Source: an uncultured Thermoplasmatales archaeon (GTDB taxonomy: Archaea > Thermoplasmatota > E2 > DHVEG-1). Taken from it: a DNA stretch of 64,000 nt. Where the stretch lies: positions 62,257 through 126,256 of the forward strand of contig CAZWZY010000001.1 in the NCBI GenBank assembly GCA_964638175.1, in the 5' to 3' direction. Numbering within the stretch: the first letter of the stretch is position 1; every line of letters begins with the position of its first letter. Position numbers and translations under genes: made by a program. Positions 1 through 64,000 of the stretch are shown piece after piece. The notes under the pieces were generated by a model. The model was not told the origin of the DNA. It made no database searches and worked only from the letters and a program-made list of their open reading frames with translations.

Positions 1-457
1 CTGTGCACTCTCGGCGGTCAATAAGCAGAAGGCCATAGTTTTCCTGCTCGGAGAGCATATCAGCCAATGGATCAAGGTAAAATTGTGAATCACATCGATA
101 GAGGAATGTAGAGATAGGCATGGGTGGTTCAATAGCATGGGCAACCATTTCAGTCTGATCGGCGCCTACGCTTTTGTGACCAACAAAAAAGATAACGCCG
201 TTTTCTGGTGGTTGTTTGAAAGTTTTTAATCTACTCATGATGGATTCAATAGCAGAAAGCACGTTTTTTCTCGTGGTTTTTGATTTAATATTTTGCGATT
301 GGGAAAACTCGTTTTTTAAGTAAGAGGTTACATCTGAAATCTGCTTTGACGGAGGGACGTATAAAGAAATGAGTTCGGTGTGGCGTCCCTTGCATGATTT
401 AAGCTCTTCAAGTTTTCGTTTTAAGTCATATCGTTGTCGCTGGGTCATTTCAGTCAT
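1..457 (-). CDS. prf1: Peptide chain release factor aRF1 (eRF1 homolog), N-terminal part; gene runs off the left edge
   Basis: Reverse-strand translation from the ATG at 455-457 reads [74 protein letters not shown]..., the characteristic aRF1/eRF1 N-terminus. Absent from the ORF track because the stop lies outside the window. Confidence 0.7.
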
Positions 458-535
458 ATCTTGTGTTCGCTCCACGGACTCTTGCTCATTTTTAAGCCAA
501 TACTCCTTGGAAGAATTTAAACTTTATCTAAATAT

Positions 536-1786
536 TTATACAGTAAAGGCCTCTCCATTTTTTGGTGTGTACACCTCTGCAATAGCCGAAAGAGAGTCAA
601 CAATCACTTCTCTATTGTCTCCATGAAATAAGACAATTTTTTCAGGATTGCATGCTTTAGCAAAGGCAATAAGCTCGCTGTGGCCTGCATGTGCTGAGAA
701 ATCGAAATATTGCACTTCACAAGATACCTTTTCTTTTACCCCATAGAAGTCCAGTTGCCCTTTTTCAACAAGCAAACGGCTGTTTGTACCCTCCACTTGA
801 TATCCTGTCAACAAAACAGCACTTTTAGGATCGTCTTTTAACTTATTCATGTAGCTGAGTACGGGGCCGCCGTCCATCATACCGCTAGAAGTAAGAATGA
901 CATCTGAGTTCAAGGCCAATTTTCTTCCGTGGTCGGAATGGATGAAATTAATCTTATTTAGGGCTTTTCTGAGATTTTCTGAAGAACGTAAGTGTCGCGG
1001 ATATTTTAAAAATATTTTTGATACTTTTCTCCCCATACCATCGTACCATACGTTATGACCTGCTTTTCGTAAGACAAGAGCAAGTTCCTGAGATCGTGAA
1101 ACGGCAAACGAAGGGATAACGACAACACCTCCTCTGCCAACTACTTCTTCAATTTTATCAAGAAAAACCTTTTCCAACTCATCCCGCTTAGGATGTTCTC
1201 GGCCAGCATAGGTCGTCTCTAAAAAGAGAATATCACAGGACACTGGTTTTGCTCCATATAAAAGCCGTGTGTCAGTTACATTGAAATCCCCAGTAAATAA
1301 CATCTTTTTTGAGCCGCTCACCTCAAACATGAGTGAACCGGGAATGTGTCCTGCTGAATGGAAGGTAACCTCGCAATCATCACCGATGGGGCGTTTTTGT
1401 CCGATGTCTACTGGTAAAACGCTGTGTTCTGCCTCTTTAATGTCTCGAGTGCTGTACGGTGGTGCATATCCTTCCATTTTTGCAATTTTGATAGAGTCCT
1501 TGTGTAAGAGATTGCTCAAAACACCAGTCAGTTTTGTGGTGATGATCGTTTGATCTTCTTGTGAGCAGAGCCAGGGTATCATACCAGAGTGGTCAAGGTG
1601 GGCATGAGTGAGAAGCGTCAGATCAACAGGTGGAGGAGGGAGAGGATATAAAGGTGGTTTTCCTGGAGACATTCCATATTCAAATAACAATTTCATCCCA
1701 TCTAATTCAAGGACCATAGCAAGTTTTCCAACTTCTTCGCCGCCACCAAGAAACTGACATGTGATTCCGTTATTCATTAAAATCAA
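536..1786 (-). CDS. Metallo-beta-lactamase / beta-CASP ribonuclease (aCPSF2 / RNase J-like)
   Basis: HAHLDHSG metallo-beta-lactamase motif near the N-terminus; ~416 aa with a beta-CASP-like C-terminal half (…FSAHAGHSEL…). Confidence 0.65.
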   Translation of the reverse strand: MILMNNGITCQFLGGGEEVGKLAMVLELDGMKLLFEYGMSPGKPPLYPLPPPPVDLTLLTHAHLDHSGMIPWLCSQEDQTIITTKLTGVLSNLLHKDSIKIAKMEGYAPPYSTRDIKEAEHSVLPVDIGQKRPIGDDCEVTFHSAGHIPGSLMFEVSGSKKMLFTGDFNVTDTRLLYGAKPVSCDILFLETTYAGREHPKRDELEKVFLDKIEEVVGRGGVVVIPSFAVSRSQELALVLRKAGHNVWYDGMGRKVSKIFLKYPRHLRSSENLRKALNKINFIHSDHGRKLALNSDVILTSSGMMDGGPVLSYMNKLKDDPKSAVLLTGYQVEGTNSRLLVEKGQLDFYGVKEKVSCEVQYFDFSAHAGHSELIAFAKACNPEKIVLFHGDNREVIVDSLSAIAEVYTPKNGEAFTV

Positions 1787-1835
1787 ACCTTTAAAATTAA
1801 CCTCCAGAAGAAAGAAGGTCTTGATTAATGTTTGG

Positions 1836-3161
1836 TCATTTCTCCAAAGGCTTTACAACAAGTGTAGTCTCATCTTTATCGACAATAACGACTTTAGTGT
1901 TTGGTTCAATGGTTGTTTTCGATGTTGCTTGCCAATATTCTCCTTTAAAACGAACATATCCTGGTTGCTGTGGAATGATTTTGTCAATAGTTTTTGCTGT
2001 TTCTCCAATAAAAGTACCAATCGCTGCCTTCTTCTTTCTAATTTGAATGACTTTGAAGAGTAAAAAGCCAAAAAAGATGGCAAAAAGAATGCCTGCTACT
2101 GCCAAGAGGATAATGATATCATTTAACGGGTCCATGGTTATCATCCATTTCTTGATGGAATGGGTCGAATAACTGGGGATAAAGAATATTGACCCCATCA
2201 CTAGACTGATCATTCCACCTATGCCTATCACACCAAATCCTGGAGTGACAAAGATTTCTATGACAAGCAATAAACAACCAATGATTATAAAAATTATTCC
2301 TAAGGTTGAAACTGCAAAGCCCGAGCCGATGAGAGAAAGAAGGATAGCAACGACACCAAAGACCTCTGCTCCATACCCTGGCGAAGAAATGCCAAAGATG
2401 AGAGAGAAAAGACCAAGCATAAACAACAAGGAAGTGATCATGGGATTTGATATCACCTGGAGAATTTGAACTTTTAATGATGGTGAATGATAAAGTTGTT
2501 CAGCAGTCGCTGTTTGGAGAGTTACGTTCCCTGCTGAAGTGGTGACAGTCCATCCATCAATTTGTTCGAGCAAATCACCAAGTGAAGAAGCAATAACTTC
2601 AATGACCTCTGCAGCAAGCGCTTCTGTTTCATTTACATTGAGATTCTCGGTGATAAATTGGGTGGCAATGGTTTGATTTCTCCCATACATGTTTGCTCGT
2701 GTTTCCATCCACTTGACAAGCGCATTGATGCGTTTTGAATCACTCACTAGTGTTGTTCCATCAATACCTATTTCTACGGGTTGACATGATCCAATAACGG
2801 TATAGTCTGCCATTGCCGCAATATGGGTGCTCATAAGGATGAAGGTCCCCGCAGACCAGGCAGCAGAACCACTAGGAGCAACGTAGCCAACAATAGGAAT
2901 GGTGCTTTCATTGATTATATCTGCAATATCAAAGGTCTCGGTCAGTCCCCCTCCGGGAGTATCTAACATCAAAACAAGTGCTGATGATTCTTCAAGTTCT
3001 GCATGGTGGATGCTCTCGGTAAGTAATTCGACCGTTGATTGGTCAATGGTACCAGCAATCTCAACAACTAATACATTTGACGTATCTGCTTGTACAGACG
3101 ATATGCTTACCAAACCAAGTGAAAGAAAAATAAAAAAAAGAAAGAAAGGTGTTAGTTTCAT
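1836..3161 (-). CDS. NfeD-family membrane-bound serine protease (stomatin operon partner)
   Basis: Signal peptide, ClpP-like N-terminal domain (…LDTPGGGL…), multi-TM middle region and a C-terminal OB-like domain. Overlaps the upstream stomatin gene by 4 nt. Confidence 0.75.
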   Translation of the reverse strand: MKLTPFFLFFIFLSLGLVSISSVQADTSNVLVVEIAGTIDQSTVELLTESIHHAELEESSALVLMLDTPGGGLTETFDIADIINESTIPIVGYVAPSGSAAWSAGTFILMSTHIAAMADYTVIGSCQPVEIGIDGTTLVSDSKRINALVKWMETRANMYGRNQTIATQFITENLNVNETEALAAEVIEVIASSLGDLLEQIDGWTVTTSAGNVTLQTATAEQLYHSPSLKVQILQVISNPMITSLLFMLGLFSLIFGISSPGYGAEVFGVVAILLSLIGSGFAVSTLGIIFIIIGCLLLVIEIFVTPGFGVIGIGGMISLVMGSIFFIPSYSTHSIKKWMITMDPLNDIIILLAVAGILFAIFFGFLLFKVIQIRKKKAAIGTFIGETAKTIDKIIPQQPGYVRFKGEYWQATSKTTIEPNTKVVIVDKDETTLVVKPLEK

Positions 3162-3925
3162 TCTACGTTTTTTGTAACTGCTTTGGCAATTCCTGCAACC
3201 TTTCCAATGTCTCCGCCAGGAACAACGATAAGGTTTTTCTCTCTAGCTATCTCTGCGAGGGTTTGTAGTTCACGAAGGCGAAGTGCTGTTGGTGTTTGTT
3301 CATATATTCGCGCAGCATCGGACATTTTTTGTGCTGCTTGAAATTCACCTTCGGCGATAATTATTCTTGATCTTTTTTCTCGTTCTGCTTCTGCCTGTTT
3401 TGCGAGAGCCCTCAACATTTCTTCAGGCAGTGAAACGTCTCGAATGGTAACTGCAGATACTTTTATCCCCCAGGGATCAGTACCGGCATCGATTATACTT
3501 TGCAGACTTTTATTTAGTTCATCTCGTTTTGATAATAATTCATCAAGACTTTGCTGCCCGAGAATATCACGTAAGGTTGTTTGCGCTAAAAGACCGGTTG
3601 CAACTTCATATCGTTGAACTTCTACAATTGCTTTTTGCGGATCAATAACTCGAAAATATACGATTGCATCAACATCAACAGTTACATTATCCTCGGTGAT
3701 GACTCGTTGTTTGGGCACATCAATAACTCTTGTACGCAAATCAAGTTTTATAATGCTATCAATAATCGGTATGACAAACACTAGGCCGGGACCTTTAATT
3801 CCTAATAACCGGCCCAACCGGAAGACGACAATTCGTTGATATTCAGCCATAATTTTTATTGCCGATGCGAGCAGCAGCACCAGAAATATTACTATGATGA
3901 GCACAATATACATGTATGGTATCAT
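3158..3925 (-). CDS. Stomatin/prohibitin (SPFH/band-7) membrane protein
   Basis: N-terminal TM then an SPFH domain (…VDVDAIVYFRVIDPQKAIVEV…RDILG…) and a coiled-coil tail. Confidence 0.85.
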   Translation of the reverse strand: MIPYMYIVLIIVIFLVLLLASAIKIMAEYQRIVVFRLGRLLGIKGPGLVFVIPIIDSIIKLDLRTRVIDVPKQRVITEDNVTVDVDAIVYFRVIDPQKAIVEVQRYEVATGLLAQTTLRDILGQQSLDELLSKRDELNKSLQSIIDAGTDPWGIKVSAVTIRDVSLPEEMLRALAKQAEAEREKRSRIIIAEGEFQAAQKMSDAARIYEQTPTALRLRELQTLAEIAREKNLIVVPGGDIGKVAGIAKAVTKNVE

Positions 3926-4030
3926 AAGTTACCCCCGGAACTAGAGAACCAACCGACATTCTTAAGTGTTTCTACTGTGAAAGACAAACAATTTATGAGA
4001 GAAACAGATACATGGTGGTGGAGATAACCT

Positions 4031-5320
4031 ATGTCTAAGATTATGAGCATACATGCCCGCGAAGTACTTGATTCCAGAGGGAACCCGACTGTTGAAGTCG
4101 ATGTGAAAACAGACCAAGGCATCTTTCGTGCCATGACGCCTAGCGGTGCCAGTGCAGGTCAACACGAAGCGTTAGAATTACGTGATAACGACAAAACAAG
4201 ATATCTTGGCAAAGGAACTTTAAAAGCAGTTGGGCATGTGAATAATGACCTTGTTCCTAAACTGATTGATCTTGATTGTGGTGCGCAAGAAACCATTGAC
4301 AATATTATGATTAAACTTGATGGTACCGAGAACAAAGAAACATTTGGTGCAAACGCTATTCTTCCAATATCAATGGCGGTAACAAAAGCAGGTGCCGCAT
4401 CAAAGGGTCTTTCCTTGTACGAATACATTGGCGAATTGTTTGGCGTGGTTCCACATAAGTTACCTGTACCCATGTGTAATGTTATTAATGGAGGAAAACA
4501 CGCAGGCCAAGAAAATTCTATCCAAGAACACATGCTTATGCCTACTGGTGCAAAAACTTTTACTGAAGGAATTAGGATGGTTTCAGAAACGTATCATCAT
4601 CTTGCCGCCTTATTAAAAAAGAAGTTTGGTGCCAGTGGCTTACTCATCGGTGATGAGGGGGGGTTTGCCCCTGCAAAACTCACCGAAGTGCATGATCGTC
4701 TGGAACTGATGCTGAAGGCCGTTGATCTTGCAGGCTATACCGATATGATGAACGTAGCGCTTGATCCTGCATCTAGCGAATTTTTTTATGATGGTACCTA
4801 CAAAATAGGGAAAAAGACATTCACTGGAAAAGAGATGGTTGATTTTTATGTTGACCTCTGTAAAACTTTTCCCATTGTCAGTATCGAAGATGGTCTTGCT
4901 GAAGATGATTGGGGCTCATGGGTAGAAATGACAAAAAAACTAGGGACAGAGGTGCAAATTGTCGGTGATGATTTGTTTGTCACTAACACCAAACGAATTG
5001 CGGAAGGCATTAAGCTCGATGCTGCTAATTCCGTGCTCATTAAATTGAATCAAATTGGAACCGTCACAGAGACATTAAATGCCATTAAGATGGCTCACGA
5101 TGCGGGATGGACAGCAGTAGTCAGTCACCGAAGTGGGGAAACAGAAGATAATTTTATCGCAGATTTAGTAGTCGGAACAAGTGCTGGACAGATTAAAACA
5201 GGGGCTCCTGCCAGAAGTGACCGTAATGCAAAATACAATCAACTGATTCGTATTGAAGAAGAATTAGAAGAACACGCAGAATATCCGGGCATCGATTTTC
5301 GGATGGATCACCTAGCGTAA
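4031..5320 (+). CDS. eno: Enolase
   Basis: Full-length match to the enolase pattern (MS..IHAREVLDSRGNPTVEV…SHRSGETED…). Confidence 0.95.
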   Translation: MSKIMSIHAREVLDSRGNPTVEVDVKTDQGIFRAMTPSGASAGQHEALELRDNDKTRYLGKGTLKAVGHVNNDLVPKLIDLDCGAQETIDNIMIKLDGTENKETFGANAILPISMAVTKAGAASKGLSLYEYIGELFGVVPHKLPVPMCNVINGGKHAGQENSIQEHMLMPTGAKTFTEGIRMVSETYHHLAALLKKKFGASGLLIGDEGGFAPAKLTEVHDRLELMLKAVDLAGYTDMMNVALDPASSEFFYDGTYKIGKKTFTGKEMVDFYVDLCKTFPIVSIEDGLAEDDWGSWVEMTKKLGTEVQIVGDDLFVTNTKRIAEGIKLDAANSVLIKLNQIGTVTETLNAIKMAHDAGWTAVVSHRSGETEDNFIADLVVGTSAGQIKTGAPARSDRNAKYNQLIRIEEELEEHAEYPGIDFRMDHLA

Positions 5321-5363
5321 ACATTTTTAGACCCTATCTGATATGGGCATTCGGGGTAGAATT

Positions 5364-6317
5364 ATGAAAGTATTAATTACTGATAAGATGGCAGAAGAAG
5401 CAATCCAATTGTTAAAAGATGCAGGTCACGAAGTTACCTATGAAGAAATGGATGCTCCCAAGCTTCTAAAGGAAATTTCCAACTATGATGCGTTAATGGT
5501 GCGTGGACGAACAAAAGCAGTAAAAGAAATTGTTGACGCGGGGGCAAAGGGACAGTTAAAAGTCATTGGTCGTGCTGGCATTGGAGTCGATAATATTGAT
5601 ATCAAAACTGCAGCAACTCATGGAATACCTGTGGTAAATGCACCTACGGGATCCACTATTAGTGTCGCTGAATTGACCATTGGTCATATGCTTTCGTTAT
5701 CCCGGCATCTCTACAAGGCAGATGCGACGATGAAGAAAGGAGAATGGGCAAAGAAGCAGTTGAAAGGTATCGAACTTCATGGTAAGACACTAGGACTCAT
5801 AGGGTGTGGAAATATCGGTAAAGTAACAGCAAAATTAGCCCAAGCCTTTGGCATGGATGTGATTGGATATGATCCTTTTCTTTCACAGGCAGAGCTGAAA
5901 AAAGACAACATCAAAAAAATTGAAGATCTCGGAGAGTTGATGGGCAAGACTGATTTTATCTCTCTTCACCTCCCCCATAATGAAAAAACACATCATATTG
6001 TCAATAAAGAAATGATTGGGGAAATGAAACCAAGTGCTTGTTTGATTAATTGTGCTCGTGGGGGAACAGTTGATGAACAAGCCTTGTATGATGCGTTAAA
6101 AAATGGAAAAATTGCAGGTGCAGGGCTTGATGTGTTTGAACAAGAGCCACCAACCAATAATCCACTTCTCTCCTTAGATAATGTCATGCTCACCCCACAT
6201 CTTGGCGCAAATACAAAAGAAGGGCAAATACGAGCGGGAACTGTTTGTGCTGAGCAAATTATTAAAGTATTAAACGGCAAAACCGCAGAGTATTGGATCA
6301 ATAAAAAATTCATGTAG
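5364..6317 (+). CDS. D-isomer-specific 2-hydroxyacid dehydrogenase (short D-3-phosphoglycerate dehydrogenase-like, no ACT domain)
   Basis: NAD-binding GxGxxG (GLIGCGNIG) and a catalytic-domain R/E/H pattern. Start set at MKVLITDK, preceded by GGGGT; the track ORF begins 21 nt earlier. Confidence 0.8.
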   Translation: MKVLITDKMAEEAIQLLKDAGHEVTYEEMDAPKLLKEISNYDALMVRGRTKAVKEIVDAGAKGQLKVIGRAGIGVDNIDIKTAATHGIPVVNAPTGSTISVAELTIGHMLSLSRHLYKADATMKKGEWAKKQLKGIELHGKTLGLIGCGNIGKVTAKLAQAFGMDVIGYDPFLSQAELKKDNIKKIEDLGELMGKTDFISLHLPHNEKTHHIVNKEMIGEMKPSACLINCARGGTVDEQALYDALKNGKIAGAGLDVFEQEPPTNNPLLSLDNVMLTPHLGANTKEGQIRAGTVCAEQIIKVLNGKTAEYWINKKFM

Positions 6318-6344
6318 CGGAAAGCATATAATAATAGAGAGCAG

Positions 6345-7061
6345 TTGTTAGATACCATGAAAAATTTAGGACAAATTGTTGATAAAATTGGAAAAAGTAT
6401 CGATGAAAAAGATAAAGCTCGGGAGCATGCTCTTCGCGCTTCTCGGGATATTATTATTGGGTGCCGAAAGGCAATTCAGTGTTTACATCAGGAGAAAATG
6501 AAAGACGCGAGCACTCATATTAAAAAGTCACATCGAGAGTTGTTGAAACTCTATGAAGTAACAAAAACATATAGTGATTTATCACATGCGGGCTTTGTAG
6601 AAAACGCAGCACAGGAAGTTGTAGAAGCACAATGCCTGATGAACATTATGCGAGGCAAAGAGCTACCTGACCCAGACGAAATGAAAACCACCTACAGTTC
6701 GTATCTGCTTGGTCTCTGTGATATAGTTGGTGAGCTCCGAAGACGGGCGTTGGATTTTATTCGGAAGGGGAAGGAGGAAAAAGCAAATGAGTGTCTTGAC
6801 ATGATGGAAGAAATCTACAATGCCCTCATTCATTTTGATTACCCTTCAACCCTTGTTCCTATCCGAAAAAAACAAGATATGGCACGAGGTCTTATCGAGC
6901 GGACACGAGGAGAACTTGCCATTGCCAGTTGTGAACGGCGGATCGAATATCGTACTGACGAATTTAGGGGCATTCTTGATCGTATGAACGGCAATGAGAA
7001 ACCAACAAAACAAAAAAAGAATGGAAAACCTTCTGATTTAGATATCGACAAAGTATGGTAA
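6345..7061 (+). CDS. Translin-family protein (putative)
   Basis: Pattern …REHALRASRDIII…YLLGLCDIVGELRRRALD… resembles archaeal translin-like proteins; recalled from memory, no search run. Confidence 0.45.
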   Translation: MLDTMKNLGQIVDKIGKSIDEKDKAREHALRASRDIIIGCRKAIQCLHQEKMKDASTHIKKSHRELLKLYEVTKTYSDLSHAGFVENAAQEVVEAQCLMNIMRGKELPDPDEMKTTYSSYLLGLCDIVGELRRRALDFIRKGKEEKANECLDMMEEIYNALIHFDYPSTLVPIRKKQDMARGLIERTRGELAIASCERRIEYRTDEFRGILDRMNGNEKPTKQKKNGKPSDLDIDKVW

Positions 7062-7097
7062 TGATCATCTAACAACCATACTGTTGTAAACAAAATG

Positions 7098-7120
7098 TTT
7101 ATATAAAGCCTTTATATACT
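7098..7120 (+). promoter_or_regulatory. TATA-box-like elements upstream of the first TBP gene
   Basis: tttatataaag and ctttatatact lie 26-48 nt upstream of the ATG at 7146. Confidence 0.35.
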
Positions 7121-7145
7121 TCAGGGAGGGAAGGCTGACCTTATT

Positions 7146-7691
7146 ATGGCAGAAATTACCATTGAAAATATAGTCGCTTCTGCACAACTTGCAGACAAAT
7201 TGGATATTCAGCAGATAGCAGATGCCATACCCGAATCAAAGTACAATCCTGACAGCTTTCCCGGTCTTGTTCTCCATTTTGAAGAACCGAAGACGGCAAC
7301 CCTACTATTCTCTAGTGGGAAATTTATCTGTACCGGTGCCAAGCGAATGGAAGATGTGGCTATCGCTTTACAAAAGCTCGTTAGTAAAATGCAGGCTATC
7401 GGCATCAGTGTTAAAGAACAACCGAAGATGAAGGTGCAAAATATTGTCGTTTCTGCAAATCTCGGAAAAGAGTTTGAGCTGAATGATGTTGCCAAGGGTC
7501 TCTTACAGCAAAATGTAGAATACGAACCAGAACAATTTCCAGGATTGATTTATCGAATGGATGGTGCTGGTACTGTAATATTGTTATTTAGCTCGGGGAA
7601 ATTAGTATGTACAGGGGCAAAAGCAATAGAAGAAGCAACAGCTGCCGTTGACCTGATGAAGGAAAAGCTAGCATCATTGGGAGTTTTATAA
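7146..7691 (+). CDS. tbp: TATA-box binding protein (paralog 1)
   Basis: Two TBP direct repeats, each with an …FPGL.YR…TALLF.SGK..CTGAK… motif. Confidence 0.95.
   Translation: MAEITIENIVASAQLADKLDIQQIADAIPESKYNPDSFPGLVLHFEEPKTATLLFSSGKFICTGAKRMEDVAIALQKLVSKMQAIGISVKEQPKMKVQNIVVSANLGKEFELNDVAKGLLQQNVEYEPEQFPGLIYRMDGAGTVILLFSSGKLVCTGAKAIEEATAAVDLMKEKLASLGVL
7518..7543 (+). repeat. 26-nt segment (GAATACGAACCAGAACAATTTCCAGG) shared with both halves of the second TBP gene
   Basis: Identical nucleotide string encoding EYEPEQFPG in the C-terminal repeat of TBP1. Confidence 0.8.
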
Positions 7692-7705
7692 AAGGAGGAA
7701 AAATT

Positions 7706-8257
7706 ATGCCAGAAGTAATTGTAGAAAATATCGTGGCATCAACGTCCTTTTCAGATAAATTGGATTTAGATGTCATAGCGCAATCGCTAGAAGAAGCAGA
7801 ATACGAACCAGAACAATTTCCAGGCCTTGTCTATCGGCTTGACGAACCGAAAACAGCAACCTTGCTCTTTAGAAGTGGAAAGGCAAACTGCACAGGTGCA
7901 AAGAATGTTCAAGATGTGAAAAAAACGGTAGATATTATTGCAGAAAAACTCAGAAAACTTGGTGTAGACGTCTATAAAGATCTCAAGATTGTCATTCAGA
8001 ATATTGTTGCCATTTCTGACCTTGGTACTGAGCTGAATCTGAATGAAGTGGCAATGGGGCTTGGGTTAGAAAATGTTGAATACGAACCGGAACAATTTCC
8101 AGGCCTTGTATACAGAATTAAAGAACCAAAAGTCGCGATGTTGCTCTTTGGTTCTGGAAAAATCGTCTGCACCGGCGCACGAAAAACTGAAGATGTGTCA
8201 CTTGCAGTCGATAAACTCTCAGCAGAACTGAGTTCGTTGGATCTCATTAGGAAGTAA
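7706..8257 (+). CDS. tbp: TATA-box binding protein (paralog 2), in tandem with paralog 1
   Basis: Same two-repeat TBP architecture, roughly half identical to paralog 1. Starts 14 nt after the paralog 1 stop. Confidence 0.95.
   Translation: MPEVIVENIVASTSFSDKLDLDVIAQSLEEAEYEPEQFPGLVYRLDEPKTATLLFRSGKANCTGAKNVQDVKKTVDIIAEKLRKLGVDVYKDLKIVIQNIVAISDLGTELNLNEVAMGLGLENVEYEPEQFPGLVYRIKEPKVAMLLFGSGKIVCTGARKTEDVSLAVDKLSAELSSLDLIRK
7799..7830 (+). repeat. 32-nt intragenic and intergenic TBP repeat copy (TBP2 N-terminal half)
   Basis: gaatacgaaccagaacaatttccaggccttgt. Confidence 0.8.
8078..8109 (+). repeat. 32-nt TBP repeat copy (TBP2 C-terminal half), one mismatch to the 7799-7830 copy
   Basis: gaatacgaaccGgaacaatttccaggccttgt. 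Confidence 0.8.
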
Positions 8258-8259
8258 GA

Positions 8260-8283
8260 TCCAATTCTTTTCTTTTTTTATTT
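8260..8283 (+). terminator. Oligo-T tract after the TBP2 stop (archaeal terminator-like)
   Basis: ttcttttctttttttatttg immediately downstream of the stop at 8255-8257. Confidence 0.3.
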
Positions 8284-9069
8284 GTAATAGATACAATCGC
8301 CACTTGTTATTTTTTTCATTTCACCAGTTGTTGTTTTCACCAACAAAAACCCAGATTCATCAACATCTGAGGCAACGCCTTCAATAGTTTCAGTTGATGA
8401 TTCGACGTGAACTCTTCTCCCTATGGTATCCGAGTGCGTTTTCCATTCCTGTAGTAACCGTGCATAATTTCCAGAAAGAAAATGTGTATAATAGGAATGC
8501 AAGTGTACTACTATTTCCTTGAGAAAGTGGTAACAATCAAGATTAATTCCTAGCTCATACGACAGAGAAGTCGCCTGAAAACTCTTTGGCAAAGTATCAA
8601 TGTCTATGTTGAGATTAATACCTATTCCCACGGCCACGTACTCCACTTTATCGCTGCTTGATTCTGACTCGATTAATATCCCTGATACTTTTTTATTATT
8701 GATACGAACATCGTTCGGCCATTTTATTGTTGGAGCAAGATCGCAGAAATCATCAATCGTCTTCCACACAGCCAGTGCCCCAACCAAGGGAAAAAGTGTT
8801 GCCTTATTTGGCTTACAAGAAGGGCGAAGAATAATTGAAAAATAGAGTCCTCCCTCAGGAGACACCCACGTTCTGTCAAATCGTCCTCTTCCTTGTTCTT
8901 GTATGCGAGATACTACGATTGTTCCTTCGGGTTCTCCTTGTTGCGCAAGTTCCTTTGCTTTTTCATTCGTTGATGAAAGACTATCAAAAACAAAGACATT
9001 GTGTGCTAGAGGATTATTTATTTCTTGAAAAAAAGTTTCCGTTTGCTTTATAAAGGAGGATTCAGACAT
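8278..9069 (-). CDS. birA: Biotin--[acetyl-CoA-carboxylase] ligase, catalytic module only
   Basis: …QGRGRFDRTWVSPEGGLYFS… biotin protein ligase signature. Lies 4 nt downstream of pycA. Confidence 0.85.
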   Translation of the reverse strand: MSESSFIKQTETFFQEINNPLAHNVFVFDSLSSTNEKAKELAQQGEPEGTIVVSRIQEQGRGRFDRTWVSPEGGLYFSIILRPSCKPNKATLFPLVGALAVWKTIDDFCDLAPTIKWPNDVRINNKKVSGILIESESSSDKVEYVAVGIGINLNIDIDTLPKSFQATSLSYELGINLDCYHFLKEIVVHLHSYYTHFLSGNYARLLQEWKTHSDTIGRRVHVESSTETIEGVASDVDESGFLLVKTTTGEMKKITSGDCIYYK

Positions 9070-9073
9070 ATTC

Positions 9074-10525
9074 TTATTTCGAACGATTTGCAGCCATGAT
9101 GACTGCCTGCACGGCAGCCGTAGCTGCTGCTGTTTTTGGTGCAGTTGATTGGGTTTTTGTTTCTTTTACATGGGCAATCACTTGATCAAGGATGTTGTAC
9201 CGAGGGATGAAACTCGTATCATAGATTCCTTTTTTCCACTGTAGATTATTCATTACTACCTGGTGGAAGGGTATGTTGTGTCGTACGCCGCCGATTTGGA
9301 ACTCCCACAATGCTCGTTTAGTTCGTTCTATGCATCGGCTTCTGTCTTCAGCCCAGACAATTAATTTGGCAATCATCGAATCGTAGAATGATGGAATAGT
9401 AAACCCTTGATATACTCCAGAGTCGATTCGAATACCTGGACCAGAGGGCTCTGCATATCTGATAATTTTACTTGGTGCCGGCATAAAGTTATTGAGAGGA
9501 TCTTCTGCATTTATTCGACATTCAATGGCATGACCTCGTGGATGAATGTCGTTCTGTTCGTACTCAAGCTTGAGCCCTGATGCAACTCGGATCTGTTCTC
9601 GTGCCAAATCAACTCCGGTGATTGCTTCAGTGATAGGGTGTTCTACTTGTAAACGGGTGTTCATTTCCAAAAAGTAATACTTGCCGTCTTTAAACATAAA
9701 TTCGCAGGTTCCTGCGTTGTAATATCCTGCTGTTTTTGCAGCAAGAACTGCTTGTTTTCCGATTTCTCTCCTAAGATCTGGAGTTAACGCGCAGGATGGG
9801 GTTTCCTCAATAAGTTTTTGATGTCGGCGTTGTACACTACACTCCCTTTCGTAACAATGAATAATGTGTCCTTTTTTATCGCCAATTATTTGGTATTCGA
9901 TATGACGAGGGTCTTGGATGAATTTTTCAATAAAAACAGCATCGTCGCCAAAGGAATTTTTTGCCAATTGGCGAACAGATGCAAGAGCTTTTTCCATTTT
10001 CTTTTCATCTTCAACCATTTGAATGCCGATACCGCCTCCACCGGCAGAGGCTTTTAACATAATTGGGTACCCGATATCATGAGCAATATCTTTCGCTCGT
10101 TCATGATCTTTGATGGCTTCAGTGACCCCTGGTACCACATGAACGCCTGCTTTCATCATGGACTTTTTTGAATCGATCTTTGATCCCATAAGTTTCATAG
10201 CAGAAACGGGCGGCCCGATGAATTCGATGCCATTTTTATGACAAAGTTCAGCAAATTCTGCGTTTTCAGCCATGAATCCATATCCTGGGTGAATGCCTTC
10301 TGCCTTTGTTTTTAAAGCAACATCAATAATTTTTTGTTTTTGTAGATAACTTTGACTTGCAGGCCCTGGGCCGATATTATATTTTTCATCAGCATATCTG
10401 ACAAAAAGAGCTTTGGCATCAGCATCAGAATAAACGGCGACGGTTGCTATGTCAAGTTCTTTGCATGCCCTCATGATACGGACGGCGATTTCGCCTCGAT
10501 TGGCAATCAGAATCTTGTTGATCAT
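9074..10525 (-). CDS. pycA: Pyruvate carboxylase subunit A (biotin carboxylase)
   Basis: ATP-grasp biotin carboxylase pattern (…GYGFMAENAEFA…EMNTRLQVEHPITE…), 483 aa. Confidence 0.9.
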   Translation of the reverse strand: MINKILIANRGEIAVRIMRACKELDIATVAVYSDADAKALFVRYADEKYNIGPGPASQSYLQKQKIIDVALKTKAEGIHPGYGFMAENAEFAELCHKNGIEFIGPPVSAMKLMGSKIDSKKSMMKAGVHVVPGVTEAIKDHERAKDIAHDIGYPIMLKASAGGGGIGIQMVEDEKKMEKALASVRQLAKNSFGDDAVFIEKFIQDPRHIEYQIIGDKKGHIIHCYERECSVQRRHQKLIEETPSCALTPDLRREIGKQAVLAAKTAGYYNAGTCEFMFKDGKYYFLEMNTRLQVEHPITEAITGVDLAREQIRVASGLKLEYEQNDIHPRGHAIECRINAEDPLNNFMPAPSKIIRYAEPSGPGIRIDSGVYQGFTIPSFYDSMIAKLIVWAEDRSRCIERTKRALWEFQIGGVRHNIPFHQVVMNNLQWKKGIYDTSFIPRYNILDQVIAHVKETKTQSTAPKTAAATAAVQAVIMAANRSK

Positions 10526-10536
10526 ATTAATTCCTC

Positions 10537-12360
10537 TTAAAGAATCTGCATAATAAGATCGCCACTATTAACAGAATCGCCTTCTTTGATGAAAATGTCT
10601 TTTACCTCCCCTTCCTTTTCCGTTTTAATTTCTTGCTCCATCTTCATAGCTTCAATAGTTGCAAGAACATCTCCTTTTTTTACCGTATCTCCTTTTTTTA
10701 CCTTCAACGAAAGGATAGTGCCCTGCATGTTTGATTTTACGCCACCTTCAACATCTTTTGGTTTTGCTTGAGACGAGGAACTACCTTCACCTGCAACGAC
10801 AAATCCGCCAGAAGGAATAACTTTAACTTCGTAAGGTTCTCCATCTACTTCAACCTCAAATTCGGTGGGAATTTGTGCGGGTCCTGCGCGTTCCTCTGGT
10901 GGAACGGTCTCAATCCATATCGCTTTATGCTCAGGGAACGACTGTTTTACCATTGCTCGAGTGAGTGGATGGTCAACGGGCAAAGGTAGTTGCTCCGAGG
11001 TAAATTCTGCTTTTGCCTCCCCTTTTAAGAACTTGAGGCCAACTTGTGGAAAGAGGATATATGTCATGATATCTTCTTCTTTTTTGATAAGTAAACCATC
11101 GTCCATCTCCTGCAATTCCTTCTTTTTTGCATCCCACATGGGCTTTATCATATCGGATGGTCTACAGTCAATGACTTCGTCTTTCCATTTGGGGCCCAAT
11201 ACTTTTTTCATGATTTCGGGTTTAATGGGGACTGGTGGTTTGCCATACATCCCTTTACAATAATCCTTAGTTTCTTTCGTAATAACTTTGTACCGACCGT
11301 GAAGTACATTCATCACTGCTTGCACGCCAACTACTTGACTTGATGGCGTAACAAGCGGAGGATATCCAAGCTCTTCACGGACACGTGCGGTCTCATCCAA
11401 AATTTCTCTATATTTTCCATGAGCGCCCTGCTCTTCAAGTTGGAAAATAAGATTTGAAAGCATACCGCCCGGAACCTGATGAACAGTAACACTGGGATCA
11501 ACCTTCAAGGCATTAAATCGATGGAGGTGCCGGTATTTTTCCCATACCTTAAGAAAATATTTTCTGATTTCGATGAGGTGTCCAAGATCATATCCTGTTT
11601 CCCATGGAGTACTTTGAAATGCTGCGACAACGCTTTCGGTTGCTGGTGCAGCAGTTCCCCCAGAAATCGGAGACATGGCCGTGTCCAGGACATCAATTCC
11701 TGCCTCTGCGGCCCGCTGATAGGCCATACCTGTCATACCACTCGTGCAGTGAGAATGAAGATTTATGGGAAGTTTTATTCCTGCGTCTTTGACTCCTTTA
11801 ACAATATCATAGACCCGTTGTGGTGAAATCATCCCAGCCATATCTTTTATACAAAGAGAATCTGCACCAATTTTTTCGAGTTTTTTAAATTTATCGACAA
11901 AATAGTCGACAGTATGTATTGGGGAGATGGTGTAACTCAAACAGGCCTGTACGTGGCCACCGTTTTCTCTTACAGCTTTCATAGGCACTTCCATGTTTCT
12001 GATATCGTTTAATGCATCAAAAATCCGGAAGTTGTCGACACCGTTCTTTTTTGCAAAATAAATAAATTTTTTTACGACATCATCAGGAAAATTCCAGTAT
12101 GCAACAATATTCATGGCACGTTCAAGCATTTGCATAGGTGTATTGGGCATCGCCTTTTTCAGCAAGCGAATGCGTTCCCAGGGATCCTGATTCAAATATC
12201 TAATAGAAACATCAAATGTTGCTCCTCCCCATACTTCAAGGGAAAAAAATCCCACTGCGTCAAGTTTATCGGCAATGGGCAGCATGTCTTCCGTCCGCAT
12301 TCTTGTGGCAAGCATTGATTGATGAGCATCTCTCAAAATCATTTCATGTAATTGAACCAT
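10537..12360 (-). CDS. pycB: Pyruvate carboxylase subunit B (carboxyltransferase plus biotin carboxyl-carrier domain)
   Basis: Pyruvate carboxyltransferase TIM-barrel region and a C-terminal biotinyl domain with the EAMKME attachment motif. Confidence 0.9.
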   Translation of the reverse strand: MVQLHEMILRDAHQSMLATRMRTEDMLPIADKLDAVGFFSLEVWGGATFDVSIRYLNQDPWERIRLLKKAMPNTPMQMLERAMNIVAYWNFPDDVVKKFIYFAKKNGVDNFRIFDALNDIRNMEVPMKAVRENGGHVQACLSYTISPIHTVDYFVDKFKKLEKIGADSLCIKDMAGMISPQRVYDIVKGVKDAGIKLPINLHSHCTSGMTGMAYQRAAEAGIDVLDTAMSPISGGTAAPATESVVAAFQSTPWETGYDLGHLIEIRKYFLKVWEKYRHLHRFNALKVDPSVTVHQVPGGMLSNLIFQLEEQGAHGKYREILDETARVREELGYPPLVTPSSQVVGVQAVMNVLHGRYKVITKETKDYCKGMYGKPPVPIKPEIMKKVLGPKWKDEVIDCRPSDMIKPMWDAKKKELQEMDDGLLIKKEEDIMTYILFPQVGLKFLKGEAKAEFTSEQLPLPVDHPLTRAMVKQSFPEHKAIWIETVPPEERAGPAQIPTEFEVEVDGEPYEVKVIPSGGFVVAGEGSSSSQAKPKDVEGGVKSNMQGTILSLKVKKGDTVKKGDVLATIEAMKMEQEIKTEKEGEVKDIFIKEGDSVNSGDLIMQIL

Positions 12361-12594
12361 GATGTTTCGCCTCCATATTTACATGCAATTCTTTTGACTT
12401 GAGCTTAGTATCTTAATATAAGAACCTCGGATGGGGAATGGTATCTTCTCCCCCTACTTAAGGATATTGGAATTAGATCCCATGCAGGGGAATTGTTAAT
12501 ATGTTTCGATGGTAATGATATTTTTCATCACTCAAAAAATTTAATATGTAAAAGATATACTGGCAATAGAAAAATTGACGTAGCGTGGTAAACA

Positions 12595-14676
12595 ATGTTT
12601 AAAAAAATCTCAGTAAGCATGCTTTGCGTTATCCTGTGCTGCTCACTTGTTGCCCCCTGGTCAGAAGCAACTACTACAGGGCACATCGACACTGGAGAAA
12701 TAACACTTAGTTATAGGAATGTAACCATATATGCTCCTGCCGTAGGAAAAACAGATACCGGCTATGTTGGTGTTATATCAACAATAACCGTTACTATCCA
12801 AGACAACGGCAGTGGACGGGTGTTTGTTGATACTCTTCCTCTCACTCAAATCGATATGCAGGGTTCTGCACGTCTTGCTGTAAAAGTTGCAAGCACTCTT
12901 GTTGAATGTGACAAGAATTGTAGCGTTGATCCTTCCACCCATGACTATTTCTTTGTGGTCAGAACGTCTGCTCCCATTATTGGTGGACCTTCGGCAGGCG
13001 GAATTATGACAGCGGCTACCATTGCACTGCTTGAAAACTGGCAGATGAGCAATTGGACCATGATGACTGGTATGATTAATCCAGATGGCAGTATTGGACC
13101 AGTTGGGGGCATCTTACAAAAGATAGACGCGGCATATTCTGTGGGTGCAACACGATTTCTAATACCAAAAGGACAGGGGGTGTACATGGAAACGGTAACA
13201 GAACGTGTAGAACAAAATGGATGGACACAGATTATTACCAAACAAGAACCCCGTTATGTCGCTGATTACGCAAAAGACAACTATGGAATGGAGGTTATTG
13301 AAGTCGGAGATATTAACGATGTTATCGGGTATTTCACAGGTTATAACTTTTCCCAAAAAGAAACTAATGGAAATATCACAACAGGAAACTACACCACATC
13401 TATGAAACCTCTTGCCGAAACACTACTTGAAGAGGCAACTGCCATTTATATGAATGCAAGTGATGCATTCAATGCCTCAGATATACCAAATTACTATCCG
13501 TTCCGTTACCAGAGTATTGTCGAAGATTTTCTCGTTGATGCAAAAAACGATCTAGACGGGGCACAATTGTGGCATGAGAGGGAACTATATTACTCAAGTA
13601 CAACCAAATCTTTTATATCGCTCATAAACTCGCGTTTTGTGTTATATGCTGCAGAATATTTTGAGGCAGACAACCGTGATAACTATATCGAGACGTTGCT
13701 GAGCGATGCAATAACCCTTTTTGAAGAGAATAGTGAACTTGCAAAAACAGCACATATTCATGGGGCGATTTCTCTGCAAACCGTCGGTGCCGCACAAAAG
13801 CGTGCCTTTGAAGCAGAAGAGCACATAAATGATGCGAGCGAAAGCTATGAAAATGATGTGTTAGGGGCACTCTATAGTATTGCACGAGCTATTGAACGAA
13901 GTAATAGTGTAAAGTGGTGGATTGGTATTGGCTCTTATTTCAACGATTCGGGGCATATCGATAATACAACATTAGAAAATCTTGCGGTTGAATATATTGA
14001 AGATACCCAACAAGCAGTTGCGTATTCAAGTATTATCCTCCAAGAGATTGGACAAACATCAACGTATCTCTCTGAAGCAGAGACGCTGTTAGAATCAGCA
14101 CGAGATGAACTAGAGAAGGGATATCCTGCTGCTTCGATGTTTGAAGCATTAGAAGCATTGGTAAAGGCAAACCTTGCTCTTGAGTTGGCAACAAGTACAA
14201 GCGAAGAAAAAATTACAAGGGCTCGGGAGAGTGCAAGCGGCAGCATCATTACGAGCAGGACACTAGGGATCGAGCCTGTTCTTGCAGTAAGTTATTATGA
14301 ACTAGCAACAACATACGAAAATGAATCAGATTTCGACGCGGCATTGGTATACTACAAATATAGTGATATTATTGCCGGTGCATTAAGATTTTCAAACTTT
14401 TCCTCAGACTCTTCATCATCTCGCTATGTAGGAATTCCTGAAGTAAATATACCTGCATTCACAACTACAAATCAATGCACGACATATCTTATATACATAG
14501 CAATATTTGGCGGAATTGCTGGTCTTGGCATCGGAATGATTGTTGCTGGTCTTGCAAGTAAAAAACAAGAAGAAAAAATAGTGAAAAAATGGGTACCGCG
14601 AAGTATCAATGACTACTATAATAAAAAACAAAAGAAGACTCGTAGTTTTGAACATCAAGTCCCCCCGAAGTATTGA
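12595..14676 (+). CDS. Secreted, C-terminally membrane-anchored protein with a Lon-type S16 protease domain and no AAA+ module
   Basis: Signal peptide. GGPSAGG…(43 residues)…GGILQK reproduces the Lon Ser-Lys dyad geometry of DGPSAG…GGLKEK. A ~400-aa uncharacterised domain carries many N-x-S/T sequons. One C-terminal TM helix is followed by a basic tail. Confidence 0.6.
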   Translation: MFKKISVSMLCVILCCSLVAPWSEATTTGHIDTGEITLSYRNVTIYAPAVGKTDTGYVGVISTITVTIQDNGSGRVFVDTLPLTQIDMQGSARLAVKVASTLVECDKNCSVDPSTHDYFFVVRTSAPIIGGPSAGGIMTAATIALLENWQMSNWTMMTGMINPDGSIGPVGGILQKIDAAYSVGATRFLIPKGQGVYMETVTERVEQNGWTQIITKQEPRYVADYAKDNYGMEVIEVGDINDVIGYFTGYNFSQKETNGNITTGNYTTSMKPLAETLLEEATAIYMNASDAFNASDIPNYYPFRYQSIVEDFLVDAKNDLDGAQLWHERELYYSSTTKSFISLINSRFVLYAAEYFEADNRDNYIETLLSDAITLFEENSELAKTAHIHGAISLQTVGAAQKRAFEAEEHINDASESYENDVLGALYSIARAIERSNSVKWWIGIGSYFNDSGHIDNTTLENLAVEYIEDTQQAVAYSSIILQEIGQTSTYLSEAETLLESARDELEKGYPAASMFEALEALVKANLALELATSTSEEKITRARESASGSIITSRTLGIEPVLAVSYYELATTYENESDFDAALVYYKYSDIIAGALRFSNFSSDSSSSRYVGIPEVNIPAFTTTNQCTTYLIYIAIFGGIAGLGIGMIVAGLASKKQEEKIVKKWVPRSINDYYNKKQKKTRSFEHQVPPKY

Positions 14677-14723
14677 AGATTACTACAAAAAAAACAAATA
14701 AGGCTTATCGTGTACATCTTTGA

Positions 14724-15779
14724 ATGCAACTTTCTGGAGAATTAATAGACACACACATTATCGTACGTAAAGCGAAAGACGTTGGCCGGCTCTATAATAA
14801 AAGTCATTTTGGAAAACTACTTACGGACAATATCTTACAACTAGATTTACTAGAGGGTGTCTTTCTTCTTGGGGAGCAGAAAATGCAGATTGTTGACGGG
14901 AAAAGAAACGTTACGTTTCAAGAACTGGTAATGCGTGCATCTCGACTGATTCCTTCATTCGAAATAAAGTATCTTCTTTTCAAGGGCCTGCGGAACAGAG
15001 GGCATGTAATACATCTTTGTGAAAAGGACGGGCCGGTCACTTTCCAGAAGAGAATGTCGTTTCAAGAACGAAAAACTGATAATGTATTTATTGTACCGTT
15101 TTCCGAAAGAGACATCTTTAATATTGAACAAACAAAGCAATTAGTAGCTGCGGCAAAAAAAAGGAAGGGGGTTCTTTGGTACGGCATCGTTGATGAAGAA
15201 GGGGACATCACATATTATGAAATTTCTGTAGTGACCCCAAGAGGGAAGGTACCGGCCCATGCATTTGCAAAGGGAAGTGGGTTATTACTTGAGAATCGAC
15301 TGGTTCTTTTTGAAACAAAATTAAGTAGAGATCTGCTAGAAAAAGAATTTTTTGGGAAGCTTTTTGGCAGTGGGCTGCAATTGTCTCTTGTAGAGGCGCT
15401 CTACCTTGCAAAGAATGATATTCTTACCATACATGACAAAAAAGGGGAAAAAATCTCCTTGAGGTCTTTTGAGAGAGATGTAACAGAAATACAACCGGAC
15501 ATAAACCTGCGGTTTATGGTATTTTCTGATTTGAAAAAACGAGGGTTGCTGGTCAAAACAGGGTTTAAATTTGGGGCTCATTTTCGTGCATATACACAAC
15601 AACCAGAGAGGGCTCATGCAGAATATCTTATTCATGTCGTTAACCAATCATTCTCAACCATCTGGGCAGAGATGAGCAGAGCGGTACGATTAGCACATTC
15701 TGTTAATAAGGAAATTCTTTTTGCTCAGACTGATGGAAAGAAAATAACATATGTCAAAATAGGGCGCCTTCGTCCATAA
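14724..15779 (+). CDS. endA: tRNA-splicing endonuclease, α2-type with duplicated domains
   Basis: C-terminal catalytic motif …KFGAHFRAY…HAEYLIHV… with a degenerate N-terminal repeat. The 351-aa length fits the euryarchaeal α2 type. Confidence 0.8.
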   Translation: MQLSGELIDTHIIVRKAKDVGRLYNKSHFGKLLTDNILQLDLLEGVFLLGEQKMQIVDGKRNVTFQELVMRASRLIPSFEIKYLLFKGLRNRGHVIHLCEKDGPVTFQKRMSFQERKTDNVFIVPFSERDIFNIEQTKQLVAAAKKRKGVLWYGIVDEEGDITYYEISVVTPRGKVPAHAFAKGSGLLLENRLVLFETKLSRDLLEKEFFGKLFGSGLQLSLVEALYLAKNDILTIHDKKGEKISLRSFERDVTEIQPDINLRFMVFSDLKKRGLLVKTGFKFGAHFRAYTQQPERAHAEYLIHVVNQSFSTIWAEMSRAVRLAHSVNKEILFAQTDGKKITYVKIGRLRP

Positions 15780-15829
15780 TTTTTTATAATCCTGTAGTCA
15801 TTAGGATGGTTTACCGGGGAGGAAAAAAT

Positions 15830-16468
15830 ATGTTACAAATACGATGGCATGGTCATGCTTGTTGGGAAATTACCGATGATATAACTGTTGTCACTGATCC
15901 GCACGATGGAAGATCTATCGGCATACCTGCGCCAAGTGTCGCAGGTGACATCATATTGATTTCGCATGATCACTATGATCATAATAGTGTGAAATCAGTT
16001 GAAAAAGAAGGGAGTAAAGTTGTTACCGATGAAAGAAAGCGAAATATCGAAAATGTAGAGATAAAAGGCATTCAAGCATTCCATGATGAATGTAGCGGCG
16101 AAAAGCGAGGGAAAAACATCATCTATAAGTTCGTTATAGATGGGGTTACTTTTTGCCATCTCGGTGATCTTGGCCACGACCTTGATGAGGGGCAAATCCA
16201 ACAGATTGGTGATGTTGATATTTTGTTTGTTCCTGTTGGAGGGACTTTTACTGTTGATGCTAAACAGGCATGGGATATTATCGAGAAGATAAGACCGAAA
16301 ATTACCATCCCTATGCACTACAAAATAGGAGGATTGTCACTACCTATTGCCAGTATTGATCCTTTTTTAGAAAAAAATAAACATCGACTTCTCAAAGTTG
16401 GCAATGAGATCGATATCGAAAAAGAAGATTTACCTACAGAACCAGAGGTCTGGACATTTACTCTTTAG
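15830..16468 (+). CDS. MBL-fold metal-dependent hydrolase (UPF0173-like)
   Basis: WHGHACWEI…ILISHDHYDHN motifs. GGGAGG lies 8 nt upstream of this ATG; the track ORF starts 24 nt earlier. Confidence 0.75.
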   Translation: MLQIRWHGHACWEITDDITVVTDPHDGRSIGIPAPSVAGDIILISHDHYDHNSVKSVEKEGSKVVTDERKRNIENVEIKGIQAFHDECSGEKRGKNIIYKFVIDGVTFCHLGDLGHDLDEGQIQQIGDVDILFVPVGGTFTVDAKQAWDIIEKIRPKITIPMHYKIGGLSLPIASIDPFLEKNKHRLLKVGNEIDIEKEDLPTEPEVWTFTL

Positions 16469-16669
16469 GCATACGATATTGAACAAGAGGAATACTTCCA
16501 AGATGTCTATCATACATCCAGGGGATTTGGAAAAACCAGATAAGTGTGCCGTTATTATACTCCTGTATAAACGGAAATTGTTTCATGTATATTACCTTCT
16601 TTAGTTTTCAGGTGATTATTATGTTTATATTTAAATATTTTTATATCGATGAGGAATATAATGATACAA

Positions 16670-17638
16670 TTAACGGTCAAACACCTCAGGGTTGACGCAG
16701 TTGCGAGGTTTTTTGGCTTCAAGTCCGTCCATCATATTCTCTGCTGCTATGAGGGCCATCTTCGTTCTTGTCTCAATTGTTGCTGAAGCGGAATGGGGTT
16801 GTAAAACGACATTATCAAGTTTTTTTAACTCTTCAGGGATGCGGGGTTCGTGTTCGTACACATCTAGTCCTGCTCCAAAAATCCATTGTTGGCGAAGTGC
16901 CTTAAGTAACGCTTTTTCATCAACAACAGGCCCTCGAGAGGTATTGATAAGAATGGCAGTGTTTTTCATCATCTTCAATTCATCTTGTCCAATCAGACGA
17001 TGTGTTGATTTCACCAAGGGGACATGAATGGAGATAAAATCAGATTTTCTAAGCAATTCATGTAGTGGTACTTTTTTTGCTCCTACTTCTTGTTCAAGAG
17101 ATACATTCTTTTTCCTATCAGTATACAACACAGGCATGTTGAATCCTCTACTCTTCAGGGCAACTGCTGTACCAATTCTCCCTGCGCCGACAATACCTAG
17201 GGTTTTGTTACTTACATCCTGCCCAAGCATGAGTAATGGGGCCCAACCTGAAAACTTACCGACTCTGGTGAAATTGTCTCCTTCAACAATACGTCTTGCG
17301 ACAGCAAACAAAAGCGCCCACGCCATTTCTGCTGTTGTATCAGTCAATACATCGGGCGTATTGCTCACCGGTATGCCTTGTTTTGTCGCAATATCGACAT
17401 CAATATTGTCGTATCCCACTGCATAGTTGGCAATCATTTTAAGATCTGGGTTTGAGGAAATGACCTCCTCATCAACGGTGTCAGTCAGCAGACAAAGCAA
17501 CCCCTGTTTTCCCTTAAGACCTTTCATAATTTCCTGCTTTGAAAGAACGCGATCGTGTGGATTGACTTCTAGCCCAACATGTCTCTTCAGTAAATCAAGT
17601 CCTGGCTGCGGAATTTTTCTTGTGACAAAAACGTTCAT
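16670..17638 (-). CDS. gyaR: Glyoxylate/hydroxypyruvate reductase (D-2-hydroxyacid dehydrogenase family)
   Basis: GIVGAGRIG NAD motif and a 2-hydroxyacid dehydrogenase catalytic region (…RG…E…H…). Confidence 0.8.
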   Translation of the reverse strand: MNVFVTRKIPQPGLDLLKRHVGLEVNPHDRVLSKQEIMKGLKGKQGLLCLLTDTVDEEVISSNPDLKMIANYAVGYDNIDVDIATKQGIPVSNTPDVLTDTTAEMAWALLFAVARRIVEGDNFTRVGKFSGWAPLLMLGQDVSNKTLGIVGAGRIGTAVALKSRGFNMPVLYTDRKKNVSLEQEVGAKKVPLHELLRKSDFISIHVPLVKSTHRLIGQDELKMMKNTAILINTSRGPVVDEKALLKALRQQWIFGAGLDVYEHEPRIPEELKKLDNVVLQPHSASATIETRTKMALIAAENMMDGLEAKKPRNCVNPEVFDR

Positions 17639-17684
17639 GTCTATCTTGATGATAGAACACTTATAAAGATGTTACGAGTGAATG

Positions 17685-18137
17685 CTATAGTTGCTCTTTA
17701 ATCGTTTCAAAACAGGCGAAGGTTACTGTTTTTCCTACTCCTTGAAGTTGACGGAGTTTGTCCACCACCAATTTTCCAATATCTTCCAACGATTTTCCCC
17801 TCACTTTTAATAAGAGGTCATACTCACCAGAAATGATATGGACTTCATAAACTCCAGGAAATTTTGTTATTCGTTTAGCAAGTTGACGTTGAGACACATC
17901 AGGATTAGGCAAGAAAGAAATAAAAATAAATACTTCTGAAGGAAAACCGATTTTTTGATAATCAATGGTGACATTAAATGATTTGATGACTCCTCGCTCC
18001 ATCAGCTTCTGAATGCGATCGTGGACAGTTACTCGCGGGATGTTAATATGTTTTGCTATGGATTTGGTTGATTGTCGTGCATTTTTTTTCAATTCTGAAA
18101 GGATCAATTCGTCTTTTTTATCTATCATGTTCGTCAT
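17685..18137 (-). CDS. asnC: Lrp/AsnC-family transcriptional regulator
   Basis: N-terminal HTH (…LSELKKNARQSTKSIAKHINIPRVTVHDRIQKL…) plus a C-terminal RAM domain. Divergent from asnA. Confidence 0.85.
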   Translation of the reverse strand: MTNMIDKKDELILSELKKNARQSTKSIAKHINIPRVTVHDRIQKLMERGVIKSFNVTIDYQKIGFPSEVFIFISFLPNPDVSQRQLAKRITKFPGVYEVHIISGEYDLLLKVRGKSLEDIGKLVVDKLRQLQGVGKTVTFACFETIKEQL

Positions 18138-18234
18138 TATGTCGATTTATATATTTATATTTTATCGTTTAACTGTATTATTGTCAATATATTAGACATA
18201 GTGTTTAAATAATGTTTTTTACAAATACGATACT

Positions 18235-19140
18235 ATGAAAACACAAGATGTGGAAAAAACCAAAGCTATTATGAAAATACAAAGTGAAATACGGCATGTT
18301 CTGGCTACAGAATTACGAAAGCGAGGGTTTATTGAACTTTCACCAGTGATATTATCCCCAATTACTGACCCGTTGAATCACCCTACAACGCCGATGCACA
18401 TTACATGCTATGGTAACAAATATAATCTTACTCAGAGTATGATCTTCCACAAACAGCTTGCATTACGATCATTGGATAAAATTTTCATTTTTTCCCCAAA
18501 TGTTCGCATTGAATCATTTGAACAGAAAGACACAGGAAGACATCTCTTTGAATTTTCTCAACTTGATTTGGAAGTAAAAGGAGCAACACGGGAGGAGATG
18601 ATGTCTTTGTGTGAAGAATTGTTAGTGACCATTATAACATCGCTAAAAAAACAATGCAAAAAAGAATTGGAATGGATAGGTCGGAAACTCCAGGTGCCAA
18701 AAATTCCTTTCAGAAGAGTTACCTATTGTAATGCACGTAAGCAATATGGTGATAAATTCGAAACGATGATTTCCCAAACACATGCAGAACCAGTATGGAT
18801 CATTGATATTCCTCTAAGTAAACGGGAATTTTATGATAGAGAAGACGAAAAGAATCCAGGATACCTCAGAGATATGGATTTAATTTATCCAGAAGGATAT
18901 GGAGAGGCGCTTTCTGGCGGAGAACGTGAATATGAATATACCCGAATTAAAAAACGAATTCATCAAAAAGGACAACGATTATCATTATTTGCTCCGTATC
19001 TTCAAGTAGCAAAAAACGGTTTACCTCCATCAGCAGGATTTGGTATTGGAATTGAGCGTTTGACACGATTTATTTGTGGGTTGCCCCATATAAAAGAAGC
19101 GTGCCTTTTTCCAAAAATACCTGGAGAAAGATGTCTTTAA
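18235..19140 (+). CDS. asnA: Archaeal AsnA-type asparagine synthetase (class II aaRS catalytic core without anticodon-binding domain)
   Basis: Class II synthetase motifs (…FEFSQLDLEV… motif 2; …GFGIGIERLTRFICG… motif 3) in a 301-aa protein. Confidence 0.7.
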   Translation: MKTQDVEKTKAIMKIQSEIRHVLATELRKRGFIELSPVILSPITDPLNHPTTPMHITCYGNKYNLTQSMIFHKQLALRSLDKIFIFSPNVRIESFEQKDTGRHLFEFSQLDLEVKGATREEMMSLCEELLVTIITSLKKQCKKELEWIGRKLQVPKIPFRRVTYCNARKQYGDKFETMISQTHAEPVWIIDIPLSKREFYDREDEKNPGYLRDMDLIYPEGYGEALSGGEREYEYTRIKKRIHQKGQRLSLFAPYLQVAKNGLPPSAGFGIGIERLTRFICGLPHIKEACLFPKIPGERCL

Positions 19141-20045
19141 ACAGGAGAAGACTTTGATCTGACAAGGTAGAGGAGAAGTTCATTTAACATCGTTTCTACA
19201 TGATGGTTTTTTCCCACTTCGACTAACTTTCCATTGATGGCGTCAATTTCTGTTCTCTTACCTTTCTGTATACTTTGCAGCATCGAGGATTGGTTATGTG
19301 CTGTTTTACGTATAACCTGTTTTGTTTTTTGTATTAGATCATTAGGAGAAAATGAAAAACCATTAGCCTGTGCAATGGCTGTTGATTCCTCGCATATTCT
19401 TTTAACAATAACTTCCAAGAGGGGATTTTGTAAGAGATATCCATTCTCACACCGAAAAAAAGCAGTAAGCGGGTTAATACTTGAATTGACGATGGTTTTT
19501 TCCCATAGCGCTGCGACAATATTTTTACTGATTGTTGTGGCAATTCCTACTTCATTAAAAATGTTGCAAATTTGTTGTACTCTCTCTGTCTTTTTACCGT
19601 GTAGTTCTCCAATAGTAGTATCTCCAAAACCAGTATGGTAAATGGTACCTGGCTTGGAAAAAATCGAACCGTGGGTGGTAATACCAGCAAATATCTGTTT
19701 CTTAGGGATAACTCGCCCGATGTTCTCGATATTCCCTAACCCGTTTTGGAGAGAAAGGACAATAGTATGTTTATCTATGTAAGAGGCAATTAGTCTACTA
19801 GTAAAAAAGGTATCAAATGATTTAACAGTAAATAAAAGAAGGTCTATTTGTGATTTAACGTCTATAATGGATTCTGCAGTAGAGGGGGTAACAACTGCTT
19901 CTGTCTTTCCATGAAGGTGCAAACCATTGGTCTTGATGGCCTGTACATGGCTATGACGGCCAATTAACGTAACCATATGCTTTTTTGAGAGAAAAGCACC
20001 AAACAGGGACCCAATGGCACCAGCACCCATAACGACAATGTTCAT
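19137..20045 (-). CDS. panE: 2-dehydropantoate 2-reductase
   Basis: MNIVVMGAGAIGSLFGA Rossmann start and ApbA/PanE-like length and C-terminus. Confidence 0.8.
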   Translation of the reverse strand: MNIVVMGAGAIGSLFGAFLSKKHMVTLIGRHSHVQAIKTNGLHLHGKTEAVVTPSTAESIIDVKSQIDLLLFTVKSFDTFFTSRLIASYIDKHTIVLSLQNGLGNIENIGRVIPKKQIFAGITTHGSIFSKPGTIYHTGFGDTTIGELHGKKTERVQQICNIFNEVGIATTISKNIVAALWEKTIVNSSINPLTAFFRCENGYLLQNPLLEVIVKRICEESTAIAQANGFSFSPNDLIQKTKQVIRKTAHNQSSMLQSIQKGKRTEIDAINGKLVEVGKNHHVETMLNELLLYLVRSKSSPV

Positions 20046-20956
20046 AGTGGTACCCCTCTTTCTTTACATTCTTGCTGGATGCTCTCTCGCTCCATAGATA
20101 TCAGAGGGGTGAGTATAGGAACGGGTAATTGTAACTTTAAAGCTGCTAGTTCCTGGACGGTTCTCTTTGGATTTTTGGAAAGAGTATGGTTTGTTGCTAC
20201 CGCAAGACATTTTTTTTCTATTGAGACATTGCGAATTTCTCTTACCTGCTTTTTCTCTGTTAAACTACTTGTGATGATATGAGGTTCTTGAAACCAATAA
20301 CGGAAAAAAGAGGTGATTTGTTCGGGGGCTAGATTTGTGGTACTAAAAATAAGAAGATTGCACCCTCTGTGCATCAGATACCATGCAGCCAAGAACGAAT
20401 AGAGATTATCAATCACTGCCAGGACAGCCCCTTGGGTTCCAAGCGGCATACCACCAACTCCAGATATCTTTTCAAAAAAAAGATATGCTTTATCGTTTCT
20501 AATTTCAATGAAGATGATGATGTCTGGCGTAGTAAGATCGACAGTGGCGTTTGTTTTGCATATCAACACATCTCCGATGTTTACTGCCACATCTTGACTG
20601 GAGAATGGATGTTTTCCTGTTCTTGTTACTCGAAGGGCAAAACTGGTATCTTTAGAGAGTTTTTTTTCTGAAATTTTCTGTGCAACAGCACCAATTTGAT
20701 CGAGAGTTGCTTTCGTCTCAAAAGCGGGACTGAAGGAGGTTATTCCAAATACTCGCGATAATGCATTCAATGATGGAGAGAGACGGCCGGTACGAACATA
20801 AATGCGGCCTCGGTCTTTATTTATACTACAAGCAATGTTATGATGAGTAAGGGCATTTCTGATATTTGCCACCAATTTTGATTCGAAACTCTTTCGCACG
20901 TAGGGGCTTTTTAACGAAAGTTCTCCATAGCGCACCAGTATAACATCGTAGTTCAT
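20042..20956 (-). CDS. ThiI-like THUMP-domain protein with a non-canonical PP-loop
   Basis: N-terminus …ILVRYGELSLKSPYVRKSFE… matches the ThiI ferredoxin-like/THUMP module. ThiI's PLGSxGK..LLSGGIDSPVA is replaced here by PLGTQGAVLAVIDNLYSFLA, so the SGGxDS motif is missing. Confidence 0.5.
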   Translation of the reverse strand: MNYDVILVRYGELSLKSPYVRKSFESKLVANIRNALTHHNIACSINKDRGRIYVRTGRLSPSLNALSRVFGITSFSPAFETKATLDQIGAVAQKISEKKLSKDTSFALRVTRTGKHPFSSQDVAVNIGDVLICKTNATVDLTTPDIIIFIEIRNDKAYLFFEKISGVGGMPLGTQGAVLAVIDNLYSFLAAWYLMHRGCNLLIFSTTNLAPEQITSFFRYWFQEPHIITSSLTEKKQVREIRNVSIEKKCLAVATNHTLSKNPKRTVQELAALKLQLPVPILTPLISMERESIQQECKERGVPL

Positions 20957-21065
20957 GTGAAATCAACATTCTCTATGTGCTACATTAGAGTTTTTACTAT
21001 AGGCCATACTATACTTGTCATTAAAAAATTTAGGTAGAGGTACATCATTCCTATTTAGAGTATGG

Positions 21066-21698
21066 TTAGAGACTTAATGTTGGAAGCCATTCAGCAATAC
21101 CTGTCAATGCAAATTGAACAGAAATGGCAACGGTCAGTAATCCCATAACTCTGGTGAGTGCATCCATGCCCTTTTTTCCCAGGATTTTGATAACAACAAT
21201 AGAGCTCATAAAAACAGCAAAGGTGATAATCATCGTAAGAATAATTGCAGGTATGACAAACCAGAGTGCATTATCGATGGTTTGCATGCTCACGATGGTG
21301 ACTGTTATTGCTCCCGGTCCTGAGAGAGATGGCAGCGCAAGAGGAACGAGTGCGTAATCATCAGCAGAGGGTTGTGTTTTATCTGGCGGTGCTTCTCCAA
21401 ATTGTTCTCCTCGGCGCAACATATCAAGCCCCACAAAGCCAAGCAAAATACCGCCTGCAATGCGTAATGCAGGAATAGAGACACCAAGATACTGAAGAAT
21501 GGAAGAACCAGCAAACGCAAAGATAAATAATAAAATTGCTGCATAGATTACTGCTTTTTTTGCAACAGAAAGGCGTTCCTTTTTTGTGCATTTGCTTGTA
21601 ACAATAGAAAAAAGAGCGAGTGTTGACGAGGGATTGACAATTATAAACAGAGGAATGAACACAGCGAGAAATGCCTGGAGCATAGCCGTGGTATTCAA
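21066..21698 (-). CDS. MarC-family (UPF0056) integral membrane protein
   Basis: Six-TM 210-aa protein with a MarC-like pattern. Confidence 0.7.
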   Translation of the reverse strand: MNTTAMLQAFLAVFIPLFIIVNPSSTLALFSIVTSKCTKKERLSVAKKAVIYAAILLFIFAFAGSSILQYLGVSIPALRIAGGILLGFVGLDMLRRGEQFGEAPPDKTQPSADDYALVPLALPSLSGPGAITVTIVSMQTIDNALWFVIPAIILTMIITFAVFMSSIVVIKILGKKGMDALTRVMGLLTVAISVQFALTGIAEWLPTLSL

Positions 21699-21905
21699 AA
21701 ATCGTTTTATTAATGTTTGGTGAGTGATGATAGAGAAGCAAAAGGAAAAATAAGTTGTGCCATTAAGATTTTATAGCAAAAACGCATTTCTTTCACTAAT
21801 TTGTAATGGATGGGTAATAGGTAGGGAATGTTACTATTCTTTCTTATTACCAGATGAAGAAGTGGATACAAGATAGGTAAGAGTATCCCATAGTATAATA
21901 GGGAT

Positions 21906-23213
21906 GTGCTAATGGAAACACCAGATGTTGTAAAAGAATTACGAGAAAGAGAACGACTTGGAAAACTTTCAACTGGAATGGCTTTTCCACAAATAACTTC
22001 TAATGAAGTCGTAGAGAGAGAGACGAAACAAATAAGTAAACATCAATTTCCCATTACTACTACCGTTCCATTAGCATATGTCGCTAAGCGCAAAACAAAA
22101 GAAGAAGAGTTGAAAATTAAAGATAGTGCTATTGAATCTTCCATCAATGCCATTGCCATTACTGATATGAATGGAAACATCTCATACGTAAACCGTTCTT
22201 TTTTAGAGATGTGGGGGTATGCTGATAAACAAGAAGTATTAGGTCGACCTGCAGTAAAATTCTGGCAGATGAAGGGACAGTATGTAGAGATTATGGATAG
22301 ACTTATGGCAAAAGGCGGATGGGTTGGCGAACTTGTTGCAGAACGGAAAAATGGCACACCATTTGATGTACATCTTTCCTCAACTATGGTAAAAGATGCC
22401 CAAGGTGAATCATTGTGCATGATGGCATCTTTTGTTGACATTACAGAAGGAAAACGGGCAAAAAAAGCGTTGGCAGACTTGAACAAAAATCTTGAAGAAA
22501 AAGTAAAAGAGCGGACTGATCAAGTAGAAAAATTATTGAGACAAAAAGATGAGTTTATTGGACAGCTTGGTCACGATATAAAAACGCCGTTAACGCCCTT
22601 GGTAACATTACTGCCAATTATCAAGAAAAAAGAACAAGATCCTAAATTGAGGGAACTTCTTGATGTAACAATTAACAATGTCTCTACCATGAAAGAATTG
22701 GTGGTAAAGACCCTTGAACTAGCTCGACTGAATTCAGAAAAAACAACGTTTGATCTTCAGGGAATCGACCTCTTAACAATTATTAAAGACTGTATTACTA
22801 CTCAGCAGTCGCTCTATGAATCCCATAATATTATTATCCAAAATAATATTGTCGAACCTCTGATAGCCAAGGCAGAAAAACTACATATACAGGCACTTAT
22901 AGATAATCTGTTGAAAAATGCCATTAAGTTTACTCCCATCCAGGGAAAAATTACTATCGATGCTGATGAAGATGAAAATACGGTAACTATTTCAATCAGA
23001 GATACGGGCATCGGCCTTACAAAAGAACAATTGGAGCGTGTGTTTGATGAATTCTATAAAGCCGATAATTCTCGTCATGACATAGACGGTAGTGGACTTG
23101 GTCTTGCCATTTGTAAACGCATCGTTGAAAGATATGGTGGTAAGATATGGGCTGAAAGTCCAGGACTGGGGAAAGGATCAATATTTTCGTTTATGTTACA
23201 AAAAGCCGTATGA
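21906..23213 (+). CDS. PAS-domain sensor histidine kinase
   Basis: PAS region (…AIAITDMNGNISYVNRSFLEMWGY…), H-box (LGHDIKTPL) and HATPase_c (…DTGIGL…GSGLGLAI…). Confidence 0.85.
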   Translation: MLMETPDVVKELRERERLGKLSTGMAFPQITSNEVVERETKQISKHQFPITTTVPLAYVAKRKTKEEELKIKDSAIESSINAIAITDMNGNISYVNRSFLEMWGYADKQEVLGRPAVKFWQMKGQYVEIMDRLMAKGGWVGELVAERKNGTPFDVHLSSTMVKDAQGESLCMMASFVDITEGKRAKKALADLNKNLEEKVKERTDQVEKLLRQKDEFIGQLGHDIKTPLTPLVTLLPIIKKKEQDPKLRELLDVTINNVSTMKELVVKTLELARLNSEKTTFDLQGIDLLTIIKDCITTQQSLYESHNIIIQNNIVEPLIAKAEKLHIQALIDNLLKNAIKFTPIQGKITIDADEDENTVTISIRDTGIGLTKEQLERVFDEFYKADNSRHDIDGSGLGLAICKRIVERYGGKIWAESPGLGKGSIFSFMLQKAV

Positions 23214-23261
23214 GTGTGAGAAAATATAGGTATTTTAAGTCACGAATTTTTGAATAAATAG

Positions 23262-23347
23262 TGCAGGGGAGGAGATTCGAACTCCCGAACCTCTACAGGA
23301 ACAGATCTTGAGTCTGCCGCCGTTGACCTGGCTTGGCTACCCCTGCA
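23262..23347 (-). tRNA. tRNA-Leu (anticodon CAA), class II with a long variable arm
   Basis: Reverse complement GCAGGGGTAGCCAAGCCAGGTCAACGGCGGCAGACTCAAGATCTGTTCCTGTAGAGGTTCGGGAGTTCGAATCTCCTCCCCTGCA. It has a 7-bp acceptor stem, anticodon stem GCAGA/TCTGT with loop CTCAAGA, a long extra arm and a GTTCGAATC T-loop. Confidence 0.85.
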
Positions 23348-23469
23348 GATGAGAAAGACAAAAACAAATGGAGCATAATAAATATTTAGGTTATTTGTAT
23401 GAAAAGATGCTTTTTACCTATATATTTATTTAATTCAAATATATTTATATAATTATAGCAAATATCTTT

Positions 23470-24963
23470 TTGTGGGAGGCAGATATTATCCCAAAACAGG
23501 AACACTGGAGTTCGCGGTTCGCTTTTATTATGGCAGCGGTTGGTTCAGCAGTAGGTCTTGGTAACGTTTGGAGATTTCCGTATGTCTGCTATGAAAATGG
23601 CGGGGGTGCCTTCCTAATTCCGTATTTTGTAGCGTTATTTACCGCTGGAATTCCGTTATTGATTCTTGAATTTACGGTTGGCCATTGGGCGCGAGCCGCA
23701 CCACCTGAAGCATTCAAAAAAATTGGTAAAAAATGGGAATGGATGGGGTGGTGGACCGTGCTAATTCCCTTTGCTGTAGCAACATACTATGTCGCAGTAA
23801 TGGCATGGTGTTTCTCGTATATGATTTATTCAATAGATCTGCGGTGGGGAGCACAGGCTGGATCCTTTTTTACCAGATTTCTTGGAGACACGGGCAGTCC
23901 AATGGAGATAGGGGGAATTAGTTTACCAATTCTATTGGGGCTTGTTGTTGTGTGGTTTTCGATCTTTTTCATTCTCTATAAAGGAGTGAAGCGCATTAGT
24001 AAAATAGTTGCGTTAACTGTTCCAATCCCTACAATTTTATTAATAATTTTGACTATCCGGGGGTTAACTCTCCCTGGAGCAATGGAGGGAATAAGTTATT
24101 ATCTTACACCTAACTTTGCTAGCCTTGGAGACGTGAACGTTTGGACAGCTGCATTTGCACAGGTGTTCTTTTCGTTAAGTCTTGCCCAAGGGATCATGAT
24201 CACCTATGCAAGTTTTCTTAAGAAAAAATCAGATTTAACAAATAACGCATTTATTGTTGCTCTTGCAGATGCGGGAACTGCCTTTCTTGCGGGTTTTGCA
24301 GTGTTCAGTGTCGTTGGGTATCTAACAGTATCACAAGACATAGGTATGGCTGATTTAAATATCGTTGGTCCCGGGCTTACTTTTATTACCTATCCAACTG
24401 CCATATCACTATTACCTTTTGCCGCATCCATATTTGGGATTATCTTTTTCATAGCATTGCTTACCTTTGGCATTGATTCAGCATTTTCCATGATGGAACC
24501 TATTGCAGCAAGTGTAAATGAAAAATGGAGAATATCAAAAGCAAAAGCAACGGGCATGATGTGTATCTTTGGCTTTTTTTTAAGTTTACTATTTGCTACG
24601 GGCGGTGGCATACATTGGTTAAAAATATTGGACCATTTCATAAATAATTTTGGATTAGTAGTGATAGGTTTAGCTGAATGTATCATATTAGGATGGATGT
24701 ATCAGATTTATCGTCTGCGTGAACATGCAAACGAAACATCAGAGATACTGCTGGGGAAATGGTGGGATGTACTCATAAAGTTTGTAATACCTGGAATATT
24801 AATTGTACTTCTTAGTGTAACGATTTTCAATAATATCATTGCAAATCCCTATCCTGAGTATTCACCATGGGCGTTAGTGATTGGTGGCATGCTTCCAGTT
24901 ATTGTATTGTTTACGCTGTCGTTTTTATTGATGAAAATCAAAGGCACGGGGGTGAAAACATAG
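23470..24963 (+). CDS. Sodium-dependent transporter, NSS/SNF family
   Basis: …WSSRFAFIMAAVGSAVGLGNVWRFPY… NSS signature in a 12-TM 497-aa protein. Confidence 0.9.
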   Translation: MWEADIIPKQEHWSSRFAFIMAAVGSAVGLGNVWRFPYVCYENGGGAFLIPYFVALFTAGIPLLILEFTVGHWARAAPPEAFKKIGKKWEWMGWWTVLIPFAVATYYVAVMAWCFSYMIYSIDLRWGAQAGSFFTRFLGDTGSPMEIGGISLPILLGLVVVWFSIFFILYKGVKRISKIVALTVPIPTILLIILTIRGLTLPGAMEGISYYLTPNFASLGDVNVWTAAFAQVFFSLSLAQGIMITYASFLKKKSDLTNNAFIVALADAGTAFLAGFAVFSVVGYLTVSQDIGMADLNIVGPGLTFITYPTAISLLPFAASIFGIIFFIALLTFGIDSAFSMMEPIAASVNEKWRISKAKATGMMCIFGFFLSLLFATGGGIHWLKILDHFINNFGLVVIGLAECIILGWMYQIYRLREHANETSEILLGKWWDVLIKFVIPGILIVLLSVTIFNNIIANPYPEYSPWALVIGGMLPVIVLFTLSFLLMKIKGTGVKT

Positions 24964-24986
24964 GGTTATCGCCTTCAGCTATTGTT

Positions 24987-25064
24987 ATGCTACTCTTTGG
25001 TTCTGTTGTACTCTATGGTGGACTTTCCTATTTTTTATATAGAGCGCTCAAGAGAAAAAGATAG
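24987..25064 (+). CDS. Possible single-TM micro-subunit of the NSS transporter (25 aa)
   Basis: MLLFGSVVLYGGLSYFLYRALKRKR is one hydrophobic helix plus a basic tail. It starts 24 nt after the transporter stop and resembles the small NSS partner subunits described in bacteria. Confidence 0.3.
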   Translation: MLLFGSVVLYGGLSYFLYRALKRKR

Positions 25065-25068
25065 ATGA

Positions 25069-25824
25069 TTACAATCGTGAAACAATACGCTGTTCTAACT
25101 CATTTACTTGTTTTCTCATATCAGTATCATAATCAAATATAACATCGTAGACAATATTCGTCAAGATGAGTGGTTCAGGAGGCGCAAGGCCAAAATCCAC
25201 TGTTTTTTCAGGATTATGAAGTGCTTCAACAAGATGTTCTTTTGCTAACTCTCCACGTGCAGCTTTTTCGGTAGCTGCTAGTATTCGTCTAATTTGGTGC
25301 CATAAGAACGTCTGTGCATAAAAATCGAAAACAAAAAATGAATCTGTTTCAGTAATCACGACATTGCCAATGGTGCGGACTGGTTCTTTAAATGGTTCCA
25401 CTCGTGCAAAATTACTGAGATTGTGTTCTCCAGTAAACAATGAGGATGAAGAGAGTAGCACATCAGGATCGATAGAATGCTTCTTTAGATAGTAACGGTA
25501 CGATCTTGTCTGTGCATGGCGTGGATAAAAAGAAGTATCAACCTGGGCTATCCCATAAAAAATAATATCAGACGATTCTTTAGAAAGGGTTCGTAAAAGA
25601 TTGCTTGCTGATGCAATGGTATTAAAAGCAACCACATTACAGAGTGCGGAAACTCCTTTATCAGTTCGACTTGCTGAACGGAACATCGATTCTGCCGTGT
25701 CTTCGATAAATCCATGTTTGATTAACAAAGAGACAATATCTCCTTCTACTGTTTTTACCTGAGGTTGGCGTGCATAGCCATGAAACGGTTTTCCATCGTA
25801 AGCAAATTGTAAGGCAAGACGCAT
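25069..25824 (-). CDS. truA: tRNA pseudouridine(38-40) synthase
   Basis: MRLALQFAYDGKPFHGYARQP… N-terminus and catalytic …RTDKGVSA… motif. Confidence 0.85.
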   Translation of the reverse strand: MRLALQFAYDGKPFHGYARQPQVKTVEGDIVSLLIKHGFIEDTAESMFRSASRTDKGVSALCNVVAFNTIASASNLLRTLSKESSDIIFYGIAQVDTSFYPRHAQTRSYRYYLKKHSIDPDVLLSSSSLFTGEHNLSNFARVEPFKEPVRTIGNVVITETDSFFVFDFYAQTFLWHQIRRILAATEKAARGELAKEHLVEALHNPEKTVDFGLAPPEPLILTNIVYDVIFDYDTDMRKQVNELEQRIVSRL

Positions 25825-25917
25825 TGTCTTCTAAAGTAGGTGAAGACATAAAAGAATTATGATGGTGTAAGTAAGATAACTCTTTAAAAAGATGAGTTAT
25901 ATTACCTGTGAACGCGA

Positions 25918-27207
25918 ATGCCACGAAAAACATCCATCGCCAAAAAATTGAAACAAGCGGGAGCAGAGGAGGGAGACAGAATACGAGTGGAAACACAAAC
26001 AGCAACAAAGGAAGGTGTGCTCATGCCTCACCACCAGTTCAGTGACGAGGATATCGTTACTATCAAACTAGACAATGGCTATAACATTGGTCTTGCCGTC
26101 GATAAAAACACAAAGATTGTGCTGCTGAAAAAACATAAAGCAAAGGAGAAAAAGGCAAAAACAATACCATTTGATAGCAAGAAACCAACAGTTTCTATTA
26201 TTGGGACTGGAGGGACTATTGCTTGTTATGTTGATTATCGGACTGGGGCTGTACACCCCGCAAGTTCTGCAGAAGATTTGGCATTTTCAGTACCTGAAAT
26301 TTTTGATATCTGTAATGTAAAAACACAAGTAGCGTTTCAGATTCTCAGTGAAAATATTGAAGTAGATCATTGGAGAACGCTTGCAAAAACGATAGCAAAA
26401 GAATTGAATGGGGGTGCACGCGGAGTTATTATTCCTCATGGTACTGATACACTGGGATATACTGCTGCTGCGTTGTCATTCATGTTGAAGGGACTTACTG
26501 GTCCTGTGGTACTCGTTGGCGCACAACGATCAAGTGATCGGCCGTCTTCAGATGCTGCTCAAAACCTTATTGCGGCAGCAACCGTCGCAGCCACGTCAGA
26601 TATTGGAGAAGTTGTTGTGGTTATGCACGAAGAAATATCAGATTCATATTCTGCTATTCATCGGGGGACAAAAGTTCGGAAGTTTCACACCTCACGCAGA
26701 GACGCATTCAAGACAGTAAACGACGTTCCTTTGGGACGGGTTGAAAACGGAAAGATTACTTTTAACAAAGAGTACCGGAAAAAAACGAAAGGAAAGGTTA
26801 CCGTAGACGACGGTATGGAAGAGAGCATAAGTATGGTCTTTTCTCGGCCGGGATTAAAACCTGAAGATCTGCCCACAAAAAAAGGGATAGTGTTAATTGG
26901 TACCGGTTTAGGACACATCCCTCAAAAAATAATTCCGAAAATTAAAGACTTAGGAAAGAAAGGATCAATTATCGTTATGTCTTCCCAATGTCTCTTTGGG
27001 CGGATAAACATGAGAGTATATTCAACCGGAAGAGATTTGCTTAAGGCCGGGGTGATTTCTTGTGAAGATATGCTGCCTGAGACCGCTTACGTAAAGCTGA
27101 TGTGGGCCCTCGCACATGGAAAGAATAGAGAGGATATCAAACGCATCATGACTAAAAATATAGCGGGGGAACTTTCCGAACGAACTCGCAGCGATGCATA
27201 TCTATAA
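25918..27207 (+). CDS. gatD: Glutamyl-tRNA(Gln) amidotransferase subunit D
   Basis: N-terminal GatD-specific domain followed by an asparaginase-like domain (…IIGTGGTIA…HGTDT…). Confidence 0.85.
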   Translation: MPRKTSIAKKLKQAGAEEGDRIRVETQTATKEGVLMPHHQFSDEDIVTIKLDNGYNIGLAVDKNTKIVLLKKHKAKEKKAKTIPFDSKKPTVSIIGTGGTIACYVDYRTGAVHPASSAEDLAFSVPEIFDICNVKTQVAFQILSENIEVDHWRTLAKTIAKELNGGARGVIIPHGTDTLGYTAAALSFMLKGLTGPVVLVGAQRSSDRPSSDAAQNLIAAATVAATSDIGEVVVVMHEEISDSYSAIHRGTKVRKFHTSRRDAFKTVNDVPLGRVENGKITFNKEYRKKTKGKVTVDDGMEESISMVFSRPGLKPEDLPTKKGIVLIGTGLGHIPQKIIPKIKDLGKKGSIIVMSSQCLFGRINMRVYSTGRDLLKAGVISCEDMLPETAYVKLMWALAHGKNREDIKRIMTKNIAGELSERTRSDAYL

Positions 27208-27215
27208 TTTAGTTT

Positions 27216-27605
27216 TTAGGCGTGTTTTTCTGCGATATCGCCGATGATTGGTAATTTAAATTTTTCTCCCTGGTATGCTTTGATTATAAATATAACCCAT
27301 AGTATGGCAGTGATTGCCCAAATTGCCCACGACAGCCAAATTAAGGCGGGGATACCAGGATTATAACCAGTTGGAACAGTATACCCCATGTAACTACTGT
27401 AGGTAACACTAGGCGATCCTATCCAAATGAATATCCATCCAAGTATCATCAAAGGCAAAAAAGTTAAAAAAGATTGTAATGCGTGAAATCTTACTGTTTT
27501 GTTCTTCTTTTCGACCAAATACATAACTATTCCTGTTATCCATACCAAAACATAACACAAAACACTTGCGACGTTTTCCTCTAAACCAAAGGTTGCTTTT
27601 GCCAT
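27216..27605 (-). CDS. Small membrane protein, DUF4870-like
   Basis: …RFHALQSFLTF… motif flanked by TM helices. Confidence 0.45.
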   Translation of the reverse strand: MAKATFGLEENVASVLCYVLVWITGIVMYLVEKKNKTVRFHALQSFLTFLPLMILGWIFIWIGSPSVTYSSYMGYTVPTGYNPGIPALIWLSWAIWAITAILWVIFIIKAYQGEKFKLPIIGDIAEKHA

Positions 27606-27637
27606 AACTTCTTCTCTCCCATTTGGTTCTAGAATAT

Positions 27638-28696
27638 CTATTTGCTGTATTTATCTATTGCGTTTTGTTTCATTGGAAAAATAAAAAGTTTACTATTGGT
27701 TTTTACTATTGATATTTTTTCGGTATTAAATCTAACTTTTTTTGGTTTTATGACTTCCAATGTCTCAAACGTATCTGGATTCATAACCTGTATTTCCTGT
27801 TCAGATTGGCTAACAAGAATCATCTCTTTGATAAGTTCTTTTCCTCCAAGAAGACGAGCCTGCTGAAGATCGTTACTAGTGAAAGTTTGTGTTTGCCATG
27901 TTGAGAGTTCATACGTGTGTATTTTATTTCCTGCGACGCTTGAAACACAATATATTAAATTGTTGAGAGAGAAGAAATCGTCTTTTTTGAAAAAAGGAAG
28001 GCGGACAAGGTAGGTCATCCGATAGACTTGTCTGCTGTCTTTCATCCCCACATTTTTGGAGGATTGTTTGATGTTACCGCCATATTCTTCTTGAATTTTT
28101 TTTGCGATCACTTGTCCCGTGCTTCTATCACTAAGATAAAAATCAAGGCCACCGTGTTGTTCATCAACATCAGTAATAAACAATGCACGATTTCCCTTTG
28201 CTTGTAGCTGCTCAACAAAACTCTCTATAGAAAGACTGATATTGTTGAGTTCTTTTTTTGTCAGAGGGCGTTTATCTGCTCTGATTTGCAGAATGGCTTC
28301 GTGATAACCACCAAACCGTTTCGAGCAGACATCACATACTGTCTTTTGAAAGCGAATGAGGATGTCGTGTTCTTCAGTAATCGTTGTTTTGTCTATGTCT
28401 CCAGAAATAAATGCTTTACAAAATGCCTCATTTTTTTTCATATTACATGAGGTAGTAATGGTCACGTTGGTTAATTCAGGACTGATGGTAAAGACATGTT
28501 TGATGTATCGCCTGACTACATCATCAAAGAGTTCTGAGGTCCATGTATTCTTATACTTATATGATTGGCAATGGGAGCAAACAGGAATATCAATTATTTT
28601 AGGGGCTTTGGTAAACTGGTGTGTTTTAAGATAACACTCGATGCAAACACCGTCCCGAAAGACAGTTGTTTCTTTGCCGCATTCTACGCAGAACAT
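27638..28696 (-). CDS. NMD3-family protein (archaeal homolog of the 60S export adaptor)
   Basis: N-terminal Cys4 clusters (CVECGKE…CIECY…CSHCQSY…) and a ~350-aa length typical of archaeal NMD3 domain proteins. Confidence 0.55.
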   Translation of the reverse strand: MFCVECGKETTVFRDGVCIECYLKTHQFTKAPKIIDIPVCSHCQSYKYKNTWTSELFDDVVRRYIKHVFTISPELTNVTITTSCNMKKNEAFCKAFISGDIDKTTITEEHDILIRFQKTVCDVCSKRFGGYHEAILQIRADKRPLTKKELNNISLSIESFVEQLQAKGNRALFITDVDEQHGGLDFYLSDRSTGQVIAKKIQEEYGGNIKQSSKNVGMKDSRQVYRMTYLVRLPFFKKDDFFSLNNLIYCVSSVAGNKIHTYELSTWQTQTFTSNDLQQARLLGGKELIKEMILVSQSEQEIQVMNPDTFETLEVIKPKKVRFNTEKISIVKTNSKLFIFPMKQNAIDKYSK

Positions 28697-28792
28697 GACG
28701 CGCCTCTAGATGGGGATTTTTCTTAAGGAGATAAAACACGATGTGTTATAAGCGTTGAGGTTATTTATGAGCAAATGATTACATAACAACTG

Positions 28793-29293
28793 GTGTTCGT
28801 GGTGGTAACAATACGGCCTGCTCGATTAGACGATCTGCCATCCATTACTGAGATCTATAACAACGCGATTGAAAAAACGGTTACCACCTTTGATACAGAA
28901 CCGAAGAGCAGAGATGAACAAAAGCACTGGTTTTTTACTCATGGAAAGAAAAATCCTATACTTATAGCGGAGCAGGGTGGGATATTGATTGGATGGGGGG
29001 CACTCAGTAAATACTCTAATCGAAGTGCGTATGACGATACCGCAGAGCTTTCTGTATACGTAAAGGAACAATGGCAAGGAAAAGGGATTGGAAAAGCATT
29101 AATTGAAGCGGTTCTGAAGAAAGGAAAGAGCGCAGGACTTCATGCGGTTATCGCAAGAATAACCGAGGGGAACGAAAAAAGCATCCACATCCATGAGTCA
29201 ATGGGATTTGAGCATGTTGGTATTCTAAAGGAAGTAGGATTCAAATTTAACAAACGGTTAGACGTCTATATTTTGGAAAAAATATTGGAATGA
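28793..29293 (+). CDS. GNAT-family N-acetyltransferase
   Basis: …QWQGKGIGKALIEAV… acetyl-CoA-binding motif. Confidence 0.8.
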   Translation: MFVVVTIRPARLDDLPSITEIYNNAIEKTVTTFDTEPKSRDEQKHWFFTHGKKNPILIAEQGGILIGWGALSKYSNRSAYDDTAELSVYVKEQWQGKGIGKALIEAVLKKGKSAGLHAVIARITEGNEKSIHIHESMGFEHVGILKEVGFKFNKRLDVYILEKILE

Positions 29294-29299
29294 TGCATA

Positions 29300-29887
29300 T
29301 TATTTGATCGCTTGTACGCCACCTTCAAATGCTTTTTTATTGATTTGTTTAAACTTAGCAGGTACATTTTCAAGAATGGTTTCTAAAAGAGTCTGTGATT
29401 TGAAGGGAAGAATGTCAATTGCAGTAAGCGCACCCAACATGACAATATTTTTAGTAATCGATGCTCCGGCCTCGGTAGCAATGCTCACGGCATTGACTTT
29501 GAATAGTTTGCCGTACTGTTCAAGTTCATAAAACACCTCATCAAGCTCAGGGTAATTTTCTGAGCCGACAGAGACAGTAAACGGTACTACAGGATTTATA
29601 TCAGTTACAATAATGCTCTTTTTATTTGTATATGAGATATTTCTTAGGGCTTCAATTGGTTCTAAGCTAATAAGGGCATCAGCAGTACCAGAGGCAACAA
29701 GAGGTCCAGAAACGTCTCCTAGGCGTACGGTACAATTGACGGAGCCGCCACGCTGTGCCATACCATGAACTTCAGAGACAAAGACAGGTACTTTTGCCTT
29801 TACCGCAGCTTTTCCAAGGATATCAGCAGCAGTAATCACGCCTTGACCACCGACACCTGCTAGCACAATGTTTGTTTTCTTGTTCAT
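29300..29887 (-). CDS. iorB: Indolepyruvate:ferredoxin oxidoreductase, beta subunit
   Basis: …NIVLAGVGGQGVITAADILGKAA… gamma-domain pattern. Overlaps iorA by 4 nt. Confidence 0.85.
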   Translation of the reverse strand: MNKKTNIVLAGVGGQGVITAADILGKAAVKAKVPVFVSEVHGMAQRGGSVNCTVRLGDVSGPLVASGTADALISLEPIEALRNISYTNKKSIIVTDINPVVPFTVSVGSENYPELDEVFYELEQYGKLFKVNAVSIATEAGASITKNIVMLGALTAIDILPFKSQTLLETILENVPAKFKQINKKAFEGGVQAIK

Positions 29888-31761
29888 TTTTTTGCCCCCT
29901 TTTTATGAATGGCATCAAACGGACAAATGGTTGCACAATTGCCACACCCATTGCACTGCTGCTCATCTATCAAAATGATTCCATCCTCACCATAATAAAT
30001 AGCTGGGCATCCAAACTGTCCAATACATATCTTACACTGCTTACATTTTTCTTGATCGATTTCGTAAACTGCTAGTTCTTTACCGCGTTTCTTTTTATCT
30101 CTATTTTCGAGCAGAATGCATGGTGATTTGCTGATGACAACAGCAGGCCCCTTGAATGCCAATGCACGCTTGAAAGCCTCTGTCGTTTCCTTAACGTTAT
30201 TGGGATCAGTGATTTCAACATGCTCAACACCACATCCTTTGACAACGTCCTCAACCAGTATTTTTTTTGCCGGTCGACCCATGCCGTCAAATTCTGTACC
30301 GGGGTGCGGCTGATGACCGGTCATAGCTGTAGTTCGGTTGTCTAGTACAGTGATGACGACGTCGTGGTTATGGTGTACTGCATCAATAATGGGAGGGATG
30401 CCAGAATGAAAGAAGGTGGAGTCGCCCATAAACGACACGACTTTCTCATCAGTTGCAACAGCAAGACCACAGGCCGTCCCTGCGTTACTTCCCATGCAAA
30501 GGAGCAAATCTGCCATTTCAAGGGGTTTTGCTCTTCCCAGCGTATAACAGCCAATGTCTGTGGGATAAATGACTCCTTTCGGCTGTGCCTTTTTACATGC
30601 ATAATAAGTAGCTCGATGGGGGCATCCTGGACATAACGCAGGCGGTCTGCTTGGTAAGACAATACTGCTTTCTTTTGGTTTCTTCAGGGGATTGCTCTTC
30701 TTCAGAATGCTACATAATGCCTCCATCACAATATCGGGGGTGTATTCAAAAAGCCGGGAAAAATGCCCGGTTGATTTTCCATACAACTTAGTTCCACAGC
30801 CGGTCTCATAAATTAATTGTTTAAATTGATTTTCAAGAATGGGCTCAAGTTCCTCAACAACAATAATATTTTTACAGGACACAATGAACTCTTTACATAA
30901 TTTCTTTGGTAGAGGGTGAGTCATACCGAGTTTTAAAATAGTAACATCCAGATGAAGGTCTTTTGCTACCTCCTTAACATAATTATATGATACGCCCGAA
31001 GTAACAATACCCCATCCCTTTGGTTTTCCAATCGTTACCGTGTGATTAAATGGCGATCGTTCGGAGATGGCTTCTGCCTTTTCAAGCATTCTTAAAAGTT
31101 CAGGGTGTCTGGCACGTGCAATAGCTGGCGTGGTAACCCACATAGGGTTTCGTTCAAATGTTCCTTTTTTTCTAGGGTTTTTCAAAGGTTTTAGCGTAAT
31201 GGGCCCTCGTACATGATTGAGCCTTGTGGTAGTTCTCAAGAGAATGGGAGACTGAAGTTTTTCTGAGATACCAAATCCCTGACGAGTCATTTCTTTTGCT
31301 TCTTCAGGGGTCGATGGCTCAAGCATGGGAGCGCCGCCAAATAAGGCATAATATCGGTTATCCTGTTCATTTTGGGAGGAATGACAGGATGGATCGTCCG
31401 CTGAGATAATAACATGTCCTCCCCGACAACCGATGTACATATAGGTCATAAAGGTATCACTTGCGACATTCAGACCGACATGCTTCATACAGGTAAGAGC
31501 GCGTAGCCCAGAGATGGCTGCTGCACCAGCTACTTCCAAAGCTACTTTTTCATTGGTAGAATATTCGAAATAATACCTCGGTTCTTTTCCTTGCTTTGTA
31601 ACGTGTTTTGCAATAAAAGAGAAGGTATCTGCAATTTCTGAAGAGGGGGTTCCAGGATAGGTAGTTGCAACATCAACACCTGCTTCCAGCGCACCTCGTG
31701 TTATTGCTTCATTTCCCAATAGAAGTATACTATCTCCAGATTTTTCCTTTAGAATCTCCAT
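29884..31761 (-). CDS. iorA: Indolepyruvate:ferredoxin oxidoreductase, alpha subunit
   Basis: 625 aa with a TPP-binding region (…GDSTFFHSG…) and two C-terminal CxxCxxCxxxCP ferredoxin motifs. Confidence 0.85.
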   Translation of the reverse strand: MEILKEKSGDSILLLGNEAITRGALEAGVDVATTYPGTPSSEIADTFSFIAKHVTKQGKEPRYYFEYSTNEKVALEVAGAAAISGLRALTCMKHVGLNVASDTFMTYMYIGCRGGHVIISADDPSCHSSQNEQDNRYYALFGGAPMLEPSTPEEAKEMTRQGFGISEKLQSPILLRTTTRLNHVRGPITLKPLKNPRKKGTFERNPMWVTTPAIARARHPELLRMLEKAEAISERSPFNHTVTIGKPKGWGIVTSGVSYNYVKEVAKDLHLDVTILKLGMTHPLPKKLCKEFIVSCKNIIVVEELEPILENQFKQLIYETGCGTKLYGKSTGHFSRLFEYTPDIVMEALCSILKKSNPLKKPKESSIVLPSRPPALCPGCPHRATYYACKKAQPKGVIYPTDIGCYTLGRAKPLEMADLLLCMGSNAGTACGLAVATDEKVVSFMGDSTFFHSGIPPIIDAVHHNHDVVITVLDNRTTAMTGHQPHPGTEFDGMGRPAKKILVEDVVKGCGVEHVEITDPNNVKETTEAFKRALAFKGPAVVISKSPCILLENRDKKKRGKELAVYEIDQEKCKQCKICIGQFGCPAIYYGEDGIILIDEQQCNGCGNCATICPFDAIHKKGAKK

Positions 31762-31969
31762 GACAAATAATCCCCCTACAAAGTAAGAGCGTTCTCTGCT
31801 TTCAGAGAGAGGAAATTAAGAAAAGCATATAAATCTAACTACCTGCTCTTTACAAAAAGATCTTTTTTGTAGGATATGTTAAAAAAAAAATAACCTGTAG
31901 AAAGCTTTATAAATAACAAAATTGTTGATAGAGGACCCAAAGACAAGGAAGTAACAGGGAGGAAGAAGT

Positions 31970-32263
31970 ATGACAGAAAAAGGAACGGCAGATGAAAACA
32001 CCATATATGTTGGAAACAAACCCCCAATGAGCTATGTTTTGGCAGTTGTGACGCAATTCAATGGTGGGTCAGAAGAAGTAACCATTAAAGCACGAGGGCG
32101 CGCCATTAGCCGAGCGGTCGACACCGCAGAAATTACTAGAAATCGATTTGTCACCAACGCAAAAATCAAAGACATAAAAATCGGAACCGAAAGTATTACT
32201 AACGAAGAGGGGAGAAGTTCTAACGTTTCCTCAATAGAAATATCATTGACCACAAAGAAATAA
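31970..32263 (+). CDS. albA: DNA/RNA-binding protein Alba
   Basis: …[46 protein letters not shown]… canonical Alba fold sequence. Confidence 0.9.
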
Positions 32264-32453
32264 AGACATTCTAAAAGTTAAAAGTGAAAGTACAAAAAAG
32301 TGGACCAATATTTTCGCAGGGTTGTCAGGTAATGCAATCCTTCTTTTATTTTTATTTTATTATTTTAATATCATAATAACCATTTATATTTATGACAAAA
32401 GAAAGCAAAATGATTTAAATGCCATAATCTATTCTCATTGCCTGTTGATAGGG

Positions 32454-34070
32454 ATGGTAAATTATATTATTATCACTGGGGGCGTTGTTTCTGGATTAGG
32501 AAAGGGAATAACTACTGCCTCAATTGGAAAAATATTGCAGCTACATGGGTACAGTGTCACTGCCATGAAGATCGACCCGTATATTAATTATGATGCGGGA
32601 ACGCTTCGGCCGACTGAGCATGGTGAGGTGTGGGTTACTGAAGACGGCGGCGAAATCGATCAAGATCTTGGTCATTACGAGCGTTTTTTGGACATAAACA
32701 TCCCAAAATATCACAACATTACCACTGGCCAAGTATTTAACACCGTCATCGAAAAAGAACGAAATGGTAAGTATCTTGGAAAGACGGTGCAGCCAATACC
32801 TCATGTCACTGATGTAATTAAACAACGGATTAAACGTCCTGCAAAGGAGGCGAAATATGACTTTATTTTGGTTGAAATTGGCGGTACGGTCGGTGACTAT
32901 GAAAATGTGTTATTTTTAGAAGCAGTTCGTCAAATGAAACAAGAAGGGGAGCGGGTTGTTTTTGTCCATGTCACCTATGTTCCAATGCTTGATGCTTTGG
33001 GTGAAGCAAAAACAAAACCAACACAACATTCGGTAAAATTGTTGAGAGAGATAGGTATCCAACCTGATTTTATTATTACCCGTTCTGAAAAAACTCTTGA
33101 CGGTGTTCGCCGTGAAAAGATTGCTATGTTTTGTAATGTTCATGAAGATGATGTAATTTCAAATGAAGATGTAGACAACGTATATGCGGTTTCGCTGTTA
33201 TTTGAAAAGCAAGATTTTTGTAAAAAAATCCTTCGCAAATTAAACTTACGAAAAGATAGGAACAACCTAGCAAGTTGGGAAAAATTTATTAAAAAAATTA
33301 GAAGGCTAAAAAATCCTGTTACTATTGGAATTGTAGGGAAATATTTTGACATTGGAACCTCTCAACTATCTGATTCATACATCTCTGTTATCGAAGCAGT
33401 GAAACACGCTGCCTGGAACAACAACATGAAGCCGGATATCAAATGGATCGATTCAAAAATATTTGAAAAAGACGAAAGGAAACTCAAAGAGTTGGAAAAA
33501 TTAGATGGGATTATCGTTCCTGGTGGTTTTGGGTTATCAGGAATTGAAGGGAAAATTGCCACTATACACTACGCCAGAGAGCACGATATCCCCTATCTAG
33601 GGTTATGTTTAGGAATGCAGCTTGCCGTGGTAGAATATGCAAGGAATGTGTGTGGAATGAAAGGAGCAAATACCACAGAAGTTGATAAAAAAACACCATA
33701 TCCTGTCATTGATTTTATTCCAGAGCAAGTGAAAGTAATTCGTGAATCGCGGTATGGCGCAACCATGCGATTGGGGGCATATCCTGCGTTGCTCAAAAAA
33801 GGATCAGTTATTCAAAAGTTATATAATAAAAACAAGGTATTTGAACGGCATAGACACCGATACGAGGTTAACCCGGAATTTGTTGGAGCTTTGGAGGAAA
33901 GAGGGTTAGTATTTAGTGGCAAATCTCCAGATGGAGTTTTAATGGAATTTATGGAGTTACCGAATCATCCGTATTTTGTTGGAACGCAAGCACACCCGGA
34001 ATTTAAATCACGGCCTCTGAAACCTGCGCCTCTCTTTCATGGTCTTATCCGGGCCGCTGCAAAACGTTGA
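32454..34070 (+). CDS. pyrG: CTP synthase
   Basis: MVNYIIITGGVVSGLGKG… start and a C-terminal GATase domain (…GLCLGMQ…). The track ORF's extra 44 N-terminal codons are low-complexity and probably untranslated. Confidence 0.95.
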   Translation: MVNYIIITGGVVSGLGKGITTASIGKILQLHGYSVTAMKIDPYINYDAGTLRPTEHGEVWVTEDGGEIDQDLGHYERFLDINIPKYHNITTGQVFNTVIEKERNGKYLGKTVQPIPHVTDVIKQRIKRPAKEAKYDFILVEIGGTVGDYENVLFLEAVRQMKQEGERVVFVHVTYVPMLDALGEAKTKPTQHSVKLLREIGIQPDFIITRSEKTLDGVRREKIAMFCNVHEDDVISNEDVDNVYAVSLLFEKQDFCKKILRKLNLRKDRNNLASWEKFIKKIRRLKNPVTIGIVGKYFDIGTSQLSDSYISVIEAVKHAAWNNNMKPDIKWIDSKIFEKDERKLKELEKLDGIIVPGGFGLSGIEGKIATIHYAREHDIPYLGLCLGMQLAVVEYARNVCGMKGANTTEVDKKTPYPVIDFIPEQVKVIRESRYGATMRLGAYPALLKKGSVIQKLYNKNKVFERHRHRYEVNPEFVGALEERGLVFSGKSPDGVLMEFMELPNHPYFVGTQAHPEFKSRPLKPAPLFHGLIRAAAKR

Positions 34071-34136
34071 GAGCTAGATAATCAGGCCCGATATGTTTTT
34101 ACAATCAGAGATATTTTATAAGATGTATACCAGATA

Positions 34137-35507
34137 ATGTTAGGAAAGCATATGAAGAATACCGTCGATGGAATTGTCGTGGGCATGAATGTTGCTGGCG
34201 CAACGATATCCAAGGAACTTGCATCTTTAGGGCTAGACGTTCTTGTTGTTGAACGACTATCTCAAAAGAGAATTGGGAGAAAGACATGTGGCGATGGATT
34301 GGAAAAACATGAATTCAAACGATTAGGAATACCAATCCCTGAAGGAGATTTTGTTATCCGTGAAATTACCAAAGGAGAACTTGTCGCTCCAGATTTAAAA
34401 TCAAGTATAACTGCCCAAGCAGAGGGGCGTGGGATTAATAGATATCAATTTAATCAACATCTTGTATCATTAGCTCTCAAAGAAGGAGTAACCCTTTTAG
34501 ATGAAACCGTAGCAATTTCTCCCATCTTTGACGGTCAGGGTGCGTCAAGAAAGGTATCTGGGGTCACAGCACGAAACAACCAAGGAGATATCAAAAGAAT
34601 TAACGGGGAAATAGTAATTGATTGCTCTGGTGTATTTGCGAGGATACGCAACCAGTTGCCAGCATCCTGGTGGGTTTCAGAAAAAGTGGATAACGGAGAC
34701 ACTGCTGTTTGTTATCGGGAAACGCGTAAATTTGGGTTTGAATTAGATGGATTATTTGTTCGTGCGTATTTCTCAAAGGAAGTTGCCCCTGGCGCATTTT
34801 ATTGGATTGGGTGCCGAGATCTCCGAACGGTAAACATTGGCATCGGTATTCTTCGTACTCCGGGTTACCCTAACCCAAAAAAACAATTTTATGAAAAACT
34901 TCTCCCGCGTCATCCGTATCTTAAAAAGGGAAAGATTACATGGAAAAGTGGTGGGGTCGTACCGGCAAGAAGGCCTTTGGATTGTATGGTGGCAAACGGA
35001 TTTCTTGCACTCGGTGATGCTGCCTGCCAGGTAAATCCCATAAGCGGCGGAGGCATCGGTCCTTCCATGTTCGCAGGCAAACTTGGTGCCACCGTTATTC
35101 GTGAAGCACTTGAAAGCAAGGACACCAGCATTGTATCTCTATGGGGCTATAATAAAAAATATAATGACAGATATGGCTTTGTTCAGGCAGGGGGACAGAT
35201 TTTTCGAGAATTTTTATCATCTCTGAGCGATGAAGACATGAACAAAATATTGGGTGTGCAGATCCTTTCGGATGAGGATATTCTCTATGCCCTTGAACAT
35301 GGCAAACTTGATGCGGGATTTGCTACCAAACTGAGGTTGGCAAGAAAATTATTACGCTATCCGAGACTTTTGTTGTCATTACGAAAAATGCAAGCTCGTA
35401 TGGAGAAAGCGCGTTCTCTCTATTTAGCATACCCAGAAACACCTCAGGATTTCTTGTCATGGAAAAAAAAGTCCATAGTTTTTTCATGGACCTTAGTGAA
35501 TGATTGA
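34137..35507 (+). CDS. FAD-dependent geranylgeranyl-reductase-family oxidoreductase (atypical, C-terminally extended paralog)
   Basis: N-terminal FAD dinucleotide fold (…IVVGMNVAGATISKELASLGLDVLVVER…) with a …CGDG… motif as in GGR-family enzymes. About 60 aa longer than the canonical GGR at 60822. Confidence 0.65.
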   Translation: MLGKHMKNTVDGIVVGMNVAGATISKELASLGLDVLVVERLSQKRIGRKTCGDGLEKHEFKRLGIPIPEGDFVIREITKGELVAPDLKSSITAQAEGRGINRYQFNQHLVSLALKEGVTLLDETVAISPIFDGQGASRKVSGVTARNNQGDIKRINGEIVIDCSGVFARIRNQLPASWWVSEKVDNGDTAVCYRETRKFGFELDGLFVRAYFSKEVAPGAFYWIGCRDLRTVNIGIGILRTPGYPNPKKQFYEKLLPRHPYLKKGKITWKSGGVVPARRPLDCMVANGFLALGDAACQVNPISGGGIGPSMFAGKLGATVIREALESKDTSIVSLWGYNKKYNDRYGFVQAGGQIFREFLSSLSDEDMNKILGVQILSDEDILYALEHGKLDAGFATKLRLARKLLRYPRLLLSLRKMQARMEKARSLYLAYPETPQDFLSWKKKSIVFSWTLVND

Positions 35508-35554
35508 TGCGAAGTCGCGTGATTCTATGGCTGTTATCTTTTCCTGCTATGATG

Positions 35555-35908
35555 TTATGTACTTGTTTTTGGTTCTGCGGTTTTGTTCTTTTTCAGAAGT
35601 CGTTTATACATTTGTTCAGCCATCATATATCCAAGACAAACCCACCCAGGATCTTCAACCAGTGCCACAAATATATATACAACGGCAACATCTTGGGAAT
35701 ATTCGCGCATACCGGTAACAAGGCCAATGCCTTCAATCAGTGCCCATATCACCATAGCAAAAAGAAACATTTTCACTGCCCGTTTGTTCTTTGTGTATAG
35801 TGCAATACCAAGAACGGTGAGTGTAATACCAAGTACGATGAAAAAATACAAATAATTGACATGCCGGCAGACTTCTGCCGGCGACAGGACCCACTCAATG
35901 GGACTCAT
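35555..35908 (-). CDS. Small polytopic membrane protein (117 aa), unknown function
   Basis: Three predicted TM helices. Overlaps the upstream 121-aa membrane ORF by ATGA. Confidence 0.4.
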   Translation of the reverse strand: MSPIEWVLSPAEVCRHVNYLYFFIVLGITLTVLGIALYTKNKRAVKMFLFAMVIWALIEGIGLVTGMREYSQDVAVVYIFVALVEDPGWVCLGYMMAEQMYKRLLKKNKTAEPKTST

Positions 35909-36270
35909 GATTTTTCCTCCTCTTTGTATTCGGACAGGTCAATTAATCCTACCTTGTCGGCAAAAATAGCCATAACAATAAGTCCCGGTCCGCCCTCAGT
36001 TATTGCATGGTATAAAAGTTCAAGGCCTGAAAGAAAGCTATAGTGTCGCGATCCTGAACTGAATAAAACAACTTCCCATGCAAGGCCGATGAGTGCGGCA
36101 CTTAACCACAAAAACAAGGAAAATTTGAGCAGCCGATAACGTTTTGCTAAACACACAGCAAAGAGGGCAAAGAACAACATGAATAGATAGAATACTTGTG
36201 TTTGAAAGTGTCGTGATATGACAATGTCATCTATTAGCCAGCCAATATCCATAGGAATCCTCCAAATCAA
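35905..36270 (-). CDS. Small polytopic membrane protein (121 aa), unknown function
   Basis: Three predicted TM helices and an acidic C-terminal tail. Directly downstream of the UbiA paralogs. Confidence 0.4.
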   Translation of the reverse strand: MIWRIPMDIGWLIDDIVISRHFQTQVFYLFMLFFALFAVCLAKRYRLLKFSLFLWLSAALIGLAWEVVLFSSGSRHYSFLSGLELLYHAITEGGPGLIVMAIFADKVGLIDLSEYKEEEKS

Positions 36271-36331
36271 AGAGATATACTAGAGAGAATATTCGATATT
36301 GTGTATAAAGGTGTGTCGTTTTTTCAACCCA

Positions 36332-37345
36332 CTATACTTGTGGTTGAAGTAACTTTCCATAAAGAATAACGTTGAGCGCGAGATACCAACAAGTGGGGAT
36401 GATAATAAGAATAAGTGTGATAACTAAACCAAAGAGGGGAGACAACACAACCAATACTAAGAAATACGACGTCATTTCATGGACACTAAACAATCGTTTT
36501 AACTGCCCTCGATGAAAGAGGAAAGATCGCATAAAAAGATACGATGTTGCAACTATAGCAAGACCTAGCAAGATGACAATAAATTGTACGAAAATATTGC
36601 TTTTCCAGAAGGAAAGCTCTGGCTGCATTGCTAGAACAATAAGCGTTCCAAAAAAAGCCAGTTGCGTGGTGTAAGCAAAAATCCTGAAAGGGAGGGGTGC
36701 CTGCAACACGCCGTTATTGATGTGCACGCCCATTCTCGTTGCTATTGTCTTTGCACCACCAAGTGCATCGTGATCGATGTCTTTTAATCCTCCTTCAACC
36801 GCATTGTTAAAGACGATTTGAAAAAAGTATAGTAGACAGACAAGATACACCAACAAGGGGAAGGAAAACGACACTGTACTTGCACCCGTAAGACAAAGGA
36901 AGAAAAAACCGCCAGCCAATATAAAATCGAATCCGGGCATTTTTTTCCCGTATGTGTCATACAATGCGCCTAAAAGAAGTGCAACAAGAAAAAAAATGAA
37001 AGGAAAAACCGATTGAAAGAATGTAAGCAGAGCACAGGCACCTACTAGAGAAATCACGACAACAGAGAGGGCAGTATTTTTTGTTATTGCACCGCTCACC
37101 AGTGGTTTTTCCTTCAAATCAGCAGATTTTTTATCGACTTCAATATCAATATATTCGTTTAAAACAAACCCAAAAATATGATACAGGAGCCCCACCAAAA
37201 ACAACACAAGTAACGGGAATGGTTCTCGTTGATTCATAACCAATCCGCCAATGACTGGTGTAGTTGCAGTAACCGCTGCAGTTTGAAGTCTGAAGAGTTG
37301 CAGAAAAGAGATGGTTTTGCTTTTTATCGAGCTCATGACCTTCAC
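36332..37345 (-). CDS. UbiA-family prenyltransferase (paralog 1)
   Basis: Asp-rich motifs NEYIDIEVD and GLKDIDHDALGG in a ~9-TM protein. Confidence 0.75.
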   Translation of the reverse strand: MKVMSSIKSKTISFLQLFRLQTAAVTATTPVIGGLVMNQREPFPLLVLFLVGLLYHIFGFVLNEYIDIEVDKKSADLKEKPLVSGAITKNTALSVVVISLVGACALLTFFQSVFPFIFFLVALLLGALYDTYGKKMPGFDFILAGGFFFLCLTGASTVSFSFPLLVYLVCLLYFFQIVFNNAVEGGLKDIDHDALGGAKTIATRMGVHINNGVLQAPLPFRIFAYTTQLAFFGTLIVLAMQPELSFWKSNIFVQFIVILLGLAIVATSYLFMRSFLFHRGQLKRLFSVHEMTSYFLVLVVLSPLFGLVITLILIIIPTCWYLALNVILYGKLLQPQV

Positions 37346-37375
37346 ATAGATACTGTGTTTTTATTTAAAGGTAGG

Positions 37376-38371
37376 TTAGATGGTGGGCATAAGCCTTCCA
37401 TACATAAGAATGAGAAAGACCCCGAGCCAAATAACTGGAAAGATGAGCAAGAAGAGAGCTGCAACAGGCCCAATAAAACCAAACAACAATATCGGTACTA
37501 CTATAAAGGAAAACATTTCATGAAAGCCAATTGCTCTCATCAGGGCTTCCCGGTTAAAGGTTTTCATAGTAAGAAAGCGTATCAGAAAACACACCGAAAC
37601 GCCGATGACAAGTATGGCAGCATAGAGCTGCCAAGTCTGGAAGGGTATCATCACGTACGTAAACGGAACAAGAGTAAGCGCAATGTGTATTCCTTTCAAT
37701 ATTACAACATAGCCAGCAAATGATCGAGAGATGTGTAATTTCCCTTTTTCAATCCCAACATGCATTCGCAGCGGTGTGCTTAATCCCCCCGCAAGAGCAT
37801 CATGGTCCACATCCTTTAACCCCGCGATGATGTTATTGATAAGCATCTGTGTAAACGCAAGAAGGGCAATAATGCACACAAAGGGAGGTAACGATGAAGT
37901 TACAGAAAAGCCTCCATACAGCGCCACAAGTAAAAGCATGACAGCAATAAAATAATCTGCATGGGGAATACGTTTTCCAAAAGCATCATACAATCCACCA
38001 AACAAAAAGGCTAAGAGACTTAGGGGGACCAGCATAAGGGCTCGGTCGAAGAAAAAAACAAGAGTAAAAAGAAAGACAAAGATGATAGCTGAGAGGACAA
38101 TAACTTTTGCTTTCTTTTCTGAGATGTATCCTTCTACCAGGGGCTTGTGTGTGAGATCTTTTGAGGTTTTGTCGATGCCGACATCTCTTACTTCATTATA
38201 GATAAAGAGAAAGAGATGAAAAAGGATACCTATGAAAAACAGTTCGACATAATGAATGAGAGGGAGGGGCATCCCTACTGCTGCAGCAGTGACTACGGGA
38301 GCAAACCCTGTTAATACCGCAGAATGTACTCTTCCAAGTCTAAGATACGCCGGTATTGTTTTCCCAATCAT
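37376..38371 (-). CDS. UbiA-family prenyltransferase (paralog 2)
   Basis: NEVRDVGID and GLKDVDHDALAGG motifs; tandem with paralog 1. Confidence 0.75.
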   Translation of the reverse strand: MIGKTIPAYLRLGRVHSAVLTGFAPVVTAAAVGMPLPLIHYVELFFIGILFHLFLFIYNEVRDVGIDKTSKDLTHKPLVEGYISEKKAKVIVLSAIIFVFLFTLVFFFDRALMLVPLSLLAFLFGGLYDAFGKRIPHADYFIAVMLLLVALYGGFSVTSSLPPFVCIIALLAFTQMLINNIIAGLKDVDHDALAGGLSTPLRMHVGIEKGKLHISRSFAGYVVILKGIHIALTLVPFTYVMIPFQTWQLYAAILVIGVSVCFLIRFLTMKTFNREALMRAIGFHEMFSFIVVPILLFGFIGPVAALFLLIFPVIWLGVFLILMYGRLMPTI

Positions 38372-38410
38372 ATTTTCACATATCCTCAGGAGTGAAATAG
38401 AGAGTAGGTA

Positions 38411-40625
<2,215 letters not shown>

Positions 40626-40772
40626 GTGAGATACACCATCGATATTTCTTCTGGCTAACTGTATTTAAAAGGCTTTTTAATAGTTTACTTGTGAGTGTAA
40701 ATCGGTAATTATTAAAGGAGGAGGGAGCATACAGAATAATGCTCTGTTTTATGGTGCTTTGGAGGTGAAAGG

Positions 40773-42110
40773 GTGGTTGTTTCTACGAAATCAAAAAATG
40801 AAGTGTTGGATGTCGTAAAAGAAAAGGAAATTATCTTTATTCGTTTACAATTTATCGATATTTTGGGTTTTCCAAAAAATATTGTTATTCCTGCAAATAG
40901 ATTAGAAGAAGCATTTGACGAGGGGATGCCTTTTGATGGATCTTCAATAGCGGGATATGCTACTATCGAAGAATCAGATAAAATAGCTAAACCAGACCCT
41001 CATAGCTTTGTTATTCTTCCAGAAGTTGTGGAAAAGCGGAAGACTGCAAAAATAAACTGTGACATCTATGAACCAAATGGCCGACGTTTTGTCGGGGACA
41101 CAAAATATGTATTAGAATTGGTGGTAGATAAGGCAAAAAAATTGGGCTATACTTATTATACTGGACCGGAATGCGAATTTTTTCTATTCAAAAAAAATGG
41201 CGAAGAGACAACATTAACTCCCAATGATTATGCAGGTTATTTTGACCTCTCTCACCGAGATCTTGCAGAGGGGGTCCGCGCAGCTATTTCTCTTGCGCTA
41301 GGAGAGATGGGGGTACAGACGTATACGTCTCATCATGAAGTTGGATCTGGGCAGCATGAAATTAATTTTCATTATGACGATGCCATTACCACAGCCGATC
41401 GTGTCATTACGTTGAAATATGTAACTAAAGTTATTGCAACGCAACACGGGTTGCATGCTTCCTTTATGCCTAAACCGTTGTATGGGATTGCTGGATCAGG
41501 AATGCACACCCATCAGTCACTGTTTACAGAAAAAGGTAAAAATGCATTTTATGGCCCTGACGAAAAGAATCAATTGAGTCGTACCGCGCACTATTTTATT
41601 GCAGGGCTACTAGAATATATTAAAGAGATTTGTGTGTTATTAAATCCAACAGTAAACTCTTATAAGCGGCTTGTGCCTGGATACGAAGCTCCTACATACA
41701 TCTCGTGGGCAAATAGAAATCGCAGTGCTCTTATCAGGATACCTATGAGAAAGGGGAAAGGCACGCGGTGTGAACTACGAAATCCTGATTTATCCGGCAA
41801 TCCCTATTTGCAGTTTGCCGTCATGCTTGCGGCAGGACTAAAGGGAATAGAAGATAAATTAGAACCACCGGCCCCTGTTGAAAAAAACATTTATGCATTG
41901 TCTGACAAAGAGAGGCAGAAATACGGAATAGAACATTTGCCTGAAAGTCTTGGGCATGCGCTTTCTTTTATGGAAGAGAGTGAATTAGCAAAAGAAACGT
42001 TAGGGGAACACATCTTCAATAATTTTATTCATGTTAAACGCAAGGAATGGGAAGATTACCGAACACAAGTAACAAAATGGGAGACAGACAAATATCTTTC
42101 GATTATCTAA
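40773..42110 (+). CDS. glnA: Glutamine synthetase type I
   Basis: GS beta-grasp and catalytic domains, 445 aa. Confidence 0.95.
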   Translation: MVVSTKSKNEVLDVVKEKEIIFIRLQFIDILGFPKNIVIPANRLEEAFDEGMPFDGSSIAGYATIEESDKIAKPDPHSFVILPEVVEKRKTAKINCDIYEPNGRRFVGDTKYVLELVVDKAKKLGYTYYTGPECEFFLFKKNGEETTLTPNDYAGYFDLSHRDLAEGVRAAISLALGEMGVQTYTSHHEVGSGQHEINFHYDDAITTADRVITLKYVTKVIATQHGLHASFMPKPLYGIAGSGMHTHQSLFTEKGKNAFYGPDEKNQLSRTAHYFIAGLLEYIKEICVLLNPTVNSYKRLVPGYEAPTYISWANRNRSALIRIPMRKGKGTRCELRNPDLSGNPYLQFAVMLAAGLKGIEDKLEPPAPVEKNIYALSDKERQKYGIEHLPESLGHALSFMEESELAKETLGEHIFNNFIHVKRKEWEDYRTQVTKWETDKYLSII

Positions 42111-42194
42111 ACACATTGTCTTCCCTCCTTTTTTGTTCACAGAGTAAACAAATATTATAAATCGGTTGTTACATTCAGTCTTGAGGGGAAAAGT

Positions 42195-42644
42195 ATGGTC
42201 TTTGAAATGCAGGTGGTGAGCAATACTCCATTGATTGGAGATGAAGATTTAGACAGTGTCGCAAAAAAATTTTTTGAGCAGATTGGCTACCTTTCACGGG
42301 GTTCTGACCCAGAGATACCCTACAAAATCTTTGCAGATTTTTTTCTGAAACGCCCCACAAAGGCGTGGCTTGTTGATGAGATTGCTGCAGAGCTAAAAAC
42401 ATCGCGGCCAACGGTCTATCGTCACCTGAACAAGCTTAAGGGGTTTGATATCCTTGAGGAAGTGCAAATCGTGGATGAAATTTCACAGCAACAAAAAAAA
42501 GCATACCGATTACGATACGGGAATATCCAAAAGGCATGGAATTTTGTCGAAGCGCATCTCAAAGTGGCCATCGAAAACTATGGGAAAACCGTAGAGCACA
42601 TACAAAAATTAATCGAGAATCAAAGGAAGGGTACACATGAATAA
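42195..42644 (+). CDS. Putative winged-HTH transcriptional regulator
   Basis: …LVDEIAAELKTSRPTVYRHLNKLKGF… HTH-like segment; the rest of the protein is unassigned. Confidence 0.4.
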   Translation: MVFEMQVVSNTPLIGDEDLDSVAKKFFEQIGYLSRGSDPEIPYKIFADFFLKRPTKAWLVDEIAAELKTSRPTVYRHLNKLKGFDILEEVQIVDEISQQQKKAYRLRYGNIQKAWNFVEAHLKVAIENYGKTVEHIQKLIENQRKGTHE

Positions 42645-42921
42645 AAAATTAGAGGTGGAGTTAACGGAGGGATCTGAATATAAAATCACTTCATTGGGTT
42701 CAAGAGATAGTTTATTTGAAACAGAAGGGACGTTCAAGGGATTTGTCTCTATCGGTATGGATGAAACGGGGCTCCTCATACAACTAAATTATAAGCATGG
42801 AGACATGGCAGGAAAGATGAGGATTATTCCGCTTCATGTGCTTCTAGCTATTGATGTGCTTGAAGCAAAACCAAATCAGAAGAAAGACGATAACAAAGAA
42901 ATGTCCCATTATGTTGGGTAA
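42637..42921 (+). CDS. Hypothetical 94-aa protein, overlaps the upstream gene by 8 nt
   Basis: ORF only; no recognisable motif. Confidence 0.35.
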   Translation: MNKKLEVELTEGSEYKITSLGSRDSLFETEGTFKGFVSIGMDETGLLIQLNYKHGDMAGKMRIIPLHVLLAIDVLEAKPNQKKDDNKEMSHYVG

Positions 42922-42998
42922 AACGCCTCTTTTGTCCGACGGGTAGTTTTATTTTATCACCAATTATTTATATTAGTTTCTCCTTATTAAAAAAGAGC

Positions 42999-43763
42999 AT
43001 GGCGAAACGTAAGAAGCCCATTATTAAACTCAAGAATGTAACGAAAAGGTATAATGAGTATGGGGTCAGTGTCACCGCCTTGGGTGGTGTCTCTCTAGAA
43101 ATTTATCGTGGTGAGTTTGTATCAATTATCGGAGCCTCTGGTTGCGGAAAATCGACCATGCTACACTGTATGGGTCTCTTGGATCGCCCATCCTCTGGGC
43201 AGGTTTTTATCGCAGGAAAAGATACAACAAAGATTAGTGGCAAAGAGATTGCCTTATTCCGTGGAGAGAGACTTGGTTTTGTGTTTCAAAATTATAATCT
43301 TATTCCTCGGTTGACTGTATTAGAAAATGTTGTACTTCCTGGATTGATTATGGAAAAAGATCCTGTCGCATTGGAAAAAAAAGCCCGTGTTCTTCTCAAA
43401 GAAGTGGGGATTGCTCATCGAACCGATCATAAAGGCATTCATCTCTCTGGCGGGGAACAACAAAAAGTTGCTATCGCACGGGCGTTGATTAATGATCCCG
43501 TGGTGGTGCTTGCTGACGAACCAACGGGGGCGTTAGATTCGGAAAGCAGTATGGAAATAATGAATCTTTTAGTGAAAATGAATAAAACGAAACATGCCAC
43601 CTTTGTTTTTGTTTCACATGATATGAATATTGCGAGTTACGGAAAGAGAACGATTGTACTTACTGATGGGAAGATTGTTGATGATACTAAAGGAAAAACA
43701 AATGCATTCGACCAAGTAGTTCAATGTCTAACAAATAACACCACAAATAACAGGAGAAAGTGA
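42999..43763 (+). CDS. ABC transporter ATP-binding protein (MacB/LolD-type)
   Basis: Walker [13 protein letters not shown] signature [15 protein letters not shown] and Walker B VVLADEPT. Confidence 0.9.
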
Positions 43764-43767
43764 TAAG

Positions 43768-45201
43768 TTGGGTGTTAGTGGTAGGCTGGCAATTGGGGAG
43801 TTGCGGGAGCACAAACGGATCTATGCCATTATTGTTCTCGTTATTGCCTTAACAATGACTTCCTTTATGCTAGAAAACGCATATCTCAATTACATGATGC
43901 AAGTAGTTGATGACACCACAAAAATTATCACTTCTGATGCCATCGTAGTCGACCAAAGCTGCAATATCAGAGATCTCTATGGAACACAAAAAGAGTTACC
44001 AAACGCAGGGGCAATCGCTAAACATATAGAGAGGGGATTTAGCGGATATGAAACAAGCATACGAGTGACTGGACAGGGAACCTATGGGTTGGGAGCTAAG
44101 GGGGAAGCAGTTGATGCATGTACCCTGCAGGGCATCGATCCTTCTGATGATGTTGCCGATGTTGCAGAAAAGGTGGTAAAAGGAAGATTTTTTCAGAGTG
44201 ATGACCCCATATTACGAGGGCACACCCCATTGTATATTCACATCGAGGGCCCTGGGAATCTCCCTGATTTTACATACGGATCTGGACAACGATTACTGAA
44301 AGATGAGGAGCCTTACCCTATTATTGTTGGTGCAACCGCTACAAAAATTCATCCTTCTATCGATGTGGGAAAAACGATTCATCTCACCCTAAGCGTATCC
44401 GGCAGAGAGACAAGTTATGCTGGTGTGACAGTGAAAGTTATTGGATTGTATGAAAGTGGAACCCCCACCCTTGACGCATTGATGTGGTTCATGCACGCTG
44501 ATTCCTTGCGAGAGGTCAAAGGCTATGGGGAGACTACAGGTAATGATTGGTATATACCTGGTGTTGGGACCTTTAAGGGTTTCAAGCCGATCACTGTTGA
44601 TAAAGATCGTGGAGATGCTATATTGGTAAAAGCACCAGAGTCGTTTCATCAATTAAATCCTGTTGGTCATTCCGAACATGTGCGAGAGAAGATCGGTGAT
44701 CTTGTGGCGCCTCAGCAGGCGTTTAGTTGGCATGATTTTCTCGTGTACATCGCCGGCTCAATGCAGGATGTGGTCACAATTATGCTGTGGGGGAGTATTG
44801 CTGTGACCCTTTTTCTCTGCGGAGCTGCTATCAAATATGTCATGGATTCTATTGTTCTCCGTAAAACAAGAGAAATAGGATCGTTAAAGGCCTTTGGCGC
44901 TCGTGATCGGGTCATTTTCAAGATATTCCTTTACCAAGGAATCATAATTGGTTGCGTAGCTGGGTTGCTAGGTATCGTTCTTTCAGTTATTGTCATGAAT
45001 TTGGTAAATTGGTATGGTATCCGTGTAGAATTTATCGCAGGGACTCAATTAAATATTGGATTTATTGTCAATTGGTTTACGGTGCTAGTTGCGATGTTGC
45101 TTCCAGTTTCCTTATCTGTTTTGGCTGCTGCTATCCCCGCGAAAAAAGCATCATTACTTTCCCCTGTTGAAGCATTACGAAAGGGGGAACTCTCCTTATA
45201 A
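43768..45201 (+). CDS. ABC transporter permease, FtsX/MacB-type with a large extracytoplasmic domain
   Basis: N-terminal TM, ~300-aa extracytoplasmic domain and a C-terminal 3-TM FtsX-like bundle. TTG start 5 nt after the ATPase stop. Confidence 0.75.
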   Translation: MGVSGRLAIGELREHKRIYAIIVLVIALTMTSFMLENAYLNYMMQVVDDTTKIITSDAIVVDQSCNIRDLYGTQKELPNAGAIAKHIERGFSGYETSIRVTGQGTYGLGAKGEAVDACTLQGIDPSDDVADVAEKVVKGRFFQSDDPILRGHTPLYIHIEGPGNLPDFTYGSGQRLLKDEEPYPIIVGATATKIHPSIDVGKTIHLTLSVSGRETSYAGVTVKVIGLYESGTPTLDALMWFMHADSLREVKGYGETTGNDWYIPGVGTFKGFKPITVDKDRGDAILVKAPESFHQLNPVGHSEHVREKIGDLVAPQQAFSWHDFLVYIAGSMQDVVTIMLWGSIAVTLFLCGAAIKYVMDSIVLRKTREIGSLKAFGARDRVIFKIFLYQGIIIGCVAGLLGIVLSVIVMNLVNWYGIRVEFIAGTQLNIGFIVNWFTVLVAMLLPVSLSVLAAAIPAKKASLLSPVEALRKGELSL

Positions 45202-45331
45202 AAACCATAAAGTATTAATATGATTTCTTTGTTTGCAAGCCTCTGCTATTTTGACAAAATGTCACGGCAGCTTTAAATATAATCAAAAACTAACATACAA
45301 TCTACTGGCGAATATACAAGACGAGAGGATG

Positions 45332-46120
45332 TGGATGAGCTGGATGTTTCGTATAAATAAGGAGGTTTCACAATCTTGTTCTTCTACTCGGTTTATCGAA
45401 TTAGATGTGCTTAGAGGATTTGCCATCGTGGGCATGGTTTTACTTCATCTTCTTTGGGATTTAGATTATTTTCATCTTCTACCCCTGAACAGAAATCTGT
45501 ACCAAATACAGCCTGCCATACCTGCGTTGTTCTTCATATTAGTTGGTGTGTGTCTCATTGTTAGTAAAAATAAAAAATACCACCAGACAAGACAAGAAGA
45601 AGATCAATATCACAAACACCTCGTTTTGCGGGGATTGAAAATCTTTAGCCTCGGAATGGTTATCACGGCAGTGACTTTGTTGGTTATGCCCGGGAGGCCC
45701 GTTGTCTTTGGTATATTGCATTGTATTGGCTTATCGATTGTGTTAAGTGTTCCTTTTCTCAGATTTAAATCTATAAACTTTGTGTTTGCGGCTGTCATTG
45801 TATCAGCAGGTTTTGCTATGGGGCTATTCACTATAGAAAACCCAACGGCTTTGCATCTGGCCTTTGGCATTCACCAGGCAAATGTATGGCAGCATACCAT
45901 CGATTATTTTCCTTTGCTTCCATGGTTTGGTGTTTGCTTATTTGGTATTGCTTTGGGGAATGTTCTCTATAAAGACAATAAGCGACAATTTCCCGTTCCT
46001 GATCTATCTCGGTTCGCCCCTATGCGGGCGTGTTCATGGTTAGGAAGACATTCCCTTGCCATCTACCTGCTGCACCAACCAGTTATTGCCGGTGTACTTT
46101 CGGTATATCTTATTTTATAG
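45332..46120 (+). CDS. DUF1624-type (HGSNAT-like) integral membrane acyltransferase-fold protein
   Basis: …RFIELDVLRGFAIVGMVLLHL… start motif plus multiple TM helices. The start codon is uncertain; the track ORF begins at 45233. Confidence 0.5.
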   Translation, partial: WMSWMFRINKEVSQSCSSTRFIELDVLRGFAIVGMVLLHLLWDLDYFHLLPLNRNLYQIQPAIPALFFILVGVCLIVSKNKKYHQTRQEEDQYHKHLVLRGLKIFSLGMVITAVTLLVMPGRPVVFGILHCIGLSIVLSVPFLRFKSINFVFAAVIVSAGFAMGLFTIENPTALHLAFGIHQANVWQHTIDYFPLLPWFGVCLFGIALGNVLYKDNKRQFPVPDLSRFAPMRACSWLGRHSLAIYLLHQPVIAGVLSVYLIL

Positions 46121-46161
46121 ATTTATAAAGTCTGCTAATATGGTGTTTGTTTTCGTGTGTT

Positions 46162-46873
46162 GGTGGTTGTCAACTTTAGCACCTCGTTAAGTGATACATG
46201 CTTACAAAACAGTTCAACCAACTCTGCACAGTCCCAATTTTTGTATTATAAGGCCAATTCCGATAAAACCGTTTTATCCTATGTTTCAATAAGAAAAACC
46301 ACTGTTCTATCGGATTGCGCAAACCGAAAGTGATATGTTCCCATTCAACACCCAAACGTTGTAGTGCTGGTTTATACCAAGGACCACCATCAACCAATAT
46401 CTTTGGTTGATTAACACATTTTTTAAGGATATATTTTAAGAAACTATATGCTTCTATAGATGCACGACCACGTGTTACCCATATACCTAGTACTTCCCAG
46501 TTTGTTGTATCTATTGCAGCCCAGACAATATAGAGTTTTCCATTGATCTTTAGTTTGGTTTCATCAACTGCAACAACGGGTCTGTAGGTTTTACCTACTG
46601 AGAATATGGTATCAACTCTGTGATACCATTTACGAATACTTTCATGACTGATATCTTCAAAACCAGAGAGTATATTTTTACATTGTCTAAGAGAAAGCCC
46701 GTAATGATACATCAGTCTTCCAAGTGCTCTGGTCTTTCTTTGTTTTCGGTTTCGTACAAAAATATTTCTAGCTTCTAACAATTCCTCTAAGTGTGATAGC
46801 ATCCCATCCATTTGTTTTCACCAAAAAACAAGGATGGTTGCTATCATATTAAATTCTTAAGTTGACAACCACG
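46162..46873 (-). mobile_element. IS6-family-like insertion sequence (~710 bp) with 14-bp perfect terminal inverted repeats
   Basis: GTGGTTGTCAACTT at 46163-46176 and its reverse complement AAGTTGACAACCAC at 46859-46872 bracket a single DDE transposase gene. Confidence 0.7.
46176..46811 (-). CDS. IS6-family DDE transposase
   Basis: …VAVDETKLKINGKLYIVWAAID…ILVDGGPWY…NPIEQWF… fits the IS6-family D, D and E blocks. Confidence 0.8.
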   Translation of the reverse strand: MDGMLSHLEELLEARNIFVRNRKQRKTRALGRLMYHYGLSLRQCKNILSGFEDISHESIRKWYHRVDTIFSVGKTYRPVVAVDETKLKINGKLYIVWAAIDTTNWEVLGIWVTRGRASIEAYSFLKYILKKCVNQPKILVDGGPWYKPALQRLGVEWEHITFGLRNPIEQWFFLLKHRIKRFYRNWPYNTKIGTVQSWLNCFVSMYHLTRC

Positions 46874-47083
46874 TTGAATAATTCTAAAACTTTATGTATG
46901 CAAAAATCATTACCCTGTTTGTTGGGGGAATTGGCTAAAATTGATGGGCCTTCCATTACTAACTCGATTCCTCGATAAATTGGTACTTTGAGTGTGAGGG
47001 GAACCAAAAGATACCATTTACTGAGAGTAGGTGTCCGATTCCCCCTTCCACCAAAAGTTTTTTAAAAACCATGCGTAAAACGT

Positions 47084-48262
47084 TTATATGAGGCGAGATT
47101 GGCCTCGAACTTTATAATGTGCAAGTTCTTTGAATACTTCGTCTTCCTGTAAGATATTCATAATTTCCTCCGAAGAGGAGGATATTTTAATCTCTCGTGT
47201 TCGGCCGTATCTTCCCTTTGAAATAACACGTGCGGTGATAACTCCGAGCATGTCTAATTCAGAGACAAGGTCTGTAACCCTGCGCTGTGTTAATGTATCG
47301 GTTCGTGTTTTTTTGCATAGATCTTTGTATACCTCATATACCTCCCCCGTAGTGATTGCTCCTGCGATTTCTGCCTTTTTATTGTGTTTATCTTGCAACA
47401 GAATTGCAAAGAGAATGAGTTTTGATTGGGTTGGCAACGTTCTAACAACTTCAATAATACGATCAATTTCGATTTTGTTTTGGGCAAGTTTAACATACTT
47501 TTTAGTGATTTTTGGTGCTCCGTTTCGTTCTGCAAGTTCAGCAGATATCCGTAAGAGATCCAGTGCACGCCGGGCATCTCCGTGTTCTTGTGCGGCAAGC
47601 GCAGAACAAAGGGGAACGACATCATCATCGATGCTGCCTGGTTTGAGCGCAATATTAATTCGTTGTTTTAAAATATCTTGCAGTTCCCCGGCGTCATAGG
47701 GGGGGAAAATCATGTTTTCTTCGCCAAGACTGGATTTAACGCGTGGGTCAAGAAATTCGGTGAACTTAAGATCATTCGAAATACCGACGATAGATACTTT
47801 AGCGTTTGAAAGATTGCTATTTATACGAGAGAGATTGTAGAGTGCTTCGTCCCCTTTGAGCTTGTCAACCTCGTCAAGAATAATAACCGTTACACCACCA
47901 GCCCGGTCTATTGCTTCTCGTAACTTTGCATAAACCTCATCGGTTGGCCAACCAGTAAAGGGAATACGCTCAGACCACTCACTGATAAAATGATTGGCGA
48001 TGTTTTGAAGAAGGCGGTATTGAGTATCGACAACTTCACAGTTTATATAGATAAAATTTACATGTTTTCCAGTTTCTGTTCCTTTTCTCAAGAGTTCTTT
48101 GCCTACGAATTTAGTGACCGCGGTTTTTCCTGTCCCTGTTTTTCCATAAATAAAAACATTTGATGGTGTTTCGCCTCGCAACGCGGTGACAAGAACCGAG
48201 GCGAGGTCATTAATTTCCCTTCCTCTGTGCGGCAGTATTTCTGGCATGTAGGTAGGGCGCAT
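47084..48262 (-). CDS. cdc6: Orc1/Cdc6 replication initiator
   Basis: AAA+ motifs (Walker A GKTGTGKT, Walker B IILDEVD) and a C-terminal winged helix. Confidence 0.95.
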   Translation of the reverse strand: MRPTYMPEILPHRGREINDLASVLVTALRGETPSNVFIYGKTGTGKTAVTKFVGKELLRKGTETGKHVNFIYINCEVVDTQYRLLQNIANHFISEWSERIPFTGWPTDEVYAKLREAIDRAGGVTVIILDEVDKLKGDEALYNLSRINSNLSNAKVSIVGISNDLKFTEFLDPRVKSSLGEENMIFPPYDAGELQDILKQRINIALKPGSIDDDVVPLCSALAAQEHGDARRALDLLRISAELAERNGAPKITKKYVKLAQNKIEIDRIIEVVRTLPTQSKLILFAILLQDKHNKKAEIAGAITTGEVYEVYKDLCKKTRTDTLTQRRVTDLVSELDMLGVITARVISKGRYGRTREIKISSSSEEIMNILQEDEVFKELAHYKVRGQSRLI

Positions 48263-48434
48263 TGCCTCCCTATTAGTAAAAAGTCCTTCTGACTTCAGTA
48301 GTCTACCAAAAATATCACTGTTTACTGTATTTTTGTTCGTAAAATGTTCCTCCGGGGGCCTTCATAATCAACGACGCCATATTAAAAAGTTGTGTATTAA
48401 TTTTCTCCTTATTCCCTCCTGTTCAAAAAGGAAA

Positions 48435-48460
48435 GGGGGAGGCCTTTGTTTCCTATGGAA
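48435..48460 (-). promoter_or_regulatory. Origin recognition box (ORB) element 1
   Basis: Reverse complement TTCCATAGGAAACAAAGGCCTCCCCC has a TTCC-N3-GGAAAC dyad plus a G/C string, as in archaeal ORBs. Confidence 0.6.
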
Positions 48461-48608
48461 GTTGTAACATTCCATATATTCATCTTATAATTTTTCTATA
48501 TTTATAATTTTAAAAATCGAATTATTGAAATACTACTAAAAACATAAAGTTCTGGAGATACTCACGTCATACTTCTAATATCACTTTCTACCACTCCCTC
48601 CTTTTATG
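48461..48608. promoter_or_regulatory. AT-rich candidate duplex-unwinding element between the two ORBs
   Basis: ~148 bp, very AT-rich (…tataatttttctatatttataattttaaaaatcgaattattgaaatactactaaaaacataaag…). Confidence 0.5.
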
Positions 48609-48634
48609 TTCCATAGGAAACAAAGGGGTCCCCC
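48609..48634 (+). promoter_or_regulatory. Origin recognition box (ORB) element 2, inverted relative to element 1
   Basis: TTCCATAGGAAACAAAGGGGTCCCCC shares an 18-nt perfect match with ORB1 in inverted orientation. Confidence 0.6.
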
Positions 48635-48639
48635 ACCAA

Positions 48640-48689
48640 AAATAATCACATTTAAAAAATCACATAACACAGGTTATCTATGACCTGTG
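48640..48689 (-). terminator. Hairpin plus T-tract downstream of the PRC-barrel/cdc48 transcription unit
   Basis: cacaggt-N8-acctgtg inverted repeat at 48668-48689, followed on the minus strand by a T-run. Confidence 0.35.
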
Positions 48690-48711
48690 TCTCTGTGTTC
48701 CTGTTAGTTAT

Positions 48712-48948
48712 TTAACTACCGATGATGATAACATCTTTTACTGATTTTATTGAACCAAATGAAAACAGCAAGTGCCCCCGCTCATCTAAATGATAAAGCC
48801 GAGGATCAACATCATCTGACGGCTCAACAAGGATATTCTCTAATTCTCCTGTTTTACTGTCGACGGTTGAATTACGTAATATGCCTAAGTACAATCCCTC
48901 TTCGCTCATTACTGATTTCCCTCTCAGTTCATTTTCAAGGATCTTCAT
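48712..48948 (-). CDS. PRC-barrel domain protein (78 aa)
   Basis: …LRGKSVMSEEGLYLGILRNSTVDSKTGELENILVE… fits the small archaeal PRC-barrel pattern. Confidence 0.5.
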   Translation of the reverse strand: MKILENELRGKSVMSEEGLYLGILRNSTVDSKTGELENILVEPSDDVDPRLYHLDERGHLLFSFGSIKSVKDVIIIGS

Positions 48949-48975
48949 TCTTTCCCTCCTTTTTATTATATATCC

Positions 48976-51186
48976 TTATAAATATTGAATATCTTTTTCG
49001 CTTTTATCCTTTTTGGCGATCCCGCTCCCCAACCCTTTGGACATTTTTGCGTAGAAATCCATAATTTCTGGTGTGAGGGAAGGATGGACACTATTCATTG
49101 CGGTGTCAAAATCTTGTTTTGTAACCTTTTTCGTTTTTTCGTTTTTTCTAACGGCAATCATTGCTGCCTCCCGGCATAACGCTTCTATATCAGCACCGGA
49201 ATAGTTATCACAAATTTTTGCTAGTTCTTTGATGTCAACGTCTTTATCAAGAGGCATTTCTTTGGTATGAATCTTAAATATTTCATGACGTGCCTTTTTG
49301 TCGGGGGCTGGAGTCAATATCAAACGATCAAATCGTCCTGGGCGCAACAAACCCTGATCTATAATGTCAGGTCTGTTTGTTGCTCCTATGACGATGACGC
49401 CCGTCATGCTTTCTAACCCATCGATACTGGTTAGCATTTGGTTAACAACACTGTCGGTAACATGCGACCCGCTGTAGGCCCCCCTCTTGGGGGCAATGGC
49501 ATCTAGTTCATCCAAAAAGACAATTGTGGGTGCGACTTGCCGAGCTTTTTTAAACAATTCGCGAACTGCCTTTTCACTTTCGCCAACCCACTTACTCATT
49601 ACTTCTGGGCCTTTTATAGAGATGAAGTTAGCTTTTGACTCATGCGCGACTGCTTTTGCAAGCAACGTTTTTCCCGTTCCGGGCGGGCCATAGAGAAGTA
49701 TGCCTCGGGGCGCTTGGATGCCCATTCGTTTGAACACCTCAGGCTTTGTTAGAGGCCATTCTACTGCCTCTCGTAAGTTTTGTTTTACATCTTCAAGACC
49801 CCCCACCTGCTCCCAAGTAATTTTTGGCACCTCAACAAAGAACTCTCTCATAGCAGATGGTTCTATCCCCCGATGTGCGTTTTCAAAGTCTTCTTTTGTT
49901 ACTTCCATTTTTTCAAGGACGTCTACTGGAATGGGTTTTTCTAGGTCGATTTCTGGGAGATATCTTCTAAGTGCATTCATGGCAGCTTCACGAGCAAGTG
50001 CCGCAAGATCAGCACCAACAAAACCATATGTTATGTCTGCCAGTTCATCTAAATTGCAATCGTCGCTCAGAGGCATCCCTCTGGTATGGATTTGTAAAAT
50101 TTCCTTCCTTCCTTTGCGGTCGGGTACTCCAATTCTAATCTCTCTATCAAATCTTCCTGGTCTTCGCAGCGCAGGGTCAACAGCATCAGGGATGTTAGTG
50201 GCCCCGATAACTATAAGTTTGCCTCTTCCCTTCAGACCATCCATCAAGGTCAGCATTTGGGAAACGACACGACGTTCAACCTCTCCATGGACTTCACTTC
50301 GCTTTGGAGCTATTGCATCAATTTCGTCGATGAAAATAATGGAGGGTGCATTTTTCTCAGCCTCCTCAAATATTTTCCGCAGATTCTCTTCTGATTGCCC
50401 ATAAAATTTACTCATGATTTCAGGACCATTGATTGTATAGAAATTCGCACCAGATTCATTGGCGACTGCTTTTGCAATTAGCGTCTTACCTGTTCCGGGG
50501 GGGCCATGTAACAAAACTCCTTTTGGAGGATCAATTCCTAAACGATCAAAAATATTAGGGTGCTTGATAGGCAGCTGAATCATTTCCTTTACTCGTTCAA
50601 GTTCTTCTTTGAGTCCCCCGATGTCTTCATAACTTACCCGTGGCCCTTCAACTTCTGTTGTTTGTACTGCTTCTTCCTTTACTTTGATAATTGTTTCTTC
50701 TCCTATCGAAACAATGCCTGACGGAACGGTGTTAGTGATAAGAAAGGGAAGAGCACTACCAAACAGCGCAATACCTGGAATGATGACACTATCGCCTTTC
50801 GTCAGCGGGCGCTTTAGCAGTCCTTTTTTTATGAGGACATCAATACCACTGCCGAACTGAATTTGTTGTCCTTTTGAGATTAGTGGAGCAAGGGTTACTT
50901 CACGAGCACTTTTTACTTCAGCGCCTCGTATTTTCACCCGATCTCCCAGACCAATGCCTGCATTTTTTCTTGTTAAATTGTCGATTCGAATAATCTGTTT
51001 TCCTTCATCAGTAGGATGTGCTCTCCATACTACTGCAGAGGTGGTTTTTGTACCCTCAATTTCTATAACATCTCCTATAGATAAATCTAAATCAATTCTT
51101 GCTTGGTGATCAATACGAGCTCGCCCATAACCAACATCTTGCTGGAATGCTTCAGATACTTTGAGTATTATTTCCTTTTGTTTCAT
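48976..51186 (-). CDS. cdc48: Cdc48/VCP-type AAA+ ATPase
   Basis: N domain plus two AAA modules, each with GPPGTGKT Walker A and DEID/DELD Walker B. Confidence 0.95.
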
Positions 51187-51311
51187 ATGCTCCCACCAAA
51201 TAGAATAGAGATGATTTTAGCAAGAAGAAAGACTCTCATATAAATGTTTCTATATATAAATAAGATAAGATATATTTAAATAATGATATAATTATATACT
51301 CTGGAAGGGCA

Positions 51312-51965
51312 ATGGACCTAAAATATTATTCCCTATTCCTTTCCATCGTTGGCATTCTTATTTTGTATGGTTTGTCCCTGCTCGCTCAACCAACCGTCGT
51401 AACACTTGCAGAGCTTCCGCACTACGAAGGAAAACAGGTTATTACTAAGGGGATTGTTGTCGAAAAGTATCAAACAAAATACGATAGCAACCTCATTGTA
51501 TTGAAAGAAAACAACACTACTGCAACAGTCTTTGTGGAAGGGACGCTCTCTTTTGTTATAGAATATGGCGATCTTCTTCAGGCAGAAGGGACAGTACAAC
51601 AATATAAAAATGAATGGGAGGTCGTTGTCGATGACGAAAAACAAGTAACCCTTCTTAAAAAGTGGCAAAACACCTCATTTCCTCTTTGGCAACTTGCAGA
51701 AGATCCAGAACGATATAAGGATACAAACGTCAATGTTACCGGTTATGTGGATGTTATTTATGACACCTATTTTTATCTCATAGACGAAGGAGAATTACAC
51801 TCCCTTGTTGTTTTTTGTACGACGACACAATATGACGCCCTTTTTCCAGGTGAGAAGGTCAGTGTTGCTGCCACCTTTCTCTTTGATGAACGCACTTTCC
51901 GTTATGGGCTAGATATTAACAAAGACGCTCATGGCATTACATCTATTAAAGGGGAGGATATATGA
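51312..51965 (+). CDS. Membrane-anchored protein with tandem OB-fold (BOF/YgiW-like) domains
   Basis: N-terminal TM (LFLSIVGILILYGLSLLA) then two …G.V…vidD….G…V… OB-like segments. Overlaps the downstream TctA-like gene by 4 nt. Confidence 0.4.
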   Translation: MDLKYYSLFLSIVGILILYGLSLLAQPTVVTLAELPHYEGKQVITKGIVVEKYQTKYDSNLIVLKENNTTATVFVEGTLSFVIEYGDLLQAEGTVQQYKNEWEVVVDDEKQVTLLKKWQNTSFPLWQLAEDPERYKDTNVNVTGYVDVIYDTYFYLIDEGELHSLVVFCTTTQYDALFPGEKVSVAATFLFDERTFRYGLDINKDAHGITSIKGEDI

Positions 51966-53302
51966 TAGATCTTCTATTATTGGTCCTTTTTTGCCTGATG
52001 GGTGTTATTACTGGAATTGCAACGGGGCTTCTCCCAGGATTGCATGTGAATAATATTGCACTCATCTTACTTTCTTTGTCAGGGGTTATCATTGGCGCGT
52101 TTAGTTTTTTATTTGAATTTGGCGTGTCAGAACAATTTATATTAGTTCTCATTGCAGTCTATATCATCTCCACTTCTATTAGTCACACCTTTCACGACGT
52201 CATTCCTTCCACGTTCCTCGGAGCACCTGATGAAGATACCGCACTTACTGTTCTCCCGGCACATTCTCTGTTGCTTGAAGGAAAAGGATACGAGGCTGTA
52301 GCACTTTCTGCACTAGGAAGCTATGGGGCAATTGTATTTTGCTTTCTTTTGTTAATTCCCCTTCGCCTCCTCATTGGAACGCCAATACAGCTATATGCAA
52401 CGTTACGCGAAATCATGCTTTGGGTGCTTATTGCCATTTCCATTCTTATGATAGCAACAGAAAAAGGAAAAATACATGCATTTCATGCAAAACCACCTCT
52501 CCCTTCATTTATAGGGATGTTATTTGCACTTTTTCTTTTTGTATTGTCAGGTATCTTTGGATTAATTATTTTTGATTTTTCTGTCGATTCCCCCATAGGT
52601 CTCTCATCACCAGTTTTATTTCCTGCTCTTGCTGGACTTTTTGGTACACCAACTCTTTTAACTTCCCTTCTTACAAAACCCACTATCCCCAAGCAAGATC
52701 TTACATTTCCCTCTCTTGATAAAAAAACCAAAAATTCCTCGGTATTATCTGTTATTACTGGAAGTTTTGGAGGTATTCTCGTATCTATCATTCCTGGCAT
52801 TACTTCTGCAACAGGAACCATTCTTGCAATGACCGCTAGGGGAGAGTCGGATAAGAGACAAACCATCATTACCCTTTCTGCAGTAAATACAGCATGTGCG
52901 TTCTTTGTCGTCGTTGTACTCTTTATTATCCTTCGGTCAAGGAGCGGGGCGACACTTGCAGTAAAACAACTTATTGCAGTAGAAGAATGGACGATGTTAC
53001 TTATGCCAGCACATTTAACATATTTTTTGATTGCGTTACTTCTGGGTGGCACATTGTCTTATTTTTTCACTCTTTTCATTGGCAAACTCTTTGCTAAATA
53101 TTTTGCCAACATCCCCTATACAAAACTTGTTCTGTTTACCCTTGCTATCATAACCCTTTTAGTTTTTCTTTTTACAGGGCTGGCGGGGCTACTAATCCTC
53201 ATTGTTGCAACCTGTATTGGGCTCCTCCCAGTCAATTGGGGAGTGCGGCGGAGCCATTGTATGGGCATTCTCCTTCTTCCTATCATTCTTTATTTTGTTT
53301 GA
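51962..53302 (+). CDS. TctA-family / DUF112 integral membrane protein
   Basis: …GIATGLLPGLHVNNIALIL… repeated DUF112-type segments across ~12 TM helices. Confidence 0.6.
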   Translation: MIDLLLLVLFCLMGVITGIATGLLPGLHVNNIALILLSLSGVIIGAFSFLFEFGVSEQFILVLIAVYIISTSISHTFHDVIPSTFLGAPDEDTALTVLPAHSLLLEGKGYEAVALSALGSYGAIVFCFLLLIPLRLLIGTPIQLYATLREIMLWVLIAISILMIATEKGKIHAFHAKPPLPSFIGMLFALFLFVLSGIFGLIIFDFSVDSPIGLSSPVLFPALAGLFGTPTLLTSLLTKPTIPKQDLTFPSLDKKTKNSSVLSVITGSFGGILVSIIPGITSATGTILAMTARGESDKRQTIITLSAVNTACAFFVVVVLFIILRSRSGATLAVKQLIAVEEWTMLLMPAHLTYFLIALLLGGTLSYFFTLFIGKLFAKYFANIPYTKLVLFTLAIITLLVFLFTGLAGLLILIVATCIGLLPVNWGVRRSHCMGILLLPIILYFV

Positions 53303-53786
53303 TCACGATCTGATTTACTGATGCAAAAAATTCAGAAAGAGAAACCCCTGTTGCTTTACCAAAAAGCAGGGCAGCAACCTCAGAGGAGATGTGTTTTTTC
53401 TTTGCCAATTCCCGTACCTTCTCATGCACCCCCCCCTCTTTCATTGCACGTTCTTTGGCGATTTTTTGTATTATTGATCGTAACACAGATTCACTTATTT
53501 GTCCACTCTTTTTCACGTCCTCTCCCTCATCTTGTATGGTGGCTTGAGATGGTTGAAAACCGACAGGAACAGATACCGAGTCAATATTGAAGGTAGGTGA
53601 TAAAGCGTCATCTCGTTTCGTCAACAACTTTTTTGTTATCGCCTTTTCCACAAAATTTTTTGCTTGTGTTGGAGAAAACCAGTTAAGATCCATGGATAGT
53701 GAGAGGCAAAAATCAGAAACCGAAATCTTTGTTTCCCCCTCTCGTTTAAAAAGAAAAGTGATGACAATTTCTTCTTCAGAGGCCAT
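53283..53786 (-). CDS. Hypothetical protein (167 aa)
   Basis: ORF only. Overlaps the 5' neighbour by 11 nt, so probably co-transcribed with it. Confidence 0.35.
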   Translation of the reverse strand: MASEEEIVITFLFKREGETKISVSDFCLSLSMDLNWFSPTQAKNFVEKAITKKLLTKRDDALSPTFNIDSVSVPVGFQPSQATIQDEGEDVKKSGQISESVLRSIIQKIAKERAMKEGGVHEKVRELAKKKHISSEVAALLFGKATGVSLSEFFASVNQIVIKQNKE

Positions 53787-54375
53787 TCCCCTTCACCTTC
53801 TTCCAATAGGGCAAATCAGTAATCAACCCGGTTATGTCCTTGTTTTTCCAGTATTTGAAATGATCAAGAGAACCATCATAAACAAATACTTTATATCCTT
53901 TTTTTCCAGTATGTAGGAGGTGTTGGTATCTTCGCGAATCCATTTGCGCATCACTACTAAACAAAACAACACCCGCTTCTTGTCCCAATTGTTCTGTGGA
54001 TGGACTGATTACCGTGTTGTTGAAAATACCGGCGAAGAGAAACACCTCATTTTCTGTTAATTCTTTGATGGTAGAAAGATCTATACTTCTCCACACCGTT
54101 TGCCTCACGGTTAATGTTGTTATACCAGTCATGAGCATATCGACAACATCACCAGACGTTCTCGGTCCTCCGTCAACCCAAAGGGTGTACCGCTCTGATA
54201 ACTTCTGATAGAGACAAAGATTTGGCTTATCTTTTTCTATACCATCGTGGTCATAGAGATACACTTTTTCGTCAGAAGGAACGGCATCAAAAAGATCACT
54301 AAGAGAGAGCACAGCTCCTATCATACTGTTGTATGTCCTTCTTTTATGCAGATGGATGGCAGGAAGTATCTCCAT
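53776..54375 (-). CDS. HisA/HisF-related TIM-barrel-like protein (COG1411-like)
   Basis: MEILPAIHLHK… parallels the HisA start IIPAIDLKDG… with Asp replaced by His. …WVDGGPRTSGDVVDMLMTGITTL… parallels the HisA GGGIRS…G motif. Only 199 aa long. Confidence 0.4.
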   Translation of the reverse strand: MEILPAIHLHKRRTYNSMIGAVLSLSDLFDAVPSDEKVYLYDHDGIEKDKPNLCLYQKLSERYTLWVDGGPRTSGDVVDMLMTGITTLTVRQTVWRSIDLSTIKELTENEVFLFAGIFNNTVISPSTEQLGQEAGVVLFSSDAQMDSRRYQHLLHTGKKGYKVFVYDGSLDHFKYWKNKDITGLITDLPYWKKVKGNGL

Positions 54376-54441
54376 AGATGGATAAACCCCTTAGCATACT
54401 AAAAATTTTTTGAAGAAAACAGAAAAAATAAATGTAACGCC

Positions 54442-56853
54442 CTATCTATTAAACCGTTTTTCTGCCTCAGCAATGGTCAAACGTGTCTTAATAACCGTGT
54501 CTGGATTGAGAGATATACTGTCGATGCCACATTCTACAAGATATTCTGCAAACTCAGGAAAATCTGAAGGCGCTTGGCCACATATTCCTACTTTCCTTCG
54601 TGGTTGGTGCTCGTGGGCAACATCAATAGCTTGTTTAACAAGCCGTTTTACCGCATCATTTCGTTCATCAAAAATGTGAGCAACAAGATCAGAATCTCGA
54701 TCAAGTCCTAGAGTCAGTTGAGTAAGATCATTTGATCCGATACTAAATCCATCAAAAATATCTGCAAATTGATCGGCAACAACAACATTTGAAGGTATCT
54801 CACACATAACATAAATCTCTAGACCATTTTCTCCCTGTTTTAAACCAAATTCTTGCATTATTTCTACTACCTTTCGACCTTCATCAGGCGTTCTACAAAA
54901 CGGTATCATCGGTTTAATATTCGTTAGTCCCATCTCATCTCTTGCTTTTTTTAACGCTCTACATTCCAATCCAAAAGCTGGTTTAAACTTTTCATCGTAG
55001 TACCTAGAAGCACCTCTCCATCCAATCATTGGATTGTGCTCTTCAGGTTCATAAAGATATCCACCTATTAAATTTGCATATTCATTTGTTTTAAAATCAG
55101 ACATTCTAACTATGACATCATTTGGATAAAACCCAGCAGCAATTTTTGCAATACCTCTGGCAAGCGTATCTACAAAAAATTCAACCTTATCTTCATAACC
55201 TACACTTTTTTCATCAATTTTTTTGATAACATCTGCAATTTTTTCATCGGACTTTTCCTTCAACTCCTCATATTCAAGAAGCGCGAGAGGGTGAATCCCG
55301 ATGTGAGAGTTAATAATGAATTCTTCTCTTGCAAGACCAACACCATCATTTGGTATTTGTCCCTGAGAAAATGCCTTTTCTGGCACCCCCACATTCATCA
55401 TGACTTGTGTTTTCGTCTCAGGGACGTTGTCTAATTTCAACTCATCAACTCTGAACTTTAAAAGCCCTTCATAGATTCTTCCCACTCCTTCTGAACAGTC
55501 TACCGTTACTTCTTGTTCATTTTTCAATAAGGTTGTTCCATTTCCTGTTCCAATAACACAAGGGATGCCCAATTCACGGCTTATGATGGCGGCATGGCAC
55601 GTCCGGCCTCCGCTATTCGTAATAATCGCACCCGCGACCTTCATAATCGGCTCCCAATCAGGATCAGTCATATCGGTGACGAGAACCTGTCCTTTTTTGA
55701 ATTGATCAATGTTTTCAGCTTTTTCAATAACGTTTACTTTTCCTTGCCCGATTTTGCTCCCCACTGCTTCTCCTTCAACCAGGATGCTTCCTTTTTCTTC
55801 AAGAACATATGTTTTTAATAAGGCAACATCTTTTTGAGAATGAACTGTTTCAGGTCTTGCTTGGACTATAAATAGTTCTTCAGTTTTCCCATCTTTTGCC
55901 CATTCAATATCCATAGGTTTTTGATAATGGTCTTCAATCACACTTGCCCAATGAGCAAGTTTTAGTACCTCATCATCACTGATAACAAATTTATTCCTCT
56001 CTTCTTCTTTTACGTTTTGTTGGGAGGTCCCCCCTTCACTATAGATCATGCGCTTTTCCTTTGATCCTAGCTTTTTTTCCAATATTGGTCTTAACCCGGG
56101 GTTAAGCGTTGGCTTAAATACATAAAACTGATCAGGGTTAACAGTACCTTGAACCACATTTTCTCCAAGGCCATATGCACCAGTGATATATACCGCATCT
56201 TTAAATCCACTTTCAGTATCAATAGAGAACATGACTCCTGATGAGGCAAGGTCAGAGCGAACCATTTTTTGCACTCCAACAGACAAATAGACACTAAAAT
56301 GATCAAAGCCCTTGTCCACCCGATAGGATATTGCTCTGTTCGTAAAGAGAGAGGCGAAACACTCTCTCACTTTTTCAACAAGGGCATCTTCGCCCCTAAC
56401 ATTGAGATACGTCTCTTGTTGACCAGCAAAACTTGCATCAGGCAAATCCTCAGCAGTTGCACTACTTCGAACGGCCACGTCACAATTTTTACCATACTTT
56501 TCTTCCATCTCTCGGTAATGTTTTCTAATATCCTCTTCGAGCTCAGGGGGGAGTGGCGTGTTTTTTATTAAATCTCTGACTTTCTTTCCCCGCTCAGCGA
56601 GGTTTTTTACATCATGGGTGTCAAGATCATCTAAGATTTTCTTAATTTTCTTATCAATCCCTGCTTTCTCAATGGTATATTTGTAAGCATATGCAGTGAC
56701 TGCAAAACCAGAGGGAACATTCACTCCCTTTTCTCCAAGATTGCGGATCATCTCACCAAGGGATGCATTTTTTCCCCCAACTGAAGCGACATCTTGTATT
56801 GTCAACTCTTCAAACCATTTATTAAATTCTTCAATCATTGAACTCTCTCCCAA
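54442..56853 (-). CDS. ppsA: Phosphoenolpyruvate synthase
   Basis: ATP-grasp N-terminus, central phospho-histidine domain (…GGRTCHAAIISRELGIP…) and a C-terminal PEP-utilising TIM barrel. Confidence 0.9.
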   Translation of the reverse strand: MGESSMIEEFNKWFEELTIQDVASVGGKNASLGEMIRNLGEKGVNVPSGFAVTAYAYKYTIEKAGIDKKIKKILDDLDTHDVKNLAERGKKVRDLIKNTPLPPELEEDIRKHYREMEEKYGKNCDVAVRSSATAEDLPDASFAGQQETYLNVRGEDALVEKVRECFASLFTNRAISYRVDKGFDHFSVYLSVGVQKMVRSDLASSGVMFSIDTESGFKDAVYITGAYGLGENVVQGTVNPDQFYVFKPTLNPGLRPILEKKLGSKEKRMIYSEGGTSQQNVKEEERNKFVISDDEVLKLAHWASVIEDHYQKPMDIEWAKDGKTEELFIVQARPETVHSQKDVALLKTYVLEEKGSILVEGEAVGSKIGQGKVNVIEKAENIDQFKKGQVLVTDMTDPDWEPIMKVAGAIITNSGGRTCHAAIISRELGIPCVIGTGNGTTLLKNEQEVTVDCSEGVGRIYEGLLKFRVDELKLDNVPETKTQVMMNVGVPEKAFSQGQIPNDGVGLAREEFIINSHIGIHPLALLEYEELKEKSDEKIADVIKKIDEKSVGYEDKVEFFVDTLARGIAKIAAGFYPNDVIVRMSDFKTNEYANLIGGYLYEPEEHNPMIGWRGASRYYDEKFKPAFGLECRALKKARDEMGLTNIKPMIPFCRTPDEGRKVVEIMQEFGLKQGENGLEIYVMCEIPSNVVVADQFADIFDGFSIGSNDLTQLTLGLDRDSDLVAHIFDERNDAVKRLVKQAIDVAHEHQPRRKVGICGQAPSDFPEFAEYLVECGIDSISLNPDTVIKTRLTIAEAEKRFNR

Positions 56854-56941
56854 AGGGTAAAGGTAATAATATAAGCCTATTTATAAACTCTCTTTCAAAA
56901 TAGATACATATGGCCTAAAAAACAATTTCAATTATCGCTCT

Positions 56942-57487
56942 TCACTCTTCTAAAAAGACAGCAGCAGCAAGAACAGTTGTCCACAGCCCGTGTTTATCTC
57001 CTTGTGCTGTTTGTACGATGCTCTGCGTCCGAACGAATTGTCCACTCATTTTGTATTCTTGTTTCCGCTCATCCCATGCTTTATCAACATCGAATTCTAG
57101 TCCCAGGGTAGTCGCAAGCATACTTGCTGCAAGATCTTCAGCATGATCTCCTACAATTTTTGCAACTTGCCCAAAGCTGTGATGTTCTGAAATATAGCCA
57201 TAGGTATTTTCTTCCTTTGGAGTGGCAACGCCTATTGCAGCACCCACCAGCCTGTTCGGCTCATTTGTTTTATTCCTTGACATGACACAGTAAGTAATTT
57301 GTCCAGGTCTGAGCGATTCAACGCCCTTTTCTTTTGAAATAATTCTACACCTTGGAGGCACAATACTAGAAACATTTACAAGATTACATTTTTCTATTCC
57401 TGCATTGCGAAGGGCAAGTTCAAAAGACTGCAATTCGTGTTTATGCCTCCCTACGCCTTTGGTGAAAAAAACTCGTTTTGGTACCAT
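56942..57487 (-). CDS. pdaD: Pyruvoyl-dependent arginine decarboxylase
   Basis: [45 protein letters not shown]… including the Ser-Ser self-cleavage site. Confidence 0.9.
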
Positions 57488-57534
57488 ACTTTCTCGGGAA
57501 TAATTTTTGTCTTATAAAGATATCTATGGAGCAA

Positions 57535-58434
57535 TTACAATTCTCCCTCTTCTTTTGTGTCTTCGTCTTCACCTTCTACCTCTGTTTGCCTTTTAAGAAG
57601 ATCCCTCATTTGCTTTTGTATATCAACCTGCTCTTTCTGGAAGGCCACTTGTTCTTGCTGATAAGGAGTAATAACACTTCCCTGCACCATGCTTTCAACC
57701 AACTTCCGAATTTCTTTATAGGGATAGACGCCGTGCAATTCGTAATAACTTCTTGCTCGAGGGGTCTGTACGTCTTTTCCTCCACCAAAAAATCCAAGGA
57801 TCCCTCCTCCTTTTTTCCCTCCAAGTTCTACACCACCACCAGCAAACGATTTATCACTACCGAGTCCAAATCCTGATTGACTGATGGGAATAATAGTGCC
57901 AAAGCTAAAAATTTGGCCAAGAACCCCTTGCTTGGCATTAATATCGGTAATTTTATCATACCGCAACGTCCTTTCTTGTTTTGTGATAATTCCCCCTTTG
58001 AAAATTATCCGAAGATTAGAAATGATGTATTTATGGGAACGTCGATATAGTTCAACAAGTAAAAAACCAATAACAGATACAGCAATGGAAAAGAATGGGA
58101 CAAAGAGTGCTGCTTCAGGCACCCAACTCTGCCAAACCATCAAACCCACGCCACCAAGAAATATGCCAATGAAGAGCAAAAAAATTCTCCATCTAATGGT
58201 AACGAGGGATGCAAAAATACCAACAACAACCAACACAGAACCCCAGACAAGAACAGGTAACCATTCATTTGAAGAAAAGAGCCCTCTAAATTCAGAAAAG
58301 TTAACCAACCATCCAACAAGAACGCCCCACACAATTAAAAAAATACATAAAGCTTGCAACCTCATAAACGACAAAGGATGAGGAGAAAGTACTTTCTCCA
58401 CCTTTTCATCATTCAGCAGATCATCCTGATTCAT
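57535..58434 (-). CDS. Membrane protein with a bacterial-PH (bPH_2, YdbS/YdbT-like) domain
   Basis: …LRIIFKGGIITKQERTLRYDKITDINAKQGVLGQIFSFGTIIPIS… flanked by TM helices, with a Glu-rich C-terminal tail. Confidence 0.55.
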   Translation of the reverse strand: MNQDDLLNDEKVEKVLSPHPLSFMRLQALCIFLIVWGVLVGWLVNFSEFRGLFSSNEWLPVLVWGSVLVVVGIFASLVTIRWRIFLLFIGIFLGGVGLMVWQSWVPEAALFVPFFSIAVSVIGFLLVELYRRSHKYIISNLRIIFKGGIITKQERTLRYDKITDINAKQGVLGQIFSFGTIIPISQSGFGLGSDKSFAGGGVELGGKKGGGILGFFGGGKDVQTPRARSYYELHGVYPYKEIRKLVESMVQGSVITPYQQEQVAFQKEQVDIQKQMRDLLKRQTEVEGEDEDTKEEGEL

Positions 58435-59521
58435 CTGTCTCGTCCTCGATACTTGGTAGTGCCTTCATATCAATTTTAGCTTTAAAGGTATTGCTCTTCT
58501 TCTTTTTCTTTTTTCTTACTAACAGATAGATTACGAGCGTTGTAATTCCTATCATGACGACTAACGATATGCTTTTTTCCCAGGGGGTTTGAATAAAGAG
58601 AAACACCGTTCGCGTAAGAATATAAGAGAGCGGGAGCGTAATATAGGGGAGGAATTTTTTATATCCTTGGATGGTATCGGTGGTTTTTATCAGCAATAAA
58701 AGAAGATGGGTTATTAGTAGAGAGACAATAGAAATAATAGATAGCCACCCAAAGATGGCAAACAGGCCCACATACCATTGTTGACCGAGCGCAAGAGAGA
58801 TGTAAAACAACACGTATGCAAGTAAAAACAAGAGAACGACATACAATGGTCGATGGACAACGTGTGACCAGATGTTCTTTAAATCATAAAGCATGTCCAC
58901 TTTTTCTTGCTTTTTTTCTCCGATATAGCTTGGTCGTATCCCGAGACCAAGAAAGAGGAGCAACAGAAAAAACCCAAGATGCCCCGGATGTAAAAGATCA
59001 ATTGACGCCAAGAACCCAAAAAAATGCTGAGCAAAGATATGCAAACTTCTACCAAACGTAACAATTTGTTCAGTAAAGGTATACTGAAGGTTGATAAGTT
59101 CGGGAGGAGTCGCAATCTCAAAGCCTCTAGGTGTTGAGGCATAGATAGAAGAGATGTAGAGACAAACAAGAAGAAGCGATGCAGGAACAAAAAAAGGACC
59201 TAAGAAAAGAAAAGAATTCGAAATCCACTCAAACACTCCTTTTCTCTCTTTTTTTGGAGAAACTTTACCATAATCCACACTTACATAAAACTCTGAGATG
59301 CCGCTTTTTGTTACCGTATATCCAAGGGCGTGACAAATCGTCTGAAATAAAATTCCAAGAAAATTAGTAAACCGACAGAGCGGTTCGTGTTTTGGCCGAA
59401 TTTTTTCTAGTAGATACTTCTGACTTTCAATAAACAATAGTTGTATAAACCACAGCAACAACACACCCAATATCGGTGCAAGTGGCGCAAATATCAGAAT
59501 ATCTACAAGCGAGCCTGCCAT
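58421..59521 (-). CDS. Polytopic integral membrane protein, unknown function
   Basis: About 9 predicted TM helices and a Lys-rich loop (RKKKKKKS). Overlaps the downstream bPH_2 gene by 14 nt. Confidence 0.4.
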   Translation of the reverse strand: MAGSLVDILIFAPLAPILGVLLLWFIQLLFIESQKYLLEKIRPKHEPLCRFTNFLGILFQTICHALGYTVTKSGISEFYVSVDYGKVSPKKERKGVFEWISNSFLFLGPFFVPASLLLVCLYISSIYASTPRGFEIATPPELINLQYTFTEQIVTFGRSLHIFAQHFFGFLASIDLLHPGHLGFFLLLLFLGLGIRPSYIGEKKQEKVDMLYDLKNIWSHVVHRPLYVVLLFLLAYVLFYISLALGQQWYVGLFAIFGWLSIISIVSLLITHLLLLLIKTTDTIQGYKKFLPYITLPLSYILTRTVFLFIQTPWEKSISLVVMIGITTLVIYLLVRKKKKKKSNTFKAKIDMKALPSIEDETDESG

Positions 59522-59568
59522 CTCTCTCCACTACATGATAGTGAGTGCGTTGTATAAAATCTTATCTT

Positions 59569-59991
59569 TTACACCACGCGCATCTCTATTGGGTCTCCGG
59601 TGTGGTCAAATGCTTTCCATGATGTTTCATTATACGGAGTCGCAACAATGATGTGCACCCGTCCATGTTTCCGAAACAACTCGAGATCAGCATCTGAAGG
59701 TCGGGGTACGCCCAACGGATGACTATGCACCGTCCCTACAATACTAAAATCGACTGGCATCATATGTAACTGGAAAATGGCATGAGAGTCACCCGATATC
59801 GTCCCTGGGAGTAGCATCACTTCTGTTATCGTCTGTTTTGTTGTTTCATCAACCCGAAGTAACCCTCCAAATTCTTTTGGATATGTTGACTTCGCAGATT
59901 CCAAAATAAGCCGTAAACACCGTTTGGTAATTTGCCATTCTCTCTTAGAGTTTGGCCTACCCGTCTTATTCTTTTTCTTAAAAAAAGGCAT
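59569..59991 (-). CDS. JAMM/MPN+ metalloprotease (candidate SAMP/ubiquitin-like deconjugase)
   Basis: E…HSHP-x7-SDAD reproduces the E-x(n)-HxH-x7-S-xxD JAMM motif in a 140-aa protein. Confidence 0.75.
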   Translation of the reverse strand: MPFFKKKNKTGRPNSKREWQITKRCLRLILESAKSTYPKEFGGLLRVDETTKQTITEVMLLPGTISGDSHAIFQLHMMPVDFSIVGTVHSHPLGVPRPSDADLELFRKHGRVHIIVATPYNETSWKAFDHTGDPIEMRVV

Positions 59992-59996
59992 TGCCC

Positions 59997-60809
59997 TTAA
60001 CGCACCAGTTTTAATCGAACCATTTGATAAAATGTTTCCCCAAATCGTACAAATCGTGCTTTTCTCTCAGAATAAGTAACCAAGATTTCACTATCTTTAG
60101 TGACTGGCTGAGCAGATTCTCCATCGATAACTATCTTTGATTCCTTGCTTTTTGGCAATAACTTGATACCCACCTTTTTTTCCAAAGGGACTATCCATGG
60201 TCGCGCTGAGAGTTTGAAAGGCGCTAACGGCGCAATAACCATTGCCTTTACCGCAGGATCAAGGATAGGCCCCCCTGCACTTAATGCATAACTTGTCGAG
60301 CCTGTTGGTGTTGCAATAATCACACCATCCGCTCCTAACGTTTCAATCAATTCTCCCTCAACAAATAATTGTAAGTAAATGATTTTTGCAATACGTGCGG
60401 TTTGTACGGTTACTTCATTTGCAGCATCTGGTAGTCTCTTATTATCGACTGTTGTTTTCAACTTGGCACGCTCTTCAACATTATAATTACCAGCAATAAC
60501 TTTTTTCAATCCTTCAACTGCGTATTTTGATTCCACTTCGGCAAGAAACCCCATACCGCCAGAATTGATGGCAAAAATTGGTTTTTCCACTACTTCGAGT
60601 GCACGAAGGATGGTCCCGTCGCCACCGACGGTAACTACAATATCAGCATTCTTATTCATCTCTTTCAATGAATACGATTTACTCTCAACCTGCTTTGCTA
60701 TACTTTCTTCAGCAAATACCTCGTGCGATTCATCGAGGAACTGATACACATCAACAGCAGTAGATAATGTCTTTTTCACATATGAATTGCACACAAGTCC
60801 CCATTTCAT
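59997..60809 (-). CDS. nadK: NAD kinase
   Basis: GGDGT motif (…VVTVGGDGTILRA…) and the NAD kinase C-terminal beta domain. Confidence 0.9.
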   Translation of the reverse strand: MKWGLVCNSYVKKTLSTAVDVYQFLDESHEVFAEESIAKQVESKSYSLKEMNKNADIVVTVGGDGTILRALEVVEKPIFAINSGGMGFLAEVESKYAVEGLKKVIAGNYNVEERAKLKTTVDNKRLPDAANEVTVQTARIAKIIYLQLFVEGELIETLGADGVIIATPTGSTSYALSAGGPILDPAVKAMVIAPLAPFKLSARPWIVPLEKKVGIKLLPKSKESKIVIDGESAQPVTKDSEILVTYSERKARFVRFGETFYQMVRLKLVR

Positions 60810-60821
60810 AGACTGCCTCTC

Positions 60822-62009
60822 TTATTCAGATATCTTCATCAACGGTCGCAATTTCATCAATAGTGTAGGATGTTTTAATACTAATGCCTTGATGAGACTT
60901 AGGGTACTTAACTCCTCAAATTTGTAGTCTTTCAGTGAATCGGCAAGCATATTGAACGTTTTATCATCCATATCAAGCATAATTTCTTTCACTTTATAGT
61001 TGCGTTTCATTTTCTTACTAATAACCTCTTTCCAGTGCGTCTCATATTCTATTAGAAATTCTTTGCTAAAATCTTGTGCACGGACTGCCTTTCCTATTAT
61101 CTCACCTGCTATTTTGCCAATTTCAAGGCAGTGCGTGAGCCCCCCGCCGGTGATAGGGTCGACATGTCTTGCGGCATCACCAACTAAGATAAGATTGTCT
61201 CTTACAGTTTCAATTGGGTTTGCGACAGGGACTGCTCCTGCAAGAAAACGAATTGGTTCTGCATGAGCAAATCGAGGGTCCTTTGCAATAAACTCATCGA
61301 GCAGTTTCTTTGCCATTCCCCCTTCACTGAGACTTGCTAGAATGCCAATGCCAACATTAGCCGTGTCCTTCCCTTTGGGAAATACCCACACATATCCCCC
61401 TGGAGCTATTTTTTTCCCTAGATAGAAATCACAATACGCATCCTTACAATCAACATTTGTTAACGTATATTGTGCGCACGTCTCCAAATCTTTCGGTTTG
61501 AGTGTGGTGTCGATACCAGCCCATTTACCTACTTTTGACTCAACCCCATCTGCGCCAACAACAATATCTGCTTCAATATCTATCTGCTCAACGAAATGGC
61601 ATGCTTTAATTCCCTTTATTTTTTCCCCATCTTTCAGAAGCCCAACCGCCTGGGTATTCATCATAATCTTGACACCTGCTTTTGCTGCCCTTCTTGCTAA
61701 CTCCTGATCAAAAACATCACGATAAACGACATAACCAGTCTCATTGCCTGCCATATCGGCAGAAAGTTTTACCATGGTCCCATCAGGAGAATAGATACGT
61801 GCGCCTTCCATTCTTCCTGCAATCCACCGTGTGCCTTCAAGCATATCCCAGTCATCTATCTTGCGACTGATGCCTTCACCGCAAAGAACAGGGACTCCAA
61901 TTTCTTTCCTTCGTTCTATCATTAGTACGTTTGCACCTGCTTCTGCGGCAAACCGCGCGGTGACACTCCCCGCAGGTCCACTTCCTACCACCACAACATC
62001 GTGTTTCAT
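60822..62009 (-). CDS. Geranylgeranyl reductase (digeranylgeranylglycerophospholipid reductase-type)
   Basis: MKHDVVVVGSGPAGS… FAD fold and the GGR-typical …PVLCGEGIS… motif, 395 aa. Confidence 0.85.
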   Translation of the reverse strand: MKHDVVVVGSGPAGSVTARFAAEAGANVLMIERRKEIGVPVLCGEGISRKIDDWDMLEGTRWIAGRMEGARIYSPDGTMVKLSADMAGNETGYVVYRDVFDQELARRAAKAGVKIMMNTQAVGLLKDGEKIKGIKACHFVEQIDIEADIVVGADGVESKVGKWAGIDTTLKPKDLETCAQYTLTNVDCKDAYCDFYLGKKIAPGGYVWVFPKGKDTANVGIGILASLSEGGMAKKLLDEFIAKDPRFAHAEPIRFLAGAVPVANPIETVRDNLILVGDAARHVDPITGGGLTHCLEIGKIAGEIIGKAVRAQDFSKEFLIEYETHWKEVISKKMKRNYKVKEIMLDMDDKTFNMLADSLKDYKFEELSTLSLIKALVLKHPTLLMKLRPLMKISE

Positions 62010-62011
62010 TG

Positions 62012-62203
62012 TTACAACGCTCCATCTCCACTAATAGCTCCAACAGGACATGTTCTAATGCAAATCGCACAGCTAATACACATTTCCTCGTCAACCAATG
62101 CCTTGTTAGCGTACCAAGATATTGCATTTTGAGGACATATTGATATGCACCCGCCACACACTAAACATTTCTTTGTATCTACCTTTGCTTTAGGCTTTCC
62201 CAT
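62012..62203 (-). CDS. 2x[4Fe-4S] ferredoxin (63 aa), likely GGR electron donor
   Basis: Two CxxCxxCxxxCP motifs. Sits 2 nt downstream of GGR. Confidence 0.85.
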   Translation of the reverse strand: MGKPKAKVDTKKCLVCGGCISICPQNAISWYANKALVDEEMCISCAICIRTCPVGAISGDGAL

Positions 62204-62762
62204 ATGATTCTCCTCTTGTTATTCCAGATGCAATTAAATGTGCAACTCTGATCGGCTCTGGTATGGCACCTCGTATCGTAGAAAGCGTTATTATTTCTTT
62301 TGCCTCTTCTAGAGAGCATCCAATATGTTTAATGAAAATAGGATTGTGAGACGTTTTAATTCTGTGCAGTCCTCCCTGTTGCACGAGCCGCAATCGTTCT
62401 TCCCAATCGCTAAAATGGTGAGTTAATGCGTTTTGTATCGCATGGAAGTCAGGCGCATCTCTTGTGATAGTTATCAGAGGGAGACTAGTTTCACGATACA
62501 CCGCCTCGATATCGACAATATTGAATCCTCCAAGAGCAATACCGTCCAGTAGCATCGCTCTAAGCTGCTGACGATGTTTCGTATTGTTTATTAATTCTAT
62601 ACAAACCTCTGTTGCATCAGTCCCATCAATAGTAACCTGCCTTCGTAACACACATTCAAGGTACTCCCCCCCTCGCATTACCGCCCCGATAACTGGCGTA
62701 TAAGTATCATTGAAGGTGAAAGGAGCATCATCAAGCCCCAACAAACGTATCTGCTGTTTCAT
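62190..62762 (-). CDS. DUF99 / UPF0215-family protein
   Basis: …IRLLGLDDAPF… N-terminal signature; family assignment recalled from memory. Confidence 0.5.
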   Translation of the reverse strand: MKQQIRLLGLDDAPFTFNDTYTPVIGAVMRGGEYLECVLRRQVTIDGTDATEVCIELINNTKHRQQLRAMLLDGIALGGFNIVDIEAVYRETSLPLITITRDAPDFHAIQNALTHHFSDWEERLRLVQQGGLHRIKTSHNPIFIKHIGCSLEEAKEIITLSTIRGAIPEPIRVAHLIASGITRGESYGKA

Positions 62763-62814
62763 CTACAAAATAAATAGAGATATACTACTAAATCTTTTAC
62801 CGCTTACATTTTCC

Positions 62815-62863
62815 GATATATTTATAAAAAAAAAGCTATTGTTTTTATATGGTTTTGAGGAGG
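62815..62863 (+). promoter_or_regulatory. TATA-like box and Shine-Dalgarno sequence upstream of the PGF-CTERM protein gene
   Basis: gatatatttataaaa at 62815-62829 and GAGGAGG at 62857-62863, 7 nt before the ATG. Confidence 0.4.
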
Positions 62864-62870
62864 AAAACTT

Positions 62871-63533
62871 ATGAAAGTATGGAAGATAAGCATACTATTT
62901 TTAGGAGCAGTCATTGTATTAGGAATGGCAAACGTTCCCGTTTTGGCAGAATCTGATGAGACAGGGGATTTATGGCATTGGTATTATTCTGAGACTAATT
63001 GGGGCTGGGGCGAAGCCACAGGCCATCCAAATATAGATATTACAGACGTATCCTATTCAAAGAATGGATTGGAAGTTACCCTATCAATGACTGTTGCAGG
63101 GTCCATACAAGACAGCGAAACCATCATATACTACATATACTCAGGAGAGCCTGAAGAAAATTACTACTGGGTGATGTATATGAATGGTGTTTGTACCTGG
63201 GGCGCAACTGGTTTTGGAGGGTATTCAGGCGGGATGATAAACGATCCCCTCTCTGGCGACGGAAAAACACTAACAGCTACTTTCAATCTTACAGAGGATA
63301 CAACAATTTCACCACATGCTAACACTATCGAATATTCACAGTTAGGAGACATTTCAACATCAGAATGGTGGCAGGATTGGTATCCAAACGAATACTTCCA
63401 GGAAGCTCTGAATGGTGATGATGGTACAGAGAATGGAGATGGAACACCACCCACCGGGACACCCGGATTTGAACTGGTAGCATTAGTTATTGCTGCCGCA
63501 ATATCGCTCATTGTATACAAGAGAAGAAGGTAA
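62871..63533 (+). CDS. Secreted acidic Trp/Tyr-rich protein with a PGF-CTERM archaeosortase sorting signal
   Basis: Signal peptide, then …DGTPPTGTPGFELVALVIAAAISLIVYKRRR at the C-terminus: a Thr/Pro-rich linker, a PGF motif, a TM helix and a basic tail. Confidence 0.6.
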   Translation: MKVWKISILFLGAVIVLGMANVPVLAESDETGDLWHWYYSETNWGWGEATGHPNIDITDVSYSKNGLEVTLSMTVAGSIQDSETIIYYIYSGEPEENYYWVMYMNGVCTWGATGFGGYSGGMINDPLSGDGKTLTATFNLTEDTTISPHANTIEYSQLGDISTSEWWQDWYPNEYFQEALNGDDGTENGDGTPPTGTPGFELVALVIAAAISLIVYKRRR

Positions 63534-63547
63534 TTTCTTCTCTATTT

Positions 63548-63907
63548 TTATAGAAGAGGAAGCTCTCCTGTTACTTGATCAATAATGTTAGTAGGTGCGG
63601 GTCCAAGCCCTAATGCTGTTTTAGTGCCTGCTAGAATTTCAGTGTGCCCCGCATCTTCAATTAATGATGTTGAGATTTTCAACATCTCAGCTTTTTCTTT
63701 CAGAGAAAAAAAATCTTCAAGACATTCAACTTTCACTACTGCTTTTTTCGCTCCTTCTGCTTGCCAGTTTTTAAACCATTTAGCATTACTTTTTTTTGTC
63801 GAAAGAGCACAATTGACTGCTGCATGAGCAACCTGAGCTGCCAGTTTTCCAGGAGATAATTTTAAATCACTTCGTGTGACAATGACCATTTTATATTCAA
63901 AATCCAT
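63548..63907 (-). CDS. pth2: Peptidyl-tRNA hydrolase, archaeal PTH2 type
   Basis: …KMVIVTRSDLKLSPGKLAAQVAHAAV… PTH2 signature in a 119-aa protein. Confidence 0.85.
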   Translation of the reverse strand: MDFEYKMVIVTRSDLKLSPGKLAAQVAHAAVNCALSTKKSNAKWFKNWQAEGAKKAVVKVECLEDFFSLKEKAEMLKISTSLIEDAGHTEILAGTKTALGLGPAPTNIIDQVTGELPLL

Positions 63908-64000
63908 CAGAGCGTTCTCCTGCGTTATCTTGTTTACAGAGAGACTCTATCCGCCATTTTTCTCCAAGTTCTTGGGCCTTATCGCGATCGACAAGCCCTT

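Follow-up and report, generated by a model that had tools for sequence, protein, structure and literature searches.

The window analysed here is a 64-kb stretch of DNA from an uncultured Thermoplasmatales archaeon, in which two complete TBP genes, TBP1 and TBP2, follow one another on the plus strand. Their coordinates, domains and spacer all agree with the original prediction of two complete genes lying 14 nt apart. The features of the locus to which the text refers are as follows.

7098..7119, plus strand: two TATA-box-like elements, TTTATATAAAG and CTTTATATAC, read from the sequence upstream of TBP1
7146-7691, plus strand: TBP1, an ORF of 181 aa with two Pfam PF00352 TBP domains (E 5.6e-54)
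7239..7268, plus strand: diverged motif KYNPDSFPGL of the TBP1 N-repeat, nucleotide string not shared
7517..7543, plus strand: C-terminal motif of TBP1, (V)EYEPEQFPG, matching 7798-7824 exactly over 27 nt
7692-7705, plus strand: spacer AAGGAGGAAAAATT, 14 nt, with a Shine-Dalgarno-like GGAGG inside
7706-8257, plus strand: TBP2, an ORF of 183 aa with two Pfam PF00352 TBP domains (E 5.3e-61)
7799..7830, plus strand: motif of the TBP2 N-repeat, EYEPEQFPGLV, presumed donor
8078..8109, plus strand: motif of the TBP2 C-repeat, presumed recipient of an N-to-C conversion
8266..8283, plus strand: oligo-T tract directly past the TBP2 stop codon, read from the sequence

The 14-nt spacer is too small to accommodate a promoter or a terminator, which points to co-transcription of the two genes, and the combination of this spacer with a single TATA-like region upstream suggests that TBP1 and TBP2 are carried on one transcript. 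The TATA-like elements constitute a putative archaeal promoter of the pair; the double element is also kept upstream of TBP1 in the related loci L081-L084, where the spacer is conserved as well (14-19 nt, with GGAGG). The promoter and terminator scan relied on a sigma-70 model, which is not applicable to archaeal promoters. Oligo-T tracts act as archaeal terminators, and the tract beyond TBP2 is likely a termination signal common to TBP2 and the convergent biotin ligase gene. The gene order translin-TBP1-TBP2 is conserved among related genomes. The sample of tandem loci was drawn from a metagenome scan with TBP1 (4 loci), widened by a protein search and 12 contigs, and all of the relatives compared are metagenome assemblies.

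TBP2 is a canonical, extremely conserved TBP. Many Thermoplasmatota proteins match it at 85-95% identity, its comparison with the orthologue in L081, the nearest relative, yields 55 synonymous and 0 nonsynonymous differences, and among solved structures it comes closest to the archaeal TBPs 2z8u, 1pcz, 1ais and 1d3u (E 1e-48 to 1e-53). TBP1 is the faster-evolving paralogue, with its position kept throughout a clade; it is 86-87% identical to its orthologues in sister genomes in which TBP2 is 100% identical, and its omega is 0.07. According to the translations, all four repeats of the two proteins retain the F in xFPGL and in LLFxSGK, and we take the phenylalanines of FPGL and LLF-SGK, as in published TBP-DNA structures, to be the DNA-kinking pair of each repeat. 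The EYEPEQFPGL stretch would presumably hold one of these phenylalanines and, in the C-repeat, acidic residues contacting TFB as well. In TBP1 the EYEPEQ stirrup motif is confined to the C-repeat; the corresponding motif of the N-repeat has lost its acidic residues, and no exact in-register run that it shares with another repeat exceeds 9 nt. The two proteins are 49.7% identical, much as the original estimate of about one half had it, and the genes 57%. At the 89 identical degenerate residues the same codon is used 41 times, which indicates synonymous saturation beyond the motif.

The 26-mer GAATACGAACCRGAACAATTTCCAGG occurs as three exact copies in the window, at 7518, 7799 and 8078, and was matched in none of 100 shuffles. 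The copies lie on the same strand in direct orientation, 279-560 nt apart, and all three encode EYEPEQFPGL, as predicted. Also borne out was the 32-mer of the two TBP2 repeats (7799-7830 and 8078-8109), which differs by a single mismatch, A/G in a proline codon; the 26 nt reported for the C-repeat of TBP1 (TBP1-C) are present, and the exact in-register run with the N-repeat of TBP2 (TBP2-N) is slightly longer, at 27 nt. Between TBP2-N and the C-repeat of the same gene (TBP2-C), pS is 0.17 inside the motif and 0.66 in the remaining repeat. In L081 the synonymous sites of the same two motifs are saturated.

Could a short-read assembler have collapsed or cross-joined the repeat and so created a false identity? 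Chimeric contigs encoding P0001 (L097) and P0002 (L098) do join exactly at the motif. A misjoin, however, alters the sequence past the repeat and not the bases within it, 32 nt is less than a read length, and both genes of the window are unbroken and collinear and share their synteny with over 15 independent assemblies, so that we find an assembly artefact scarcely credible. The same contigs bear on a further proposal of the original prediction, that the repeats permit recombination which makes chimeric TBPs. The architecture expected of such proteins is seen in P0001, P0002 and P0018, but the database candidates joined at the motif look like assembly artefacts and the proposal was not upheld. 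P0001 and P0002, considered as real three-repeat or looped TBPs, were rejected: each occurs once, on a short contig, both contigs come from one JGI sample, and P0002 is a mixed-strain misassembly in which two strains are joined to one another and to an unrelated GC-rich tail. The repeated k-mer leads short-read assemblers to yield false three-repeat 'TBPs', which are now in protein databases.

Chance was assessed on the window alone by holding the proteins fixed and redrawing or shuffling synonymous codons. Under such codon resampling, p was 0.010-0.035 for the exact 27-nt run, 0.015-0.055 for a run of 32 nt carrying no more than one mismatch and, depending on the null, 0.0004-0.017 for all three pairs sharing at least 26 nt. 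The excess of identity within the window, a feature singled out post hoc, is real but modest. Values of 0.01-0.055 for a post hoc feature leave room for independent evolution of the three copies, whose likeness would then be the product of an invariant peptide, the codon preference of the genome and chance. At least 20 of the 30 bases are indeed fixed by the peptide, and the shared string is built mostly from codons that the genome prefers (GAA 0.74, CAA 0.67, TTT 0.78); the minority codons TAC (0.24) and GGC (0.19) are nonetheless common to the motif copies, which fits such independence poorly.

Comparison across genomes separates the peptide from its codons. EYEPEQFPGL is invariant in both repeats of 80 of the 80 Thermoplasmatota TBPs first examined, so that identity at the protein level reflects plain purifying selection, but the codons for EYEPEQFPGL(V/I)Y differ freely among these orthologues. 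Where the original prediction had set conversion against a universal codon string, it is the peptide that proved universal and the codons of orthologues that vary. This variation also decides a second alternative, in which a function of the nucleotides themselves (a folded RNA, the target of an sRNA or antisense transcript, or a regulatory element within each copy) would hold the string in place. Within the TBP2-C motif a small terminator-like hairpin was called at 8087-8102 (minus strand), but the call hinges on a single base that differs between the copies. Since orthologous copies vary freely at synonymous sites, and shared strings differ even between close genomes, we rejected constraint of this kind as very improbable.

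Among 82 TBP genes, the N- and C-repeat motifs of one genome use the same codon in 562 of 927 cases, against approximately 455-475 in GC3-matched cross-genome pairs (GC3-matched permutation, z 6.4-7.9). The comparison of orthologous loci that had been proposed as a check thus places motif codon identity within genomes above the level between genomes. Invariant control columns show a same-codon fraction of 0.420 within and 0.385 between genomes (z 3.5; over positions other than the motif z is 2.5-3.5), from which it appears that some genome-specific codon preference survives GC3 matching; independent evolution accounts for this small excess by codon preference, but not for an excess local to the motif, where z is 7 against 3.5 in the controls. 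A test that allows for phylogeny and codon usage set cis against trans matches in 43 independent sister pairs. Cis matches were in excess at the motif (sum +55; Wilcoxon p=0.011) and not at other positions (sum -11; p=0.60). That the sister-pair test reaches only p=0.011, and 0.10 and 0.03 when split by clade, counts against conversion, as does the fact that neither a recombination intermediate nor a polymorphic haplotype was seen. The distribution is also heavy-tailed: in 7 of 55 low-GC3 genomes 9 or more of the 10 N/C motif codons are identical, a near-perfect match reached by 0.4% of cross-genome pairs, and the seven genomes carry seven different strings, a dependence on lineage that independence of the copies does not predict.

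TBP1-C behaves in a similar manner. Its motif lies 3.3 mismatches from those of TBP2 within genomes and 4.9 between genomes (p=0.0036), and the cis distance is below the trans distance in five of six sister pairs. In L084, TBP1-C, TBP2-N and TBP2-C are identical over 30 of 30 nt. The TBP1-C string matches TBP2-N in L087 and L090 but TBP2-C in L092 and L095, so that the partner matched differs between L090 and L092, which are sister genomes, contrary to what independent evolution would lead one to expect; the shared strings are lineage-specific, with L084, L087, L090, L092 and L095 each differing. Ile-to-Val switches accompany the putatively converted TBP1-C tracts of L084, L087, L090, L092, L093 and L094.

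Within the window, the nearest relative indicates which copy changed. Outside the motif TBP2 is 90% identical to its L081 orthologue. At the TBP2-C motif 7 of 12 codons differ from that orthologue (background 0.288; binomial p=0.031), versus only 2 of 12 at the TBP2-N motif. Five of the seven TBP2-C changes, including all five informative ones, are towards the N-repeat state, and the motif now stands 3 codon differences from TBP2-N as compared with 7 from its own orthologue, a paralogue nearer than an orthologue being a further difficulty for copies that evolve separately. The codons TTC CCT GGC CTA are common to L081, L088 and L095, which suggests that they are the ancestral state; GGC in the window appears to have moved in the direction opposite to the remaining motif changes. 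Polarisation relied on outgroups near synonymous saturation. With these, TAT>TAC is the one change in the TBP1-C of the window that is clearly derived towards TBP2-N, as independent evolution would allow, and the cis-trans contrast of TBP1-C between the window and L081 is 0. The 27-nt identity of TBP1-C in the window is in part a matter of retained ancestral or preferred codons. Taking all of this together, we consider independent evolution of the three copies doubtful, though it keeps a real share of the probability; a bias of codon context, if it works the same way on identical peptides, might conceivably contribute as well.

Motif copies are thus homogenised within genomes, and orthologues and paralogues are discordant. 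As to the cause, we judge it probable that recurrent short-tract gene conversion acts on a peptide-constrained island; how the exchange takes place, and which copy is the donor, are deduced from comparison of the sequences. The original prediction of recent gene conversion is supported for TBP2-N and TBP2-C, to which both the cross-genome excess and the L081 discordance apply. For TBP1-C and TBP2, conversion is supported at the level of the family, among the relatives, and weakly indicated in the window. The word 'recent' holds in a relative sense: the presumed event in the window would be younger than the split from L081, yet that split lies at a dS of ~0.65.

We envisage the process as follows. 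Whatever the choice of codons, the invariant peptide keeps ~30 coding bases ~80% identical between copies, and because the peptide is fixed these bases form an island of similarity amid otherwise saturated synonymous sites. Neighbouring copies 279-560 nt apart would pair now and then, and one would be corrected to another by non-reciprocal short-tract conversion, or by an equivalent templated switch during repair or replication, wiping out the synonymous differences between them. In the lineage of the window, the TBP2-N motif most likely overwrote the TBP2-C motif at a time when the nearest sampled relative had already branched off, and a single CCA>CCG change in the TBP2-C motif would have come after the conversion. 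TBP1-C would join the same exchange in related genomes. Tracts may be confined to the island by flanks too diverged for pairing; alternatively, longer tracts might alter paralogue-specific residues and then be purged by selection. We lean, by a narrower measure, towards regarding the EYEPEQFPGL island as a phylum-wide hotspot of recurrent micro-conversion that couples the halves of TBP with one another and with the tandem paralogue.

Recombinase-mediated exchange is usually thought, from bacterial systems, to need longer homology. An island below that length, copies that are close together in direct orientation on one strand, and tracts of up to ~30 nt with a patchy, mosaic appearance (for example, the GGC that moved the opposite way) would also suit templated mutagenesis, whereby a nascent strand switches briefly to a direct-repeat copy 279-560 nt off and RadA-type recombination is not involved. 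The sequence data for such switching are the same as those for short-patch conversion, which is documented in Sulfolobus (PMC4471258), and we hold templated mutagenesis to be an unlikely explanation, somewhat behind independent evolution.

Conversion between duplicated genes has precedents. The duplicated prokaryotic genes tufA and tufB are one case of ectopic conversion. Concerted evolution by the same process has been described for other duplicated prokaryotic genes, such as the rRNA operons (PMC8022953), and the TBP repeats resemble these in their non-reciprocal homogenisation, in paralogues more alike than orthologues and in lineage-specific variants. They differ in that the tract is only ~26-35 nt long within anciently diverged and otherwise saturated repeats, in that it joins the halves of a single gene to one another and to an adjoining paralogue, and in that the changes are confined to synonymous sites and one Ile/Val site. 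Nearer in tract length and mosaic look is the short-patch, discontinuous gene conversion with very short, patchy tracts reported from the Grogan laboratory for Sulfolobus acidocaldarius (PMC4471258); that work was experimental and concerned allelic sites and DNA brought into a crenarchaeon, whereas ours is comparative genomics of ectopic copies in uncultured Thermoplasmatota.

Multiple TBP paralogues are familiar from other archaea, including TbpA-F of Halobacterium and TBP1-3 of Methanosarcina. In those genera and here alike, a genome has at least two complete TBP genes of two repeats each, one conserved and the extras divergent; archaeal TBP paralogues are the subject of a review (PMC7221094). 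Here, unlike there, the additional gene lies directly upstream of the canonical one, apparently in the same transcript, and has an N-repeat stirrup motif without acidic residues. An 'internal molecular clock', dDR, has been built on the nucleotide distance between the N- and C-repeats of archaeal TBP genes; that work assumes that the repeats diverged independently after one ancient duplication and leaves conversion and recombination unmentioned (PMC4910066). The object is the same, but the present data point to local exchange between the repeats. No account of gene conversion in TBP repeats was found in the limited library of literature searched, and we regard the finding as a familiar process in a new setting, the TBP-repeat case being apparently unreported.

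The process itself is textbook, and the finding leaves the function of TBP unchanged. If our interpretation is true, ~30 bases kept similar by protein constraint alone would suffice for repeated exchange in archaea, including exchange between gene halves whose separation predates the divergence of archaea and eukaryotes. Synonymous-site analyses of repeat proteins must then allow for conversion. Should the island indeed be a phylum-wide hotspot, the repeats of TBP would not be independent, and clocks of repeat divergence applied to the origin of the transcription machinery, such as dDR (PMC4910066), would be biased. For the fast-evolving paralogue, conversion could in that case help to hold the TFB-contacting stirrup in its canonical state, an idea with which the Ile-to-Val switches in the TBP1-C tracts of six loci are in keeping.

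TBP1 and TBP2, two tandem genes for TATA-binding proteins, each made up of an N-terminal and a C-terminal repeat (N, C), lie in the following setting:

4031-5320, enolase
5343-6317, 2-hydroxyacid dehydrogenase
6345-7061, translin-family protein
7098-7119, two TATA-box-like elements (TTTATATAAAG, CTTTATATAC), 5' of TBP1
7146-7691, plus strand, TBP1, complete gene, 181 aa, two Pfam TBP domains
7706-8257, plus strand, TBP2, complete gene, 183 aa, two Pfam TBP domains
8278-9069, minus strand, biotin-protein ligase
9074-12360, minus strand, biotin carboxylase and carboxyltransferase/biotinyl-carrier protein, like two pyruvate carboxylase subunits

The order 2-hydroxyacid dehydrogenase, translin-family protein, TBP1, TBP2 is kept in all TBP1-bearing relatives found. 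The double TATA-like element and a GGGAGGG (7098-7130) stand 16-48 nt before the start codon of TBP1, and the double element is kept in relatives L081-L084. From the TATA-like elements, the 14-nt spacer between the genes (which includes GGAGG) and an oligo-T tract downstream of the TBP2 stop codon, we infer a single TBP1-TBP2 transcription unit; as an operon for TBPs behind two TATA boxes, it could be autoregulated.

As originally predicted, these genes, 14 nt apart and only 49.7% identical as proteins, share near-identical strings of 26-32 nt. The 26-mer GAATACGAACCRGAACAATTTCCAGG occurs in the 64-kb window at 7518 (TBP1-C), 7799 (TBP2-N) and 8078 (TBP2-C) only; a single base separates the 32-mer at 7799 from that at 8078, and the exact run between TBP1-C and TBP2-N is 27 nt. 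Each copy contains a motif of about 30 nt encoding EYEPEQFPGL. Of 89 identical degenerate residues, TBP1 and TBP2 encode only 41 with the same codon, and synonymous sites outside the motif are therefore saturated. Under the codon usage of the window, two independent codon draws over EYEPEQFPGL would agree with probability 2.4e-4, a figure to be read against the many positions and six repeat pairs on offer. When synonymous codons were redrawn under four nulls with the proteins fixed, p was 0.010-0.035 for the 27-nt exact run, 0.015-0.055 for a 32-nt run with at most one mismatch, and 0.0004-0.017 for all three pairs reaching at least 26 nt. These window-only statistics are suggestive of more than chance but not decisive, the feature having been selected post hoc. 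A minus-strand hairpin-like inverted repeat (CTGGAAATTGTTCCGG) at 8087-8102, within the TBP2-C motif, hinges on the G at 8089, the sole base setting this copy apart from the other two; it is probably without meaning.

A Thermoplasmatota clade has TBP2 as its canonical TBP, with many proteins 85-95% identical, and the TBP2 homologue set comprised 80 GTDB species representatives with identity down to 60%. The closest of the 80 have an upstream tandem paralogue just 37-54% identical to TBP1 (45-46% in L001 and L002, whose TBP2 is 95% identical). Metagenomes yielded true TBP1 orthologues (181 aa, 57-87% identical). In the nearest relatives, L081 and L085, the TBP2 protein is 100% identical, with 55 synonymous differences (dS 0.65), and TBP1 is 86-87% identical, with omega 0.07. 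The adjacent genes have evolved at very different rates: between 7146-8257 of the window and 2501-3612 of L081, TBP2 shows 0 nonsynonymous and 55 synonymous differences, whereas TBP1 shows 24 nonsynonymous codon changes, again with omega 0.07. TBP1 is thus a functional paralogue evolving faster than TBP2. Its N-repeat stirrup motif (7239-7268) reads KYNPDSFPGL, with both glutamates of EYEPEQ gone, so that TBP1 is an asymmetric TBP and TBP2 a symmetric one; in more distant upstream paralogues (L005-L012) V, A or T stands in place of the N-repeat phenylalanine.

None of the 80 TBP2 orthologues first examined, single-copy TBPs included, departs from EYEPEQFPGL(V/I)Y in either repeat, and protein-level identity of the motif copies therefore needs no special explanation. 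We take this invariance to exist because each repeat has two phenylalanines that kink DNA, of which the peptide carries one, and because in the C-repeat the peptide also carries TFB-contacting acidic residues, as in published TBP and TBP-TFB-DNA structures; the closest solved relatives of TBP2 include 1ais and 1d3u. The original prediction had named a codon string universally constrained in single-copy TBPs as the alternative to gene conversion. The peptide is universal, but every degenerate position of its codon string varies between genomes among the 80 orthologues, so the segment does not qualify as such a string.

Within genomes, the TBP2-N and TBP2-C motifs agree beyond this variation. 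In a permutation test on 82 non-redundant genes, comparing same-genome N/C pairs with cross-genome pairs matched for GC3, the same codon was used in 562/927 cases within genomes versus about 455-475 across them (z 6.4-7.9); other positions sharing the N/C residue gave 1044 versus about 995 (z 2.5-3). The motif same-codon fraction was 0.612 within and 0.508 across genomes (z 7.1), and that of invariant control columns 0.420 and 0.385 (z 3.5). At least 9/10 codons were identical between N and C in 7/55 low-GC3 genomes, each with its own string, versus 0.4% of cross pairs, and exact runs of at least 20 nt occurred in 32% of genomes versus 3% of cross pairs not matched for GC3. Because shared ancestry may inflate permutation tests, matches within one genome (cis) were also compared with matches between N of one genome and C of another (trans) in 43 phylogenetically independent sister pairs. 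The motif showed a cis excess (sum +55, Wilcoxon p=0.011), with none at other positions in these pairs (sum -11, p=0.60), and the signal came from the TBP1-bearing clade and single-TBP lineages alike. On these comparisons, homogenisation quite probably takes place at the motif within the TBP family.

TBP1-C appears to take part as well. Its motif equals both TBP2 copies over 30/30 nt in L084, with a string unlike that of the window, and lies one mismatch from TBP2-N in L087 and from TBP2-C in L095. In L090 it matches TBP2-N over 26 nt; in the sister L092 it matches TBP2-C over 26 nt with a different string, a contrast that is the cleanest sign of ongoing exchange, able to go to either repeat. 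On average, the nearest TBP2 motif is 3.3 mismatches away from TBP1-C within a genome and 4.9 away across genomes (p=0.0036), exact runs of at least 21 nt are found in 60% of within-genome comparisons versus 10% of cross pairs, and cis lies below trans in five of six sister pairs, with one tied. TBP1-C copies matching TBP2 beyond the Leu codon have Val, as in TBP2, and not the usual Ile. Among the TBP1-clade loci compared, the TBP1 N-repeat motif (KYNPDSFPGL) was never party to exchange.

The history of the copies in the window can be read against L081:

TBP2-N, window: ...TTT CCA GGC CTT GTC TAT
TBP2-N, L081: ...TTT CCA GGA CTT GTG TAT (2/12 codons differ)
TBP2-C, window: GAA TAC GAA CCG GAA CAA TTT CCA GGC CTT GTA TAC
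TBP2-C, L081: GAA TAT GAG CCT GAA CAA TTC CCT GGC CTA GTG TAC (7/12 codons differ)

For TBP2-C, 7/12 exceeds the background of 0.288 (binomial p=0.031), and pS is 0.93 in the motif versus 0.41 in the rest of the gene. TTC CCT GGC CTA is common to L081, L088 and L095, which points to it as the ancestral TBP2-C state, and at five informative sites (TAC, GAA, TTT, CCA, CTT) the window has the N-repeat state. The simplest history would be a single N-to-C transfer in the window lineage, then CCA>CCG in TBP2-C; GGA>GGC in TBP2-N may be either a point mutation or a small patch transferred in the opposite direction. It is moderately likely that the TBP2-N/C identity of the window reflects such a homogenisation event. 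In TBP1-C the one change clearly derived towards TBP2-N is TAT>TAC, and L081 already has CAA TTT CCA GGA as well; the 27-nt identity is therefore in part a matter of retained or preferred codons, and a homogenisation event behind it has slightly less than an even chance. Of the gene conversion originally predicted, the part concerning TBP2-N and TBP2-C is favoured by these codon changes, while exchange with TBP1-C holds across relatives and is weak in the window.

As to mechanism, cross-genome motif pairs differ by about 5/30 bases, and the invariant peptide would hold about 25/30 bases equal between copies, leaving the motif island as the only place where these ancient repeats could still pair. 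We infer that copies 279-560 nt apart undergo non-reciprocal correction over short tracts, although a template switch during replication, between direct repeats lying close together, would have the same footprint and may have made the identity. For short-tract correction there is a documented parallel in the short-patch, discontinuous conversion of Sulfolobus (PMC4471258).

The same string had been proposed as a substrate for chimeric TBPs, which was not borne out. The architecture expected of recombination at the motif is seen in three database proteins: P0001 (TBP2 preceded by a TBP1-like N-repeat and half of a C-repeat, in one fusion), P0002 (a looped architecture) and P0018 (three repeats). 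The regions concerned include 56-925 of L097 (P0001) and 420-1016 of L098 (P0002), and the string encoding EYEPEQFPGL is exactly where the repeats are joined. P0001 and P0002 both come from a single JGI sample, as singletons on contigs of 1.2-1.6 kb, and in L098, which encodes P0002, sequence from two non-identical strains is followed by a GC-rich tail unrelated to them. The three were rejected as real recombinants on these grounds and look like short-read misassemblies at a repeated k-mer.

Neither gene conversion nor concerted evolution is new, both being textbook processes, and archaeal genomes with several TBP paralogues are already known. Our literature search found no paper reporting conversion between TBP repeats: a study that takes the nucleotide distance between TBP repeats as an internal clock did not consider it (PMC4910066), and a broad one on TBP evolution makes no mention of it (PMC7221094). 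The exchange proposed here, apparently unreported between TBP repeats, would therefore be a new case of a known process.

Follow-up and report, generated by a model that had tools for sequence, protein, structure and literature searches.

A Lon-type (S16) protease family of archaea with no ATPase and a predicted place at the cell surface

What a Lon protease domain does when it carries no ATPase and appears to be exported is the question raised by one gene of an uncultured Thermoplasmatales archaeon, found in a 64,000-nucleotide stretch of contig CAZWZY010000001.1 (hereafter the window). The initial annotation had described its product as a membrane-anchored, sequon-rich Lon-domain protein belonging to no described system. 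Our analysis partly supported this interpretation: the Lon head without an ATPase was upheld, whereas the claim of an undescribed system was not. The 693-aa reading frame was recovered as proposed, with its ATG start, as was the 234-bp gap that separates it from the divergent pyc operon (Table 1). This divergent arrangement with pycB is kept in 37 of 80 related loci, and a putative promoter element, the TATA-like, A/T-rich sequence aaaaaatttaatat, is located some 50 bp ahead of the start codon.

Table 1 Coordinates of the protease gene and its features in the window.
Feature	Coordinates	Strand	Remarks
Divergent intergenic region, pycB (- strand) / protease gene	12361..12594	.	234 bp
Protease gene	12595..14676	+	ATG start, 693 codons + TGA as read
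Predicted signal peptide	12595..12669	+	Residues 1-25: MFKK / hydrophobic core / S-E-A, cleavage before T26
Lon (S16) proteolytic domain	12712..13344	+	Residues about 40-250
Codon of catalytic Ser133 (GGPSAG)	12991..12993	+	Invariant in 91/91 family sequences
Codon of Thr158 (MTGM)	13066-13068	+	Also invariant in 91 family sequences
Codon of catalytic Lys176 (GGILQK)	13120..13122	+	Invariant in family alignment (n = 91)
Beta-hairpin insertion within Lon domain	13180..13257	+	26 residues, 196-221, relative to canonical Lon
Helical ectodomain, first half	13384..13938	+	Residues 264-448, six long helices
Helical ectodomain, second half	13963..14394	+	Residues 457-600, six helices
Linker/stalk	14395..14475	+	Residues 601-627, 33% Ser/Thr, low model confidence, conserved SRYVGIPE
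C-terminal transmembrane helix	14476..14553	+	Residues 628-653; hydropathy, helix 628-653 in model 1
Cytoplasmic tail (predicted)	14554..14673	+	Residues 654-693, 12 K/R
Tail motif VPRSINDYYNKK, first copy	14593-14628	+	Conserved
C6 run 14661-14666, then +1 frame from 14663	14661..14701	+	Encodes PRSIEDYYKKNK and then a stop; second tail-motif copy

The catalytic motifs GGPSAGG and GGILQK start at residues 130 and 171, placing Ser133 and Lys176 43 residues apart, the same spacing as S679 and K722 of E. coli Lon, as had been claimed. In HMMER alignments to Lon protease domains of solved structure, both motifs fall on those that hold the catalytic Ser and Lys. The expected S16 relationship was borne out by a Pfam Lon_C match at E 1.4e−9 (38.2 bits against a gathering cutoff of 21.1) and by a Lon protease-domain fold in the predicted model, and the family profile matched Lon P-domains in the PDB at E 1e−18 to 1e−9. 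By profile, predicted fold and Ser-Lys motifs, the protein belongs to Pfam Lon_C and MEROPS family S16. Its G-P-S-A-G catalytic motif is LonA-like and differs from the G-D-S-A-S/T of LonB. The Lon domain begins about 15 residues past the signal peptide and includes a 26-residue beta-hairpin, with strands at residues 196–207 and 210–221 in the structure models, that is an insertion relative to the spacing in E. coli Lon; the alignment shows it to be missing from some members (e.g. P0022). No AAA+ family was matched in Pfam or NCBIfam and the reading frame holds no G....GK[ST] motif, in agreement with the annotated lack of an AAA+ module; matches to Lon equivalogs covered the C-terminal protease parts only, at 25–44 bits against cutoffs of 517–891.

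Lon-like domains also serve as non-catalytic binding or scaffold modules, as in RadA/Sms and ComM, and on that precedent the protein could be a surface receptor or a structural protein. We regard this as highly improbable, since Ser133, Lys176, Thr158 and the GGPSAG and GG motifs were invariant in 91 sequences spanning approximately 30–87% identity, and since the best structural matches of the domain in the fold search were true proteases.

Hydropathy placed hydrophobic segments at the two termini only (residues 1–25 and 628–655). The first, with its MFKK n-region and S-E-A ahead of the putative cleavage site, agrees with the signal peptide annotated previously and is predicted from hydropathy and conservation; alignment A1 shows conservation of both the n-region (M-x-K-K-I) and the S-x-A site. 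The second is followed by a 40-residue tail with 12 K/R against 4 D/E, consistent with the single transmembrane helix and basic tail noted earlier, and a C-terminal hydrophobic anchor was found in nearly all full-length family members. The reading frame contains 13 N-x-S/T sequons compared with 5.7 ± 2.1 in shuffles (p about 0.002), and their density of 1.88 per 100 aa, against a median of 0.25, was the highest among the 44 window reading frames of at least 200 aa. A previous count had placed at least 12 in a region of about 400 aa; of the 13, nine lie after the Lon domain and four in the protease domain. Positions 42, 71, 148, 287, 293, 450 and 576 are each kept in at least 69% of the close subfamily, and the ectodomain is probably N-glycosylated.

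The signal-peptide call was made from hydropathy and conservation, which leaves room for a misread topology in which the N-terminal stretch does not direct export and the protease domain stays inside the cell. We consider this scarcely credible, because the N-terminal MFKK and the K/R-rich tail put positive charge on the cytoplasmic side of the hydrophobic segment at each end, sequons are both enriched and positionally conserved, the S-x-A cleavage motif is conserved, and the orthologues of P. abyssi and P. furiosus bear CGP-CTERM sorting signals, of which the P. abyssi one follows a Thr-rich linker. We infer a type-I membrane protein with its protease domain outside the cell.

The region after the Lon domain, described earlier as some 400 uncharacterised residues, was instead modelled as a well-folded helical domain, with AF2 block-mean pLDDT mostly 86–98. 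These values come from a deep alignment; with a shallower one, AF2 modelled the loops of the active site less confidently. The two helical halves are homologous (hhalign probability 90.6%, E 1.3e−6, 140 columns), which shows at the level of profiles that the domain is internally duplicated, a detail newly noted here. The two-domain ectodomain reached a pTM of 0.88, which suggests that head and stalk are held in a fixed arrangement. Conserved positions in the first half include Y333, S337, R403, R435 and W442, and the invariant polar residues of this non-catalytic domain are R403, R435, W442, Y477 and E569.

A second new detail concerns the tail, which as read appears to be cut short because of a 1-nt frameshift in a C6 run, interrupting a conserved PRSIxDYYKKxK motif. 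The run is one base longer than in the gene of the closest homologue, DNA past the extra base is 100% identical to that homologue, and the C6 reading is also present in a second assembly (L081). The ancestral reading would be about 700 aa, compared with 693 as read. The ectodomain is conserved well beyond the Thermoplasmatota subfamily, to which this motif is confined. We rejected the motif as a general C-terminal sorting signal, as it was seen in this gene only in approximately 0.85 Mb of related loci.

The claim that no such system had been described did not hold, as the whole ectodomain is homologous to a catalogued P. furiosus protein of the MEROPS S16.A12 type, AAL81562.1 (33% identity over residues 41–590, E 3e−88). 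From accession numbering and matching descriptions, we infer that AAL81562.1 is PF1438, the S16.A12 holotype. The Lon domain is 51% identical (E 6e−60) to the T. litoralis unit MER0361629, which is listed under the PF1438 holotype (PMC11742843). At NCBI the family goes by "S16 family serine protease", and the window protein is, by sequence comparison, a member of this family and of S16.A12 over both the peptidase unit and the full-length architecture. The features shared with the S16.A12 type are a signal peptide, a Lon head, a duplicated helical domain and a C-terminal anchor. The anchors differ: at the C-terminus of the P. abyssi and P. furiosus members stands the CGP-CTERM signal (TIGR04288, defined by Cys-Gly-Pro, a transmembrane segment and an Arg cluster; 22 bits against a cutoff of 21 for P. 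abyssi, and so labelled by NCBI for P. furiosus) in place of the plain anchor, whereas the Thermoplasmatota subfamily of the window has a plain transmembrane helix and the conserved cytoplasmic PRSIxDYYKKxK tail. The NCBIfam profile search found no CGP-CTERM match in the window protein. Presumably the family also corresponds to COG1750, "archaeal serine protease"; our literature search found no mention of that COG number.

The homology search gave more than 1500 homologues, and 356 clusters at 50% identity reached E ≤ 1e−30. The family occurs in at least 560 species genomes, among them Thermoplasmatota, Thermococcales, Methanofastidiosa and DPANN, and its full architecture is conserved down to about 25–30% identity. 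It is thus widespread and was catalogued in protease databases years ago, yet it is biochemically uncharacterised: in 2013 MEROPS placed it among the uncharacterised peptidases that deserve priority, and it is absent from archaeal membrane protease reviews, which name LonB, signal peptidases, rhomboids and others (PMC4343526). The window copy is a typical member, apart from the apparent tail frameshift.

Gene neighbourhoods were searched for a functional partner or substrate gene, and none was found in approximately 80 loci. Close relatives show lineage synteny only, stable in about 50 loci, with pycAB/birA upstream and endA, an MBL-fold gene and a 2-hydroxyacid dehydrogenase downstream; we judged that endA is not plausibly linked to the protease in function. 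Relatives at approximately 40% identity have another set of housekeeping neighbours, which by reading of the sequence rather than family search resemble CDP-alcohol phosphatidyltransferase, adenylate kinase and serine hydroxymethyltransferase. Among the kept loci, one locus was returned for each complete MAG chromosome (three chromosomes). These single loci, the synteny among housekeeping genes and the presence in small-genome DPANN and a methanogen-related lineage give the family a housekeeping flavour.

Among known systems, YlbL of B. subtilis and SepM of streptococci share with the window protein a membrane-anchored, ATPase-less Ser-Lys Lon domain outside the cell, but they have an N-terminal transmembrane anchor and a PDZ domain (PMC6051672, for YlbL). 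In the window protein a 340-aa helical domain separates the leading Lon domain from an anchor at the C-terminus, and there is no PDZ domain; the SepM/YlbL family NF041438 scored 29.8 bits against a cutoff of 200 through the Lon part only, and Pfam gave no PDZ match. YlbL and SepM act on specific membrane or secreted substrates, and the YlbL ectodomain was inactive in vitro (PMC6051672, for YlbL); activity may therefore need the membrane, oligomerisation or a partner. Archaeal LonB (T. onnurineus, A. fulgidus, T. kodakarensis) has ATPase and protease domains that face the cytoplasm and one or two transmembrane segments (PMC4343526), which are integrated in the AAA+ module (PMC3391209). The window protein, in contrast, lacks that module, has hydrophobic segments at its termini only, and is predicted from charge distribution and sequons to hold its protease domain outward. 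LonC (Meiothermus taiwanensis MtaLonC, T. thermophilus TTC1975) has a large AAA-like N-terminal domain, a hexameric chamber and no transmembrane region, and is presumably cytoplasmic, whereas nothing like an AAA-like domain precedes the Lon domain here. Other Lon-fold Ser-Lys proteases, namely birnavirus VP4, CalpL (SAVED-Lon) and BrxL, process viral polyproteins or act in antiphage signalling. We rejected a defence role of the BrxL, CalpL or CARF-Lon kind: the PADLOC match to CARF-Lon was marginal (E 8e−4), arose through the Lon domain, and had no defence genes nearby.

Taken as a whole, these data make it fairly likely, in our judgement, that the window protein is a membrane-tethered, energy-independent Ser-Lys endopeptidase acting on exported proteins, with a housekeeping role in processing or clearance at the cell surface. 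The protein would be exported via a cleavable signal peptide and anchored by its C-terminal helix, leaving a short basic tail on the cytoplasmic side, while outside the membrane the Lon-fold head, with its Ser133-Lys176 dyad and conserved Thr158, would pack on a rigid 12-helix domain of two homologous halves joined to the membrane by the Ser/Thr-rich stalk. [quoted passage not shown] The helical domain, standing in place of the Lon AAA+ ring or the YlbL/SepM PDZ domain, may serve substrate selection, gating and/or oligomerisation. The substrates would be exported, membrane-proximal proteins, and the role not one of bulk digestion of food protein.

A nutritional exoprotease, one that breaks down protein from the environment or from detritus at the cell surface and so supplies peptide transporters, is the reading suggested by the grouping of T. 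gammatolerans tg2111, an "archaeal serine protease", with pyrolysin and subtilisin homologues as substrate-assimilating (PMC2718504), by the fermentation of peptides by Thermococcales, and by the proposal that sedimentary Thermoplasmatota degrade protein (PMC6461988). The sole experimental use that we found, a crude screen of the truncated T. litoralis peptidase unit on algal biomass, cuts both ways: extractable protein went up, but released peptides did not (PMC11742843). Nearly all full-length members are tethered and no free form was found, peptide transporters were not adjacent in the approximately 80 loci, the family occurs in DPANN and Methanofastidiosa lineages, and the extracellular peptidase gene content of archaeal MAGs does not track protein catabolism (PMC9123169), so we consider a feeding role unlikely.

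The closest functional precedents are substrate-specific, SepM acting on CSP-21 and YlbL on YneA, and they raise the alternative of a dedicated site-1-type processing protease for one exported or membrane protein or peptide, its tail linking to a cytoplasmic partner. The large conserved non-catalytic domain with its invariant residues fits such specificity, as does a conserved tail motif specific to this gene. However, no conserved neighbouring gene in the examined loci is a candidate substrate, and the motif is limited to one subfamily of a far more widely conserved ectodomain; on balance we judge a single dedicated substrate to be improbable.

A bolder form of the preferred surface-protease reading, which we offer as quite doubtful, starts from the ring assembly of Lon P-domains. 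Because these assemble so, the Lon heads might form a ring outside the membrane, with the duplicated helical domains enclosing a gated chamber beneath the ring. Such an ATP-independent, self-compartmentalised surface protease would be an archaeal functional counterpart of DegP/Tsp-type envelope quality control, and in Thermoplasmatota it might be controlled from inside via binding of the PRSIxDYYKKxK tail to a cytoplasmic partner.

For the window itself the result is an ordinary one, and its interest lies in the family. Extracytoplasmic proteolysis in archaea is poorly understood, and this family is both widespread and present in Thermococcales, which are cultivable and genetically tractable. 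Knowing its substrates would help to judge whether counts of "extracellular peptidases" in sediment MAGs truly mean protein feeding, and would reveal by what ATP-independent route archaeal surface proteins are matured or cleared.

Pfam Lon_C matched residues 80-207 of the protease (E 1.4e-9; 38.2 bits against a curated threshold of 21.1), bearing out the S16 assignment of the initial annotation, and the GGPSAGG and GGILQK motifs begin at residues 130 and 171. As had been read from the sequence, Ser133 and Lys176 lie 43 residues apart, the spacing of S679 and K722 in E. coli Lon, and GGPSAG, T158-G159, D164, G171-G172 and K176 were invariant in 91/91 aligned sequences. The NCBIfam models for LonA, LonB, LonC and SepM were matched in their protease parts only (25-44 bits, cutoffs 200-891). 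The claimed lack of an AAA+ module held, with no AAA+ family matching the ORF in Pfam and NCBIfam profile searches and no P-loop motif found in it by motif scan. The identical public protein, P0001, is called as 685 aa from Met9, without the MFKK n-region (the difference lies at window 12595-12618); this M-x-K-K-I n-region of the signal peptide is kept across homologues, and the 693-aa start has the better support. An antisense ORF inside the gene recurs in 12 homologous loci; it mirrors the Gly/Pro-rich active-site region, so it most likely reflects codon composition and is no gene.

Coordinates of the features discussed (window positions)
Feature	Position	Strand	Detail
Protease gene	12595-14676	+	real ORF, 693 aa
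Antisense ORF	12945-13241	-	98 aa
Beta-hairpin insertion	13180-13257		residues 196-221 (26 residues)
Helical domain	13384-14394		residues 264-600
First tail-motif copy	14593-14628	+	VPRSINDYYNKK, in frame
C6 run	14661-14666		one base more than in homologue
C6 run and +1-frame C-terminus	14661-14701		40 nt downstream, 100% identity to homologue
Start of +1 frame	14663		reads PRSIEDYYKKNK, then stop
Stop of window frame	14674-14676		ends HQVPPKY
endA, MBL-fold, 2-hydroxyacid dehydrogenase	14724-17638		endA: two-unit tRNA-splicing endonuclease, 351 aa; dehydrogenase gene divergent
Class II aaRS core gene and divergent Lrp/AsnC gene	17685-19140		aaRS core: 301 aa, tRNA-synt_2
Sequon-rich ORF	51312-51965		217 aa

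AlphaFold with a shallow alignment gave a mediocre protease domain (pLDDT 71.7), and a second model, of ectodomain residues 26-625 with a 91-sequence alignment that took in distant relatives, reached pLDDT 89.7 and pTM 0.88. Structural matches were found to M. jannaschii (19.0), A. fulgidus (18.9) and T. onnurineus LonB (18.4), and further to BrxL (17.7), MtaLonC (17.5), RadA (16.6), ComM (15.9), CalpL (14.2) and birnavirus VP4 (about 10); Foldseek agreed with these Lon-fold matches, and the S16 fold was thus borne out. That Ser133 and Lys176 might stand apart in space is unlikely on this model, because it fits active Lon domains. The beta-hairpin inserted after the LIPKGQ strand is missing in some family members, such as the homologue P0022.

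The helical domain was predicted to consist of twelve long helices (block-mean pLDDT about 86-98 over most of it), with no specific relative among solved structures. Its halves, residues 268-442 and 458-600, matched each other in profile-profile comparison (hhalign probability 90.6%, E 1.3e-6, 140 columns), which argues that the domain arose by internal duplication. Its conserved polar and aromatic positions, invariant or near-invariant, include Y333, S337, R403, R435, W442, Y477, P561 and E569. A linker (residues 601-627, Ser/Thr 33%) leads to the TM helix. Hydropathy maxima at residues 1-25 and 628-655 agree with the signal peptide and C-terminal TM helix first proposed, and the 40-residue tail is basic as described (12 K/R vs 4 D/E); fold, lack of ATPase and topology are supported as first read. 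N-x-S/T sequons number 13, against 5.7 +/- 2.1 in shuffled sequences (p about 0.002), and their density (1.88 per 100 aa, median 0.25) is the highest among the 44 window ORFs of at least 200 aa. The sequon richness claimed earlier thus stands, but not the placement of at least 12 in a region of about 400 aa, since four lie in the protease domain and only nine behind it. The second-highest density in the window belongs to a 217-aa ORF with four sequons, one hydrophobic segment and no Pfam match, whose product may be another small surface glycoprotein.

In the alignment of close homologues, the cytoplasmic C-terminus carries one or two copies of a conserved motif, (V/I)P(R/K)SIxDYYKKxK, in the Thermoplasmatota subfamily only, and the protease gene is the one place where this motif occurs across about 0.85 Mb of related loci. 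The resemblance of its KKxK ending to the eukaryotic KKxx di-lysine tail is formal and probably coincidental. The +1 frame near the end of the window gene reads exactly the C-terminus of an 86%-identical homologue, which is conserved among close homologues, and DNA alignment with that homologue's gene placed one additional base in the C6 run. The same C6 reading occurs in a separately assembled second contig, which may come from the same population; the extra C would be either a homopolymer error made in sequencing or assembly, or a frameshift of very recent origin. The ancestral product has about 700 aa.

More than 1500 relatives came out of a word-indexed search. The 120 best, all with Lon_C, were from Thermoplasmatota MAGs, bore the name "hypothetical protein" or "S16 family serine protease", shared 54-100% identity and measured about 640-740 aa (mostly 680-710). 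When 50%-identity representatives were searched exhaustively with HMMER, 2889 matched (356 with E<=1e-30), many of them 600-700 aa long and 28-40% identical over query residues about 40-650; because distant proteins align along this length, the whole architecture is conserved. Scanning GTDB with a single genome for each species confirmed at least 560 loci, and the best 80 were Thermoplasmatota, one carrying a Thermococci label; three complete MAG chromosomes had one locus each among these 80. At least one MAG, CAZVNH01, holds two paralogues on different contigs (loci L017 and L039, with 54% and 56% identity to the query), and a single copy is therefore not a strict rule in the family. One homologue, P0256, has 1295 aa, about twice the usual length, with the family region at 20-556 and then about 700 residues of unassigned sequence. 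With a profile built from distant members, the search reached cultured Thermococcales (Pyrococcus abyssi, P. furiosus, P. kukulkanii, Thermococcus spp., Palaeococcus) together with Methanofastidiosum, Aenigmatarchaeota and Nanoarchaeota; P. furiosus AAL81562.1 shares 33% identity with the window protein over residues 41-590 (E 3e-88).

The initial annotation had called such a protein not a described system, which is only half right, and the novelty claim is not supported: MEROPS already lists S16.A12, "PF1438 (P. furiosus)". That identifier was assigned to 270 sequences and is one of 42 uncharacterised putative peptidases, those of widest distribution, that were given priority for study (Rawlings 2013, PMC3625958). 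The family is thus catalogued and its extracellular nature long guessed; what stands of the claim is that it is uncharacterised. It is not covered in reviews of archaeal membrane proteases, and our literature search turned up no full-length member that had been studied biochemically, structurally or genetically. A T. litoralis construct, a truncated peptidase unit 51% identical to the window Lon domain, released more extractable protein from Arthrospira, with peptides not raised (PMC11742843). The members from P. abyssi and P. furiosus have the CGP-CTERM sorting signal (TIGR04288), and in P. abyssi a Thr-rich linker comes before it. This tripartite signal for attachment to the surface is found specifically in Thermococcales (bioRxiv 10.1101/2023.06.07.544157) and lends independent support to an outside location. 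Many Thermococcus and Pyrococcus members (P0282, P0292, P0299, P0301, P0326 and others) are labelled "ATP-dependent protease", and one from Methanofastidiosum 'Archaeal Lon protease'; the ATP-dependent label is contradicted by the sequences, which encode no ATPase domain. Within this known, uncharacterised archaeal peptidase family (MEROPS S16.A12, PF1438 type), the window gene is typical.

The 234-bp divergent spacer reported between the protease gene and pycB is correct. Among relatives of at least 47% identity, a tRNA-splicing endonuclease gene lies downstream in about 50 loci, usually with MBL-fold and 2-hydroxyacid dehydrogenase genes, and usually pycB/pycA/birA diverge upstream; about 45-50 related genomes share the block from the Lon-domain gene to the dehydrogenase in synteny (loci L001-L054). 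Only 47 bp separate the protease gene from endA, and the two may be co-transcribed. Relatives of ~40% identity have different housekeeping neighbours which, read from their sequences rather than by family search, look CDP-alcohol phosphatidyltransferase-like, adenylate-kinase-like and serine-hydroxymethyltransferase-like, and no transporter, candidate substrate, S-layer or glycosylation gene was consistently adjacent in related loci. A functional link with the endA block seems unlikely, and the conserved gene order is better read as inherited with the lineage than as a functional operon. Beyond this block, a class II aaRS catalytic core without an anticodon-binding domain is encoded divergently from an Lrp/AsnC regulator, a pair kept in 8 related loci; instead of a tRNA synthetase, the core protein may be an AsnA-like amidoligase.

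The protein is likely an active surface S16 peptidase. It is predicted to be exported and tethered to the membrane, with a Lon-fold Ser-Lys peptidase head that lacks an energy source and stands on a conserved, duplicated helical domain, which may provide selectivity or oligomerisation. By analogy it would be an endopeptidase cutting exposed or unfolded segments of exported proteins near the membrane, because isolated Lon P-domains, TkLonB and LonC need no ATP to degrade unfolded substrates (PMC3391209); YlbL and SepM, which are extracytoplasmic proteases with a Lon domain, support the same reading. As to its specific role, we tentatively favour housekeeping at the surface, by processing or clearance, over bulk nutrition, because all members of the family are tethered to the membrane, the complete MAG chromosomes sampled seem to hold a single copy each, the gene lies among housekeeping genes, peptide transporters are not nearby, the gene is kept in DPANN and methanogen-related lineages, and extracellular peptidase genes are poor predictors of archaeal protein catabolism (PMC9123169). 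The window gene brings nothing categorically new, and the S16.A12-type family is a good experimental target.

Follow-up and report, generated by a model that had tools for sequence, protein, structure and literature searches.

Results

Organization of the ThiI-like gene and its coupling to panE

The window analyzed here is a stretch of 64,000 nucleotides (64 kb) of DNA from an uncultured Thermoplasmatales archaeon, and all features described below lie on its minus strand. The gene under study (20042..20956, ATG to TGA) encodes a ThiI-like protein of 304 aa, which comprises a ferredoxin-like domain at its N-terminus (NFLD; residues 5-76, 20729..20944), a THUMP domain (residues 82-160, 20477..20713) and a degenerate PPase-like α/β domain, which according to the hhalign comparison with canonical archaeal ThiI has shrunk to residues 177-304 (20045..20428). 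Both strings quoted in the original prediction, ILVRYGELSLKSPYVRKSFE and TQGAVLAVIDNLYSFLAAWYL, are found in the protein encoded by 20042..20956, and the proposed ThiI-type N-terminal module is borne out by full-profile Pfam matches to ThiI_fer (PF22025, E 1.2e-19) and THUMP (PF02926, E 3e-16). The Pfam model of the ThiI PPase domain yields only a fragment match (residues 239-299 against positions 98-158 of the 197 in the profile), and TIGR00342 scores 182.6 bits, below its cut-off of 264.5, with the best stretch covering just profile positions 1-200 of 373. A search of the PDB by Foldseek with the AF2 model of the protein (pLDDT 91) returned PH1313 (1VBK) at the top, with a TM score of 0.80, followed by the ThiI structures 2C5S and 4KR7; the THUMP fold match 2DIR, which is relevant to the comparison with Tan1/THUMPD1 made below, was found at rank 29. 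Comparison with THUMP methyltransferases revealed no orthology to them: the Trm14 and TIGR01177 models match residues 43-159 with 25-43 bits against cut-offs of 280-480, and the methyltransferase structures superimpose on the AF2 model with a TM score of about 0.4 and rmsd of 11-13 Å. An identity as Trm14, TrmN or Trm11 was rejected, as these models cover the THUMP region only and the protein has no C-terminal SAM methyltransferase domain. A tblastn search found no paralog of the ThiI-like protein in the 64-kb window.

Directly downstream lies panE (19137..20045), which codes for a 302-aa member of the 2-dehydropantoate 2-reductase family with the Pfam domains ApbA and ApbA_C, scoring 287 bits against TIGR00745 (cut-off 141). 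The two genes overlap by 4 nt, as had been noted originally: the stop codon TGA (20044-20042) and the start codon ATG (20045-20043) are both contained in the tetranucleotide ATGA at 20042..20045. A putative Shine-Dalgarno element, GAGGGG (20053..20058), can be read 7 nt 5' of the panE ATG, within the coding sequence of the ThiI-like protein. On the other side, the ThiI-like gene is preceded by an intergenic region of 109 nt (20957..21065), in which an AT-rich, TATA-like stretch, TATAGTAAAAA (20991-21001, i.e. from -45 to -35 with respect to the ATG), is a candidate promoter. The ThiI-like gene and panE are transcribed together, and their translation is coupled.

This arrangement is retained throughout the clade, where panE was found directly downstream and on the same strand in all 79 loci with enough downstream sequence (68 from metagenomes and 11 from genomes or assemblies, down to about 37% protein identity); the ATGA overlap of 4 nt is present in 47 of 74 related loci. 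The genes upstream of the ThiI-like gene vary among the clade loci, and downstream of panE synteny is kept as well, extending to the genes for 2HADH, an MBL-fold protein, EndA and Lon. The coupling is limited to the clade, being absent in P. furiosus, in Methanofastidiosia and in seven more distant loci. In a recombinant pair of related loci the breakpoint is located at the linker between the THUMP and PPase-like domains, and the C-domain and panE stay together. An AsnA-like class II synthetase core located next to panE was considered as a pantothenate ligase and set aside, as it forms part of a divergent pair of the usual asnA/asnC type and most loci of the clade do not contain it.

Loss of catalytic motifs in the C-terminal domain

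Canonical ThiI/TtuI enzymes, represented by those of B. anthracis (2C5S) and T. maritima (4KR6) and by the [4Fe-4S] TtuI of M. maripaludis and P. furiosus, can be aligned collinearly with residues 1-304 of the window protein (36% identity, with an hhalign probability of 100) and share with it the NFLD and THUMP motifs, the interdomain linker, and the RGC and PxLxPL core elements; however, the window protein has lost the PP-loop, CxxC, GQVASQT and DK motifs together with about 70 C-terminal residues that include the catalytic or third cysteine, and its C-domain is neutral. The replacement of the PP-loop SGGxDS motif, which was the central claim of the original prediction, was confirmed by pairwise alignments with TmThiI, BaThiI and PH1313, by profile-profile comparison and by a column-based motif call on 156 homologs: SGGIDS of ThiI aligns to the degenerate loop I182-D-N-L-Y-S187 (20396..20413), and an intact SGGxDS is found neither elsewhere in the protein nor in a six-frame scan of the 64-kb window. 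The segment TCxLCKRMMYR, which carries the CxxC motif in canonical archaeal ThiI, falls into a gap of ~21 columns in the hhalign alignment, the dimer-interface/phosphate loop TGENxGQVASQT is replaced by TNHTLSKNPKRT, and DK is replaced by ER, both replacements being at positions that differ among clade members. The protein is short at the C-terminus, as also pointed out previously: its end corresponds to approximately residue 333 of a ~400-aa canonical ThiI, with the Cys344-equivalent loop lying beyond it, and the catalytic-cysteine region is absent. With residue roles taken from the TmThiI-RNA-ATP structure (PMC4041423), nearly all ATP-binding residues are substituted or deleted, the sole matches being S187 and T207 (aligned to T205), and the dimer contact D319 is not kept, the aligned E289 being a variable position.

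The C-domain has a median net charge of 0, compared to +6 in the canonical ThiI domain, and its conserved elements, RGC, W221 and PxLxPL, are all common to canonical ThiI; neither a family-specific set of conserved polar residues nor a nucleotide loop was found in it in the clade alignment or by hhalign. These features disfavor the proposal that the protein is an enzyme with different chemistry. A metal site formed by Cys and His residues of this domain (C199, C250, H257) was rejected, since C199 (of RGC) is ancestral and present also in canonical ThiI, while conservation of C250 and H257 does not extend to the wider clade. Judged by its sequence, the ThiI-like protein is a catalytically dead homolog of ThiI/TtuI, i.e. 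a pseudoenzyme in which all known catalytic motifs are gone.

Conservation of the RNA-binding half and selection on both halves

The N-terminal half presents the opposite picture, with 43-45% identity to canonical archaeal ThiI. Residues R9, K16, R21 and R51, which show little or no variation in the clade, align to the RNA-contact residues R10, K17, R21 and R46 of TmThiI. The THUMP motif SFALRVTRTGxHxFTSQDVA hardly differs from the consensus of canonical archaeal ThiI, and G128, V139 and L141 are aligned with G126, V138 and V140, which in TmThiI belong to the CCA groove. The linker GVGGMPLGTQG (residues 166-176, 20429..20461), which joins the THUMP and PPase-like domains, corresponds to GxGGLPxGTQG of canonical ThiI, and the 39-sequence clade alignment shows full conservation of its residues G166, G169, P171 and Q175 and near-full conservation of G176. 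Columns conserved at the level of at least 90% make up 33 of 170 in the N half and 14 of 131 in the C half, whereas in canonical ThiI the proportion is reversed (23 vs 40). With a median pI of 9.4, compared to 9.75 in canonical ThiI, the N half is basic, while the C half has become neutral (7.1 vs 9.0). The original suggestion of an inactive ThiI kept for tRNA binding thus stands as far as the loss of the catalytic residues and the conserved, basic character of the N half are concerned, and these features point to tRNA binding, which itself we infer; the same reading also fits the operons of degenerate relatives that are described below.

Homologs of the ThiI-like protein form more than 500 clusters, with a length of ~303 aa, and those of about 300 aa occupy a large clade of uncultured Thermoplasmatota; in about 35 clusters at 50% identity the length ranges from 293 to 311 aa, and the gene occurs in independent assemblies. 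In 32 pairs compared, dN/dS has a median of 0.15 in the N half and of 0.24 in the C half, with values of 0.1-0.3 in both; purifying selection acts on the one half as on the other. With so many homolog clusters and dN/dS well below 1, the ORF is not a product of chance.

Relationship to PH1313 and to split ThiI proteins

Proteins of this type have been described before: PH1313 (1VBK) is a known "ThiI-like protein" in Hori's 2023 review of THUMP proteins, with its activity unreported (PMC9957541). It is the best PDB match to the window protein also at the sequence level (full-length alignment, E 1e-35), and it likewise comprises, within 307 aa, an NFLD, a THUMP domain and a truncated PPase-like domain devoid of SGGxDS, with LHDELS at the position of the PP-loop. 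However, the identity is only about 28-35%, residues specific to the window clade, W192-Y193 and C199 among them, are not shared, and neither PH1313 nor its P. furiosus homolog is adjacent to panE. PH1313 is 55% identical to the canonical 380-aa ThiI of Thermococcus, and in the NJ tree, whose deep branches are poorly resolved, its group is sister to this canonical protein and not to the window clade; the two degenerate groups are therefore probably separate in origin. Among the representatives of the closest homolog clusters, 138 of 156 are devoid of the PP-loop. The loss of the PP-loop is widespread among archaeal ThiI homologs and probably recurrent; its distribution looks polyphyletic in the poorly resolved NJ tree. 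The relatives of the best canonical match, P0282, belong to Halobacteriota and Bathyarchaeia and not to Thermoplasmata.

In three other lineages a similarly degenerate THUMP protein is coupled to a neighbor, which is a stand-alone ThiI catalytic domain, with translational coupling, in two of them and SufS in the third. In five loci (L096 and L101-L104), the gene of a 216-aa stand-alone ThiI catalytic domain, complete with SGGIDS, CxxC, GQVASQT, DK and CC, overlaps (ATGA) the gene of a 293-aa THUMP protein without the PP-loop. The same split arrangement was found in L107, whose catalytic subunit shows 48% identity with its counterpart in L096 and whose THUMP subunit can be aligned with the window protein along its entire length at 33% identity. 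These THUMP subunits (284-293 aa) resemble the window protein in having an NFLD and a THUMP domain, in lacking the PP-loop and in their equally stripped C-domain, but their genes overlap that of the ThiI catalytic domain, whereas the window gene overlaps panE. In yet another locus (L100), a PP-loop-less ThiI-like gene overlaps a gene of the SufS cysteine desulfurase. We found no paper that describes the split-ThiI operon arrangement. A search for a catalytic ThiI-type gene in the 64-kb window, and in ~80 clade loci up to about 7 kb from the ThiI-like gene, found none.

Discussion

Proposed role as a tRNA-presenting subunit

We tentatively propose, at a confidence that stops somewhat short of even, that the ThiI-like protein is a subunit without catalytic activity, whose role is to present tRNA to a catalytic partner of the ThiI type; among the readings considered this is the best one. 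The protein would still bind tRNA, and its PPase-type domain, reduced to a core of 130 residues of α/β structure without the ATP, Fe-S, phosphate-loop, DK and cysteine features, and under selection together with the other half, would have become a dimerization scaffold. The THUMP module would then offer U8 (or U9) of the tRNA to the active site of a catalytic PP-loop protein of the ThiI type, whose gene would lie elsewhere. The comparison with the split operons and with the SufS-coupled homolog supports such a partnership. Catalysis across subunits within the dimer has been described for ThiI itself (PMC4041423). A functional analogy is offered by Ctu2/Ncs2, a degenerate paralog of a PP-loop tRNA U34 thiolase, devoid of the cluster cysteines, which partners the catalytic Ctu1/Ncs6 and has been proposed to pair with it and orient the tRNA (PMC10067955); however, Ctu2/Ncs2 belongs to another PP-loop subfamily, is eukaryotic and contains no THUMP domain, and its partnership has been shown genetically, whereas that of the window protein is a proposal. 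Several observations speak against the proposal. A catalytic ThiI-type gene was found neither in the window nor in the flanks of the clade loci, and the TmThiI dimer contact D319 is not kept. The conserved neighbor in the clade is panE, which the partner model leaves unexplained, and in Pyrococcus the full-length TtuI (PF1288) is active alone, alongside a PH1313-type protein, so that the degenerate copy is not needed there to supply a THUMP domain. Besides, since the PP-loop loss looks polyphyletic in the poorly resolved NJ tree (and the identity is 33%), transfer of function from the split operons to the window protein is an analogy.

Other explanations

The same dead catalytic site and conserved basic RNA-binding half would be expected of a tRNA-binding protein that works without a ThiI partner, as a chaperone, a sensor of uncharged 3'-CCA ends or an adaptor for an unrelated enzyme, and is homodimeric like PH1313. 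A tRNA adaptor of this kind is Tan1/THUMPD1, a non-catalytic THUMP protein that acts in this capacity for the ac4C acetyltransferase; this is a functional analogy, as Tan1/THUMPD1 has no PPase-like domain and is related to the window protein via THUMP only. PH1313 indeed crystallized as a homodimer, no thiolation gene is found nearby in the clade loci, and the persistence of a PH1313-type protein in Pyrococcus beside a self-sufficient TtuI is easily accommodated. On the other hand, the operon coupling of other degenerate ThiI-like proteins to the ThiI catalytic domain or to SufS points to a role in thiolation, and the selection on the C-domain (dN/dS 0.24) calls for a reason, for instance a protein-protein interface. 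We regard a stand-alone protein as rather unlikely, although it is the most serious competitor of the tRNA-presenting subunit.

A function tied to PanE, either as a partner that regulates or scaffolds ketopantoate reductase (perhaps by sensing a nucleotide, CoA or tRNA) or as a new enzyme of the pantoate/pantothenate route, of which only part has been worked out in Thermoplasmata, appears more doubtful. It would explain why panE follows in every clade locus, mostly with the ATGA overlap, while the upstream neighbors vary, and why the C-domain and panE stay together in recombinant loci; moreover, Thermoplasmatales lack PoK and PPS, and the existence of additional analogous enzymes has been predicted (PMC6650551). 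However, the coupling does not extend beyond the clade, and the broader synteny downstream of panE makes linkage by descent plausible; besides, as panE lacks a separate promoter, the overlap would be hard to break. The NFLD-THUMP unit is an RNA-binding module, and the C-domain offers neither family-specific polar residues nor a nucleotide loop. In the literature searched, no paper was found that connects THUMP proteins with ketopantoate reductase. More improbable still is the specific version in which the operon encodes a functional pair, with the THUMP pseudoenzyme binding PanE and coupling pantoate and CoA synthesis to an RNA or nucleotide signal (uncharged tRNA 3' ends, CoA), or with the stripped Rossmann-like domain supplying a missing pantothenate step of Thermoplasmata. 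If this were true, a PanE-binding pseudoenzyme would represent a novel type of regulator in archaeal vitamin B5 synthesis, loosely reminiscent of the bacterial PanZ-PanD system.

It is very improbable that the protein is still an s4U8 synthase with an unconventional mode of ATP binding; the overall ThiI fold is kept and proteins of this kind carry the annotation ThiI in many sources, but the ATP-binding residues are nearly all changed, the cysteine loop is missing and the score falls under the TIGR00342 cut-off. Finally, a truncated, decaying pseudogene or an assembly artifact, which could be suspected from the lost motifs and from a length shorter than that of ThiI, is refuted by the conserved length, by the occurrence of the gene in independent assemblies, by dN/dS of 0.1-0.3 in both halves and by the confidently predicted fold.

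Implications

Pseudoenzymes derived from tRNA-modifying enzymes have seldom been recognized in archaea. As automated annotation labels proteins of this kind "ThiI" or "s4U synthase", the capacity for s4U8 synthesis should not be inferred from the presence of such a gene. The strict coupling to panE constitutes an unexplained lead for archaeal CoA metabolism. If the ThiI-like proteins are indeed tRNA-presenting subunits, then the ThiI homodimer would have been repeatedly split into a binding and a catalytic subunit, in parallel to the eukaryotic Ctu1/Ctu2, and the orphan structure 1VBK would gain a testable function.

Domains and immediate context of the ThiI-like ORF

The ThiI-like ORF, read from the window at 20042..20956 on the minus strand (ATG to TGA), encodes a protein of 304 aa, in which Pfam identifies a complete ThiI ferredoxin-like domain (NFLD; residues 5-76, E 1e-19) followed by a complete THUMP domain (residues 82-160, E 3e-16), in agreement with the module proposed in the original prediction. 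The ThiI PPase model is matched by a fragment only (residues 239-299, positions 98-158 of the 197 in the profile), and the score against the NCBIfam model TIGR00342 (182.6 bits) falls under the cut-off of 264.5. The next gene encodes a PanE/ApbA reductase (TIGR00745, 287 bits vs a cut-off of 141) and has the sequence GAGGGG 7 nt upstream of its ATG; the predicted 4-nt overlap is real, the ATGA at 20042-20045 (minus strand) being common to the TGA stop of the ThiI-like gene and the ATG of panE. Neither an SGGxDS motif, in any frame, nor a second ThiI-like gene was found in the 64-kb window.

Elsewhere in the window, a tandem pair of TATA-binding protein genes (181 and 183 aa), both read from one strand and separated by 14 nt, occupies 7146-8257. 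An IS240-type DDE transposase gene (46176-46811) adjoins a Cdc6/Orc1 gene (47084-48262), which is separated from Cdc48 by 713 nt devoid of any long ORF (48263-48975); the region 46176-48975 could be a replication origin.

Residue-level comparison with canonical ThiI

The window protein was mapped onto T. maritima ThiI (TmThiI), with residue roles taken from the RNA-ATP complex (PMC4041423), by a HMMER alignment and by a profile-profile alignment of 39 members of its clade, i.e. its ~300-aa relatives in uncultured Thermoplasmatota, with 14 canonical archaeal ThiIs; the latter alignment is collinear (probability 100, 36% identity). As originally predicted, the PP-loop S182-G-G-I-D-S187 is replaced, the aligned segment being I-D-N-L-Y-S, and none of the alignments places a PP-loop elsewhere in the protein, so the claim of its loss stands. 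The adenine-binding F206 is replaced by N, the loop T285-G-E-N-I-G-Q-V-A-S-Q-T by T-N-H-T-L-S-K-N-P-K-R-T, and D319-K320 by E-R. In the profile-profile alignment a gap of ~21 columns takes out canonical TCxLCKRMMYR, where the CxxC ligands of archaeal [4Fe-4S] TtuI are located, and the protein, short at the C-terminus as had been noticed, stops short of the loop bearing Cys344 or the third cysteine, at a point equivalent to canonical position ~333. By these substitutions and deletions the sites for ATP and for sulfur transfer are both dismantled.

The RNA contacts R10, K17, R21 and R46 of TmThiI correspond to R9, K16, R21 and R51 of the window protein, which are invariant or nearly so across the 39 clade sequences; G126, V138 and V140 of the CCA groove correspond to the clade-invariant G128, V139 and L141, and the THUMP motif of the clade, SFALRVTRTGxHxFTSQDVA, almost matches the consensus of canonical archaeal ThiIs. 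Columns conserved at 90% or more number 33 of 170 in the N-terminal and 14 of 131 in the C-terminal half of the clade proteins, vs 23 and 40 in canonical ThiI. The N-terminal half is still basic (net charge +6; median pI 9.4, vs 9.75 in canonical ThiI), while the median pI of the C-terminal half is 7.1, vs 9.0. The conserved C-domain residues (L189, A190, W192, R197-G198-C199, W221, P280, P284 and L285) are mostly structural or hydrophobic and largely common to canonical ThiI. Such a pattern is to be expected if an RNA-binding module and the scaffold under it have both been kept, and not if a new active site has arisen. Among 32 pairs of clade genes the NFLD-THUMP half has a median dN/dS of 0.15 and the C-terminal half one of 0.24, from which we conclude that both halves are functional.

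Relationship to PH1313 and loss of the PP-loop in the family

An AlphaFold2 model of the window protein, built from 26 homologues, is confident (pLDDT 91, pTM 0.87) and comprises the NFLD, the THUMP domain and a small five-stranded α/β domain. Its best fold match in the PDB is PH1313 of P. horikoshii (1VBK, TM 0.80), followed by ThiI from B. anthracis and from T. maritima; the THUMP methyltransferases, clear orthology to which would have refuted the original prediction, are similar in the THUMP domain only. PH1313, also the top sequence match among PDB entries (E 1e-35, full length), likewise has no PP-loop, and has been called a 'ThiI-like protein' without the conserved ThiI residues and with a smaller PPase domain, whose structure is solved and whose activity is unconfirmed (Hori 2023 review, PMC9957541). 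The window protein fits this descriptive class; the two probably do not derive from one degenerate ancestor.

More than 500 clusters match the query (~303 aa, 47-81% identity), those with names coming from MAGs of uncultured Thermoplasmata/Thermoplasmatota, frequently labelled ThiI in the sources. An exhaustive HMMER search yielded 3708 matches among cluster representatives at 50% identity; the top 150 of these and a Thermococcales set were surveyed for the PP-loop, with 156 sequences kept, each 260 aa or longer. The loop is lost in all the short forms surveyed (under 335 aa; 115/115), and in 23 of the long forms, with 14 long forms retaining an intact and four a near-intact SGGxDS. A star-like neighbour-joining tree puts the window protein in a clade of ~35 representatives, 293-311 aa in length, and sets the PH1313 group beside the canonical 380-aa ThiI of Thermococcus; degenerate and intact sequences are mixed elsewhere as well. 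This interleaving indicates that PP-loop loss was probably recurrent, in a tree too weak for counting the events.

PH1313-type proteins (300-313 aa) occur in Pyrococcus spp. and Palaeococcus ferrophilus and are 55% identical to ThiIs of 380 aa from Thermococcus spp., which are intact; among the matches with names each genus has one form only, degenerate or intact, which suggests that the PP-loop was lost inside one Thermococcales ThiI lineage.

Linkage to panE

Among clade loci with enough downstream sequence, down to ~37% protein identity, panE lies directly downstream on the same strand in 11/11 genome or assembly loci and 68/68 metagenome loci, with the 4-nt overlap in 47 of 74. Upstream neighbours differ between loci (MarC, Na/Ca exchanger, SurE), and downstream synteny (2-hydroxyacid dehydrogenase, MBL-fold protein, EndA, Lon) is conserved. 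Since panE is absent at seven more distant loci (31-36% identity), in P. furiosus and in Methanofastidiosia, the coupling is strict yet clade-specific.

Two groups of related loci (L006/L007/L018 and L008/L022), each version found in at least two independent assemblies, share ~95% nucleotide identity over the first ~500 nt of the ThiI-like gene and 55-75% through the C-domain and panE; the drop, located at the conserved linker between THUMP and PPase domains, marks a recombination breakpoint, or else a chimera that recurs. At 17685-19140 the window, and otherwise only its closest relatives, has a gene for an AsnA-like class II aminoacyl-tRNA-synthetase core (301 aa, without an anticodon-binding domain) that is tail-to-tail with panE, with a 4-nt overlap, and diverges from an Lrp/AsnC regulator gene, as asnA and asnC do in E. 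coli. Two paralogous D-isomer-specific 2-hydroxyacid dehydrogenases are encoded at 5343-6317 and 16670-17638, and in 35 related loci the latter likewise lies no more than a few kb downstream of panE.

Split ThiI operons and other contexts

In one organism, represented by L096 and L101-L104 (with contigs from Tara Oceans and a UBA MAG included), a THUMP-less protein of 216 aa is a complete ThiI catalytic domain, matching the full PF02568 profile (E 1.7e-67), aligning with TmThiI 175-387 and carrying SGGIDS, CvIC, TGENLGQVASQT, RPLLSFDK and CC. An ATGA is shared between its gene and the start of the gene for a 293-aa PP-loop-less THUMP protein (operon at L096:6354-7882). The same arrangement exists in a different lineage (L107:3330-4855), where the catalytic subunit has 48% identity to that of L096 and the THUMP subunit, along its whole length, 33% identity to the window protein. 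Altogether, the catalytic subunits (216-224 aa) keep the PP-loop, CxxC, GQVASQT, DK and the C-terminal Cys, and are paired with PP-loop-less NFLD-THUMP subunits of 284-293 aa. At another locus (L100:1193-3197), a PP-loop-less ThiI-like gene (P0240, 284 aa) has an 8-nt overlap with a gene for the cysteine desulfurase SufS (TIGR01979, 498 bits vs a cut-off of 475).

Long ThiI homologues (372-378 aa) with a degenerate PP-loop (e.g. FNGNCSS) and acidic C-terminal tails, unlike canonical ThiI, are encoded directly downstream of, and overlapping, the CTP synthase gene pyrG (L090, L091:5400-8137, L094).

Discussion

ThiI is a homodimer joined through its PPase domains. After a duplication, one copy could lose catalysis and retain tRNA binding and dimerisation, leaving the other free to drop its THUMP domain, an outcome that the split operons display directly at the level of genes; a published analogue, with one catalytic and one non-catalytic partner, is Ctu1/Ctu2 (PMC10067955). 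On these grounds we read the window protein, as the most probable option though with a little less than even confidence, as a non-catalytic partner presenting tRNA to a catalytic ThiI-type protein. Its lost catalytic motifs, the conservation and basic character of its RNA-binding half, the purifying selection that acts on each half, and the split operons elsewhere are all consistent with such a role, in which it would bind tRNA, form a heterodimer with the catalytic partner and contribute to 4-thiouridine (s4U) synthesis in the source organism. Three observations count against it: no catalytic ThiI-type gene was found in ~7-kb flanks at ~80 clade loci; Pyrococcus has, besides its PH1313-type protein, a separate full-length TtuI (PF1288) that is active alone; and the panE linkage is left unaccounted for. 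A stand-alone tRNA-binding protein or adaptor, operating without a ThiI partner, is plausible, though less likely. A function tied to PanE has in its favour only the invariant operon and the recombinant pair of loci, where the C-domain and panE are inherited together, and is improbable given that the coupling is restricted to the clade, that downstream synteny is general and that no new conserved polar site is seen. The state of the two catalytic sites effectively excludes residual s4U synthase activity, and purifying selection does the same for pseudogene status.

No paper on the split ThiI arrangement was found in the literature searched, of which coverage is incomplete, and relative to that literature the abundance of PP-loop-less ThiI homologues, the split operons and the coupling of a ThiI-like gene to panE may all be new. 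As the window protein lacks four of the five defining features of ThiI/TtuI, it should not carry the annotation of an s4U synthase.

Follow-up and report, generated by a model that had tools for sequence, protein, structure and literature searches.

Replication origins of the archaeal oriC1 type contain origin recognition boxes (ORBs) that bind Orc1-1 monomers with a defined polarity. ORBs of opposite polarity flank a duplex-unwinding element (DUE), with the winged-helix and lid domains of the bound proteins facing each other, and MCM is loaded between the facing initiators at the DUE (PMC6742236, PMC12141716). Within an ORB, the winged-helix domain protects the mORB core, and the key DNA contacts of Orc1 are made by R341 in the HTH, R365 in the wing and G120 in the ISM (PMC3089459). 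Most of the DUE of the Sulfolobus oriC1 tolerates mutation, the exception being an essential 11-bp motif (the ucm) that is bound by the protein UBP; UBP is reported to be restricted to the Sulfolobales and Desulfurococcales, and the authors who described it ask about analogues in other lineages (PMC12141716). With respect to strand composition, an inverted GC-skew polarity is known in haloarchaea, while thermophilic archaea have been described with a non-inverted, bacterial-like polarity (PMC1868953). The experimentally mapped origin of Haloferax lies at the maximum of the cumulative skew of third codon positions and non-coding DNA (PMC12999951).

The present study concerns a site of this kind in an uncultured Thermoplasmatales archaeon (Thermoplasmatota, E2, DHVEG-1 according to its GTDB lineage). 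The DNA analyzed, referred to here as the window, is a stretch of 64,000 nt (positions 62,257-126,256, forward strand) of contig CAZWZY010000001.1 from assembly GCA_964638175.1, and all coordinates given below are positions within it. The locus is very probably an oriC1-type chromosomal replication origin. A preliminary description had recognized the textbook oriC-cdc6 arrangement here, and this view is borne out: the ORBs fit the consensus and are inverted around an AT-rich spacer, the neighboring gene encodes an initiator of the Orc1-1 type, the module is conserved in relatives, and the skew switches at the site. The sequence anatomy, the conservation and the switch in strand composition are observed directly, while Orc1 binding, MCM loading and firing would be expected from what is known of characterized homologous origins. 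The comparative set consisted of 79 loci retrieved with the Cdc6 protein from species-representative genomes (Cdc6 identity 57-94%); these loci share ancestry and are not phylogenetically independent, so that the locus counts reported below overstate independence. All 79 belong to metagenome-assembled genomes (MAGs) of uncultured Thermoplasmata, Thermoplasmatota or Methanobacteriota, "Thermoplasmatales archaeon SM1-50" among them, and the lineage of the window and its relatives is presumably MBG-D/Thermoprofundales-like. Among the papers searched, none tied MBG-D or Thermoprofundales to a replication origin.

The preliminary description placed an 18-mer, TTCCATAGGAAACAAAGG, at 48609-48626 and its reverse complement, CCTTTGTTTCCTATGGAA, at 48443-48460, with the runs GGTCCCCC and CCTCCCCC, respectively, following them; the inverted pair and both runs were recovered exactly as described. 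In a repeat search the arms grow to 26 nt (48435-48460 and 48609-48634), of which 24 of 26 positions (92%) are complementary, with 148 nt between the arms. Only two matches to the 18-mer with three or fewer mismatches occur in the 64 kb, where 0.13 would be expected, and no other inverted repeat of the window combines a seed of 12 nt or more with arms no further than 400 bp apart. On a 22-nt position weight matrix (PWM), made from first-pass matches and used to scan 769 kb of related loci with a cut-off of at least 13 bits, the proximal ORB scores 32.0 bits and the distal ORB 31.6 bits, compared to 10.0 bits for the next best site in the window. The proximal ORB (48435-48460, minus strand, TTCCATAGGAAACAAAGGCCTCCCCC) and the distal ORB (48609-48634, plus strand, TTCCATAGGAAACAAAGGGGTCCCCC) both point their dyads towards the spacer. 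Measured against the archaeal consensus CTTCCAGTGGAAACGAAAGGGGT, the distal ORB agrees in 19 of 23 columns and has the canonical GGGG(T) G-string followed by a C-run; the proximal ORB agrees in 18 of 23, with GGCC replacing GGGG. The ORB layout given earlier holds for the consensus dyad, which is present in both copies, but not for the G-string, which is the GGGG(T) following GGAAAC-AAA and is found in the distal copy only (AAAGGGGT); the C-run beyond the ORBs is an additional, moderately conserved extension rather than the canonical G-string. Both dyads abut the spacer and the G-strings lie outward, which is the opposite-polarity geometry of oriC1-type origins. A third, weaker ORB-like motif, ttcccccttccaccaaaag, had been reported at 47019-47037, just past the 3' end of cdc6; its true place is 47039-47057 and it is not ORB-like, scoring -16 bits on the ORB PWM, a value that 1.5% of window positions equal or exceed. 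In the related loci scanned, no equivalent site was found just beyond the cdc6 3' end, and ttcccccttccaccaaaag was rejected as a third ORB on its PWM score.

Across the 769 kb of related loci, 107 of the 118 PWM matches fall within 700 bp upstream of cdc6. The relatives' ORBs occupy two fixed positions, one in minus orientation between about -366 and -390 and the other in plus orientation near -200, and their dyads face each other; the distal ORB of the window is orthologous to the former and the proximal ORB to the latter, which mostly carries GGCC in relatives. The asymmetry between a distal GGGG and a proximal GGCC is itself conserved across relatives. In the 44 loci where both ORBs score above the threshold, the spacer has a median length of 146 bp (IQR 145-148) and a GC content of about 20%, compared to 35% for the loci. 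Remoter relatives (Cdc6 identity of 67% or less) contain ORB-like sites in other arrangements, which indicates that the fixed module characterizes one clade.

About 50 loci keep the order Cdc48, PRC-barrel, ORB pair and cdc6, and this synteny bears on whether the 200-bp unit could be a MITE, mark the two ends of some mobile element, or belong to an integrated plasmid or virus as its origin. Such an element would be expected to have features seen here, namely 26-nt terminal inverted repeats and a short AT-rich body, and an IS6-family insertion sequence does lie 1.6 kb away at 46163-46872, with a DDE transposase ORF at 46176-46811. However, the unit is single-copy in the 64 kb and recurs in about 50 species at one and the same syntenic position, while none of the relatives examined has the transposase or its insertion sequence. 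In addition, the flanking genes are housekeeping genes, by-eye inspection revealed no obvious flanking target-site duplications, and a PLSDB search with the origin module returned no match. The reading as a MITE or mobile element was rejected on copy number and synteny, and we consider a mobile or integrated source of the unit extremely improbable.

The conservation of the two arms also discriminates between a pair of protein sites and a nucleic-acid structure (RNA stem or DNA cruciform) as the purpose of the inverted repeat. The complementarity of the arms in the window is what a structure would call for, although its loop would be 148 nt long. Across 44 genomes the arms are not more alike within than between genomes (similarity 0.687 and 0.679, respectively; permutation p = 0.12), and substitutions mostly affect a single arm, with the TCCA, GAAA and GG positions invariant in both. 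When 48200-48800 was scanned against Rfam at a permissive E-value, the sole match was a sub-threshold C/D box (15 vs 50 bits) inside the PRC-barrel gene, so that no known RNA was recognized. The lack of co-variation between the arms led to the rejection of a stem or cruciform, whose probability is in our estimate close to negligible; arms without co-variation point instead to two independently constrained protein-binding sites. The arm pair of the window is the most similar of those in the 44 genomes (0.885), and the perfect 18-mer is thus a local peculiarity, not a property of the family.

The spacer between the two ORBs (48461-48608) is a candidate DUE on the basis of its composition, duplex stability and conserved length. 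Its 148 bp have a GC content of about 25%, compared to 40.6% in the surrounding locus, which agrees with the AT-rich stretch of about 148 bp that had been noted previously; however, the spacer is not merely AT-rich, as it holds a conserved core of about 90 bp. Its most AT-rich half is that on the side of the proximal ORB and cdc6 (13-18% GC over about 48460-48540), and only two 60-mers of the window are less stable than 48475-48534 (z = 4.1). Approximately four other intergenic stretches are comparable or more extreme in instability. It counts against an origin that the window has stretches less stable than the spacer, and that there are only two ORBs, the proximal one without the canonical GGGG.

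The core (48482-48571, minus strand), recognized by column identity and nhmmer, is oriented and single-copy, and contains, in order, GACGTGAGTAT, AGTATTT, CGATTTTTAAAA and TAT. In the alignment, column identity is 0.8-0.96 over 48491-48567, while the ORBs reach approximately 0.86 and the flank immediately beyond the distal ORB 0.48, and the most conserved 10-mer of the whole region, ATTTTTAAAA (48508-48517), belongs to the core. An HMM of the core identified it with nhmmer in 55 loci, approximately 20 of them outside the training set and all with the same offset and strand, with no other match in the roughly 833 kb searched. The spacer is therefore not filler, its core being as conserved as the ORBs and in part more so. 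The presence of a conserved and oriented core suggests that an additional sequence-specific factor acts in the spacer, and part of the core may be a promoter. On the other side of the distal ORB, a hairpin at 48667-48690 (minus strand), read as an 8-bp stem (ACACAGGT/ACCTGTGT) followed by a minus-strand T-run, probably serves as terminator for the PRC-barrel gene upstream rather than as a part of the origin.

The gene next to the ORB pair had been described as cdc6 at 47084-48262 on the minus strand. Its identity as Orc1/Cdc6 was confirmed by Pfam (Cdc6_C, 7.6e-32; Cdc6_lid, 7.9e-27; AAA), but its 5' boundary lies further upstream, the ATG at 48262 being internal (codon 27). The extended orc1/cdc6 gene, of the Orc1-1 type, is best placed at 47084-48340 (minus strand) and would encode 418 aa, as judged from Pfam, PDB homology, wobble conservation and the codon table of the relatives. 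The best PDB matches of the extended protein are Sso Orc1-1 (2QBY_A, 8e-111) and Ape ORC1 (2V1U_A, 1e-103), the two Orc1 initiators that have been crystallized on origin DNA, compared to 1.8e-48 for Orc1-3; judged by homology, the neighboring initiator is of the Orc1-1 class. The contact residues R341, R365 and G120 are conserved in the alignment once an offset of +11 in the PDB chain numbering is applied, and the QRR, GRYG and FTG positions are kept.

The PDB chains align with the extended protein from its residue 19 onward (GLFTNREA versus SIFINREY), and this residue is encoded upstream of ATG 48262, so the gene begins upstream of that ATG. Codon-like wobble conservation extends approximately 27 codons upstream of ATG 48262 in an alignment of 32 upstream regions, and the segment 48263-48340, previously regarded as upstream DNA of cdc6, instead codes for the conserved Orc1 N-terminus. 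From the in-frame stop at 48362-48364 down to 48262, the window offers no ATG, GTG or TTG. A Shine-Dalgarno sequence, GGAGG, is found at 48349-48353 (minus strand), 8 nt upstream of an ACG at 48338-48340 (minus strand), and relatives have a similar G-rich block at the same place. The spacing from this sequence, together with the codons used by relatives, makes the near-cognate ACG the probable initiation codon of orc1. In the 58 loci having this N-terminus, counted by eye from the aligned codon table because an automated tally was too noisy, the codon at the start position is ACG in 37 loci, AUU, AUC or AUA in 12, AUG in three (including the closest relative, L061), and GUG or UUG in three, while six have other codons, each with an in-frame GUG just upstream. 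The start is bounded by in-frame stops 2-3 codons upstream in four relatives (L010, L012, L061 and L073). ACG is the rarest Thr codon here (15-18%).

Upstream of this start, a block conserved in the alignment (TTTTTAATAT, 48379-48388, minus strand; column identity 0.88) is a candidate TATA box of cdc6, a promoter role being suggested by the archaeal TATA consensus and by its spacing. Approximately 47 bp separate the proximal ORB from the candidate TATA box downstream, and the two do not overlap; at this distance simple promoter occlusion by Orc1 is not obvious. This arrangement is relevant to the possibility that Orc1 binds the site without firing it, the locus being either a dormant or vestigial origin or a mere autoregulatory operator of cdc6, with replication starting elsewhere. 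Dormant cdc6-adjacent origins are described for haloarchaea (PMC4595724), and a site with only two ORBs, one of them carrying GGCC in place of GGGG, could be of this type. However, an operator alone would need neither a conserved spacing nor a 90-bp core in the spacer, and the separation of the proximal ORB from the candidate TATA box also argues against one. A non-firing site is further opposed by a switch in neutral-site composition within about 200 bp of the module, the polarity of which is the same in most relatives (see below). Taken together, we judge binding without firing to be unlikely.

Strand composition was analyzed over 64 kb in the window and over ±6 kb in relatives, where the closed sequences CP070836.1, CP070724.1, CP070798.1 and CP070712.1 were represented by 13-kb loci. 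The chromosome may have further origins outside the 64 kb covered. Raw GC skew, when cumulated, is highest at about 45-46 kb. Gene orientation alone was rejected as an explanation of the raw skew, as regression and codon-position analysis show a separate effect of the side on which a gene lies. When per-gene skew is regressed on orientation and side, the independent side effect is -0.065 ± 0.011, with the best breakpoint at 48.0-49.5 kb; at codon position 3 it is -0.114 ± 0.018, with no orientation effect there. The skew of non-ORF DNA is +0.128 on the left and -0.229 on the right. At near-neutral sites the cumulative G-C climbs steadily from 0 to 48.2 kb and then drops, also steadily, as far as 64 kb, with a maximum-likelihood change-point at 48265 (2-LL support interval 48041-48473; LLR 52.9). 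The same polarity is found in 41 of 46 relatives when the origin module ±350 bp is excluded (sign test 4e-8, for loci that are not phylogenetically independent), and the orientation-corrected pooled coefficient in relatives is -0.037 ± 0.006. To the right of the site, most genes are encoded on the minus strand; if the origin is here, they would run against a fork moving rightward, which counts against an origin.

The preliminary description had predicted that GC skew should invert near 48.5 kb. On the local scale covered here it does invert, at about 48.3 kb, but through a cumulative maximum, which is the haloarchaeal and not the bacterial polarity; if the site is an origin, its leading strand would be C-rich, the opposite of the bacterial rule. 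The skew marks the locus as a replication landmark, but by itself cannot tell an origin from a terminus. The locus might thus be a terminus or some other skew landmark, with only an incidental association to cdc6 and the ORBs, since a cumulative maximum has terminus polarity under the bacterial rule and the minus-strand genes on the right would be co-directional with a fork arriving from that side. The maximum does count against an origin, and is compatible with one only through the precedent of the mapped haloarchaeal origins, whose neutral sites show an inversion of the same kind. The features seen here (ORBs, an Orc1-1 gene and a DUE) belong to origins, and to our knowledge have no role at termini. 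It is this anatomy that favors an origin over a terminus, and we regard the latter as very unlikely.

If the locus is an origin, the Orc1-1-type initiator encoded by the adjoining gene would bind each of the inverted ORBs as a monomer, placing its winged-helix domain on the TTCC-N3-GGAA dyad on the spacer side and the ISM of its AAA+ domain on the side of the G-string. In the Orc1-DNA structures, the ISM side of Orc1 corresponds to the ORB G-string. The two initiators, facing each other across the 148-bp spacer, would load two MCM helicases onto it; the AT-rich half beside the proximal ORB would melt, and replication would then proceed bidirectionally. The constancy of the 146-bp spacing and the orientation of the core suggest a nucleoprotein complex of defined architecture, in which a full ORB stands opposite a variant ORB. 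It is also conceivable, although we consider it doubtful, that the core is a lineage-specific docking site of an origin factor, making it a functional analogue of the ucm/UBP pair in Thermoplasmatota, and that the ACG start exerts translational dosage control on the initiator.

These findings provide a sequence-defined origin for a widespread group of uncultured sediment archaea, which could be used to anchor MAG assemblies, to estimate growth rates from coverage (peak-to-trough ratio) and to compare initiation among archaea. The fixed 146-bp spacing and the oriented core bear on the question raised by the ucm/UBP work in 2025, namely whether extra DUE factors exist outside the Sulfolobales. 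The clean third-position skew switch with inverted polarity adds an example from a non-halophile to the debate on archaeal skew, and the probable ACG start of orc1, if confirmed, would give archaea an uncommon example of near-cognate initiation. For specialists, the points of most interest are the spacer core, the fixed spacing, the GGGG/GGCC asymmetry, the inverted skew at neutral sites and the ACG start.

Compared to known systems, the locus recalls the oriC1 of Sulfolobus/Saccharolobus, where two inverted ORBs likewise flank an AT-rich DUE beside orc1-1 (ORB3-DUE-ORB2) and a conserved non-ORB motif likewise lies inside the DUE, which is an analogous feature and not a sign of family membership (PMC12141716). 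The module is longer here (200 bp, compared to about 130 bp in Sulfolobus) and has no third ORB, and its core measures about 90 bp, whereas the ucm is an 11-bp motif (ATTATACAAAC). The core is a candidate analogue of the ucm. A similarity between the two sequences was not accepted, as by eye only a low-complexity ATTATA resemblance to ATTATACAAAC can be seen. The ORBs predicted in Methanomassiliicoccales (Borrel et al. 2014, PMC4153887) come from Thermoplasmata, the same phylum-level lineage, and are of the same length variant as those described here, with one base fewer separating GGAAAY from GGGGT than in the archaeal consensus; against the Methanomassiliicoccales sequence GTTCCAGTGGAAATGG-AGGGGT, the distal ORB agrees at 17 of 22 positions. 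The Methanomassiliicoccales ORBs, which are known from prediction only, occur near orc1/cdc6.1 in pairs that flank cdc6 on either side and are spaced by 39-256 bp (PMC4153887), while the present locus has a single inverted pair upstream with a fixed spacer of about 146 bp.

The oriC of Pyrococcus is also adjacent to cdc6 and is described as containing ORB and mini-ORB repeats bound by Cdc6/Orc1 in vivo (PMC1904270); it differs in having many copies of both. The haloarchaeal oriC1 (Haloferax, Haloarcula and Halobacterium) resembles the present locus in having inverted ORBs that flank a DUE beside cdc6, and a G-rich inverted repeat accompanies each of its ORBs, with which GGGGTCCCC may be compared. 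The haloarchaeal origins were mapped experimentally, whereas the present one is predicted from sequence; both have a maximum of the third-position and non-coding cumulative skew at the (here putative) origin, and the leading strand, C-rich in haloarchaea, would be so here as well. Seen against these systems, the putative origin belongs to the well-known oriC1 class and adds a few features specific to its lineage.

The orc1/cdc6 gene, which encodes the Orc1-1-type initiator, appears from its sequence context to start at a near-cognate ACG codon (48338-48340, minus strand) rather than at the ATG at 48262. In the region upstream of that ATG (48263-48364), a GGAGG Shine-Dalgarno motif is followed, after 8 nt, by the ACG. 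Codons at this position were counted by eye from an aligned codon table for the 58 loci that have this N-terminus among the 79 related Thermoplasmatota loci, L001-L079. The homologous position was occupied by ACG in 37 of these 58 loci, by AUU, AUC or AUA in 12, by GUG or UUG in three, and by AUG in three, the closest relative being among the last group. In several loci the start is bounded by in-frame stop codons just upstream. Among threonine codons, ACG is the rarest (15-18% of usage).

Between the candidate cdc6 TATA box and the proximal origin recognition box (ORB) lies a conserved block (48400-48426, minus strand; consensus ..AACAG.AG.AAATAAGGAGAAAAA..), possibly a site through which cdc6 is regulated. 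The proximal ORB itself varies among relatives. In three loci of one subclade (L034, L042 and L072), it is located at about -197 to -265, and its dyad is kept with a C-string in place of the G-string, reading GGAAAT(G/C)A-TCCCC. No proximal ORB above the matrix threshold was identified in L038-L047 and L077, where the distal ORB and the conserved core of the ORB spacer are both present.

On the far side of cdc6, an IS6-family (DDE_Tnp_IS240) insertion sequence of approximately 710 bp (46163-46872), with 17-nt terminal inverted repeats (46163-46179 and 46856-46872), is found between an HGSNAT-like gene and cdc6, at a distance of some 200 bp from the stop codon of the latter. This element was found in none of the 79 related loci and is therefore a recent insertion specific to this window.

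By nearest-neighbour duplex energy, four intergenic stretches of the window (51198-51297, 23374-23473, 18136-18235 and 32340-32439; z = 3.8-4.6) are at least as unstable as the origin spacer. None of the four contains ORB-like sites, and they are probably promoter regions.

In relative L027, the flank directly beyond the distal ORB (2392-2430) reads ...CGGGTTCAAATCCCTTCCCCTGCACGCC..., which, judged by its sequence, resembles the 3' terminus of a tRNA gene adjoining the origin in that genome. An Rfam match to the C/D-box sRNA sR4 (48721-48775, plus strand) is weak and sub-threshold (E = 0.71; 15.1 bits, where the gathering score is 50), falls within the PRC-barrel open reading frame on the opposite strand, and is most likely due to chance. 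Directly upstream of the origin in the window are the genes for this PRC-barrel protein (78 aa) and a Cdc48-type AAA ATPase (48712-51186, minus strand), whose synteny with the origin is conserved in approximately 50 relatives. PRC-barrel proteins have been linked to archaeal cell division, and the origin-linked copy may therefore merit attention.
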